From: Mobula hypostoma
Lineage: Eukaryota
NCBI RefSeq assembly: GCF_963921235.1
Contig: NC_086108.1
Span: forward strand, 73,596,001 to 73,660,000
Reading direction: 5' to 3'
Length of the DNA: 64,000 nt
The notes under the pieces are model-generated. The model saw only the letters and a list, made by a program, of their open reading frames with translations. It was not told the origin of the DNA and made no database searches. Positions 1 to 64,000 of this stretch are shown piece after piece (positions within the stretch are counted from its first letter, which is position 1; every line of letters starts with the position of its first letter). A program made the translations under genes and the position numbers.

Positions 1-1775
1 TGTTTCATGAAAAACTCAAGGTGGTGCTCCGATGTGGTGGATCTGTCGAGCTTGTATTCCCCCGACCTTGAACACCTAATGATCAAATGCTACCTGAACT
101 ATTTACCTAGGAAGTTCTTCTCCATAATTCTGACCACAGTTTACATACCATCAGTGGCTGACTATAATCAAGCACTTGAGATACTGTACAATGCCGTCTC
201 TAAACAAGAAATTGTCCATCCCGATGCTTTTCAAATAATAGTCAGGGACTTTAACCAGGCTTTGAAGAAAAACCTGCCCAATTACCATCAGCATGTAACT
301 TGCAGCACCAGAGGCACCAATACACTAGACCACTGTTACACCAGATAAGGAATGCCTACTATTCCATGCCCAGACCGCATTTGAGCTAGTGGGATCACTT
401 GGCTGACCTTCTCCTATCTGTATATATCCAGAGGCTAAAGAGCAAAGCTCCACAGATTAGGGCAACAAAGAGGTGGTCATGGGAGGCAGGGGAGTGGCTG
501 AGGGATTGCCTCGAGTCAGTGGACTCCGCCGTGTTCAATGACACACCTGTGGATCTGAGTAAATGCACCGTGGTCGTCATGGACTTTATTAAAAGTCATA
601 GACAAGTTTGTCCTCACAAAATCATCCAGTGTCTTCCCCAATCAGAAGCCCTGGATGAACTATAAGATCCACAATCTGCTAAGAACTTGATCAGAGGCAT
701 TCAAGTCTCGTGACCAAGAAACCAAGAAAGTTACAAGAGGTCCAGGTACAATCTCTGGAGAACTATCTCATGGGTGAAGTGACAATTCCAGACAAAACTT
801 GAATCAACAAAGGATGCTCAATAGATGTGACTGGACTTGAATACTATTACCTCTTATAAAGTTAAATCAATTAACGTAGGTGACAACAGGGCTTCACTTC
901 CAGATGAGCTCAATGCCTTCTATGCTCACTTTGACAATCAGAACATGTAAGAGCCATCACAAACTCTCATAGTCCTCACTGATCCTGGGATTTCAGTCTC
1001 TGAAGCTGATGTGCAAGCATCCAGCCCAGACAAGAGCTGTATAACTCATCTCCTTCTACCTAAGGCCACGAACTTATTAATCATCCCTGCTGTGGACCAC
1101 CTGGAGGTCCAAGACACTCTCGTTACATGCGTGTGCAGTTCAACTTTTTGAGTGATAATACAGAAAGTTGGAAGTTAATAACTCATCTCCTTCTACCTTA
1201 GGCCATGAACTTATCAATCACCCCTGGTGTGGACCACTTCTACAAAGAAGGGATCCGCATGCTCCATGACTGCTGGACTAAGTGTGCACATGTAGGAGGG
1301 GACTATGTTGAAAAATAAATGTGCTAGTTTTTCTAAAATTGACTCCTTCTACCTTAGGCCACAAACCTATCAATCACCCCTCATACTAAAGACCTGTGCT
1401 GATCAACTGCCTGGAGTGTTCACTGAAGCCACTTTGGCATCCCGAGGTACCCACCTTCTTCAAGCAGGCTTCAACTATACCAGTGCCCAAGAAGAGAGTG
1501 GTGAGCTGCTGCAATGGCTATCACCCAACAACACTTACGTCCACAGGGATAAAATGTTTTGAGACGATGGTGATGAAATACATCAATTCCTGCCTGAGAA
1601 ATGACTTGGATCCATTCCAGTTTGTCTACCTGAGCAACAGGCCCACAGCAGATGCCATCTCACAGGCTCCTCACTCAACCCTGGAACATGCGGACAGCAA
1701 AGATGCATACATCAGGACGTTGTTTCTCAGCATTCAATTCCATCATCCCCTCAAAACTAATCAATCAGCTCCAAG
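1..1775 (+). mobile_element. Degenerate Rex1/Babar-type LINE (AP endonuclease to start of RT), interrupted by a mariner remnant
   Basis: ORF pieces YLPRKFFSIILTTVYIP / DFNQA / TCSTRGTNTLDHCYT (endonuclease) and IPVPKK...LDPFQF.Y..NRPTADAI (RT start); many stops and frameshifts. Confidence 0.8.
1031..1383 (+). mobile_element. Mariner-derived non-autonomous fragment with three tandem TIR-like copies
   Basis: About 1274-1318 encodes WTKCAHVGGDYVEK*, a mariner transposase C-terminus. The motif CCTTCTACCTTAGGCCAcGAACTTATCAATCACCCCT recurs at about 1052, 1189 and 1345 and ends in TA. Left boundary approximate. Confidence 0.7.
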
Positions 1776-1779
1776 GAAA

Positions 1780-2540
1780 AATACAAATTCAAAGTCCAAA
1801 GTAAATTTATCATCAAGGCACATACATGTCATCATATACAACCCAGTGATTCATTTACTTGCAGGCATACTCAATAAATCCATAATAATAACCATAATAG
1901 AATCAGTGAAAAACCGCACCAACTTGGGTGTTCACCAGTATGCAAAAGACAACACACTGTGCAAATACAAACAGAAAAAAATAGATAAATAAGCAATAAA
2001 GATCAAGAAAATGAGATGACGAGTCCTTGAAAGTGAGTCCATAGGTTGTGGGAACATTTCAATGATAGGGCAAGTGAAGTTGAGTTAAGTTACCCCCTTT
2101 GGTTCAAAAGCCTGAGTTTTGAGGAGTAATAACTGCTCCTGAACCTGGTGGCACAAGTCCCAAGGCCCCTGTACCTTCTTCCTGATGGCAGCAGCGAGAA
2201 GAGAGCATGTCCTGGGCGATGGGGGTCCCTGATGATGGATGCAACACACACAAAATGCTGGAGGATCTCAGCAGGCCAAGCAACATCAATGGGAAAAAGT
2301 ACAGTCAACGTTTCAGGCCAAAACCCTTTGGCAGGACATGATGATGGATGCTGCTTCCCTGCGACAACACTTCGTGCAGAGTAGGGTGAGCTTTGCCCAT
2401 GATGGACTGAACTGTATCCATTAATTTTTGTAGGATTTTCCATTCAAGGGCATTGGTTTTTCCATATTAGTCTGTGAAGCAGCCAATCAATATACTCTCC
2501 ACCATACAGCCATAGAAGTTAGACAAAGTTTTAGATGTCA
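1780..2540 (-). mobile_element. Rex1-type LINE 3' fragment
   Basis: Minus ORF with IIRDPHRPGHALFSLLPSGRRYR...RFRSSYY, the typical Rex1/Babar ORF2 C-terminus. It contains a short Penelope-type repeat at about 2240-2335. Confidence 0.7.
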
Positions 2541-2794
2541 TGATGAATCTTCGCAAGCTTTGAAAAATCTGGAGCTGGAGTGCCCAAGGCAGTCCTATGT
2601 TGAGTTCAATGCTGACTTGCAACTCTTGAGGTGCCACTGGTGCCAAATTGTATCCACCTTTGCTGTTCCTTTTGGATTCATCAGCTGCATGAAGAGGGAG
2701 ACCCTACTGTATGGGCAACAGCTTATTCTGCATATTCTACTGCCTTGGCTTAGACACAATATCCATAGTCAACCTCAACAATGGAGGGGCCAGA

Positions 2795-3170
2795 AACTCT
2801 AGAGAAGCAGGGTCTATTCTTCCTGGAGTGGAAAAGATTAAGAGGGGACATTGTTGAGGTATATAAAATAATGAGGGGTATAGATAGGATAGACTGCAGA
2901 AAACCATTCCATAAATCAGAGATAGATAAAACCAGTGGTCATAGATTTAAGGTACAGGGGAAGATATTTGGAGAGATAATAAGGGAAAACTTCTTCAGCT
3001 GGAGAGAGGCAAGCATCTGGAATCACTGCATTGTTGACAATTGTCTAGATGAGCGCTTGAATCACTAAAGCATAGAAGGCTCAGGAGCAAGTGCAGGAAG
3101 ATAGAACTAATATCAAAGGTCAGAGTGGATAATTTGGGCCGTATGCTGTACAATTCTATGACTTCTAATG
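2795..3170 (+). mobile_element. CR1-type LINE 3' fragment
   Basis: LEKQGLFFLEWKRLRGDIVEVYKIMRGIDRID...GHRFKV matches the CR1 ORF2 C-terminus. Confidence 0.75.
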
Positions 3171-4239
3171 CAAGTCTCCCCTCCTTGGACAAACGTCTCT
3201 CCACCCTGGAATTAATCTAGTGAATCTTCAGTATATTTCATCAATGCAAATAGATTCATCCTCGGGCTGGGATATCAAATTTACATGCAGTATTCCAAAT
3301 GAGTCACAATGGTTTTGCTATTAGAAATTTCTATTTCTGCTCTCAAGCCTTCCTTAAATATAAACTAACAAACCCTTTATATGCTGTACCTGCATATTAA
3401 TCCAGTGACGTATGTTCAACACCTAGGTTCCTCCAAAAACAACTTTTCAATAGCTCAATATTTAATAAATACTCTGCTTTTTCCTGTCACCAAAGACAAT
3501 ACATATCACGTTATTACACATTGTAAGATATGAACTATGTCCTCATCCATTCAATTAACCTACCTACATCCTTAAGAAACCCTTCTTTATTCCAAACACC
3601 TTGCACCCTGACACCCAGCTTTGTATCATATTACACATGGTATCGTCATCAGAATCACTAATGTACATTGTGAATGGTTAAGGACTCAGCACTAATCAAC
3701 AACTTCCCAAAACAAAAATGCCCCATTTATTCCTACTGTTTGTTGCCTGCCCATTTGCCAGACTTCAGTTCACACCAGCATATAAACCTGAATTTTGTTT
3801 AATAACCTCTCTGTAGCATGTTTTTGAAGGTTTTATTTACTGCAAGTTGACATGCAACACGTACTCTTGTTCCTTCTTATTTATATTGCAAGTTACACAT
3901 TTAAAATGTCTAACAGCTTTATCAAACATGATTTCCATCTATAAATCCACAAGTACTTCCCCAATTTTAATATTATCTCCAAAGTGCCCTATTACTATTT
4001 CCTTATGATGCCATTTTTGCTACAACTGATTCCAAGTCCAATTGATCTATGTTTCAGTTTCTCATAGCTGCCTTTCTTTAACACAGTGTCTGCATTTACC
4101 ACACTCAAATGTGTGTTATAGAAACCATGAAGTTTTGAAAGATGACAACCATTGCCTTCAGTATTTTCATCCTCCTATTTCCAGTTACATCAACAGTGTT
4201 ATCAAGCATCACATACCTCCTCATTAACCTGCTCACCAA

Positions 4240-7000
4240 AGCACAGGTTGGGTTTTGTCAGGATCTCCAGAACTTATTATTAACTTGGTCCCATCATAGA
4301 CCTGAAGAAAACTAAGAACACAACCACAGGAGCTGCAGCATATGGAGAGATCAGCAAGAAGATCAGGAAAGAACATGGTCAAGGAAGAATGGATTAAGAA
4401 ACAATGTACAGAGAAGGAAGACAGCCTGAACAAGAACATTAAACAAGCATTTCAAGTTGCAAAGGTCCTCAGTATGTGACGAAAGAAGGTTACAAAAGTA
4501 CACATAGACTAAGATGTTAACTGTCCTGTGCTAGCACCAGTGGGATCAACAGTTGATCTGCCACCTGTCTTCAGGAGAGAGAGATAAGTAAGACAATGGA
4601 CCAGCATTTGGAAATGTTAATGAAGAGATGAGAGAGTTTAACGGAAGGAGACACCGGTCTGAGTATTGTCAAGACCGGCTCATTTTGAAACCTGAACTGT
4701 TTGAAGTGTGATAGACAGGTGATACCCCAGCAGGGGGATAAAAAGGGGCAGGTTTGCTAAGACACCACACACGATACCACGAGGTAACGAGACCCTGGAA
4801 GCGGTGCGCCCCCACAAGTCGGTGGGAGTTTTGGAGGTCTGGTTGCGGGACAAGCCATAGACGCACAGGGTGGAAAGGCACGATCGGCGGGAACCTGGTG
4901 TGTGTCCGCCCTTGCCTGGGTGCCGGGTTCACCGCTGAAGAACGATCATGTCTGGAAACGGAGGGGTCACAGTCGGTGACCTCAGAAGACATTACAAAGG
5001 GCTCGCCCGAAAGCTAACTGCGAGGAATATCAAAGGTCTGTTGAATCCGATTTGAATATCAGCATTCGCTCTCTCTCTCTCCAACGGCACGATGGCGATT
5101 ACTGCGAACTGAACTAAACTGAACTCTGTCACTTGTGATTGAACATTTTACCCCTAGACTGCGATAGAGCTGATTGACCCTATTATCCTAGTTCTGTGTA
5201 CATGTGTGTTTATTCATTGCTAACCTGTTGCATTTATATCCTTACTATTAGAGTACTGTGTTGCTTATTTCTTTAATAAAACTTTCTTAGTTCCAGTAAT
5301 CCAGACTCCAACTGAGTGGTCCATTTCTGCTGGTTTGGCAACCCAGTTACGGGGTACGTAACAGTAAACAGAGACGGTCACGAGTGAGCACCATCCAAGA
5401 CAACGAAGGAATCTGTCTCACAGAAGATGAAGACATTCTCAACTGATGGACTGAGTATTGTTCAGACATTTACAACCATCAGACCCACGGAGACCCCAGC
5501 GTACTCATAAGCCAGGACTCATGAATCGACTTTCTAATTCTGCAGGAAGCAGTAGAAGCAGCCATAAGATCACTGAAGAATGGGAAAGCTGCAGGAATAC
5601 ACAACATCCCAGTTGAGCTGACAAAACATGGAGGAGAGACAGTGACAGACATCCTCACCAATATCTGCAATAAATCTGGCAGACTGCGAAATGGCCAACA
5701 CCCTGGACAAGGTCACTCATCCCAAGAAAGGCAATTTACAGCAGTGCCAGAATTATAGACCCATAAGTCTTATCAGCCATGCAAGCAAAGTGATGTTGAA
5801 AGTCATCTTGAACAAACTGAAACCACAGGCAGAAGAAATAATCGCTGAAGAGCAGACTTGATTCAGAAGAGGAAGAAGTACAACTACACAGATATTCAAC
5901 CTCCAAGAACTGAGCAAGGAATACAACGAACGTCAACAGGACATCTTTCACGTGTTCATTGACTTTAAGGAGGTATTCAATAGGGTGTGGCACGATGCAC
6001 TCTGGGCCACAATGAAGAGATACAACTTAAGCCAGATGCTGATCCAAACCATCAAACAGCTCTACACCAAAGCTAGCAGTGCGATATTTGATCAAGGCAC
6101 AGTTGGGGAGTGGTTCCATAGAACAGTTAGAGTCCAAAAAGGCTGCCTCCTTTTACCCACACTGTTGAACATTTTCCTGAAGCAAATAAGAACTAGGAAG
6201 ACCATATCAGCACAGTCAGCATCAGAGGACAGATCATAACCAACATCAGGTTCACCAATGACATTGACTGGTTGGCAGGAAGTGAGGGTGAATTGGTCTA
6301 CCTTGTGGACCATCTGGACGATACATCTACCAGATATGGCATGAAGATCAGCACAGAGCAAACCAAGCTGATGAGAAACAGCGAGGAGCCAATCACAACA
6401 AAAATCACAGTCAATAGACAAAAACTAGAGACTGCCAAATGGTTCAAGTATCTTGGTGTCATCATCAACAAAGAAGGATCAAAGCCTGAAGTCCTTGCAA
6501 GGAGAGTCCAAACAACTGCAACACTGGCTAAACTAAAACCAACCTGGAGAGACAATACCATCACTCTCAGATCCAAGTTGAAACTCCTGCATGCACATGT
6601 GCTCTCCATCTTCTTGTATGCAGGCGACTCATGGACTTCGACAGCAGAACTGCAAAAGAAGATGCAGGCGGTAGAAATAAGATGCTGCAGAAGGCTCCTC
6701 GGCACCTCCAGCACAGACCATGTCTCAAACAATGAAGTACAAAGAACCATCACCCAGCATAGGAGACACTACGAAGATCTACTGTCCACAGTAAAGAAGA
6801 GGAAACTGAGTTGGTACGGCCACAAGACCAAGCGGACTCTCAAAGATCATTCTTCAGGGAACTGTGCAGGGGAAAAGAAAAAGGGACAGACAGAGGAAGA
6901 AATGGACAGACAACATTGCAGAGTGGACCAGAGAGAGCTTTGCCACAACCCAGGCACATGCCCAGAACCGTGAGAGACGAAGGCTATCGGTGTAGCGCTA
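4240..7000 (+). mobile_element. Degenerate 5'-truncated RTE-clade LINE interrupted by a solo LTR
   Basis: RT motifs YRPISLISHASKVMLK, FIDFKEVFNRVWHDAL, KGCLLLPTLLN and FKYLG. The frame KVLS|KQRRSRVSTIQD rejoins across the solo LTR. Ends approximate. Confidence 0.85.
4475..5363 (+). mobile_element. Solo LTR related to the Gypsy LTRs at 54496-59642
   Basis: Begins TGTGACG and ends CGTAACA. The last ~90 nt are almost identical to the LTR ends at 55450 and 59642. Flanked by (A)GTA duplication. Confidence 0.9.
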
Positions 7001-7506
7001 ATCTGTACAGAGCCCCGATGACCCAGGTGGGATGCTGGATCCATAGTCATGACCATCGTAGACCAGAGAGCTGAATTCCAGAGGTGAGGTGAAAGAGAGT
7101 GCTCTGGACATTAAGGTGACATTCCATCATGAGCAGTATCAAGGAAACCTGTGAGACAAGTCTATGGTCACCACACGTGATGGATATTCACCTTCCAGAG
7201 CTCAAAAGGCTTATTGCTAACCATAGCTTTCTACTACAGCAGCATGATCTTTCCAAAGGGTCAGAGTTGTTTGCGACAAAGTTAAACTGCTAACCACTAT
7301 TCCTTGCTCGCCTTCTTTTTGTAAAAAAGGACAGGTTTTCAGTTCTTAATTTAAATTGAAAGCAGTAATCTGTTTGAAGTTAAAAGGACACCCGGTTAGC
7401 TGCTAAGGCATGTGGTTTGCAAAGTGAAGTGACCATGAGAATTCTTGTCTGCATGAGCCAAATACAAGACAATGGGACAATATTAAGTGGCCCACATTAA
7501 ACTAGG

Positions 7507-7698
7507 TCCCACTTGGCGGCGCAATAATATCAGCGCCGGACTCCAGAGCGAAGGTTCCCAAGTTCGAATCCAAGTCAGGTTGAGCGTCGAGCTAGCAAAT
7601 CAGCCTCATAAAAACAGGAACAGCTTGCTACAGTAACACCATCATGACAGTGCCCCAATAACTCCACTGCCGAGTTAAGTAGTCTTCTTCTTCTTCTT
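7507..7698 (+). mobile_element. tRNA-derived SINE with (CTT)n tail
   Basis: B box GTTCGAATCC at about 7562; (CTT)5 tail; TSD CACATTAAACTAGG (7493-7506) / CACATTAAACCAGG (7699-7712). Confidence 0.75.
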
Positions 7699-7844
7699 CA
7701 CATTAAACCAGGCAACTACAACAAAGTTATTTACACCATTGTCCTCAGAAGCTTTTAGACCAACTGTGTAAATTACTTTGTCCAGCAAAGATATCTGAAA
7801 ACATCACATGCAGATCATGTCATCTAGTAGCAAAATAATGTTTG

Positions 7845-8135
7845 TTTGTTTATTTATTTATTGAGATACAACATGGGACAGGTCCTTCTGGCCCTTCGAG
7901 CCACATCACCCAGCGATCCCCCAATTTAACCCAAGCCTAATCACAGGACAATTTACAATGACCAATTAACCTCCCAACCGGTACATCTTTGGACCGGGGG
8001 AGGAAACCGGAGCACCCTGAGGAAACCCACACAGTCACAAGGAGAACGTACAAATTCCTTATAGATAGCAGAGGCCACTGAACCCAGGTCACTGGTACTG
8101 TAAAGTGTTGTGCTAACATCTGTGTTATCGTGCCG
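7845..8135 (-). mobile_element. HE1/V-SINE-like tRNA-derived SINE
   Basis: Minus strand has the V-SINE core GTGGGTTTCCTCAGGGTGCTCCGGTTTCCTCCC, a CR1-like tail and an (AAAT/AAAC)n end. Confidence 0.75.
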
Positions 8136-8952
8136 TAAAATATAAGGAAGCATTAGGGATTGACAGTACCCTCTCAAGAGTACCACTGATGCCAAGCCAT
8201 CAAAAAATATATTTTTTTTAAAGAAGTCAAGGCTCACATCTGAATTTTTATAGTCTCTTCCCTAATGTGGGTGTGAAATTGTGGCCATTTAACTATTTCT
8301 CTTAACTGAACTAAACATAAAAAGATTTTTCAAAGGCTGCCTTCTGTAAGCAAATACTTCTGAGGAGAAACAAGATTGACCAGTTTGAAATCTTACAATA
8401 GTAGTGACCCCATACAAATTATAGTAAGGCTCTACTTAAGTCTATCAATCAGCCACAAAGTTCAAGGCAAAATTGGAAAGTCAGCTGTGACAATACTCAT
8501 GTTGTACAGTATTCCATCCAGGACAGCACAATTCCCTCGACAGACACTTGTGCCACAGTATCTGTGCAGTACACTATATATACAGTGCACCAGAACAGTT
8601 TTCCTCATTTCAAAGCTTCCTCTCAAACTTGTGATCAAGAATGGAATACCATCATCACTCCCCTCCAAATATCAAAACCTTCTGGCTTGTTCCTTCGCAT
8701 CCAATGATCAAATTCCTCCTCAGAACATCCTTATCCCAAGAATGACAGCAATCTGAGAAGATCTGAATCAATCTTTCGTTATTTTACAGCTGAAACACTT
8801 GACCGCCCTCTATGAAAAAAATTATTACAGAGATTGAAATTGTCTTAATGAGTTTTAAAAACTAGTTTGTCTGATATATTCTCCTATTTTCTCTGCACAC
8901 CAATAACTTCGTCACAAGTAAACCATCAAGTAAACCAACTGAATCCATGGGA

Positions 8953-11695
8953 CACACACAAAATGCTGGTGGAACACAGCAGGGAGGCAGCATCTATAGG
9001 AAGAGGTACAGGCAATGTTTCCGTCAGGACTAACTGAATGGAGAGACAGTAAGAGATTTGAAAGTGGTGGGGGGCGGGGGGAGATCCAAAATGATAAGAG
9101 AAGACAGGAGGCGGAGGGATGGAGTCAAGAGCTGGAAAGTTGATTGACAAAAGGGATACAAGACTGGAGAAGGGAGAGGATCATGGGACGGGAAGCCTAG
9201 GGAGAGAGAAGGGGGGAGGGAAGCGCCAGAGGATGGAGAGCAGGAAAGGAGTTATAGTGAGAAGGACAGAGAGAGAAAAAAGAGAGAGAGGAAAGGGGGG
9301 GGGGGGGGAAGATAAATAAATAAATAAATAAATAGGGGATGGCGTAAGAAGGGGAGGAGGGGCATTAACAGAAGTTAGAGAAGTGAATGTTCATGTCATC
9401 AGGTTGGAGGCTACCCAGACAGAATATAAGGTGTTGTTCCTCCAACCTGAGTTTGGCTTCATCTTGACAGTAGAGGAGGCCAAGGATAAACATATCAGAA
9501 TGGGAATGGGACGTGAAATTAAAATGTGTGGCCACTGGGAGATCCTGCTTTCTCTGGCCGACAGAGCGTAGGTGTTCAGCGAAACGGTCTCTCAGCCTGC
9601 GTCGGGTCGCGCCAATATATAGAAGGCCACACCGGGAGCACCGGACGCAGTATATCACACCAGCCGACTCACAGGTGAAGTGTCGCCTCACCTGGAAGGA
9701 CTGTCTGGGGCCCTGAATGGTGGTCAGGGAGGAAGTGTAAGGGCATGTGTAGCACTTGTTCCGCTTACAAGGATAAGTGCCAGGAGGGAGATCGATAGGA
9801 AGGGATGGAGGGGACGAATGGACAAGGGAGTCGCATAGGGAGCGATTCCTGCGGAAGGCAGAAAGAAGTGGGGAGGGAAAGATGTGCTTAGTAGTGAGAT
9901 CCCATTGGAGGTGGCGGAAGTTACAGAGAATTATATGTTGGACCCAGAGGCTGGTGGGGTGGTAGGTGAGGACAAGGGGAACCCTATTCCTAGTGGGGTG
10001 GCAGGAGGATGTGGTGAGAGCAGATGTGCGTGAAATGGGAGAGGTGCATTTGAGAGCAGAGTTAATGGTGGAGGAAGGGAAGCCCCTTTCTTTAAAAAAG
10101 GAAAACATCTCCTTTGTCCTGGAATGAAAAGCCTCATCCTGAGAGCAGATGTGGCGGAGACAGAGGAATTGCGAGAAGGGGATGGCATTTTTGCAAGAGA
10201 CAGGGTGAGAAGAGGAATAGTCCAGATAGCTGTGAGAGTCTGTAGGCTTATAGTAGACATCAGTAGATAAGCTTTCTCCAGAGATAGAGACAGAAAGATC
10301 AAGAAAGGGGAGGGAGGTGTCAGAAATGGACCAGGTAAACTTGAGGGCAGGGTGAAAATTGGAGGCAAAGTTAATGAAGTCAACGAGCTCAGCATGCATG
10401 CAGAAAGCAGCGCCAATACAGTCATCGATGTAGCGAAGGAAAATTGGGAGACGGATATCTCCCACTCCCCCTCCAGCTTTCAAATCCCTTACTCACTCTT
10501 CCTTCAGTTAGTCCTGACGAAGGGTCTCGGCCTGAAACGTCGACTGCGCCTCTTCCTATAGATGCTGCTTGGCCTGCTGCATTCACCAGCAACTTTGATG
10601 TATGTTGCTTGACGGATATCAGTATAGGCTTGGAACATAGATTGTTCCACAAAGCCAACAAAAAGGCAGGCATAGCTGGGACGCATATGGGTGCCCATGG
10701 CTACACCTTTAGTTTGGTGTTTAGTCCGGTGCTCCCGGTGCAGCCTTCTATATAATGACGAGACCCGACGCAGGCTGGGAGACTGTTTCACTGAACACCT
10801 ACGCTCTGTCCGCCAGATAAAGCAGGATCTCCCAGTGGGCACACATTTTAATTCCACGTCCCATTCCCATTCTGACATATCTATCCACGGCCTCCTCTAC
10901 TGTAAAGATGAAGACACACTCAGGTTGAAGGAACAACACCTTATATTCCGTCTGGGTAGCCTCCAACCTGATGGCATGAACATTGACTTCTCAAACTTCC
11001 GTTAATGCCCCTCCTCCCCTTCTTACCCCATCCCTTATTTATTTATTTATTTATTTATTTATTCCTTTTTTTTCTCTCTCTCTTTTTTCTCCCTCTGTCC
11101 CTCTCACTATAACTCCTTCAACACACATCAAAGTTGCTGGTGAATGCAGTAGGCCAGGCAGCATCTCTAGGAAGAGGTACAGTCGACATTTCAGGCCGAG
11201 ACCCTTCGTCAGAACTCAGCCTGAAACGTCGACTATACCTCTTCCTAGAGATGCTGCCTGGCCTGCTGCGATCACCAGCACCTTTGATGTGTGTTGCTTG
11301 AATTTCCAGCATCTGCAGAATTCCTGTTGTTTGCACTGTAACTCCATGCCTGCTCTCCTTCTTCTTCTGGGTTCCCCTCTCCCTTTCTCTCTCCCTAGGC
11401 CTCCCGTTCCATGATCCTCTCCCTTCTCCAGCCTTGTATCCCTTTTGCCAATCAACTTTCCAGCTCTTGGCTCCATCCCTCCCCCTCCCGTCTTCTCTTA
11501 TCATTTTGGATCTCCCCCTCCCCCTCCCACTTTCAAATCTCTTACTATCACTTCTTTCAGTTAGTTCTGACAAAGGGTCTCGGCCCAAAACGTCGCCTTT
11601 ACCTCTTCCTATAGATGCTGCCTGGCCAGCTGCGTTCCACCAGCATTTTGTGTGTGTTGCCTGAATTTCCAGCATCTGCAGATTTCCTCGTGTTT
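8953..11695 (-). mobile_element. Penelope-like element (RT plus GIY-YIG endonuclease), 5'-truncated, with inverted pseudo-LTR segments
   Basis: ORF 9365-10483 has RYIDD, LPFLD, VYYKPTDSH and GIY-YIG VIYCVRCSRCGLLYIGATRRRL; GVAMGT at about 10700; inverted copy of the 3' part at 10715-11695; TSD GAATCCATGGGA (8941-8952) / GAGTCCATGGGA (11696-11707). Confidence 0.9.
10510..10545 (+). ncRNA. Minimal type I hammerhead ribozyme motif in Penelope pseudo-LTR
   Basis: AGTC-CTGACGA-AGGGTCTCGGCCT-GAAA-CGTC-GACT: CUGANGA and GAAA core, stem I AGTC/GACT, GUC cleavage triplet. Confidence 0.8.
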
Positions 11696-12049
11696 GAGTC
11701 CATGGGAGCAGGTTCTCCTAGAGTGAGGACCCATGTCCTCTGCTTGACCTTGCAAATGATATGCAGAAATTTACTTGGGAAGTTGGACGTAGGTCAGGAA
11801 TCTACCATCATAAGTCATTAATCTCTGCTTTGACTCTTTATGTTACTGTCATCGTGAAATTTAAAAAGCTGGCTTTTTATTTTAATACCCAGCTTATTAG
11901 GAACAACAAGCTTCTCACACTGCCTCACTTTACAGGCCTTTCCTCCCGTGCGGTCATAATTTGTGAATACTCCCTTTTCTAACTAACTGCTCAGCTGAGG
12001 CTATTTTTACTCTGGATTTTTGCAGTTGACATCACTGTCACTGGACTAA

Positions 12050-12840
12050 TCACCAGCGGTGGTGAACACAAGTACCACCAGAAGGTAAACAAGATAGTGT
12101 CCTGATGCATCATAACAACTTGGAGCCAAATGCAGTAAGGTTCCTCGACATCATTACATCACAGGATTTCATGTGGGAGAACCATCTCCCCTTCATTAAC
12201 AAAACAGCTCAGCAGGGAATGTACATCGTTCCGTAGTTGGTAAAATTCCATCTTCCCCAGGATATACTGGTACAATTCTACACTGCCTTCACAGAGAGCA
12301 TCCTCACATCAGCCATTGTTGTCTGGTATGGTGCAGCATCCTCCCACAATGTACAAAATCTGTAGTGGCAGGTCTGCAGTCTACCATCACTGTGTGCTTC
12401 CAGTTCAAGGAAGTGGGCAGGAAAGGTCATTGTGAACATTCTGACCCTGCAACTGCCTTTCCCAAAAGCTCTCTTCTGGAAAACTCTACAGGGCTATTAA
12501 AACAAAAACTTCACACCATCTTAAAAGTTTCTTCCCCAAGCAGTTAGTCTGATCAGCCATTCTAGTTACCCCCACCTCCCTCTATCTATTACCCCTGTAA
12601 CTGCATTGTACTGTACACTACTTGTTCTAATGCTGTTTACATTGCAGATACATGCTGGTGATTGTGTATTATTGGACAGTTTATTCCATATCCGTACTTT
12701 AACCTCTAACTTTATTTTAATATAATTCCTTATACTTTGTAATTGTTTAATGCTGTATTTTTGTTGCATGGCATGCTCTGACCAACCATCAAATTCCTAA
12801 CACATGGAAATATATATGGTGAATAAAGCTGATCCTTGAT
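12050..12840 (+). mobile_element. Old Rex1-type LINE 3' remnant
   Basis: Decayed frame resembling QDILVQFYTAFTESILTSAIVVWYGAA, ending in AATAAA plus a CTTGA-type tail. Confidence 0.6.
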
Positions 12841-13654
12841 ACCACTTCTTGACTGTATTTGCCAGCAATTTAATAATTGACATCTTGTTGAGACCATCAA
12901 TGCTATGCATGCAGAATAGGGGAGCATCCCAGCTTCTGGCAGTCATTGTGGAGGAAAAACTGTCTTTAATAAAAGCTGATGCTAAAATATAGTTACCCAG
13001 GAATATTTCTTAACAATATAGCTGCTAGTTTAATACCAATCTTTAGTTCGGAGCACTACTAATGGATGTCTGTTAGTTATTTCTGCAAGGGAAATGGAGA
13101 ACGGAGGCCAATAGTAAACAATTAAACCCTAAGGTTTCATTCTGTCTCTCTACCAGGTACTTTGTTATCACACTCACATTGAAAATGACATTTGAAGAAA
13201 TTGCTTCAGATACATATTCACATGAGAGAAACAGATGGCTCAGAATGTTACAATAAAGTAAACATCAAGAGATTCCACAAACAGTATAACCTGCATTAAC
13301 AAATGTCACTCAACTTCACAACAACATTTCAAAATCTCAGTGCATGCCACCCATTTTAATGTTCATTAATCTTGAAAGTTAACTTTCTTCAGCTCAAATT
13401 TAGCCCTGTAAGAGTCTGGCAAAACAAACAAGGAAAGAGATGGTCTTCGGACTCTCAAGGCAGATATTTAGAACATCAAAGATTTAAATAGAGAGGGTCT
13501 AGTCTGATAAACCTTTCACAGATAAAGGACATTGTAAGACTGCAACATAGTTTATTTGAAATCTCAGAAAGCTTTTGATCAGATGAAAGGATCCTAACCA
13601 AATTGAAAGCTACACAAATCCAGAGAGAAAATAGCATCAGATGAGGAGTTAGTT

Positions 13655-16600
13655 GGTGGTGGTTATGGCATCCGTTAGTCTCACGAGACCATGGATCTGC
13701 GCCCGGAAAGTCTTGCCTCAGTCTGTGTTGGTAGAGCAGCATCTGTTGTGACTGTAGAGGCCCACACGGGAGTGACAGTCTCGGCTGCAGCGAGTACACT
13801 TGAAGGCGCTGTCCTCCAGTGTTGTCTTGGTGCTGTTTTTCCGACGAGTGCGCTTTTCTTCAGCAGCAAGCCTCAGCTTCTCTTCTCCCCTTTTTAGACC
13901 TCTGCGTAGTTCCAGCCTCCAGTGAGAGCGATCGCTTGCGATGTCCTCGCACCTCTCGACATTCATTTCCAGTGACTTCATGTCTCTCTTGCAAACGTCT
14001 TTGAAACGAAATGGGGCCGCCCTTGTGCTCTCTTGCCGGAGGCCAGTTCCCCGTACAGCAGGTCTTTCGGGATCCTCCTGTCTGACATGCAGTGTACGTG
14101 GCCCAGCCAGCGGAGATGGCGTTGTTGGAGCAGGGTGAAGAGGCTGGGTATCTGGGTGCGGGCCAGGACCTCACTGTTGGTGACTCGGTCAGTCCACGTG
14201 ATGTCCAGGATGCATCTCAGGCTGAGAAGGTAGAAGGCATTGAGACACCGCTCGTCTGTAAGTAGAAGCTCCAGGTCTCGCTGCCGTAAAGCAGTGTGCT
14301 GAGGACACAGGCCCTGTCGACTGCAAATTTGGTGTGCGTCGTCAGCTTTCTGTTCTCCCAGACTCTCTGTCAGTCTGGCAAATGTTGAGGCTGCTCGTCC
14401 GATCCGTCTGTTGATCTCGGGGTCTAGGGAGAGACTTTCGTGATGGTGGAGCCAAGGTATGTAAACTCGTGAACTACCTCCAGCTTGTAGTTGTTGATGG
14501 TAACGGCAGGGGGGTGCTCAACGCCTTGGCCCAACACGTTGGTTTTCTTCAGGCTGATGGTCGAGCTGAAGTCCTGGCAGGCTCTTGAGAAGCTGTCCAT
14601 GAGGCGCTGCAGTTGCTCTTCAGAGTGTGTTGCCAGTGCCGCATCATCCGCAAACAACATGTCCCTGATGAGTACTTCACGAACCTTGGTTTTTTCCCAT
14701 CAGCCGGGACAGACTGAACAGCCTCCCGTCCACTCTGGTGTGGAGGTAGACACCATCAGTTGATGTTCCAAAGGTGTGCTTCAGCAGGACTGCGAAGAAG
14801 ATGCCAAACAGGGTGGGGGCAAGCACACAGCCCTGCTTCACACCGCTGCGGATGTTGAAGGCCTCCGAAGAAGAGCCGTCGAACTGAATGACGCCCTTCA
14901 TGTCTGTGTGGAATGACTGAACTATCCTGAGGAGCCTCAGGGGACAACCAATCCTGGCGAGGATTTTGAACAGGCCCGTCTCTGCTCACAAGGTCAAAGG
15001 CCTTCGTAAAGTCAATGAAAGCGACGTAGGGTGGTTGTCTTTGCTCTCTGCATTTCTCTTGTAGCTGTTGAAGGGAGAAGACCATGTCGATTGTAGAGCG
15101 TTCTGACCTGAAACCACATTGAGACTCGGGATATACCCTTTCGGCTATTTCCTGCAGTCTGTTCAGGACCACGCGGGAGAAGACCTTCCCAACAATGCTC
15201 AGCAAGGAGATTCCCCTGTAGTTGTTACAGTTGTTTCTGTCCCCTTTGTTCTTATATATGGTGACAATGTTGCAGTCTCTCATGTCTTGCGACACTGCTC
15301 CCTCTACCCAGCACTGGCACAGTAGTTCGTGCAGGTGGTTTAGCAGGATGCCCTTTGCGCATTTGATGGCCTCTGGTGGAATGCCATCCAATCCTGGTGC
15401 CTTCCCAGTGGGCAGGCTGTCGATGGCTTTACTCAGCTCTTCGGTAGTCAGCAATGCACCAAGTTCCTCCATGACAGGCAGGCATTCCACGGTGTCTAGC
15501 GCGCTGTCCGAGATGCTGTTTTCTCTGGAGAGGAGTTCAGAGTAATGCTGCACCCGTCTCTCCATCTGCTTGCCTTTGTCATTGATGGTCTCACCTGTTA
15601 TGGTTTTCAATGGTGCTGTCTTGCTCTGGGTTGGCCCAATGGCTTTCTTAATCCTCTGGTACACTCCACCGATGTTCCCTGTGTCAAATGATGACAGAAT
15701 GCTTTCGCATAGTTGTAGCCAGTAGTCATTTGCATGGCGTCTGGCTGTTTTCTGGGCCTTGTTTCTTGCTGTCCTTAGCGCTTGCAGTGTTGCCTGGGTG
15801 GGGTGGCATTTGTGCTCTAGTAGTGCAACACGCCTCACCTTGATGGCAGCGGTGAGCTTACTTGAGCTCGCTTCAAACCAGTCCTGTGTCTTGCCCCATT
15901 TCTTCCTGAAGGCCGTAAGTGCAGTGCTGTGGATAGTGTCCCTGAGAGAGTCCCATCTCTGCTGAGCATCTCCTTCTGGTGGGTCTGCAAGGACAGCATC
16001 CTCCAGTGACTTGATGAACTCTGCAGCTTTGTCTGGGTGTTGTGTCTTACTGGCATCGATGCGCTGTTTGCCTGGAGGCTTGGCACAGTGCATCTCCTTC
16101 GGCCGAAGTCTGATCTTGCAGCAAACCAGAGAGTGATCCATGTCGCAGTCGGCACTCTGAAAGGAGCAAGTCGTGAGCACGTTTCTCAGGTGATGACATT
16201 TTGTGATTATCAGGTCTCGCTGGTGCCAGTGTTTGGAGCGGGGATGTCGCCAGGACACTTTGTGCTGAGCTTTGGTCTGGAAGTAGGTGTTGGTGACACA
16301 CAATTCGTGGAGCATGCAGAACTCGAGCAGTCGTTGCCTGTTGTCACTCATGCTGCCAATCCCATACCGCCCCAGGCAGCTTGGCCAAGAGTCGTGGTTG
16401 GCGCCCACTCTGAAGTCACCAAGTAGCAGCAACTTGGTGACGTTGAGGGTCGTAGAACTTGTCCTTTGTGTCTTGTGTAGAGTAGAGAGTTGGGGCATAA
16501 ACACTGACAAGGTTGACAGGCCCGTCGGATGTGTAGAGTCGAAGTGAGAAAATCCGCTCCATCCTTTTCTCGCTAGGCTCTACCATCTTCAGCAGTGAGT

Positions 16601-19600
16601 TCTTCACGGCAAAGCCGGCACCATGTTCTCTGGTCTTGTCTGAGCCCTTCCCCTGCCAGAAGAAGGTATAGTCTCTTTCACGAAGGGTTCCCGATTCTGC
16701 GAGACATGTCTCTTGAAGCGTTGTGATGTCCACTTGGAGTCTCGACAGTTCATTGTTAATCACTGCTGTCCTGCGTGTGTCGCTGATCTTCTGAAGGTCA
16801 TCTGATATATCAGTGGTCATGGTCCGTATATTCCAGCATCCTAGTCTGAGTGCTGGCTTCTTTCTTTGTCTTCTAGTTGTGCTTGGTGCAGCGTTCACAG
16901 TCCGCAGTTCAGGCTACTTGTATCCCTAAGCCCCACGCACCCAGAGGAGCGGGCGGACTGCGGCGGGACAGCACCTAATTGGCTGGGGGCTGCCCAGCTT
17001 GAGGTGGGCGGTAGCTGTCCAGTGAGACATGATGGTCTCTCCCTCCGTCGAAAGCAGCCCCTGGCACCTTGCTCTACGCCAGTTGAGCGCAGGCTTATAA
17101 CCGATAGACTGCTGCTTTCCGTGTTATGCCATCGCGGTGAGGCGACGCTGGAATGTCCTCTCCAGGGCGCAGGCCTGGGCAAGGTTGTATGGAAGATCAG
17201 CAGTTGCCCATGCTGCAATTCTCCCCTCTCCACGACACCGATGTTGTCCAAGGGAAGGGCAAGGGCCGATACAGCTTGGCACCAGTGTCGTCACAGGAGG
17301 TGCCAGAATGAGGTTGAAGGCAACGTCAGACTGCCTCAGGGACTCCAGCACTGGATTTGTCCTCAGGGTTTACTCCCGAAGTCTTTCCCATCAGCAGGTA
17401 TGACCACAAGGCAGCGGAGGTTTGAAATCAGAGTTTTCCCTCTCTTAGATGGACTGCCCTCCCAGGCTGATGAGCTCCATCTACCCAAAGCACTGGTTTT
17501 AAGGGGCGAGGACCCGCCTTCGCTCCTTCTCCTGTCAGTACAAACAGTTTATTTTAATTTCAAAATATACTTTATTCAAAAATAAATATATACAATAAAC
17601 CATTCAATAACTTTTCATCCTTTACATACGTTTCCATTATAGTCAGTACATATCCGTATTTATAGCCACCCACGTGGCACTGCAGTAGTTCAGCTTACCA
17701 TATCATTGTTGAGGGGTATACTCCCCGCCCACCGACCACCCCCCCCCTCCCACTCCCACGGGTGGAGAAACTCATACTGTGGCCCTTGCGGTGGCTGCAC
17801 CGAGTTTCAGTGCGTCCCTCAGCACGTACTCCTGCAGCCGAGAATGTGCCAGTCGGCAGCATTGTCCCACGGACATCTCCATGTGCTGGTAGATCATCAA
17901 GTTTCGGGCCGACCAAAGAGCATCTTTCACCGAGTTGATGATCTGCCAGCAGCACCGGATGTTGGTCTCCATGTGCGTCCCCGGGAACAGCCCGTAGATC
18001 AGAGAGTCCTCTGTTACGCAGCTGCTGGGGATAAAACGTGACACTAGCCCGTCCATCCTCCTCCACACCCTCTTTGCGAAATGGCAGTGTGCAAAGAGGT
18101 GGGTCACAGACTCCTCCTCACTGCAGTCCTCCCGCGGGCAGTGGGGTGCGGAGACGACGTTCCGGGTGTACAGGAGGGCTCTGAGTGGGAGGGCCCCTTG
18201 GTGCCTGTTGGTGAGATCTTGCGATGAGGCATTTTGCCAGATGAACTGGACAGTCTGCTCAGGGAACCACCCCACTGTGTCCATCACGTCCTTCTCCTGC
18301 AGTGCCTGCAGGACACTACGTGCCGACCACTGCCTGATGGCCCTGTGGTCAAAGGCGTTCTCCTGGAAGAACATTGCTACGTAGGACAGGTATGCCGGCA
18401 ACGACCAGCTGACTGGGACGTTGCGCGGGAGTGGGGCCAGACCCATCCTTCGTAGCCAGGGCGACAGGTAGAACCTGGGCACATAGTGGTACTTGGTGCC
18501 CACATACCTGGGTTCTACACGCAACCTGATGCAGCCACATACGAAGCTGGCCTTCAGGGTGAGGGCGACATTGGGGACGTTCTTTCCCCCGTTGTCCAGG
18601 GACTTGTGCATGACGGTCCATCTCACCCGCTCCATCTTGGATCCCCAGACGAATCTGAAGACAGCCCGGGTGATTTCCAAGCTGTAGGAGCGGGGGACGG
18701 GCCAGACCTGCGCCAAGTACAGCAGCCCTGAGAGCACTTCACACCTGATGACCACACAGTCCCAGTTTCTGTTTCACCTTGGCAGTCCGCTCCTGCCAGT
18801 TCTTGTTGCACGCCTCCACCCCTCCAAACCAGATCCCCAACACCTTCACGTGGTCAGACCTGATGGTGAAGGGGACATTGGATCGGTCGGGCCAGTTGCC
18901 GAAGAGCATGGCTTCGCTCTTCGCGCGGTTAACCCTGGCCCCCAACGCTAGCTCGAACTGTTCACAGGTGCCAATCAACCTGCGAACTGACCTCGGATCA
19001 GAGCAGAAGATGGTGACATCGTCCATGTACAGGGAGGTTTTCACTTGGGTCCCTCCACTGCCTGGCAGCGTCACCCCTCTTATGCCCTCATCCCTCCTGA
19101 TGGCTTCAGCAAAGGGTTCTATGCAGCAGGCAAACAAGACAGGGGAGATGGGACAGCCCTGCCTGACTCCAGACCTGATGGGGAAGCTGTCTGTTTCCCA
19201 CCCGTTGACTTGGACTGCACTATGGATGTCTTTGTAGAGCAGTCTAATCCAATTCCGGATTCCCTCCCCAAATCCCATTTTGGAGAGCACGTCCGCCATG
19301 TACGTGTGCGATATCCTGTCGAAGGCTTTCTCCGGGTCCAAGCTGACCAGGCAGGAATCCACCCCCCTGTCCTGCATGTAGGCGATGGTGTCCCTCAGCA
19401 GCGCGAGGCTGTCTGAGATCTTCCTGCCCGGTACAGCACAGGTTTGGTCTGGGTGAATCACCTGTCCTAGCGCAGACTTGACCCTGTTGGCGATAGCCTT
19501 GGACAGGATCTTGTAATCCACATTCAGGAGAGAGATGGGTCTCCAATTTCTAATGTCCTCCCTTTCCCCCTTCTGCTTGTAGATGAGGGTGATGATGCCC

Positions 19601-19760
19601 TTCCTCATGGACTCAGACATACTGCTGCTGGGCTTAGAGCCTAAGCCACACGAGAAGGCCAGGAGTTGAACTTGGTTGTCAGAGGCATGCCGTGAGGAGC
19701 ACTTTTAGGTAGTGGGAGCTTGTCCCCACTACCACTCCTCGGCTTGACAACCTTGGAACC
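13655..19760 (-). mobile_element. Full-length RTE-clade LINE (single APE-RT ORF, now frameshifted) with a Tx1 insertion in its 5' UTR
   Basis: APE start LRLGCWNIRT...LQET (16898 downward); RT YRGISLLS, FIDFTKAFD, GVKQGCVLAP, LFADD; C-terminal CTRCSRDCHSRVGLYSHNRCC; (ACC)n tail; perfect 11-bp TSD AGGAGTTAGTT at 13644-13654 and 19761-19771. Confidence 0.92.
17550..19624 (-). mobile_element. 5'-truncated Tx1-clade (L1 superfamily) LINE
   Basis: NWRPISLLNVDYKIL, EKAFDR, GVRQGCPISP, LYMDD, CCHC finger CPREDC...HLFAHC; AATAAA plus A-rich tail at about 17550-17576. Confidence 0.9.
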
Positions 19761-22700
19761 AGGAGTTAGTTAGAAAAGGGAATAGTCACAAAGTATGAGT
19801 GCAGACGGCATGGGAGGAAAGGCCTGTAAAGTGTGACAGTGAGAGAAGCTTTTTGTTCCTTTTAAGTTAGATTTTAAAATTAAAAGCCAGTATTTTAACT
19901 TTGACAATCACAGGACATAAAAAGGAAAAGTAGAGATTAATTGGTTAATTGAATTTCATTATGATGGTAGATTCCTGACCTAAGTCCAACTTCCCAAGTA
20001 AATTCCTACATACCACTTATAAGGCCAATCAGAGACATGAATCGTCACTCTAGTAGAACCTGTCCACATGGACTCTTGTTAAATTTGTTGCAGATTTGGT
20101 GGATGGCATATCTATTGGCATGATGCACATTAGCCTCAAGGAAGTGATCTGTCATCTCCACTGGAGAGGGTTACAGTTCACTGAAGCAAACTCCAGCTAA
20201 CAAAATTTTCCGATTGGAAGCACGCCAACATTAGGAACCACAATGACACTAAAGCATTTCTATTATAGATTAAATTAAGGCAGTTCAGAGAGGCTTATAT
20301 AAAAAATGTGAATAATAGTAATAGATTTATCAGACAATCCGTGCCTACTCCATGTGATATGGCAAGGCAGGACATTAGAATAAAGGAAGAACAATGTAGT
20401 ATACATTATTATTCCAAGATCATAAAATATTTACTATAAATACAAATAAAATGCTCAAAATGTAACTCAATGCTAAACCATACACATTAATCTCACATTT
20501 GCTGTTGATTGGAATGGGAATTCATTACTAGTACCAGAAATGTTTAAGTAAGCATTATATAAACATGTGAACATTACTTTTGATCATACAAATAATATTG
20601 TCTAAATGTGATAATAGTACATGCCCACACTTACACAAGACCCAGTTATAACTTAATGCTAACTGTATGTATGCAACATCTATGATAAACATGATGGCTA
20701 TCTTGTATAATCTGTTTAATTCACATTTTATTTATGAGAACTGGTTTACAAGTGAAATATTCTACAGGAAATTACACTACAAAGCCAAATACCAGGAAAG
20801 CAGTCAGAGTATATTCATGGTCTCAATTATTTTCTGCATTATTTTAGCAAGCTATCTGGGATAGTGAGGGGGTCTCCAGATGCCAAGACACTAAATTTTA
20901 ATTTTGTTTTAAGAGTCTTTCCTGTTTGACCTATGTTCTGGAAGCCAGCTTCTGAACCAGATGAGGTGTTAGCCATAGGGAAGGCTTTGTCAGCGCAATT
21001 GAGGTGGTAGGGAGACAAAAATAATTTCTGTACTATTCTCAATGGAAAAATGATGGTATTATGCAGCACTGTAACCCTGCAACAAAGTTCACTTTTAAAG
21101 TCCTTACTCATTACTCCCCAGGTCAATTTTAACTCTTACCTCTCTAAACTTTTGGTTTATGCATATTTTTTGTGTGACTGAAATATTTTGGGAGCATGTC
21201 TCCTAAAATGATCTTAAAGTCTACAAACTGAATTTCATGAAGGGTCTATACTTGTTCCAAATCTCTCAGATATAAAAAATTGCTAAGCTTCTTAATACCA
21301 AAGAATGAAGAGTAATCACATACTGGGAATGCACAGTAATTGCATTTTATCAATGACTGATTTAGGTATTGAAAAGATATGGTCTCGTCTTTAATTTGTG
21401 CTCTTTCTAAGTCAAATAGGCTGCATCCATGGCTTAATTAGCAACAGCGTATGTGAAAAAAGGGTGTACCTTGTTTTAAATGAAGAATTTATCTGGAATG
21501 CTGCCTGTTGTTGATCTCTGCATTTATTTAGTTGCCATCTTTGCAATAAAAGGAAACGCTAAAAGAATTTTTGAAGCCCTGCAGTTATTTGATCAGAATT
21601 GCTGTTCAAGAAAATAGGGCTTTCAGGATACTTTGTAGGTCATTACACACCTTCATTTCAACAGCCTCGATCAATTAGATAGGCAGAGATTTCTTCCCTC
21701 AACTCCAACCAATTATCAGTAAATGCTGCTTGCTATTTTAGTTGAATCAATATTAATGAAGTTTAGAGAAAGCAGCCAGTAGAATGTGTTGCATAAATTA
21801 TTGAAAAACAAATGAAAAGGCTCAATATTGCAGGAGAATTTGCTGTTCTGTCCATGGGTAAATAAAAAGAATGAATAACTGGATGAGATACACTGTATGT
21901 TAGGAAATGCTGATTGAATACTAATTAGGTATTTCTGACACATTCCAAAATATACATTTGCATTTATTTAATTTATATATAAAAAAAGAAGACATTTAAC
22001 CTCCCGAAATTCCCAGCAGCGCACCTTTGTACTTTGTGTATCAATAGCTAATTAAATCAAGTCTATAAACATGACAGAATGTCAATGTAATGCCTTCTAT
22101 TGGTGTCTGCCAGCAGGTCATCACTCTATTTAAATACCACCCAAACACATTATCCATTGTTGTACTTGTTTTGAATTTTTGTGCCATGATTAAACAACAA
22201 CATGTACAGCTTTGAATATGTTATTTTGTGCAGCTATTGCTTTCAAGCACAATTTGTCCAATGTTAACCCATGGAAATCAGATGACATTTCTGATATTTC
22301 ATCCAAGCCTGTGACAGATATTAGGGAAAAGCACTTAAGGAAATTGCTAGTTAATGTAATTTTTAACACTGCCTTTGCAATGAAGGTCAGGTTTTGTCCA
22401 GATTTTGGGAGACACTTTCATCTTAAAGTTACTATTTGCATCTGGGACAATGGAAGGATCCAACTCAACATAAAATCAGAAAAGCTTTACTTTAAGCAGC
22501 TGCCTTTGATTTTTCACTCAAAGCAAGGGAACAAATGAAAGAGTTTACTGAAATTAGGATTGATGCAAATAGGTTGAGAGCACACCTTAAATGAAGTTGA
22601 AGTTGACCTATAATTGGCTGGTGAGCTGTAGGGTGACAATGAGATCAATTTTCAGACATCGTGAGAAAAGCATGAAAATACATTCAATATAGCACTAATG

Positions 22701-23539
22701 TCTGACCATAGGACTCCATTTTACAGCTTTTTCTGGATAAATTTAATCTCTCTGATATCCACGTTGTCTGTAGCAACAGAGAGCTACATAGAAGTTCTTT
22801 AGGATTTGTTTTGCTATTGTGATATTACGTCACATGGACTCTACATCAACATACAATTTGCATATATTACATCAATAAATGTATGAAAGTTTAAATTCCT
22901 GGGTGATTTTAACAAGATGGCAGCCATTAAAAATCTGTGATGGTTGGAATATTTTGGTAAGGCCTAATCGACAAATATTGAACCTTTTTCTTCTTCCAGC
23001 TGAAATTTCTATTCATTGCTCATTTGAACTCACTAATATAGCTCAGTCTCCATCTAGTCATTGTCCTTCTGTTCTGTGACATAATCCCTTGTCTGATGTA
23101 CGTCAGGTATGTAGTGAAATCAAGATACATCAGAAATGCAGAAAATCAGTTACCAACCGAGACTTAGAGACACACAGAGTTTAAGCAGGCCTTTCACCCA
23201 TGCAGTTGAAGCACTAAATGTCATTTGTTTAAAATCTTCTTTCATTTTGTGGAGGAAGATTTATCTCCCAAGAAAGAATCCCAATTGCCTGTTACAAAGT
23301 GGATGCCATACCCAGATATGTGTTCTCATCACTTTTCCTTTAAGATAGCTAGCTAATACTTCACCCAAGCAATAATTTCTTGGGATCACCACATGATCTT
23401 ATATTATCTTTATTCCCAACTTAACATACATACTGTTTCGAGTGAATTGTTGCATATAGTGGCAAGTACAGGATTGCAATAATATCTCCAGGGGTCCATT
23501 AAAATCTCCTATAATTAGGTATGTTCTCTAACTCCAGAA

Positions 23540-24420
23540 ACTAACCATAAGAGGAACATGGGAGCTGGAGATACTCATTTTACTCTCGTGAGTCACATAT
23601 GACATAGTGGTGTAATGACGTTTGCCATTCACATACTTTTACATATAACCTGTAATGAATTATGTAAACAAAGAATACTTAATCCAGTTATATATTTACA
23701 ATATTGCTCTAGTATTACTGAAGTATTAAATACACAACACTCCTCCCTGCTTAGTTTATAAACTCCAACTCAATACGGAATGCATCTCAACATTTTGCAG
23801 TACTCTTCAGTATACTCTATAATACAGCTATGATGTACAGACATCCACAGCATAGTACATTTTAAATTGTCCCATTCAGGCCCAAAGATTTAAGCGCAGT
23901 GGAGGATTTCTTACTCTTGTGGGATAACATCTTTCCTGACAATGGGGGGGAGGGGGGCACTCTACTTGGCAGGTGAGACTTCTGGTTGTGAAACACTCTC
24001 AGGTTCTGGGGCCTCCTCTGTGGCGCTTATAGGAGTTGACTCTGGGACTGCAGGAAGTACTTCTGACAGCTGTGGATGCCTTCAGATGCAAACTCTACTG
24101 TGCAGGAGAGTGGTCCAATTAGGTCCTTAATCTTTTCAAGTATCCACTTTTGGCCACATCTATAGTCTCTCAACGGGACTGCTTGCCTGATGAGCCCCTC
24201 AAGTCGTCTCACTTGTTTAACCTGCATACTCCTTCTACGGTTGGGTTAGAGGAGACCTAAGTGAGAGCCCAGCTGCTGAGTTGTTGCTTGTGGAGTGTGC
24301 TGCAATAATCAGGGAGACAACTTACAAGCTTCTGATTTAGTGTCAGTGTAGTGTGTTCTGCTGGAATACGTACAAGGTGCATTTCTAGAGGAGTACGTTG
24401 AGAACTGACCAGGGAACAGG
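23540..24420 (-). mobile_element. Gypsy-type LTR retrotransposon 3' remnant (integrase C-terminus, PPT, part of 3' LTR)
   Basis: Minus strand encodes ...ERCYPTRVRNPPLRLNL-like pol end. Purine tract AAGCAGGGAGGAG (23752-23740) is followed directly by TGTTGTG (LTR start at 23739). Ends approximate. Confidence 0.6.
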
Positions 24421-26419
24421 TTACTTCAGTTATTGCACTGTGCAGCAAAAGGTGGCTAATAAACTGCTGTAAAGGCCTCTAAGAAGATTAACCATAATAT
24501 GACTGAATTTTACCCTAAGTTTGAAAGTGATGCAGTCCAACCTGAAACTATTGTTTTCAATCCAAACGTAGAAAAGTAAGAAGATATACAGGAGCAATTG
24601 AATGGGTAGAATTTATAATGGCAAATATGGAAATGCAGAGGAATTAAACAAATATTAGAAAGTATTAGAGATCTTTAGAATTTTTATCCAAGAGATTACA
24701 GGAAATGAAAGAGAAGAGGCAGATGCACGGGGTTTTCAGAAAAAGATCCACAAATGAGAACAGCGAACAAGCACATGAGTTGGGGGTAAAACACCAATGT
24801 GGCTTTAATATTAACAGATTGAAAGCAAAGTACATGAATAAGCAGGTCTTTCTTAGGTTGTCAGGCTGTTGCTAATGGCATACTACTAGGATCAGTAGCT
24901 GAGCAATCCAAATGTAAAAATTTGGAGTTTTCTGATACAGTAATAAAAGAACTGTATGTGAAAATTGAGTAGTCATGAGCATACTATGAGGCTTCAAGTG
25001 AATTAACAGGTTTTCTCATTTCTAGTTACTTATAAAACTAAATTACAAGAGTTTCTATATCTTTTCACTTGTATACAGATTTCTACTTTCTACTTATCAG
25101 TTCTTAGTTGATGTAGCATCTTTATTAAAACATGAATGTATAGAATTGATGGGATTTTTGGATTCTGTTATGGTTCATTTCACAATAAACAGCATCAATA
25201 TTCTTATATAAAAATGGGTACACTTCTTCATAACAGTGGTCAGATAGTGTAAAGGAATGATGCAATGCCCCTGGAAGATGGTGATTCAGGAGATAAGTAA
25301 TAAATAGTTAAGATGCAGGGAATCACAGGATAGTTAAATCATGGCACTTGCCTACACGTAAACACTTCATTCACCATTTAAGATTGACTCAGTGTCATCT
25401 ATTCCTTCTCAGTGAGCGTTGGCATAGAACAGTAAAGCACGGGAACATGCCCCTCAGCACACAATGTTGTGCTGAGCCAATTCGATTAGTAATCAAATGA
25501 CCAACTAAACTAATCCCCTCTGCCTACACAATGTCCATATCCTTCTATTTTCCTCACATTCATGTGCCTATCTAAGTGTCTCTTAAAAATCTTTATATAT
25601 CCACTGGAGTTTGGCTCTATCACCACCCCCGGTAGTATGCTCCAGGCACCCATAAACCTCTGTGAAAAAATAACTTGCCCTTCACACCGCTTTTGAAATC
25701 ACCTATGGAAAGTGTTCAGTAAATGTATGAGAATCATAACTGCAGCAATGATCCTTTTAATGTTGTAACATCATAGTTAAGTAATAATGATCTCAAATAG
25801 AAACCTAATCTAGGGTAATGCATATGGCATATAACTATTCTGTGCTTTAAGATGATCAATATGGAAATAGCAAATTGATGGATAGGGTGTGCGAGAAGAG
25901 CAGCAGAGAGAGAAGAAGTATGACAAACAATGAAACATAATAAATGAGAGGCCTATTATTCTTTGACAGAGTATTGTTCAAAATGGAATAGACAGTATAC
26001 CCTGCAGAAAAAGACCAAAGACTTTTTACTGCGGCTAATAATACATGTTCTTTTGAAAAGATTCAAAGAGCAACCTCCTTTCATCAACCCAAATGTGTCA
26101 TTAAAATTATAGCATTAAGCAAAAGAACACCAAACTCTGCCTGACTGACTGCGTCTTCAATTTTTAATTGAGGTAAATTAAGGTGATTGCTGCCTAAAGA
26201 AGGTTGAAAAGCAGCAGATGAACTCCGATGAATACCTGTCATGTTAGCAAAGTTTAAATTAAACAAATTCAATGCATCTGATGTGAATGGGAACTAGTGT
26301 CTCAAAATCACTGAATTACTGGTAAATTTCAGACCACAATTACATGTAGCAGTATTCAATTACACTAGTTGGCTTCCTCAGAAATAGCACATCGTAAGTT
26401 TACATTTTTAACTCCATCA

Positions 26420-26685
26420 TTGACGGCCCCAAGCCCAGCTGAAAAAGAGGAAGTTTGGCCAAGGGACTAGCAACCCCATCCCATAAAACCCAAAGCTACA
26501 GAAATGCTAACAGAAACTCCGAAGACCTCATTCCTGGGAGAGGAAGGTCTTCACCTGGAAGACACATGAGGTCATGTTTTGAAAGTAGAAGCCACAGGGC
26601 TGTTCAGCTTTCGGCCCAGGACTGAGAACTCAGGTGAGCTGCTGTCGGTGGCCTCTGCTCCAGTAGGGGTGGTGGGCTTAAGAAG
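26420..26685 (+). mobile_element. Probable RTE-related short non-autonomous element
   Basis: GC-richer island ending GGTGGCCTCTGCTCCAGTAGGGGTGGTGGGCTTAAG, resembling RTE-type 3' tails. Recognised by eye only. Confidence 0.4.
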
Positions 26686-28819
26686 GTTTCTGTTGACAAC
26701 AAGAGAAATAATTCGAATGATTCCTTGACCTAAATCCCAAATTCATTTTTAAAGTCTTATAACTTGAACCATAATTTTATATAAAAAATACTTAAATGAA
26801 ACATTGTAGAAAGCTGAACTGGCCCTAGTAACAGGTTAAGAATCTAAATGTGGCAAAACTAAAGTGTTGGCTCTTGCAGGAGTTGTGATTTCAAATATGA
26901 AACTTCTATTCTAAGTGAGGTCCAGAGTGGTAATGGATAAAGCCAACAGGTGAGTGGCAAGCCAACAGAAACCTTTCAATTCATTGTGCATAGAAAAATC
27001 AAATACCAGGGGCAGAGCTATGACGTGAGAGGCGAAAAGTTTGAAGATATGTGGAGCACGTTTTGTGTATGTGTGTGTGTGAATAGAAAGTGCCTCAAAT
27101 GTCCTACGAGTGGTGGCTATTCAACCAGGTGCTCTAGTGGCATTTAGACCGGCCGCATATAAACATGCAGAGGATGTAGGGATACAATCACGTGCACGCA
27201 GACAGGTTTAGTTTAAGTTGGCTTCATGGTTGACACAGACATGATAATTCCTCTTTCTGTGCTACATGCAGCCCCTTAATCATGTTTTACTGTTTACTAA
27301 GATTGTCTCTGATTGTGATCACTAATTTTCATTCCTATCAACCAGAGGAAACCCATCAACCCCTTGCTTATGAAGTATCTCTCCACCTTAAAAAGTGCCT
27401 CTGTAGCCACCATCCCTTGAGGAAAATGGTTCAAAAACACACACAAAAAAAAAGCTTCACCTCATCCCTGCCTTAATTGGGCAATTGCCCCATTTTAAAC
27501 AGGGACCCTTCACTTTATCTTCTCCCACAAAAGGAAACAACCTCTTCACATCCACTCTATAAAGATTCTCAAGACCACTGACCAGCAGGTCACTGTCTCC
27601 CAGACAATCATGACCTCATTTTTTCAGTAGATACTCCCCCTAATTCTCTGGCCTTTTGGTTTCCCAGCCACTTCTGCCCCCTGCCTAATGTTCCTATCCA
27701 GCAAGCTGCATTTCAACCTACCAGATTCATCTCTTTCTACCTTGCTTTCTCCCCTTACCCAACCCTTTCTACTTAGGTTTGCAATGCCCCTGGTACCTAT
27801 TGGGCCCCATATGGAGCATATGATGTAAGTGTATGTCCCTCATGACACCGGCATAACTCTTCCAGGCTGAGTCACTTAAAAGAAGGTTTTAGATGCATTG
27901 CAACTTCTAGATTAAATTAGATTCCTTCTATGGCAGTAAAATCCTCTCACATTGTTAATCCTTATCCTTTAACATCAGAGATCAAATTGTTATTGCTAAC
28001 ACTATCAGTGCAGATCTTATAGCAAGCACTATAAATCAGAATATCAGCTCCTATATTAAGCACTGCTGTAATTCTGACCTAATCATTGCGATATGTAGTT
28101 CCAGATGTGAATTCAAAATTAACTAATTTGGAAATGCATCCAAGTTACAATGTTTATTCCATCTCATCTCATGACCATCTTTGAAATCCATGACCAGAGT
28201 TAATGATTGAAGCAAAGATCATGTCAAGTTTAAGAATACATTCAACACACAAGGGAAGGATAATCATTACTTTGCTCCATGAATTTGTGAATCTGGACAT
28301 TTTCTCCTTGCTGGAACGACACCTCTGGGTCACTCTTATCAACCTAGCATTGCTCCTTCCATCCTTTTGATCCACTTGTATGTATATTTTTAATATTTAC
28401 TTGGTCCAAAATCATCTTATTCTATATAAAGATCAACTTTTCAAGGAAAACCTACACCTCATCTATTTTCATTTAAGTTTGAGATTGCTTCCTTTACTGA
28501 CTGGTGGTAATAATGTTTCCTATTATTTCTGCGAACATGATTTAGATAGAAATTTTATTTTGGGTGAAGAATACAACTGTGTGTATCGTATGGTCTAAAC
28601 ACAGAGGGGAAAAGTAGGCATGATTAGAACATAGAACAGTACAGCACAGAAATGGGCCCTTTGGTCTTGTGTGAACCAATTAAATTGGTAATCAACTGGC
28701 AAGATAAACTGATCTTTTCTGCCTACACAATGTTCATATCCTTTAATTTTCCTCACATTCATATGCCCATCTGAAGTGCCTGTATAAATTCTTAACTAAA
28801 ATCCTGAATATACTCTGCC

Positions 28820-29715
28820 ATATCCAGTGCACAGCCAAACACCCAAGTACCCAAGTAATCACATTGTCAAGTTCGCCAATGACACGCCAGTGGTGGGGCT
28901 CATCACCAGTAGCAATGAGACAGCTTACAGAGAGGAGGTGGAAGAGCTCAAGGCCAGTGGCAGGCAAATAACGTCTTCCTTAACGTCAACAAGATGGTTA
29001 TTGGCTTCTGGAGAACTCGTACCGGTCACTACCCTCTTTGCATCATGGCACAGCAACAGAAACTGCAAGCAGTTTCAAACTCCTGGGAGTGCACATCTCA
29101 CACAACCTCTCATGGTCAGAGAAGACATCAGACACAGGCAGGAAAGCTCACCAATGCCTCTACTTCCTGGGGAGGCTGAGGAGAGTTGAATGCTCGCAGT
29201 GCAGAGCATCGAAGCAGGCTGCATCACTACTTGGTACAGAAACTGCACAGCAGCAGATAGGAAGGTTCTACAATGAATCCCTGACTGCAGCCTACCCGCT
29301 ACCAAGGACATACAGAAGGTGCCATAAAAGGGGCAGTATCATGAAGAATCCCACCCACCTTCCCTGTGGACTCTCTTCAGGGAGGAGGCTACGTAGCATC
29401 CATACCAGGACCACCAGATTCAAAAACAGTTACTTTTCCCAAGGAGTAAAGCTGATCAATACCTCCAACTACTAAACTACCCCTCCACACCCCCAACCTC
29501 CTCTATTTTATTATTTCCCGTCTGTCACCTTATATACAGACACGACTGTGCTGAGTGCCACTTTATGGACATACAATTAATGTATACGAGCTATTGTATG
29601 TATTCATATTTATAGCTTTTTAATTATCATTATGTTCTTTATCTTTTGGGTTTCCTTATTAGTTCTCCTTTACAAATAAGTGCAGAAAATTGCATTAAGC
29701 AATCTTGAATCTTGA
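28820..29715 (+). mobile_element. Rex1-type LINE 3' fragment
   Basis: IVKFANDTPVVGLITSSNETAYREEV, FKLLGVHISHNLSWS, SGRRLRSIHTRTTRFKNSYF; (TCTTGAA)2 tail near 29705. Confidence 0.75.
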
Positions 29716-30817
29716 AGTCAAATCTTCATATATTAGCAATTTAACAAATATCAGCCCTTTCAACCAAACAAATGAGTTTTACTTTTTAAATCAGTAAAAC
29801 CAGATAATGGCCAGCAGATCAAAAAGAATCTACGAAGAGAGACAGAAGAACTCTGACCTGCAGAAGGAAATTGATTGTTTCTCTGTAAACCTTCCTTTTC
29901 AGATATGTTAAGTGTTTTGTGCTTTAATTTTAGATTTCTACATCCACAGTACTGTGCACACACACACTTCACAAGTACATTACCAAAGAATTCATAACGA
30001 TGCAGCTAGAGAGAGGAAAAAAATTATGACAAAATATATTTAAATCTGAAAATGAAATTGAGCATTGTGAGTAACAGGGATGTTAAAAAAAAGAATGAGA
30101 AACATCACAGAAACCATCACCAGCATGTCAGTCGGCTAGCTGGACAAAGGCTCCACAAAAGCCAAACCTTGTTCAGATTACCTTTGATAAATGATGCTCT
30201 CTGAATTCATCAATATTAGTTATTCAAATGTAGCAGAGGAAATCAGTTCCATCAAGCTAACTGTACAGTCTTCATCAAAACCCAAAGTAATTCTCACTGG
30301 AAGCACACAACACTATCTATCACAGCTGGTCAATGATTGAAATAGAAGGTTTTCTTCCCAAAAGCATAACCATTCTTACATAGATGGATGTGACATTTGG
30401 ACTGCCACAGAACTAAGGCAAAGTTGTCTCAATCAATCTTTTATTACCCTTCATTCACTGAATTTCATTTTTATGCAAATTTAACAGATTTCTTGACCAC
30501 CATTATACCTGATAAGATATCAGAGCTTGTGTGGCTTGTTGCACACAAGAAATTTGATTTTGAATCTAGCTGTCTTACTTCCACCTTCTCATCTATGTCA
30601 ATGGAAGGAAGAAGTATTGAATTACATTTATTTTACATGACAGGGATTACAGGAAATTTTCAGTTCATCTGCTAGTGATGAGATATTTTGCCCGCAGTGA
30701 TTATGTTAATTTTATGCAGGAAACTTGAAGCAATACACTGAAGGTTCCAGGCATGTTTTGAAAAATTTATTGCACATTTTCAAGGCAACTGCAAGCCCAA
30801 AAGACCAGTCAAAAAGT

Positions 30818-31376
30818 AGACTGTGGCCACTATATCAGCTACCTCCTGTAGCTGATAAAGTGGTCACTGAGCAAAGGTTCATTGTCTTCTGCAGCTGCAG
30901 CCCATCCACTTCAAAATTCGACATGTTGTGCATTCAGACATGCTCTTCTGCACACTACTGTTGTAATGCATAGTTATTTGAGTTACTGATGCCTTCCTGT
31001 TAGCTTGAACCAGCCTGACCTTTATCAATAACAAGGTGTTTTCACCCACGGCAACACTGTGCACTAGATGTTTTTTGGTTTTTCGCACTCTCCTCAGCAA
31101 ACTCCAGAGACTGTTGTGAGTGAATATCCCAAGAGATCCCAGCAGTCTTTGAGATACTCAAACAACCCCATCTGGCACCAACAATCTTTCCATGTTCAGT
31201 GTCATATAGATCACAGATCTTCCCCATTCTGATGTTTGGTCTGAACTACACCTGAACCTCTTGACAGTGTCTGCATGCTTTTATGCATTGTGTTGCTGCC
31301 ACATGATGGGCTGATTAGATATTTGCATTAACAAGCAGGAGCACAGGTATACCTAATAAAGTGGCCACTGGGTGTA
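30818..31376. mobile_element. Non-autonomous Tc1-like element
   Basis: Imperfect TIRs GTGGCCACTATATCAG... / ...CTAATAAAGTGGCCAC, ending in TA. Minus-strand remnant MGKICDLYDTEHGKIVGARWGCLSISKTA resembles a Tc1 transposase N-terminus. Confidence 0.65.
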
Positions 31377-32119
31377 TACGCCACTAGGTAAGTTATAAGA
31401 TGGGGAATTGGGTGATGGGGATTGATGTAAGAAGGAGCAAGTTGGAGTCAAGCAGAACCATTGTATTCCTTTTCCAATGATCAATTAATGGGTAATCCCC
31501 TCCGAGAGCCACCAATTTAAAGCAGTATCCAGCATAGCACGGAAGACTATTCTGCCTTCATATCTGGGATGTCACAAACAATCCGTTTTGCTTGAATTTG
31601 AACTTGTCCCAGTCTTTTGTTATTTCGTAATAGCACAGAAATACTTAACTGTTTTAATGTCCATCCATAACCCTATAGTAAGTTGTTATTGAATTGATTA
31701 TACATGTTCCTCAATTCATCTTCACAAAAATATTGCTGTTCTGTTTCCTCTGAAGATTATTAGTCTCAAATCTTCATGGACTATCCGTTCCAAATATTGA
31801 AAATCCTGTTTGAATGTTGCACCTGAGCAGCAGGTTTCCTCTCTGTAGATTTACCTCAGGCTTTTTTGGCATCATTCTCAAGGTCAGAGTTCAACATTCA
31901 AATAGACTTTAGAATTTTTAACAAAAAAATAAATTTACATAGGCCCTTTCATAAGCACTTCATAGCTAATTAAGTATTCCTGAAGCCTAGTCACTTCCTT
32001 AATGTTCAAAATGCCCTGATGAATTTTAATACATGGCAAAGCTCTAACCATATGTTGAAGACCAGCAGCAACTCCAACTAGACTCTCTCTGTTGAAAGCT
32101 ATTTCATTTTCTCTGCCCT

Positions 32120-34495
32120 GAAGTGAGGACAGATGGACAGCCTTCTATCAGAAAAATATTCTGGGATGGTTCCAGAGGGCTGGAAAATTGCAAAAATCAT
32201 TCCACTCTTCAAGAAGGGAAGGATGCAGGAAAAAGGAAATTATACACCAGTCAGTCTGACCTCAGTGGTTGGAAAGATGTTGGAGTCAATTGTTAAGAAT
32301 GTGGTTTAGAGATACTTGGAGTCACATGATAAAACAGGCAGGTCAGCATGGTTTACATCAGGGAAAATTTTGTATGACAAATCTGTTAGGATTCTTTGAG
32401 TAAATAACAAGCAGAATAGACAAAGAAGAATTGGTGGATGGTGTGTACTTTGACTTTCAAAAGGCCTTTGACAAGGTGCTCAACATGAGACTGTTTAACG
32501 AGATCCCACGGTATTACAGAAAAGATACTAGCATCGATAGGGATTTGGGGGATTGGCAGAAGGCAAAGAGTAGGAATAAAGGGAGCCTTTGCTAATTGGC
32601 TGCCGGCGACCAGTGGTCTTTTACTGGGGTTCAGTGTTGGGACCACTCCTTTTTACATTGTATGTTGATGGCTTGGATGAAGGAATTGATGGCTTTGTGA
32701 CCATATTTACAAATGATACAAAGATAGGTGGAGAAACAAGTAGTATTAAGGAAGCAGGGAGGCTGCAGAAGGACTTGGAGAAGATGAGGAGAATGGGCAA
32801 AGGAACGGCAAATGGAATACAGTGTCGGGAAATGTACAGTCATGCATTTTGGTAGAAGGAATAAAAGAATAAGCTATTTTCTAAATGGGGAGAAAATTCA
32901 AAACTCTGAGGTGCAAATGGACTTTGGAGTCTACTTGCAGGATTCCCTAAAAGACCCAGAAGAAGATGACACAATGCTATCAAAGGCAACATCCTCAAGC
33001 CAGTTCACAAAGCAACTCCTTTCACTTCTTTTACGTCTTCTTTATATTTCAGGTCTGGTTCTCCTCCTGTTGGAGCCTGGTCTCTACACTCTGGCAGTGG
33101 GTTTTCAGGCCAATTGGGCAATCTGGCACTTTGCTGTCTCCGAGGGGGTTCCATGAGGCTGCAAGCAGAGTATGTGGCATGAAGGCCAGGAAAACGGGAG
33201 ATGGAGCATAAGCACATGATCGACTTCATCTCTCACTGATCTCATTAACTAAAGCAGGAAGGAAAATTGAAATCATCAAGGTGGGTGTAGAGAACAAGCA
33301 GGTGTTCAGCACTGTCTACCAGCCTCTTGCCCGCTACTGCCGGAAGAGTATCTACGTGTAGCGATTTCTCTCTCTCCCTCTCTGCTCGCGAGAAAATTTC
33401 CTTGCATTCAAGTGATCTCCCTCTCCCTCAGTGCTGTCAGATGATTGTGCTGAATCAAGGGTTAATCGCCACAGTTTGTCAATTTGGACTCAATTCAGAT
33501 TTATGAGGTGTTCTATTTCTAGTCATTCATTTTTAAATTATTTTACTTTTGGGTGATTTTGAATTGGGGCAGCCTGCAGGTAATGGTTTTTGATTTGGGG
33601 TAATTTTTGAATTGAGCAGAAATTTGTCTTTTGACTTTGTGTTTCATATTCTGTGTTTTCACTCATCGTTTCTCGTTACCATTTGCACCATTCCTTTTTT
33701 TAATGCAGGGAGAGGTCCTTGATGTTTTTCTTTGTACAGGTTGGTTCCATGGTTTGTTGTTTCATTGCTATCTGTGGGAAAATGACTTTTTGGGTTGTCT
33801 ACTGAATACATATTTTGATGATAAATGCACTTTGAATCATTAAAGGTTAACTTGCAGGTTGAGTTGGTGGTGAGGTTGGCAAATGCAATGTTTGCATTCA
33901 TTTTGAAAGGGCTAGGATATAAAAGCAAGGATGTAATGCTGAGGCTTTATGAGACACACTTGGAGTATTGTGAGCAGTTTTGGGCCCCTTATACAAGAAA
34001 AAATATGCTGACATTGGAGAAAGTTCAGAGGAGGTTCATGGGAATGATTCCTATGATGAAAGGCTTATCAAATGAGGAGCGATTGATGGCTCTGGCCCTT
34101 TACTCACTGGAATTTAGAAAAATGATGGAGGATCTCATTGAAACCAATCAAATGTTGAAAGGCCTAAATAGAGTAGATGTGGAGAGGGAATTTCCCATGG
34201 TGGTGGAGTCTAGGACTAAGGGTGCAGCCTCAGAATAAAGGGACTCCGTTTAGAGAAGAATTTCTTTAGCCAGAGTATGGTGAATCTGTGGAATTCATTG
34301 CCAGAGACTCTATGGAGACTGGGTCATTTGATGTATTTAAGGCAGAGATTGATACTGTAGGTTTTTGATTAGTCAGGGCGTGAAGGTTACATGGAGAAGA
34401 CAGAAGAATCGGGTTGAGAGGATCACCATGAAGAAATAGCGGAACAGACATGATGGGCTGAATGGCCTAATTCTGTGCCTCATGGTCTTAAAATC
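32120..34495 (+). mobile_element. Degenerate CR1 LINE ORF2 with an ~880-bp unrelated insertion (~32952-33835)
   Basis: YTPVSLTSVVGKML, YFDFQKAFDKV, GSVLGPLLFTLYV, KCTVMHFGRRN, LEYCEQFWAPY. The sequence GATTCCCTAAA|GGTTAACTTGCAG is split by the insertion. Confidence 0.85.
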
Positions 34496-34714
34496 TGAAA
34501 AGTAAAATAATTCACCTACTGCAGGAACATTTTCTGAATATCCACTGAAGAAAATATTATTAGGAATTTCTAATTTACTTTTTACTTTTTTCAGATACAG
34601 CGCTTTGCCATGCTCTCTTTGAAGTCTCATTCAAAGGTCAATACATAAAACATTACCCTGATTTGAAGGATTCTCTTGATTTGCTATGTCTAATGGTAAG
34701 ACTCTTGGCAGTGT

Positions 34715-35150
34715 GGAGGATCAGAAGGATCTTGGGGTCCGAGTCCATAGGACACTCAAAGCTGCTACACAGGTTGACTCTGTGGTTAAGAAGGCATACA
34801 GTGCATTGGCCTTCATCAATCGTGGGATTGAGTTTAAGAGCTGAGAGCCCAGGGCTGAAATGGCTAGCACGAGAGGACATAGTTTTAAGGTGCTTGGAAG
34901 TAGATACAGAGATGTCAGGGGTAAGTTTTTTTATGCAGAGAATGGTGAGCGCTTGGAATGGGCTGCCGGCGGTGGCGGTGGAAGTGGAAATGATAGGGTT
35001 TTTTAAGAGACTCCTGGATAGATACATGGAGCTTAGAAAAATGGAGGACTACAGATAAAGCCTAGGCGGTTCTAAAGTAGGGACATGTTCAGCACAGCTT
35101 TGTGGGCTGAAGGGCCTGTATTGTGCTGTATGTTTTCTATGTTTCTATGT
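34715..35150 (+). mobile_element. CR1 3' fragment with (TTTCTATG)n tail
   Basis: FFMQRMVSAWNGLPAVAVE...FKRLLDRYM and an 8-nt repeat tail at about 35130-35150. Confidence 0.75.
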
Positions 35151-37485
35151 TAATATTTAAATCATTATTTAGTAATGCACGCAATATACATTTTCTGCAC
35201 ATTAGTAATTAAGTATTGAGCTAAAAATTCATATCAGCTCTGCAAAAAGATAAATTCTGAAGAACATATTGAAAAGCGGCTACTGTTAATTATGACCCTC
35301 TCTGACTGTTGTTTTCTGCACTGCTTTTTCTGATTGACTCATTACAAAAGTACGTCACCTTTCTATAGGATGCAACTGAAACCAGACTAAAAATAATGGT
35401 TCAAAGATTTGACACTTCCAACAGCGTCCTTGCTTAACTTACACCCTCCCCTATAGAAGACACCACTGGATAAATAGCATCACAATCAGCTGTTCGTTTA
35501 AAATTGATTACTGTTTGACTTCAATGGATTTGAATTATGAGTTAACCAAAAATTAGTAGAATTAGATGCATTATTCAATTTCCAAGAATCACATGACAGT
35601 GATAACAATAATCTTTTCTCAATTACCATTCATTTTAACTCATTGTGGTATGTCGATGGAAGGGAAACATAAATTCCATTATCACAAAAGCCAATACTGT
35701 CCAATACAGATCAATCTCAAGCTCATCTACTAAACTACACTCACATAATACAACTAACCAATAATATTCAAGAGAAAACATTACACACCAGACAAGAGAC
35801 ACCAACAAAATGAAATGAGACAATTCCGGGAATATGTGGAATATCGGGAATACATATAATCAATGCAGGCTAGAAATTAATTCCTTTATAAAGAGCCATA
35901 GAGTCACTGAGCACTACAATGCAGAAACAGGCCCTTCAGCCCATCTAATCCATTGTCATTCATACTCATGGTTGATTCAAGGAGGCATAATTTTGAGAGG
36001 AAATGTACAGGAGGTTGCCAGAGACAGCTTTTTTAAATAAAACACAGAGAGTACTGGGTGCATGGAACATGCTGCCAGGGATGGTGGTAGAGGCAAAGAC
36101 ATTTGGGACATTTAACAAATTCTTGCATAGACACGTTGCTGATGGAAAAAAATGGATGGCTATGAAGGAGGGATGGGTTAGATTGACCTTAGAGTGGATT
36201 AAAAGGTCAGCACAACGTCATGGATCAAAGGGCCTGTCTGTGTTCCATACTTCTCCCAGATGTTGCAATTGAGCCTGCATCCACGACTTCACCTGGCAGC
36301 TCATTCCACACACTCACCACCCTCTGATTTAAGTACTTCCTCTTTAGATTCCCATTAAATATTTCACCTTTCACCCTTAACTTATGGCCTCTAGTTCTTA
36401 TCTCATCCAACCTGTGTAAAAAGCTTGCCTGTATTTACTCTAATAATACTCCTCATAATTTTGCATACCTCAATCAAATCTCCCCTCATTCTCCAAAATG
36501 AAGCCCAAATCTTTTCAACTTTTCCTCAAACTTAGGATCTCAAGTACTGGCAAAATCCTATTAAATTTTCTCTTATACTGTTTCAATCTTATTTACAGTG
36601 CCTATAAAAAGTATTCATCCCCCCACCCTGGAAGTTTTCATGTTTTAATGTTTTACAACATTGAATCACAGTAAACTTAATTTGGTTTAAGACCTGCAGT
36701 ATTCACCCGCGCTCCATTATGTAGGATCTGATAAAAATAAGATACCGCAGTACCAGTAACAGGATCAAATTTATTTATTACCTCCAGGGACTCACGTTTG
36801 ACTAAAACCTCAAAGTTAGGTATATATTTCCTAACATAATCTTGAATTTGTAAATATCTGAAAAAACTAAATGCAGCGATATTGTAAACTGCTTGTAACT
36901 GCACTAATGAGGCAAAGTTTCCATTATTATGTAGGTCACCAATACTACAGATGCCTCTGTGTTTCCAGGTGGAAAAAACAGTATCGTTCAGGCCAGGCAA
37001 AAAGGAATGATTGTCACAGATCGGAGTGCCAATGTAAGTGATATACAGGCATGGGTGGATGAATTGGGTATAGAATTGACAGAGGGGGTCTGGGATGAGT
37101 GTTTAAAGAGTATACATGATTGTTCGGTCAACGTCAGATACAGACTGATACAGTTTAAAACATTACATAGACTCCATTATTCCAAAGAAAAGTTGCACAG
37201 TTTCTACCCTGATGTTTCGCCAGTTTGTAATAGATGTAAATCTGTGAACAGTAAATTTTAACATTCATTCTGGTCATGTTGTAAGCTTTATGCATACTGG
37301 AAAAGTATTTTTCACTGTTTCTCTGAGGCTTTTGGGAAGCGGTGGGAACCAGACCCGCTCATAGCCATCCTTGGAGCAACAACTTGGATGGAGGGGACAT
37401 CTTTGAAAGGATATGGGGCCCTGTATTGGCTTTCTTACATGGTGAGGACTGAAGTTTTTTGGTGCAGTGCACCTCTACTGTGTAT

Positions 37486-39550
37486 ACACGAGGAATTCTG
37501 CAGATGCTGGAAATTCAAGCAAAGTACATCAAAGTTGCTGGTGAATGCAGCAGGCCAGGCAGCATCTATAGGAAGAGGTACAGTCGACGTTTTGGGCTGA
37601 GACCCATCGTCAGAACTAACTGAAAGAAGAGCTAGTAAGAGATTTGAAAGTGGGAGGGGGAGGGGGAGATGCAAAATGATAGGAGAAGACAGGAGGGGGA
37701 GGGATGGAGCCAAGAGCTGGACAGTTGACTGACAAAGGGGATATGAGAGGATCATGGGACAGGAGGTCCGGGAAGAAAGACAAGGGGGAGGGGGGGAAAC
37801 ACAGAGGATGGGCAAGGGGTATAGTGAGAGGGACAGAGGAAGAAAAAGGAGAGTGAGAGAAAGAATGTGTGTATATAAATAAATAACAAATGGGGTACGA
37901 GGGGGAGGTGGGGCATTAGCGGAAGTTTAAGAAGTCAATGTTCATGCTATCAGGTTGGAGGCTACCCAGACGGAATATAAGGTGTTGTTGCTCCAACTTG
38001 AGTGTGGCTTCATCTTTACAGTAGAGGAGGCCGTGGATAGACATATCAGAATGGGAATGGGACGTGGAATTAAAATGTGTGGCCATTGGGAGATCCTGCT
38101 TTCTCTGGCGGACAGAGCGTAGGTGTTCAGCAAAACAATCTCCCAGTCTGCGTCGGGTCTCACCAATATATAGGAGGCCACATCGGGAGCACTGGACACA
38201 GTATATCATCCCAGCCAACTCACAGGTGAAGTGTCGCCTCACCTGGAAGGACTGTCTGGGGCCCTGAATGGTGGTAAGGGAGGAAGTGTAAGGGCATATG
38301 TAGCACTTGTTCCACTTACAAGGATAAGTGCCAGGAGGGAGATTGGAGGGGGGCGGGGATGGAGGGGACGAATAGACAAGGGAGTCGCGTAGGGAGCGAT
38401 CCCTGCAGAAAGCGGGTTGGGGGGGAAGGTGTGCTTGGTGGTGGGATCCCGTTGGAGGTGGCGGAAGTTACGGAGAATAATATGTTGGACCCAGAGGCTG
38501 GTGGGGTGGTAGGTGAGGACAAGGGGAACACTATTCCTAGTGGGGTGATGGGAGGATGGAGTGAAAGCAGATGTGCATGAAATGGGGGAGATGCGTTTGA
38601 GAGCAGAGTTGATGGTGGAGGAAGGGAAGCCCCTTTCTTTAAAAAAAGGACATCTCCCTCGTCCTGGAATGAAAAACCTCATCCTGAGAGCAGATGCAGC
38701 GGAGACAGAGGAATTGCGAGAAGGAGATGGCATTTTTGCAAGAGAGGGTGAGAAAAGGAATAGTCCAGATAGCTGTGAGAGTCAGTAGGCTTATAGTAGA
38801 CATCAGTAGATAAGCTGTCTCCAGAGATAGAGACAGAAAGATCTATAAAGGGGAGGGAAGTGTCGGAAATGGACCAGGTAATCTTGAGGGCAGGGTGAAA
38901 GTCGGAGGCAAAGTTAATGAAGTCAACGAGCTCAGCATGCATGCAGGAAGCAGCGCCAATGCAGTCGTCGATGTAGCGATGGAAAGGTGGGGGACAGATA
39001 CCAGAATAGGTTTGGAACGTAGATAGTTGCACAAAGCCAATAAAAAGGCAGACATAGCTAGGACCCATACGGGTGCCCATAGCTACACCTTTAGTTTGGA
39101 GGAAGTGGGAGGAGCCAAAGGAGAAATTATCAAGAGTAAGGACTAATTCTGCTAGACGGGGCAGAGTGGTGGTAGAGGGGAACTGGTTAGGAATCCAAAA
39201 AGAAGTGGAGAGCCAACAGAGAAGCGGAGAGCTTTGAGACCTTTCTGATGGGGAATGGAAGTATATAGGGACTGGATATCCTCTCATCCTCTCATATCCT
39301 CTTTGTGTCCCATGATCCACTCATATCCCTTTTGTCAGTCAACTGTCCAGCTCTTGGCTCCATCCCTCCCCCTCCTGTCTTCTCCTATCATTTTGGATCT
39401 CCCCCTCCCCCTCCCACTTTCAAATCTCTTACTAACTCTTCCTTCAGTTAGTCCTGACGAAGGGTCTCGGCCCGAAACGTCGACTGTACCTCTTCCTATA
39501 GATGCTGCCTGGCCTGCTGCGTTCACCAGCAACTTTGAGGTGTGTTGCTT
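37486..39550 (-). mobile_element. Penelope-like element, 5'-truncated, with inverted pseudo-LTR at ~39310-39550
   Basis: QTKGVAMGTRMGPSY, RYIDD and GIY-YIG MIYCVQCSRCGLLYIGETRRRL; perfect 10-bp TSD TACTGTGTAT (37476-37485 and 39551-39560). Confidence 0.9.
39450..39485 (+). ncRNA. Minimal type I hammerhead ribozyme motif (intact core)
   Basis: AGTC-CTGACGA-AGGGTCTCGGCCC-GAAA-CGTC-GACT. Confidence 0.82.
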
Positions 39551-41924
39551 TACTGTGTATGTTTACTTTTGCCTTTATATTTGTCTCTCTTTGGCTCCTC
39601 AAAATATTTAATTTGATTTTGCTATGGTTGTGGCTTTTGTGGATGTGCTGTGTTTTTTTTGTTCGTTTGTTTGTTTGTAGTAAATAAAAAATTAAAAAAG
39701 AAAAAAATTTAATTTGCTTTATTTAACTCTGTTCAACAGAGACTCTTTCGTGTCAAAAACAGATCTCTACAAAGTGATCTAAATTAATTATAAATATAAA
39801 ACACAAAATAATTGTTTGCATAAGTATTCCCCTCCCCTTTGATGTGACACATAAATAATCACTGATGCAGCCAACTGGTTTTAGAAGTCACGTAATTAGT
39901 TACATGGAGATCTGTTTTTGGAGACCTTTGTGCAGTCCAGGTGTTTCAATTGACTTTAGTAAAAATCCACCTATATCTGGAAGGTCACACAGCTGGTGAG
40001 TCAGTATCCTGGCAAAAACTACACCATGAAGACAAAAGAACATTCCAGGCAACTCTGCCAAAAGGTTACTGAAAAGCACAAGTCATGAAATGGTTACAAG
40101 AAAATTTCCAAGTCACTGAATATCTCTTGGAGTACAGTTAAGTCAATCATCAAGAAATGGAAAGAATATGGCACAGCTGTAAATCTGCTGAGAGCAGAGC
40201 GTCCTCAAAAACTGAGTGGCCGTTCAAGAAGGGGACTAGTTAGGGAGACCTGTGACAACTCTGGAGAAGTTACAAGCTTCAGTGGCTGAGATGGGAGAGA
40301 GTGCGCATACAACTGTTGCCCGGGTGCTTCACCAGTCACATCTTTATGGGAAAGTGGCAAAGGGAAAGCCACTGTTGAAAAAAAATTCACATGAATTCTG
40401 GGCTAGACTTTGCCAGAAGGCATGTGAGAGACCCTGAAGTCAGCTGGAAGAAGGTTCGATGGTCCGATGAAACCAAAATTGAGCTTATGGCCATCAGATT
40501 AAATGCTATGTTTGGCGTAACACCGCACATCATCAAAAACACACCATCTCTACCATAAAGCATGGTGGTGGCTACATCATGCTGTGGGTATGCTTCACTG
40601 CAGCAGGCCCTGGAAGACTTGCGAAGGTAGAGGATGAAATGAATGCAGCAAAATACAGATGAAACCCTGAAGGAAAACCTGAGGCAGTCTGCAAGAGAAC
40701 TGTGACTTGCGAGAGGATTTGTTTTCTAGCAAGGCAATAACACCAGGCATAAAGCCAGAACTACACAGGAATGGCTTAAAACAAAGTTAATGCCCTGGAC
40801 TAGCCAAGTCAAAGTTCAGACCCAATTCCAATTGAGAATTTGTGGCTGGACTTGAAAAGGGCTGTTTACTCACTAACCCCATGCAATCTGACAGAGCTTG
40901 AGCAGTTTTGTGAAGTAGAATGGGGAAAAATTGCAGGGTTCAGATGTGCAAAGTTGATGGAGCTCTATCCACATAAACTCAAGGCTGTAATTGCTGCCAC
41001 AGGTGCATCTACTAAATATTGACTTGAAGAGGGTGAATACTGGTTCAATCTATTATTTTGTGTTTTGTATTTTTAATTCATTTAGATCACTTTGTAGAGA
41101 TGTTTTCACTTTGACATGAAAGAATCTTCTTTCTGTTGATCAGTGTCAAAAAAGCCAAATTAAATCCACTTTGATTCAATGTTGTAAAACAATAAAACAT
41201 GAAAACTTCTGGTGAGGGGAGGGTGAATACATTTTACAGGCACTCTACATCTTTCCTGTAGATCGGTAACCAAAACTGCACACAATACTTCAAATGTGGC
41301 CTCACCAATGTCTTATACAACTTGAACATAACATCCCAACGCCTGCACTCAATTCTCTGATTTATGAAGGCCAGCGTGCCAAAAGCTCTCTTTATGACCT
41401 CATCTACCTGTGGCACCATGTTCAAGAAATTATGGATCTGTATCTCTGGATCCTTCTGTTCTACTGCACTCCTCAGTGCCCTACCATTAACCGTGCAAGT
41501 CCTAGCATAGTTTGTCCTCCCAAAGTGCATTACCTCACACTTGCCTGCATTAAAATTCATCCACTATTTTTCAGCAGGTCCAGATCCTACTGTAAGTTTT
41601 GATCACCTTCCTCTTTATCAACTATGCCTCAATTTAATTATCCACCCCAATTTGCCTCAAAAGAGCAAGCTTCTTCTCTTCTGTAATTTGGATATGGTCC
41701 ATGATGTCATTACTGTTTTGCTTCACTTCCACAGACTCTGTGTCCATCTCCTGAGTAAATACAGATGCAAAATATCTGTTTAAGACTTCCCACATCTCTT
41801 TTGGCTCCATGCATAGATGATCACTTTGATCTTCCAGAGGTTCAATTTTGTCCTTTGCTATCCTTTTGCTCTTACTATATCTGCAGAAGCCCCTGGGATT
41901 CTTCTTCACCCTACCAGAAGAACT

Positions 41925-42346
41925 ACTTCCCCGTGGATTGTCACCTTGTCGTGGTGGAGAAGCTCGTGTGGTCCTGTGATCCCAAGAGCAATGCCGTCTG
42001 AAGCTATGCTCCTCGTAGGGTCACCCATGGCGGTAAGGTCGAGGGTGAGGTCCCTGACAAAGAACAATCCAACCAAGACCTCAACGGTGGAACAGGCAGA
42101 TGAAGTTACTTCGAACTCAACGGCTGTGAAGGCGGATGAAGGCTGCAACAAATCCATCAGCTCCAATCATCGTGGTTTCCACGCCATTGGAATCAGTTGG
42201 TTGATTTGTGAAGTATCGTGTGCCCCTTGGAGAGCAACATCAAGTACACGTTAAACAAATATATGCACAGGCGTCTTCACTCTGTGGGCCACTTCTTCAG
42301 AACGAAGACCATCATCCTCGTCCGAGGGATAGCCACCATGACGACG
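41925..42346 (+). mobile_element. Short non-autonomous RTE-derived element
   Basis: RTE-like head CACCTTGTCGTGGTGG, (GAC)n tail, TSD ACCAGAAGAACT (41913-41924) / ACCAGAACAACT (42347-42358). Confidence 0.7.
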
Positions 42347-44423
42347 ACCAGAACAACTTCATGCCTTGTTTTAGCCTTCCTGATTTCCCTCTTAAGTGTA
42401 CTCTTGCATTTCTTATACTCTAGTGACTCGTCTGTTCCTTGCTGTCTATACCGGCTGTGCATGTCCTTTTTACCAGTGCCTGAATATGCCTCAAAAATCG
42501 AGGTTCACTAATCCTGTTAGCCTTGCCTTTTATTCTAACAGGAACATTAAAACTCAATACTCTCAATATTTCATGTTTGAAGGCCTCTCATTTACCAAGT
42601 ATTTTACCAAGAAACAATCTATCCCAATCCACATTTGCCAAATCCTCTCTGATGCCATCAAAATGGTCCTTTTCCCAATTTAGAATCTCAACCCAAGGAC
42701 CAGTACTATCCTTCTCCATAATTATCTTGAAATCAATGGCATTATGATCACTATATCCAAAGTGCTTCCCTACACACACACTTATGTCACGAGCCTTGTC
42801 TCATTCCCTAAGAGGAGATCCAGTACCACACTCTCACTTGTTGGGGCATCTATATCTTTCTTGAACATATTTGACAAACTCTGTTTCATCCAGCCCTTTA
42901 ATAGTATGGGAGTCCCAGCCAATATATGGATAAATAAAATCACTCACTATCACAAACTTACTTTTCTTGCAATTGTCTGTTATCTCTTTACAGTCCTACT
43001 GACTATTGGAAGGTCTATAATATAATCCCATTAACATGGTCATCTTCCGTATTCCTCATTTCCATCCACATAGCCTCAGCAGATCAGCCCTTCAGTCTGT
43101 ACTGTCTGAACACTGACATGACATTTTTCTTGACTAGTAAGGTTACCCCACCCCTTTAATATCTCCCCCCACCCAATCACATCTAAAACAACAGAACCCC
43201 AGATCATTGAGTTTCCAGTTCCTGCCCCTCCTGTAGCCAAATCTCACTAATAGCTATAATATCATAATTCTATGTGCTGATCCATGCTTTAAGCTCATCT
43301 GCTTTACCTACAATACTCCTTGCATTGAAATAGACACAACACTGAGCATTCGTCCCATCATGCTCATATTTTCTATTCCTGTCTTTGTACGTAGGCTTAA
43401 CAACATTTTTCCCACAACCATTCCATTGTCTGCTCTGGCATTGCAACTCTAGTTTAAACATCTAGGACCAACATTAGCAAACATTCCCACAAGCATATTG
43501 GTCCGCATCGAGTTCAGTTGCAAACTGTCTTCCTGGAAGAGAACTGAATAATCCAAATATCTGAAACCCTTCCTCCTGCACCATGTGCACTATCTCCTTA
43601 ACCACACATTAAACAGTATTATCTTCTTATTTCATGCCTCACTAGCATGTGGCACAGGTAGCAAACCTGAGATCAGCTCCCTGGAGAAGCTGTTCTTTAA
43701 TTAGCTCCTAACTTCCTGAACTCACTTTGCAGGACCTTGCCAATCTTTCTGCCTATGCTATTGGTACTAACATGGACCACAGCCTCTAGCTGCTTATCCT
43801 CGCCCAAGAATGCTGTGGACTTGATCTGAGATGTCCCTGATCCTGGCACCTGTGAGGCAACATATCATCCAAGAATCTCACTCTCATCCACAGAACCTCC
43901 TGTCCATTCCCCAAACCAATGAATCCCAAATCACTACTGATAGCTTCTTCTCCCCCCTTCCCTTCCCAGAGTGAGTGAGAGAAATTTGTAGAGACCTGAC
44001 TGCTGTGGATTTCCTCTGCTAAGTCATCCAGCCCAACAGTATCCAAAACAATGTACTTATTGTTGAGGGGAACAGCCACGGGGTACCCTGTACTGGCTCC
44101 CTATTCCCTTTCCCTTTCCTGAAGGTCACCCAGTTACCTGTGTCCTGCACCTTAGGAGGTGTAACTACCTCCCTGTATCTCCTGTCGGTCAGCCTCTTTG
44201 TCTCCTGAATGAGTTGAAAGTCATTCAGCTCCAGCTCTAGTTCCCTAAGGCAGTCTGTAAGAAGTTGTGGTTGAATGCACTTCTTGCAGGTGTAGCTAAC
44301 TTCTTGCAGGTAAACCATAAACTGTTTCAGCTGCTTCTGTCTGGCAGATGGTACCACAGCATTAAAGCTAGGACCAACAGGCTATGGGACAGCTTCTTTC
44401 TTCAAGCCATTTGACTTATAAAT

Positions 44424-44860
44424 TCAAGTCAAGTCAAGTTTATTGTCATTTCGACCATAAGCTGCTGGTACAGTACACAGTGAAAATGAAACAATGTTCC
44501 TCCAGGAGCATGGTGCTACATGAAACACAAAACTACACTAGACTATGTGAGACAGCACAAGGCTACGCTAGACTACGTAAAACAACATAAAAACTGCACT
44601 AGACTACAGACCTGCACAGGACTACATAAAGTGCACAAAACAGTGTACAATAATTAATAAATAAGACAATAGGCACAGTAGAGGGCAAATTACAATATAA
44701 TAATAAATGATGAAGATGTCAGTCTAGACTCTGAGTATTGAGGAGTCTGATGGCTTGGGGGAAGAAACTGTTGCACAGTCTGGTCATGAGAGCCCAAATG
44801 CTTCAGTACCTTTTGCCAGATGGCAGGAGGGAGAAGAGTTTGTGTGAGGGGTGCGTGGGG
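44424..44860 (-). mobile_element. Rex1-type LINE 3' end with (TTGAC)n tail
   Basis: Minus strand encodes FSLLPSGKRY*SI and TRLCNSFFPQAIRLLN; TCAAG repeats at about 44424-44438. Confidence 0.7.
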
Positions 44861-47091
44861 AGTTCACATATCTATACGCTGCAATGGAGTCATAATGCAA
44901 AGATTTTTACTTCCTCATGTTGTGGAATGTATGTAAATTTAAATAAATAAATAAATTAGTTCTCAGAGTCTACTGGAGGTCTTCTTGGCTTCTCATATCC
45001 CACAAGTGGTGCACGCTACAATCCTGTTATTCTCACTGCTCCAACTGTGCAATACGATGGAAAGAAACTTACCAGAAACTTACCTTGGCTTCCTCTATCT
45101 TGCTGAAGCTTCTTGAGCCAAAGCTTCAGCTCCCCACTCCAGCTGCACCTCTCCTACACTGGCTGGTCTTCTTAAACCTAAATTCTTTTATTGCCAAGTG
45201 CCCAATAGCCCACTTGATCTTAAGCTCTGCAGAAAGTCCCGACAGTCTTTATTCGCTTTTCAAATCTGGCATATGCACTTCTCATATGCACTTCTCAGAT
45301 GAATACATATAACTGTAAATGAGAAATATAATTAGGAAATTTGCAAAATGGAAATGATAATGACTGTAGCAGTGATCATCCTGAACAGCATGTCATTAAC
45401 TGTTAAAGAAGAATAAATCATATGATCAAAACAAGAGCTACCTGCTAATAGCATAACAAACATTTCTTTACTGGCCAGAATGCATCAACAGTAGAGTAGC
45501 AGTCAACACATGTAGGAATGGGGCTCCCTAACTATTAAGCTTGAAGGAAACAATATGAATGGAGGAATACAAATCATGTGCAGGCAGGAGGGATTAGTTT
45601 GCCATCATGCTTCACTGTGTCAGAGTAACAGATTTTAGTTCGCCCCTCCCAATCATTTCTTAATTGGCATTAAGATTTACACAATGCTTTAAATTGCCCA
45701 GTGAACCCAATAACTGTAGAGGGAGGGCAGGAATTGAGGCCATGATGAGGGAGTGAGCAGAAGAACCATCCCCAGTGAATGAGGCATGTGGTAACTGAGG
45801 TCCCAGTGAGTTAAATGGGAATGTGGCAAATATCACCTTATGAGCCAGACGCTGAATCATTGGGATTTCTAAATACCCAGATAGCACTGAACTGGAGGAA
45901 GAGAAAAGAGAATATTGCCAAATAGGATATAGTACAAAATTATTTTTAAAAAATCAAAGCGTTAAACTTGCTTTCATTGCCAAGGGAATGTTGATAATAT
46001 CCATTTAATAATTTTCTTTTTCTGCAGACATGCAAAAAGTTAAGTAAGCGATTGATACAGTGGGACATTTCAATATAATCAGTATACACAGATAAGAGGT
46101 GATCTACAGTAACTTCGTGCTCGGCTGAGAGATCATTTGGCATTTCACTAAATCATGGTATTAAGCTTTAGAAAAAATAGCCACATCATGACTAAGACAA
46201 CTGTGTTGCTCCAAAGAGCACTATATTAGGTCATTCTCACCCTCGGCCATTAGGCTCTATAATGAGTCAACCTATAGCTGGGGAAATGATTAACCCCTCC
46301 TGTTAGACTGTTTGAGGTAACTTGCTTTTTACTTTCTTTCTATTTTTCTTCTAATATTTATATTTGTGCACTTGTAATGCTACTGTGACACTGCAATTTC
46401 CTTTGGGATCAATAAAGAATTTATCTATTACTTATCTCAGAGGTCTCACTAATGGTTGCTCAATATTCTATGTCTGAGTTAACATGAAAGTCCCATTTGT
46501 ATGCAACCCTTTAGAAAATAGGAGCAATATGTTTGTACCATGGTAAAGGTCAAGGCTTCAATGATTTTTGCTGTATGCTTTCACACATTACTGAGAAGAA
46601 ATAAGGTTCACACCTTACTGAGAATGGACCATATTAAATTGGAAGTATATTTCAAATAATTCATTTTGATTGCAATAGAATTGAATGAATTCTGAAAAAA
46701 CTAAAAATTTTGAAGTCAAAGCACTTTTTTGTACTGAGTTGAGTTGTCTCAGCATTACACACAACTTAAAATTGCCCATGGAAATTAAGTTATGCAAATT
46801 ATTACTAAGCTGCTCACCTACAAATTGTATAGTCTCAAGACATTGCAACTTTATAGACCGTATATAGTGCATAATTGCATGACCATCTAATAAATGTGAG
46901 TGTGTAAAATCCGTATATTAAAAAAATGTCATGTACTGAAGGAAGTTAATTTGTGGTTAAAAAATGGATACAAAATGCTTAGAAAAGAAACACATACTGT
47001 AGTTTTCCCAAATTGGCAAAAATCATTTAAAGAAAATAACACTTAAATACACAAAAAAGTATTTTCTTTTCACGGCAGTAAACACAACCCT

Positions 47092-47097
47092 TTTATT
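47092..47097 (-). promoter_or_regulatory. Candidate MAST2 polyadenylation signal (3' UTR ~47070-48515)
   Basis: AATAAA on the minus strand followed by GT/T-rich sequence. The 1.4 kb up to the stop codon is AT-rich with no recognisable repeats. An alternative AATAAA lies at 47479-47484. Confidence 0.45.
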
Positions 47098-48515
47098 TCA
47101 AGTATTTTCCTCATTACCTTTGAATGAAAACATCATAGCAATAAAGAAATTCAGTCAGATGCACTGCAAGTATAGGTTCCAGAGTGCCCATAAAGTCCAC
47201 AGCTTATTTTTACTAGTTTTGTTTTTTATATATAAAAAAATCAAACACAGCAATTAAAATTTAGTCAGTATTAATCACTGACAGTCTAACTTACTCAGTT
47301 CAACTAACTGACACATTTAGCTGAATGTAGCTAAAACAAAGCAATCTAAGATTGTTAGTCTAACTAAAGCGCCACTTCTATTAGTGCAATATATTATTAA
47401 CAAAAACATGATACAAGTTGAACAGAGGAGGAGTTACACCAAACAAATTCTGCACATCAGCTGAAACCCAACACAAAATTTATTGCTGTCATGGGAAGTT
47501 TTAAGAGTGATACAAGAGATATAAAAATATGAATTAATGGGTCTTGTATATTAATTAGCTTACTAAATTTGTATCATATTAAATTCCGTATGTTTGAAGG
47601 GAATGGGTTAAAGCCAACATGCAATAAAAACAGAACACAAAAATGCTTACTGCACCACAGTTGTTGGTGATTGTGTGTTGATTAAATACTAAAATGCTTT
47701 TTTAATGCTTTCCTCTAATTGTGAAAGCATTTCCATTACACATTCACTACATCCCTCCAAGACAAAGTATCTATGTGGCACAAACCCATAAAGACATCCA
47801 AGACTGTCATGTGTATATTTACAATAAATAAGATACATTTCTCAGATACATTAATACAAAAAAAAAGAAAAATTACATTATACTCTTGAAGCACTCTGCA
47901 GGAATGTATTACTTTGCATAGTGACAAAATACATTACAGAGCTAAGGATTCAGGCAACTTTATAACAATGATGAATCCTGTAAGTTGTAAAGCATAAGCC
48001 TTGATCACGGCTTTGTTGGCAAACTTGTCCTGTACATCAGAGGACCTGCTTGCTATAAATGCAGAAAATAGAGACATTTTGTAAATGGGAATCAGTTAAA
48101 TATGAAAATGTAGAAAATAGGGGTGACAAATAAGATAAATGACTTGATGCACTCATGTTCATTATGGCATTTCTCATCAAATCACAGTGTACACAGAAAT
48201 TATCATCCGCTTTGCTTCTTTCAAAAGGTTGTTGGTCCAACATAAAGTCAATATTGACATTAGCAAAAAAGAAAAATAACTCCTAATACACTGATTGTTA
48301 GCTCACTTTGGCAGCACAAGCATTGCCTCCAAAACTGAATTTAGTGTTAAGGATATGCTAAACTATTCACAAATATCTTACTGAGTGTTTTTTTGGAACT
48401 GTAAAAGGAAATAAAGTCAAACTAGCTTTAAGGAGCCTCCAAAAGAAATTTTTTTAGTTAGATCCAGATGACCACTTGCATACAATGGAAACATTCCAAT
48501 TATGTTTTCTAATTA

Positions 48516-50683
48516 TCACGTAAATTTCTGTGAAAGCTGGGAATCTTGTCCTTTCTTGTCTACAGGTTGCTTAGTTTTGAATTGACAGCTCCCAGATTGA
48601 TCTTTCTCACATTTTTCCACACAGGATTGTTGTTCTCTTGATAATGAACTTCCTGTAGTATCCTGCAAAACTCTTTGTTCACTTAATACTCCTGTGACTT
48701 GGTCAGGTTTTAACAAAGATCCACAAAGAATGACCTTTTCTTCAAATTGTGATTTTGCATTTGCAGGCAGTGAGGGCACAGCTGCACTTTGAAATGTGGT
48801 AAACTGTGACACTTGCTTTTCATTTCTGGCCATCAATTCTTCTGACCCTAATTCTTTCCTCCTCTCGGTCTCTGTTATTCCAGGGATAGCCAATTTCACT
48901 GGACCCAGCACATTTTTGGCAACAGTAGCTAAATGGGAAACAAAAGGTGTTTTAGCAAAGCTAACTGGAGAATATTTTGAGCCAGTGCTCTCCGTGCTGA
49001 AGGCAAGTTGACTTTTAGTGAGCATCTCTTCATTTTCTTTTAACCTTTGCTCACATTGGCTTATTTTTCTTTCTACTTCCCCAATAGCGGATTGGTTAAT
49101 TGCTTCTTGACACTTCACATTATTTGACGGAAGAGGCTTTTCGCTAATTTCAAATGCATCTTTTTGTTTATTTGCACTCTGCCCTTTGATCTCATCCTTT
49201 GCCGTGCTTTCAGTTCCAGTGGCCAACTTCTTCAGATCTTCAATTTTCTTGGATGGCTTTGAAGGTTGAGGGGATCCTGATCTGAGAAGTAAATTGTCAG
49301 CTATAGGGGAATAGCATGCAATTAGTTTATCAGTTGCTTCTGAAAGTTTCTGATGTGCATCCTTTGATATGTGCATTATTTGATTAAGAGGACTACTGTC
49401 ATTATCCTTGCTAGATTCTAATAAACTAGTTTGAACGCCTTGTTGTATTTTGAATGATGCTGCCTTTCCAAGCACTTGGCTTGATGCTTCCTCCAGCGCT
49501 TTTTGCATTAATGTAGTCTTGGAGGAGTCATTCTTTGTAGTGGCAATATCTAGCACAGGTTGTTTTGTTTCAATGGCTTTTAAGTTATTGGAATCTGTTT
49601 TAAGCTGGCCATTCTTGTGGATTCCAGAAGCAGCATGTTCTAACATGGGTTTTTCTACACGTGCTGTGTTGATTGTACAATCTTCTGATTGATCAAGTTC
49701 TCCCATTTTATGCGGTATTGTACTGTCCAATATAGTTCTCCCAACACTGAGCTCTGGAAGCAGAGCTAAGTTCATTTCTGTAGATCTCATTTCTTTAGCC
49801 TCACAAACAAATGCAGAACTGAGGTCATCTTCCGAAGAATCCCTGCTTTCTGCTTTATGTGAGACACAACCTAGTTCATCTAAATTTGAATCTTCTTTTT
49901 GAACACAGGGCCATTGCAACTTCTTTCTTTCCTGATGGTCTTCTGAACCTTCATCACTTTCATCTTCAGAGACATCTACCTCACGAATGGCATCCTGCTT
50001 TTGTAGTGCTTCTCTCCTTTCTGCCCTGTCATGTCTTATTGCTACTAATTTGTCATTGAGCTTTCCCCTATTCATTCCATCTGAATGTTCTTGCCTTCCA
50101 ATTTTTCTAGCAGCAGGTTGCTTTAGAGTTCCCTTTTCTGCAGGGCCACGTTTACTGCCTGACGATTCATTGGCAGACTCCTGTAAACTCTGTAGACTGG
50201 GGTCCCTCTGCAGCATTTCCTTCTTGAATTCAGAATGTGATATATCCAGGCTATGCTTTCGGGAAGATGACAACTTCTTTTCAGATGATAAAGTGGCAGC
50301 CAATTTTTCAGCAGACTGGACTCTTTTTAATAATGGTGATCTTGGTGGTTCAGCACTTTTGGGCCTGGATTTCTGCCTGACTAATGGTGGTGACGAATGT
50401 AATTTCACTGGGAATGATTGTGCTGCATTTGAACTACCCAGAGAATGTGAAGGTAATGGAGATGGGGAGCGCTGAGGCGAAGTTGGTTGTGGAGTAGGTG
50501 ACGGAGTGCGAGCAAGGGGAGACAGAGGGATGTTTCCTGCAGACTTGCGTCTTGGTGATCTATACTGCCGTTGAAGCTTAGGTGCCAGTCCTTGGAGAGA
50601 GCTTGGACGAATGTGACCAGAACTAGCTGGAGAATTGGGTACGCTGGAATTGGGAGAGCTGCTCTGAGATGAATTGCCGGCAA
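48516..50683 (-). CDS. MAST2: MAST2 terminal coding exon (microtubule-associated serine/threonine kinase 2, C-terminal region)
   Basis: [64 protein letters not shown] and [19 protein letters not shown] match MAST2. Acceptor ttgtttctag at 50684-50685, phase 1; TGA at 48516-48518. Confidence 0.92.
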
Positions 50684-53600
50684 CTAGAAACAAGGAGAAT
50701 GAAATAGCATATTAGCACTAAAAGTAATCAATTACAGGTTTCATTAGATATTGATTTTGGAAGAAAATTATTAAAAACTATTCAAGGAGACTTACTATAA
50801 TAAAATGCCATTGCAACCTAATTTTTGTACCAAAATACGAACAGGATGAATACTGTATATTGAGTAACCAATTTTTATGCTCTTTTGGGACAAAGTAGGT
50901 TGTTTTTGGACAAAGGAGTTGAAAGAAACTCACTTTCAGCATTTCAAATCACAAAAGGGTGTCTTTAAAATAATGTATTTATTTTTCTTCTATGTTCCTC
51001 ACCCAGTTAGTGTTAAGAGGACAAATAAAAGATCAAATGTAGGGGCCAGATCACTCTGATTTTTAGTTGGTAGTTCCATCTAGATAGGAACTGGGATTGG
51101 TTTATTATTGTCATATTAACAGTGAAAAACTTGTTTTGCATATTTTCCATACAGATCAATACATTACACAGTGCATCAAGGTAGTACAAGGTAAATCAAT
51201 AACAAATGCAGTGTATCTTTCATTCTGTTCTGGACTTTTGCATCTGCAGCAAGGAAGTAGAAAATATGCTGAAGGTCAGATGACAGTGCATCTAATCAGC
51301 ATGATTGGTGGTAGTTCCATAACATACTGAGCTCAAGACATGATACAGTTCATATGTGGCCCATAGCTTCTGCGCCAGACACTTTTAATTAATTTGTAGG
51401 GTAGAGATACTTACTAATAGTTATAGAGTCAGAGAGATACAGCAAAGAAACAGACCCTCTTTGCTGACCATCATTTGGAGTTATGTGGTAGCAATGACGG
51501 AAGCCAATAACACATTAAGCATGATCCTTTTCAATGGGCTACATATACCATTGCTATAAACACAAATGGAATTGTCCAAATACAAATTATTCGAAAGAAA
51601 ACAATTCCTATTTCTTCAGAATTATCAAACTATCAACATTAACTCAGAAGATGACTTTTTGATGAAATCAATAGTTCAAAAATGATCAGAAATGACCATA
51701 AACTGTTGGTGCATTGTCAGTTTTAACATTAACAGTGATAAAAACATATCACTGAGAAAAAAGCAAATAGATAAGAGTTCTTCAATTAGCCTACATAAAA
51801 GGAAGTTGTCTCATTTTCAGTAAATATAAAGACATACTATTTATTATGATGCAAGTAAGATGAGGAAAAATGAGTTTCTTGGAATCCAGAACTATTCTTT
51901 GACCTTGCTGCTTTGCACAGCAAATAATACTGAATTTTTCAGTTTCAACAATCTTAGACAATCTAGCAATTTGATTTTTCATGTGATCTGATTCACAAGT
52001 TATTATTGAAATCTTAAATTGAAGAAACAAAATGACTTCAAACAGCATGTTTCTACAATTTTCACAGTGCAAACTTACTTTATACATGTAAAAAAACTCC
52101 TTTCAGAGTTTAAAACTAATGAAACATGATCACATTCCATGAGTTTATCCATCTTAACTGAATACTAATTTTGACCTGGAACGAGGAAAGCATTTAACCT
52201 GACACCTGACCATTACATTCAAGCCTTGGTAGAGTCACTGCTTCGTAATACTTGCAAAGAGTTGGAGTTTCTAAAGTTTCCTGACTCTCTATTGAATCAT
52301 AGATCTTTTTGTTATCTCTTTAATAAATTTGGGTTTGTAAGTCATCTGTTCCACATACTGATCAGCCTTTGATCATGTTGAAAATAAAGTTGATCCTACC
52401 TTTTAGGCATCCTCTGATATTTTAATATTTTATGGCATCCTCACATCTGTTGTCATCTGTTTTCTTCTTTACAAATTAAATTCTTTGAGGTACCCCTAAC
52501 TTTGGTAATCTTAAAATAGGTCATGTAGTTTGTTACATTTTGTATAATTACAATTATCCACACATTACTTTAAAGGGGTTTGTATTTAACATTTTTGGGA
52601 AAAAATGATTCCTAATTTGTCCATAACAGAAAATATATTAATGGATAATCAGGCTAGATGTGTATTTAAGTCTGCAATGAAGTTAGAGCATAACATGTTC
52701 TGATTCACAGTAGTATAATGCAAATTTTATTGATGGTCAATTAAGGACAGTTGTCAGATGATAACTGGGATTTTGCAAGAAAGGATACTTCACAAAACTA
52801 AGGGATCATAGATTCAATGGCTTGGGGGAAGGTGGTCTGTACCTCCAACACAGTGGAGCACACAAATAGATTCAGAAGTACGCAAAGTATGCGAGAGTTA
52901 CAAAAACGTTAATGAATTTCATTCAATAAAAAGCACATAGAACTCCTAAGTAATTAATTATAGTTACATTGGAATTTTTGGTGTACACTGATACTATTTT
53001 AATGCATGATCCAAGTATCCAACGTAAGTCATTTCAGATTAATGAAACAAGACATTAACATCAACCATCCACAAAGTGGTCTGTGGTTTTGCTTGGAGTA
53101 AAACAAACTTTTGCTTGCTGTTTGAACCACCTTTTTTTTTTGCCATTCATTGTTCCCTCATCTTCAACTTCCATAATTAATTTATTTTTACCTTGACTAT
53201 ATTTACTTATTTACTAATATTGTAATCAATTTGTACTGCCATTCAAAAGATATTCTGGTATAAGACATAAAATCAGGAAATTGAAATCTTAACAAGAATG
53301 GGATATTTAAAAGACAATCTAGAAGCAAGGAAGGCCCGAGAGATTTTACCAGGCTAATAGCATTCAACACAACGGTCTGGCATAGTTATTACAATGCCGT
53401 CATGTTGAGCACCTAAAGCAATCAATTTAAATATAACCTGCAATGCCTTCACTTTTATTTTTAGCCTATATATTTAACTGTTGATATACTTGAAAACAGT
53501 CAGATATTTGAAGAAAACTTTTGTACTAAATTGTTCTAGAAAGTAAACTTAACTCAAGAGATGAAAAGCAGCAATGCATGAATTACTCCAACCTCAATCG

Positions 53601-53904
53601 CACCCCAAGGAGGCACATGCACCAGCTTAAAAACACTTACTTTGTATCTACAGGACTGACATTGTATTTAGTTATTTTGTGCTAGGTGTTCCATTCCAAG
53701 GAAGCAAAGGAGGGCCAGGGAAAATATTGATGTAAGCTTCTATCAGCAAGAAAGCATCATCATCATCATTATTATGTTCCTAAGAAATTCAAGACTATTA
53801 TCTTAAGTCAAGGCAATGCAGATTAAAATGAGTATTTTTTTTAAAGAATGAGTTATATTTAGTTTTTGAAAGTATAAGATTTCAAGTAAAGAAATGAGAT
53901 CCAC

Positions 53905-54092
53905 CTGAATGTGTAGAATCTGCTGCGGACCTATAATTCTGTGTTGGCGAGCGAGGGGAAAGCGTGTGCGTTGGTGAACCTGGCACACTTTCACCCGATG
54001 AAAGCGATCGATTCAGGGAGGACAAACTCCGACTTGTATGTAGCAATGAGGCTTGTTTTGTAATCTTGCGAAAGAGGGAATTCCTTTTCTTA
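53905..54092 (-). CDS. MAST2: MAST2 penultimate coding exon (188 nt)
   Basis: Translates [62 protein letters not shown]; tttacag acceptor and CAG|GTGGAT donor; phases fit both neighbouring exons. Confidence 0.93.
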
Positions 54093-55454
54093 CTGTAAAT
54101 TAGAAAAAGTTAAAAACACAGGCATAACATTACAAACTACAGAAAATAAAATGAACTCAGAGATGTTCTGATCAATATCAGGGACCATTCACTAGAGTAC
54201 AGTTGACAGATGACCATTTGAACTTCTAAAAATGCCATTATGAATTGCGCATTAACATGGTGGCAACAATAGACCAAGCCATCAAAGTGATACCGAAGAG
54301 GAACTTGCAATACTCTTATAAGAGATCTCAGTGACAAAGAAGTTGGATGTAGCGATTGGATCTATTGTGAAAAAAGTACTCTAAGTATCTACCATAAATG
54401 TCAACCTTATTTCCAGGAAACTAACACATAATTACAGTGCCTATAAAAAGGATTCACCCCCCCTTGGAAGTTTTCCTGTTTTATTGTTTTGCAACTGTGA
54501 CGAGAATACACATAAATTAAGATGTTTGCTGGCCTGGGCTAGCACTAGTGGCATCAGCAGTTGGTCTGCCACCTGTCCTCAGGGGAGGGAGAGATAAGGA
54601 ACAATGAAACAGCATTTGGAGATGCTAATGAAGGAGCCATCAGTCTGGGTATTGTCAAGATCGGCTCCCCCTTTGAACCCTGAACTGTTTGAAGTGATGG
54701 ACAGGCGATCTGGAGATGTGTAATGAAGGGACAGGAGAGAGAGCTGTCTAGAGCGGCTCCCCCTTTGAACCCTGATCTGTTTGAAGTGATGGACAGGTGA
54801 TACCCCAGCAGGGGGATAAAAAGGGACAGGTTCGCTAAGGCAAGGACACACACGACACCCGAGGTAACAAGACCCTGGAAGCGGTGCACCTCTCACAAGT
54901 CGGTGGGAAGTACCGGGCCATAAACGCACAGGGTGGAAAGGTACGATCAGCGGGAACCTGGTGTGTGGTCCACCCTTGCTTGGGTGCCGGGTTCACTGCA
55001 GAGGATCGACCGCATCTGGAGGAGGGGTCACAGTCGGTGACCTCAGGTGACATCACAAAGGACTCGCCCGAAAGCTGCTTGTGAGCAATATCGCAGGTCT
55101 GTGAGTGGAAGCCGTTCTGAATGATCAGTCGTTCTCGTTCTCTCTCTCCTTCCCCCCACATTGTCCATCGCCATGGCAACGATTACTGCGAACTGAACTA
55201 AATTGAACTGAACTTTGCGTCACTTTGAAATTGGTCATTTACCCCTAGACAACGATACAGCTTGATTGATCCTGTTACCTTAATTCTGTGCACATGTGTG
55301 TTTATCATTGCTGAACTGTTGCATTCATTATTCTTTCGATTACTGTGTTGCTTGTTTCTTTAATAAAACTTTCTTAGTTCTAGTAATCCAGACTCCAACT
55401 GAGTGATCCATTTCTGCTGGTTTGGCAACCCAGTTACGGGGTACGTAACATAAG

Positions 55455-55480
55455 TGGGGTTCTCGTCCGCGATTTTGAAC
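55455..55480 (+). promoter_or_regulatory. Primer binding site complementary to tRNA-Pro
   Basis: TGGGGTTCTCGTCCGCGATTTTGAAC, 4 nt after the 5' LTR, versus TGGGGGCTCGTCCGGGATTTGAAC expected for tRNA-Pro. Confidence 0.8.
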
Positions 55481-55549
55481 GCTAAATTTGGGACGGAGTA
55501 AATTGATTGGGTCAAAATTCCCGAAAGAAAGAAAAGACAAACAGCAGAA

Positions 55550-57787
55550 ATGGAGACTGAGGAATTTATAAAGGCGCCGACCTTGGAGGCATTAGAGGAT
55601 GCCAGGAAATCGGAATTGGTAGCTGTGGCCAAACGGTTGATTCTTGCTAAGGGGAAGTCGACAATGAGGAGAGAGGAGATACACAGAGCTATCGTAGAGC
55701 ACTATGTATCTAAAGGTGTGTTTCCCCAAGGCAAGCTGGAGGTGGTGTCTATTGAAAAACCTGCCGGAGACGCGGTACAGGTGCAGCTTGAAAAACTGAG
55801 ACTCGAGCACGAGTTCCAGGTACGACAGTTGGAGCGAGAAGAGAAAGAGAGGGACAGACAGTTACAGCGAGAAGAGCGGGAGAGAGAGTTAGAAAGGCAA
55901 GAGAGAGAGAGACAGTTGGAGAGAGAAGAGAAAGAGAGAGAGAGACGGTTGGAGAGAGAAGAGAAAGAGAGAGAGAGATAGTTGCAGCGAGAGGAGAAAC
56001 AGAGGGAAAGGGAATTCGAGCTGGAGAAGTTAAAGATAAGGGCCGAGCAGGGGCTCGTGCCGAACCAAGGTGGAGGGTTCCGGGCGACCCAGGAGGTTAG
56101 GCTGCTTCCCCCATTTGACGATACCGATGTGGATCGGTACTTCCTCCATTTCGAAAAAGTGGCTATAAGTCAGGACTGGCCGAGGGATAAGTGGGCTGTT
56201 TTACTTCAGAGTGTACTGAAAGGGAAAGCCCAAGAAGCTTACTCAGCTTTGTCCGCGGAAGATGCCCAGAGGTATGAGGTGGTGAAAGAGGCCATCCTCA
56301 GGACTTATGAGTTGGTCCCGGAGGCATACCGGCAGAGGTTCTGGAATGCGAGGAAGCAGTGGGACCGCATGTATTTGGAGTTTGCCCGTGAGATGCAGAC
56401 ATATTGTGAGCGTTGGTGCGCCTCGAAGGGGGTAGAGGGGGATTATGACAGACTGCTACAGCTGATCCTGATTGAGCAGTTTAAAGGTTGTGTCCCTGAG
56501 GGTATGAGACCCTACCTAGATGAGAAAGAGGCAGCCACGTTAGCCACAACTGCTAAGTTAGCGGATGAGTATGCGTTGACGCATAAAATGAAGTTTGTCC
56601 CGAGTAAAGGCTACCAGAAGGGTAGTCAGGACGGCTGGGAGAGTCTGCCGGAAAAGTCAGGAAGTAAGCCAGGGACTAGTGAGAAGGATAAGGTAGACCG
56701 GGAGCAGTCTGGCAGGAAGTCTCCTGGGGTCATCTGTTATAATTGCGGGAAAGTCGGACACTTTGCATCCAGGTGCTTTGCCCCAAAGAAGGAGACGGGA
56801 AAAGGGAAGACAGCGATTTTGACTGGCTGTATCGAGCTGTTAAGCGAACCGCTAGGGAAGGACAGGTCTGCCAAAGTTAAGGAAGGGCGCGAGAAGTTTA
56901 TCTCGGCCGGATTGGTGTCAGTGAAGGAGGGGTTAAAACCAGTTCCAGTGCGGATCTGGAGAGACACTGGAGCGTGTCAGTCACTAATACTGAAGAGTGT
57001 ATTAGAGTTTAGCTCAGAGACCCAGACTGGGGAGGTAAAGGTCAAAGGTGTTGGGGAAGGGACAGAGTCAGTCCCTTTGCACCAGATACACTTACAAAGC
57101 AACCTGGTCTCTGGACTAGTCACGATCGGGGTGAGGTCCGAATTACCGATGAAAGGCGTGGAAATCTGGCTCAGTAATGACATCGCCGGGGGAATCGTGT
57201 TCCCAGTCGTGAGATTGACAGGTCAGCCTGCCAGCATTGAGGCTCTGCCCATGGACTCACAGGTTCATCATGGGGCTGCGGTAGTGAATTTAGCTGCGGT
57301 GGTAAATTTAGCTGAAACGTTTCTGCCAACCTTGTACGAGAAGGGGGTAGAAAATGAAAAGAAGGAGTGTAGTGAGACAAGGGGTAGTGAGGGAGCTGGG
57401 ACAGACGTAGCATTAGCCAGGAAAGAATTTGTGCAGACGCGGGAGCGAGACGAGGGGCTGATGGTTTCGGCAGAGACAGCTCTCTCTGACACAGACTCGA
57501 CAAGGGAACTAGTAGGCTATTGTGTGGGGGAGGAAGTGCTGAGGAAGCAAGGGAGACCAAGTACCGTGCCCGCAGATGAGGAGTGGGGGGTGGTGCAAAA
57601 GGGTTATGGGAATGAGGTTTTTAACCTGGCCCACAAGGTACCCCCCGGTGGACATTTTGCGGTGCTGGAGGAAACAGTTGGTGGAATCATGAAAGAGGTT
57701 TACCGGCTGCCCTGGGGGGAGGATGTTATTGATTATGGCCAACGCGAACTGAGACGGTCACAGGCTTTTGATATGCTAACAACCTAG
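55550..57787 (+). pseudogene. Gag (coiled coil, SCAN-like capsid, CCHC knuckle)-protease-partial integrase ORF with one in-frame TAG at 55979-55981
   Basis: (EREEKER)n; YELVPEAYRQRF...LILIEQF; CYNCGKVGHFASRC; protease RDTGA; integrase-like AH..P.GGH. The two listed ORFs are in the same frame. Confidence 0.88.
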
Positions 57788-57789
57788 TC

Positions 57790-58586
57790 GGTGTTAGCGT
57801 GGAAATCAATGAACTAGGGGCCCCCTGATAAGAGAAAAAAACCATTTTGAAAAGATTAGTATGGGATCGATCAGATGGGAGAAGGCTATTGTTTTGGCCA
57901 GGTCTACTGATAAGGTCTCTCCCTTAATCCCGGAACAAAGCGACTCTTTAGGAGAAGTAATTAAACGACTCGCACCCGTGTGTTTGATTGTCCCGAGGCA
58001 ATGCAAAGAACTGGGACGTTGGGTGGTGTCTGTTACAATAGGCCAGCCTAGTAAACAACATCTATATAGAATGAGTAATTCAGTGACTAAAGGGCTGATG
58101 AACACAGAGGTGTGTATTGGCAATTTAATACGGCTGTCTGAAGCCAGCTTGATAGTGAACCTTGAAAAAAATGAGTTCGGCCACGCGAAGGTCACTTAAC
58201 CTGGGAATTGTGGTGACACAGGGGCAGCTGGCAGCGATGCAAGCTACAGTGCAGGCTAACGCTGACCTCCCAACCCCGACAGACAAGAGGGCCCTCAGAA
58301 GGCTCTTGGAGAAGGTGGAGTACTGTAGGAAATTTTGCAATAACTCTGCGGTCACTACCCCTCCCCCTCCTACTAAGCCCTTGCGAGAGAAAACTAAGTC
58401 GGAATGGGACGACCCTTGTTATTGTGGTCCGGGACAAAACCAAATGAGAGGTTACATTGATCGCAATTCATCAGTGTTTTTGGCCACTATGAAGTTTGCT
58501 AAATTGGAGCCTGGTCTAAGGGACTATAAATAACACATATAAAAGAAACAGAAAATGTGATTGCTGACTGTCTGTCAAGGTGCTGA
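57790..58586 (+). pseudogene. Fragmented RT/RNase H remnants
   Basis: PSKQHLYRM, LSEASLIVNLEKNEF, PTPTDKRALRRLLEKVEYCRKFC, YIDRNSSVFL and ENVIADCLSR pieces. The YxDD motif is decayed and most of the RT core is missing. Confidence 0.75.
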
Positions 58587-58691
58587 CAACTTCAAATTCT
58601 CTGTATTAGCCAAATAGCTGATAAAGATGTATATTTGTGTGTATCAAATAATGTACTCATGTTTGTAATTTTTACCCTGGTAAAAATCCTT

Positions 58692-58703
58692 AAAGGGGGG
58701 AAG
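58692..58703 (+). promoter_or_regulatory. Polypurine tract
   Basis: AAAGGGGGGAAG directly before the 3' LTR. Confidence 0.85.
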
Positions 58704-61700
58704 TGTGACGAGAATACACATAAATTAAGATGTTTGCTGGCCTGGGATAGCACCAGTGGCATCAGCAGTTGGTCTGCCACCTGCCCTCAGGGGAGGGAGA
58801 GATAAGGAACAATGAAGTAGCATTTGGAGATGCTAATGAAGGAGCCATCAGTCTGGGTATTGTCAAGATCGGCTCCCCCTTTGAACCCTGAACTGTTTGA
58901 AGTGATGGACAGGCGATCTGGAGATGTGTAATGAAGGGACGGGAGAGAGAGCTGTCTAGAGCGGATCCCCCTTTGAACCCTGAACTGTTTGAAGTGATGC
59001 ACAGGCGATACCCCAGCAGGGGGATAAAAAGGGACAGTTCGCTAAGGCAAGGACACACACGACATCCGAGGTAACGAGACCCTGGAAGCGGTGCGCCTCT
59101 CACAAGTCGGTGGGAAGTACCGGGCCATAAACGCACAGGGTGGAAAGGTACGATCAGCGGGAACCTGGTGTGTGTCCACCCTCGCTTGGGTGCCGGGTTC
59201 ACTGCAGAGGATCGACCGCATCTGGAGGAGGGGTCACAGTCGGTGCCCTCAGGTGACATCACAAAGGACTCGCCCGAAAGCTGCTTGTGAGCAATATCGC
59301 AGATCTGTGAGTGGAAGCCGTTCTGAATGATCAGTCGTTCTCGTTCTCTCTCTCCTTCCCCCCCACATTGTCCATCGCCATGGCAACGATTACTGCGAAC
59401 TGAACTTCGCGTCACTTTGAAATTGGTCATTTACCCCTAGACAACGATAGAGCTTGATTGATCCTGTTATCTTAATTCTGTGCACATGTGTGTTTATCAT
59501 TGCTGAACTGTTGCATTCATTATCCTTTCGATTACTGTGTTGCTTGTTTCTTTAATAAAACTTTCTTAGTTCTAGTAACCCAGACTCCAACTGAGTGATC
59601 CATTTCTGCTGGTTTGGCAACCCAGTTACGGGGTACGTAACACAACATTGAATCACAGTGGATTTAATTTGGCTTTTTCTGACACTGATCAATAGAAAAA
59701 GACTCTTTTGTGTCAAAGTGAAAACAGATCTCCACAAAATAATCTAAATTAATTACATATATAAAACACTAAATAATTGATTGCATAAGTATTCATCCCA
59801 TTTAATATGGCACACCAAATCATCATTGGTGCCACCAGTTGATTTTAGAAGTCATATAATTAGTGAAATGGACATCACCGTGTGCAGTCAAGGTGTTTCA
59901 ATTGATTGTAGTAAAAATATACCAATATCTGGAAGGTTCAACAGCTGGTGAGTCAGTATCCTGGCAAAAACTACACCATGAAGACAAAAGAACACTCCAA
60001 GCAACTCTGACAAAGGGTTACTGAAAAGCACAAGTCAGGAGTTTGTTACAAGAAAATTTCCAAGCCACTGAATATCTCTTGGAGTATAGTTAAGTCAATC
60101 ATCAAGAAATGGAAAAAATATGGCACAGCTGTAAATCTGCCTAGAGCAGGCCATCCTTAAAAACTGAGTGACCATGCAAGAAAGAAGATTAGTGAGGGAG
60201 ACCACCAAGAGACCTATGACAACTCTGGAGAAGTTGCAAGCTATAGTGGCTGAGCTGGTAGAGACTGCACATACGACAACTGTTGCCGGGTGCTTCAACA
60301 GTCACAGCTTTATTGGAGAATGGCAAAGAAAAAGCCACCGTTGAAAAAAACTCACATGAAATCTCACTAGAGTTTGTCGGAAGGCATGTGGGAGATTCTG
60401 AAGTCATCCTGAAAAGGGTTCAGTGGTCTGATGAAACCAAAATTGAGCTTTTTGGCCATCAGATTATGTTTGGCACAAGCCAAACTCCGCACGTTATCAA
60501 AAACACATGGTCTCTATAATGAAGCATGGTGGTGCATCATGCTGTGGGGATGTTTCACTGCAGCAGGCCCTGGAAGGCTTGTGAAAATAGAGGGTGAAAT
60601 GAATGCAGCAAAATACAGGGAAATCCTGGAAGAAAACCTGATGCAGTCTGCAAGAGAACTGTGACTTGAGAGAAGATTTGTGTTCCAGCAAGACAATGAC
60701 CCCAAGCCAAAGCTACACAGGAATAGCTTAAAAACAACAAAGTTAATCTTCTGGAGTGGTCAAGTCAGGGTTCAGACCTCAATCCAATTGGGAATTTGTG
60801 GTCAGACTTGAAAAATGCTGTTCAGTCATGATCTGCATGCAATGACAGTGCTTGAGCAGTTTTGTAAAGAATGGGGAAAAATTGCAGTGTCCACATTTGC
60901 AAAGCTGATAGAGAACTATCCCCACAGACCCAAGGCTGTAATTGTTGCCAAAGGTGCATCTACTAAATACTGACTTGAAGGAGGTGAATACTTATGCAAT
61001 TAATAATGTTGTTCTATTTAAATCTTACAACTATCCCACAACGTGGGGGAGTAAATATCTTTGCCTTATGACTCCATTGCAATGCACAGAAATGTGAATT
61101 TAATAGTCTAATGGCTTGTATAAAGAAGCTATCCCATAGACTGCTGTTCCTGGCTTTAATGCTGCTGTACCACTTGCCAGACAGAAGCAGTTGAAACAGT
61201 TTATGGTTGGGGTGACTGGTGTCCCCGATGACCTTCCAGGCCTTCTTTCTGCACCTGCTGCTATAAATCTCCTCAATGGAGGGAGATCACATCCACAGAC
61301 ATGCTGGGCTGGCCGTACCACTCTCCGCAGTGCCCAGTGATGAGGGTTGGTGGAGTTCCTGTACCAGGAGGTGATACAGACAGTGTGCTCTCAATGTTGC
61401 CCCTGTAAAAGGTCGTGAGGATTTGGGGGCCATGGCAAACTTCTTCAGTTGCCTGAGGTGGAAGAGACACACTGACACGAAAGAGTTCTTTTCTGTTATT
61501 AGTGTCAAAAAAAAAATTAAATCCACTGTGATTCAATTCTGCAAAACAATAAAACATAAATACTTCTGGGGGAGGGGAAGAAGGGTGAATATTCTTTCTA
61601 GGCACTGTATAACACAAGTTTATATAGTCTTACTATTATATCACATTGCAAATCTTCCAGATATGGACTATCACACCAAGGAGCTGAACAGATACTATGC

Positions 61701-62260
61701 AAAATAACATGAAACAAACTGATCATTCAAACTTTTATCCTTCACAAATGAAGAACAATGCACATTATTGGGTGCAAATACAATGGAAATTTCTGTTGAA
61801 TGAAAATCTGAAGCAGTTACTTAACGGAGAAATTTACTGCACACCTGGTCATCATTCAACACATCATATCCATGCTTAGCAAAAAAAAGCTGTTCAAACG
61901 GATCTCAGTTCCCAAACAATAGACTTGTAGCCACATTCTTTTGTGGTTCAAACGGGATTAAGGTTTTGCTCTTCACTACTCTGTTTGATAGTGAACTTTA
62001 AATCTCCACCATGCTTATCCTCAGCACCCTTCTAATCATTCCATCTTAATTTTGATCTTCAGCACACATAACCCTCCACCATCCTGTTACCAACCTCCAT
62101 AAATTATGCCTATTAATAATTCATATGCAAGCAATTACAGCAAAAATGAAAAATTATCATGCTCATGTCAATCAATAATGATGTAAAGGATTCTAACACA
62201 AACAGAATTAAATACGCAGAATTACTATGGTGACGATTTCAGCTTTTTGGGGAACAATAC

Positions 62261-62397
62261 CTGTCTTGGCCATCTTTTGTTTTACTCTTCTTATTCCTCC
62301 TTGCCATCTTTGACTTGTGTGTAGATCGCCGAGCTGGCCCAACCTTGATTGATGTATTCTCAAAAGGAGTTGTTGATATTGAAACCTTGTTTCCACT
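62261..62397 (-). CDS. MAST2: MAST2 coding exon (137 nt; end of the PDZ region and basic linker)
   Basis: Translates [45 protein letters not shown](S); ag acceptor at 62398-62399 and AG|GTATTG donor; phase 2 matches the next exon. Confidence 0.93.
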
Positions 62398-62825
62398 CTA
62401 TTCATTGGAAAGATTTGATTTTATTTTTGTATCATTGACTTTAATTTTAAATACACATTATTCTACATTACGCACTGACATCGGTTCAGAGATTTAAATG
62501 CCACAACATTGTAAACATCTTAAGATACTGTTACAAGAAATGTAGTCCAAAACAATTTCTAAACATTTTATATAAATTTTGATTTCAGGTATTTTTAAAC
62601 CATTAAAAAATTCGAATCAATCCAGTTGGCCAAATTTTGATACTGACATATACAGTTTAATACTAACTGTACAATTTCCACAGTGCAGTCCTTTTTCATT
62701 CATGCAGAGTAGTAAAACAAAGACTACCTGGTTATTGGAGAGCTATAGTTTTCAAACAAAGTGGTAGCTCTAACAACATAAGAAAATGGCAGGAGTCAGC
62801 TACCTGCTGGAAATATCTTTCTAAA

Positions 62826-63318
62826 GCTACAGTGGAGCGTGTATCAAGCTTCAAATTCCTTGGCGTCCCCATTTCCGAGGATCTCACCTGGTCCCTGAAC
62901 TCCTCCATCCTGATCAAAAGGGCGCAACAGCGCCTTTATTTCCTGTGGAGCATAAAGAAAGCTCACTTCTGTCCCAGGATACTGACGGACTTTTACCGCT
63001 GTACCATTGAGAGCATACTCACCAACTGCTTCTCAGTGTGGTATGGTAATTGTCCCGTATCGGGACAAGTAAGCCTACCATGTCGAACCTTGTCAAATGC
63101 CTTACTAAAATCCATGTAGATCACATCCACTGCACTGCCCTCATCTATATGCCTGGTCACCTCCTCAAAAAACCCTATCAGGCTTGTTCGACACGATCTG
63201 CCCTTCACAAAGCCATGCTGACTGACCCTGATCAGACCATGATTTTCTAAATGCCTACAGATCCTATCTCTAAGAATCTTTTCCAACAGCTTTCCCACCA
63301 CAGATGTAAGGCTCACAT
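62826..63318. mobile_element. Abutting Rex1 fragment (+, ~62826-63066) and CR1 RT fragment (-, ~63067-63318)
   Basis: ERVSSFKFLGVPISEDLTWS...IESILTNCFSVWYG on +; SLTSVVGKLLEKIL...SQHGFVKGRSC...YMDFSKAFDKV on -. Confidence 0.8.
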
Positions 63319-63524
63319 TATCTATAAAACATTGTGCATCATGCTAAATCAAAAGAAAAATGCCAAAACCTGCTAAACAAACATTAAAAATTAAAGAGGG
63401 GGTAAAAATTATTTATCACCTTTGTAATTACTGTGCTAACTTTCTTCTGGTGCGATACTATATATTACCTTACCAACTCACCCATTTTGTGGATGCAGAA
63501 AATATGAAGATTTACCAGAATAAA

Positions 63525-64000
63525 TACCCCCTCTTTCTGTAAGGTCTAACAGTATGGTAAAATTTCAATAGACCAAACCAAAATGAAGAGAAAAGAGAAT
63601 TCAAGGTAAGTCATGGAAATTATAACAGAAAAGCACAAGTCTGGAGAAGGGTATAAGACCATCTCAAAGGAACTGAACATACCTTAGACCTCAGTGCAGT
63701 CCACCACACTGCCCAGGTCAGACCATCCCTCTAAACTTAGTCATGGAGAGGAATGGAACTTGTAAGAGAGGCTACTATAATGCCAACAGTCATTCTCATT
63801 GAGTGACAGAAGTCAGTGGCTGTAACTGGAGATGAAGTTCATGTCTCCACAATCTCCAAGACCTTGTACAAAAAGGGTATTTATGGAAGAGTGGCAAGGA
63901 AAATATCCTGGCTAAAAAAAAAATGCACACCCTTGCCCATTACGACTTTGCAAAGTGTCACTTAGAAGATACTGTAAGGATGTGAAAGAAGGTCTTGTGG
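63525..64000 (+). mobile_element. Tc1-like transposase 5' remnant (different subfamily), running off the window
   Basis: MKRKENSR...EKHKSGEGYKTISKELNIP at about 63583-63683. Confidence 0.7.

Follow-up and report, generated by a model that had tools for sequence, protein, structure and literature searches.

A candidate HDV-like ribozyme with a hairpin in L3 and without P4 at the 5' end of an RTE retrotransposon family

The RTE element and its interrupted 5' head

The window, the whole 64,000-nt stretch of DNA analyzed in this study, belongs to an animal genome of 3.48 Gb and contains a full-length but decayed LINE on its minus strand. The element runs from 19760 to 13655 and is flanked by two identical copies of an 11-bp target-site duplication (TSD), AACTAACTCCT, located at 19761-19771 (5' copy) and 13644-13654 (3' copy). 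Downstream of the 5' head, the rest of the element (13655-17528) consists of a long 5' UTR, a frameshifted endonuclease-reverse transcriptase (RT) ORF, and an ACC-type tail. The ORF has an RVT_1 domain match, and its homologs are ~1040-1100 aa long with PF03372, PF14529, and PF00078 (endonuclease and RT domains); the best named homolog is a sawfish protein with 85% identity. The element shows the features of RTE membership (a single ORF with APE endonuclease and RT, a microsatellite tail, and a TSD), and we take it to belong to the RTE clade from this anatomy of endonuclease-RT ORF, ACC tail, and TSD.

The head of this element is split by a 5'-truncated non-LTR insertion (17550-19624, minus strand) with RT, zf-RVT, and an A-rich tail, an anatomy that fits the Tx1 clade. 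Targeting of the head by Tx1 was ruled out: only one of the 25 Tx1 3' ends, the window's own, lies inside an RTE head, and the split is therefore regarded as an accident. At one of these 25 loci, a U2 snRNA-like sequence (Rfam, 53 bits; L227:1367-1499, minus strand) adjoins the 3' tail of the Tx1-type copy. A long inverted repeat (11696-12025 versus 13610-13654 plus 19761-20075, with pieces 83-88% complementary) holds the RTE itself in one of its arms and is probably an older repeat or DNA element interrupted by the RTE. At 9365-11700, the window holds clustered copies, both direct and inverted, of a further repeat, of the Penelope type, whose C-terminal frame is GIY-YIG-like.

The first-pass annotation, made from the window copy alone, had proposed that the head forms an HDV-like ribozyme when the insertion is removed, and all of the strands that it listed were found on the minus strand exactly where it had placed them. 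The 5' strand of P1, GGTTCC (19755-19760), is flush with the TSD; its first base, G1 (19760), is the first base of the RTE and the predicted cleavage site. J1/2 (19666-19754) is a structured domain with nested helices at 19752-19745/19681-19674 and 19733-19725/19716-19708 (strands GGTTGTCA/TGACAACC and GGTAGTGGG/CCCACTACC), and carries a 12-nt deletion in the window copy. It is followed by the 5' strands of P2 (CTCCTG, 19660-19665) and P3 (GCC, 19657-19659). The 5' part of L3, TTCTCGTGT (19648-19656), comprises, in HDV numbering, U20 U21 C22 N23 C24 G25 and a UGU linker; U20, C22, C24, and G25 are the conserved L3 residues given in an excerpt of PMC6326823. The 3' part of L3 forms an extra 7-bp hairpin, GGCTTAG/CTAAGCC (19631-19647). 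A single C, the 3' strand of P3 (AGC; GGC when intact), and the first two bases of the P1 3' strand (AG; GG when intact) occupy 19625-19630. On the other side of the insertion are the remaining P1 3' strand AACT with G38, the P1.1 partner of C22 (17545-17549), a 6-nt unpaired link TTTGTA in the place of P4 (17539-17544), J4/2 CUGA (17535-17538), with the predicted catalytic C75 at 17538, and the P2 3' strand CAGGAG (17529-17534). The window copy is thus broken by two CpG decays and, as the annotation had recognized, by the 2.07-kb Tx1-type insertion (19624-17550) that splits the P1 3' strand, and it would be inactive.

Intact copies of the head

A genome search with the 5' half of the element yielded 2601 first-look candidates, of which 40 were scored and 30 fetched (29 besides the window). 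All 29 other loci are continuous across the insertion point, with scattered CpG losses. The intact sequence reads CTCCTG, GCC, TTCTCG TGT, GGCTTAG cct CTAAGCC, C, GGC, GGAACT, G, TTTCTA, CTGA, CAGGAG. Since uninterrupted copies have GGC GGAACT G TTTCTA, the two G>A changes in P3 and P1 of the window copy are losses, confirming the suggestion that these mismatches arose by CpG decay.

The HDV strand order with pairable partners, broken in the window copy, is present in the uninterrupted copies: P1 GGTTCC/GGAACT with G1·U, P2, P3 GCC/GGC, the U20·G25 pair, the 7-bp hairpin after G25, a P1.1 of one pair plus U·U, no P4, and J4/2 CUGA. The intact copies supply the GGC and GGAACY partners on which the annotated fold depends; the GGAACY pairing stands, although most copies read GGAACT-G, with a G1·U wobble, and not GGAACC-G as had been supposed. 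Folding prediction gave hairpin pair probabilities of 0.95-1.0 in family A, the family of the window copy. Copies were also present in contig sets of four organisms, where sequencing depth starts in the bin containing G1, an observation that shows presence only.

5' ends and copy anatomy

The 5' ends were examined in a sample chosen without the head, by a search with the downstream UTR (17150-17500; 5095 candidates, 29 other loci). Twelve of these loci start at +1, eight at +2, and three at +3, whereas three start at +7 to +14 and three are truncated further in (one of the last, L048, is the same element as L026). With 23/29 starts at +1 to +3, the 5' ends cluster at G1 and do not show the heterogeneity that would have spoken against the annotation; the bases upstream of the head are unrelated between copies. 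Of 19 copies, seven had the TSD flush with G1 (one of them with only 6 nt) and four more had it within 3 nt; in the other eight it was not found. An extra G at -1 would suggest a copied cap, as in L1. Such a G is present in just 5 of 55 copies, and there is thus no sign of a cap-copied base. The probability that the first six bases, defined independently in this way, pair with the P1 3' strand by chance is ~1 in 1000 (hand arithmetic assuming uniform bases).

A sharp start alone is no proof of cleavage, because another RTE family, D, starts sharply without a recognizable HDV fold. Family D (L087, L091, L098, and L189-L208 from genome G000; L158 and L159 from a metagenome; 1729 candidates) begins at a structured head of another kind, which includes a conserved block also present in the metagenomic relatives. 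This head had no Rfam match and no HDV fold by eye, and may be a further self-cleaving motif or a promoter. The metagenomic RTE relatives L107, L139, L119, L120, and L127 carry other structured 5' heads again, with no Rfam match for the heads of L107, L119, and L127.

Among 58 family A loci analyzed by BLAST, 44 join ~550 nt of the 5' end to ~55 nt of the 3' end, seven continue into the ORF, and seven do neither; the window copy is the long form, not a miniature. The joints are not the same in different copies (L002-L060) and often fall at short shared words, as if each miniature arose afresh through a template jump during insertion. The joint regions correspond to 17190-17100 and 13750-13655 in the window; close by, 17166-17158 and 13710-13702 could form a 9-pair helix between the two ends, and another, longer match of 11 is at chance level.

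Diverged families and covariation

Diverged relatives are a fair test of the structure, since only the window copy had been used to propose it. A protein search of the genome identified RTE lineages at ~45-64% identity, and 40 upstream stretches with follow-up yielded families B and C; a metagenome scan (63 loci) added families E (L137 and L155-L157) and F (L111). Pairs were counted by family (n = 56 for A, 18 for B, 25 for C, 3 for E, and 1 for F) as majority pairs by pairwise projection, with family E being 3-4 near-identical contigs with one common flank and family F one decayed copy that lacks the P1 5' strand and is the sole copy with a different P1 3' strand.

In family A, U20 is present in 54/56, C22 in 54/56, C24 in 48/56, and G25 in 50/56 copies, with losses mostly of the CpG type, and the four residues are similarly kept in families B, C, and E. 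G1 pairs with a pyrimidine at the base of the 6-bp P1, with G1·U as the majority pair in families A, B, C, and E. The C22-G38 pair of P1.1 is present in 54/56 copies of A, 17/18 of B, and 25/25 of C, and the second P1.1 position is U·U in these families and C-G in F. J4/2 conforms to C-N-R-A (CUGA in A, B, C, and F; CUAA in E), and the C at the catalytic position is kept in 101/103 copies overall (56/56 in A, 18/18 in B, 23/25 in C, 3/3 in E, and 1/1 in F). P4 is absent in all five families, in which a 5-6-nt unpaired link (TTTCTA / TTCTCA / TTCCA / GCACCA across families) takes its place, and the hairpin is present in A, B, C, and E, in agreement with the annotated variant with a hairpin at L3 and hardly any P4. 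L3 is 27 nt long, outside the standard 7-9 nt.

Three diverged families keep the hairpin, and in two of these both strands have changed: U-A to A-U, along with G-C to G·U, in family B, and C-G to U-A in family E. Family C has a U-A to U·G change, and the loop varies freely (CCT/TTC/CTA). The element that the annotation had singled out as extra thus covaries, with two-sided change at two pairs, across families that it had not seen. Of P1, P2, and P3, for which it had proposed a covariation test, P2 has one two-sided change (C-G to U-A in family C). The change in P1 is one-sided (U-A to U·G in family B) and P3 does not change between families, so that the pseudoknot itself is without two-sided covariation; all three helices pair in families A and B. 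The J1/2 helices have two-sided changes in B, E, and F. Core differences between families B and A fall on 4/38 paired and 7/24 unpaired positions. In a 16-copy alignment, from which P1 was left out because MAFFT shifted it by one column in families B and C, 95.1% of the cells were paired, compared with 36-52% in slid controls and 92.0% in shuffled controls; the excess over the shuffles is inflated by relatedness, as related sequences can beat shuffles without structure. Nine pairs in this alignment show two-sided change, two of which are in the hairpin. The outer J1/2 helix of B is broken by one A·A, P2 of E by a C·A, and the inner J1/2 helix of E at two pairs; the C·A majority in P3 of family C is a CpG site in a sample drawn with a decayed query.

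The metagenomic family F copy lacks exactly the 20-nt insert; it has a 7-nt L3, C-G at the second position of P1.1, and no P4. This U·U to C-G replacement is the one coordinated change in P1.1, observed in one copy. Another locus, L104, appears by eye to have a normal-looking core with a real P4; a P1 partner led by G1 was looked for there and not found. Since the backbone of the endonuclease tree (from which L155 was left out as too short) is open, gain and loss of the hairpin and P4 cannot be polarized. In this tree, the endonuclease downstream of a hairpin-type head (L099/L088) groups with L104, whose head has a normal P4, with strong support, a hint in the sequences that heads were swapped between RTE lineages. 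Family E heads, which are from environmental marine-type assemblies, are ~81% identical to those of family A over 180 nt, and from this similarity horizontal spread is possible.

Detectability

Standard HDV descriptors expect a short L3 of 7-9 nt. Among 106 relative loci, a descriptor of this kind gave no match, whereas one with an extended L3 (10-45 nt holding a hairpin) gave 11. Neither matched the window as it stands, and neither gave a match in 3000 dinucleotide shuffles (2.7 Mb) of the locus stretch holding the head. The Rfam library, which contains drz-agam models, returned chance matches only for 16500-20500 of the window and nothing for the intact copy L016 or for 18 loci. As Rfam also misses the normal-looking core of L104, this blank is not specific to the hairpin; the annotation's remark that standard descriptors could miss the motif therefore holds for the 7-9-nt L3 descriptor (0/106), but the Rfam blank says less. 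Run over the window and 67 loci, a covariance model (R1) gave matches at E<0.01 only in the two window halves and in families E and F. The exact motif pattern had no match in viral and prokaryote collections. Protein scans gave nothing in viral contigs and four short loci, all without the head, in prokaryote assemblies, and the descriptor, applied to sequence upstream at 54 of the 63 loci from metagenomes, gave two loose, probably chance matches.

Discussion

Ruminski et al. reportedly described HDV-like ribozymes at RTE 5' ends in 2011. Excerpts of the papers cited here count RTE among six LINE clades with 5' ribozymes (PMC5786205) and treat RTE ribozymes as already published (cited in PMC5786205, PMC6765202, and PMC3774820). 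We propose, with a probability of about 85%, that the 5' head of the present RTE family adopts the HDV double pseudoknot without P4 and with a conserved 7-bp hairpin in L3, and that it likely self-cleaves just before G1. This cleavage would free the element RNA from host read-through transcripts, as excerpts describe for HDV-like ribozymes and retroelement co-transcripts (PMC6765202 and PMC3383444). By analogy with HDV-family chemistry, in which the cut is made before G1 with C75 as the general acid (excerpts of PMC6326823 and PMC13635239), C17538 would serve as general acid together with Mg2+, and the product would be an RNA with a 5'-OH that begins at G1. This end would then be reached by target-primed reverse transcription, and new copies would begin at G1. 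The hairpin would project from the core on the 3' side of L3, following the U20·G25 pair; together with the structured J1/2, it would aid a core without P4 and with one Watson-Crick pair in P1.1. From one outgroup copy and an open tree, the hairpin may compensate for the missing P4 and the weak P1.1. In excerpts of the literature, P4-less ribozymes are active (PMC10879173), a U·U pair in P1.1 is compatible with fast cleavage (PMC13635239), and a structured J1/2 speeds cleavage (PMC4908430).

For the isolated core of families A and C, the predicted minimum-energy fold is a nested alternative in which L3 pairs with the 3' strands of P3 and P1 (-20.9 kcal/mol in family A versus -15.4 kcal/mol for the nested part of the native fold, before the -6.3 kcal/mol of the P1 duplex). 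This alternative could slow or gate cleavage. It would also suit an unlikely explanation, in which an internal polymerase II promoter at G1 sets the 5' end and the fold is non-catalytic or vestigial, a stack of nested hairpins serving translation or RT binding. Family D starts sharply without this fold, and L1Tc uses the same bases as a promoter (excerpt of PMC3383444), so that a promoter may coexist with cleavage. The promoter explanation, however, leaves unexplained why the first six bases are complementary, with G1·U, to the strand after P3, and why U20, C22, C24, G25, G38, and C-N-R-A are kept across families; the extra G at -1 is also missing. Furthermore, the pairs of the nested alternative are broken by eye in family F, which keeps two P3 pairs and gains the C-G pair in P1.1.

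The placement of P3 within an HDV-like fold is a separate question. GCC is able to pair with either GGC, and if P3 used the first (19647-19645), L3 would be a near-normal 9 nt and the extra sequence would be a J3/1 linker between P3 and P1, an element named in the C. briggsae structure (excerpt of PMC13635239); the 20-nt gap of family F is compatible with both placements. We consider this arrangement very improbable, as the first GGC is held in the hairpin with a pair probability of ~1.0 in A, C, and E, and in E the C of this GGC and its hairpin partner change jointly (C-G to U-A), whereas the second GGC directly abuts the P1 3' strand and, CpG decay aside, is conserved in every family. A chance arrangement assembled across an insertion, for which the absence of the motif from the window as it stands would speak, has a negligible probability and is refuted by natural uninterrupted copies that show the motif without joining and by the blank shuffles.

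The proposed ribozyme shares its position at base 1 of an RTE-clade LINE, its helix order, and its predicted cut at the 5' junction with the RTE ribozymes of Ruminski et al. 2011, as those are described in excerpts of the citing papers, and appears to differ from them in the absence of P4 and the presence of the 7-bp L3 hairpin. The drz-Agam-2-1 ribozyme of mosquito (excerpt of PMC4908430) likewise connects P1 to P2 through a large structured J1/2 domain (P1.2), but its P2 has 12 bp, compared with 6 bp in the window family, which also lacks P4 and has an expanded L3. The L1TcRz/Pr77 and R2 ribozymes (excerpts of PMC3383444 and PMC3774820) likewise define or free the 5' end of their elements, and L1TcRz/Pr77 also occurs on short non-autonomous derivatives (NARTc), like the short copies of the window family. 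They belong to other LINE clades, however, and their length variation is in J1/2 and L4, with none described in L3 in these excerpts.

Minimal (P4-less) HDV-like ribozymes were reportedly described by Riccitelli in 2014 (cited in PMC6326823). These and the theta ribozymes (excerpt of PMC10879173) share the short unpaired link in place of P4 and the C-N-R-A J4/2 with the window family. According to the same excerpt, ~99% of them are from gut phages, often beside tRNAs, and a search in eukaryotes (human, mouse, and protists) is reported to have given no matches. In contrast to this context of phage genomes and adjacent tRNAs, the window family is at the head of a LINE in an animal genome; its candidate copies number in the thousands, and it has the L3 hairpin and a long J1/2 domain. 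The CPEB3 ribozyme keeps P4. It and the Ackermannviridae HDV ribozymes resemble the window family in a P1.1 of one Watson-Crick pair plus U·U or another non-standard pair, whereas both have a short L3 and are not retrotransposon heads, and the Ackermannviridae ribozymes keep P4 (excerpt of PMC13635239).

At the sequence level, the family has every feature of HDV-like membership except L3 length; P1 and P3 are without two-sided change, and catalysis is predicted. We found no description of an L3 hairpin, or of a P4-less form with one, in excerpts of the literature on L3 insertions and HDV-like ribozymes, a set without the papers of Ruminski (2011), Webb (2009), and Webb and Luptak (2011). A ribozyme at the 5' end of RTE is thus known, and the P4-less form with an L3 hairpin is apparently new. 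Descriptors and Rfam models would miss this form because they assume a short loop of fixed form for L3, which makes up half of the active site in HDV. More tentatively, and in our view doubtfully, it may represent a distinct HDV-like subclass in which the helix grafted onto L3 replaces the stabilizing role of P4, the first P4-less family in animal retrotransposons and a swappable head on several marine-animal RTE lineages, invisible to current descriptors.

The biological role in question, trimming of LINE RNA, is already known. If the head cleaves, it would reveal a new place where the HDV fold tolerates a whole helix and would extend P4-less ribozymes from phages to animal retrotransposons. 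It would also provide a natural series on peripheral helices, from hairpin with weak P1.1 (A, B, C, and E), through no hairpin with strong P1.1 (L111), to P4 (L104). If such a distinct subclass is real, animal genomes hold many more self-cleaving RNAs that go unnoticed.
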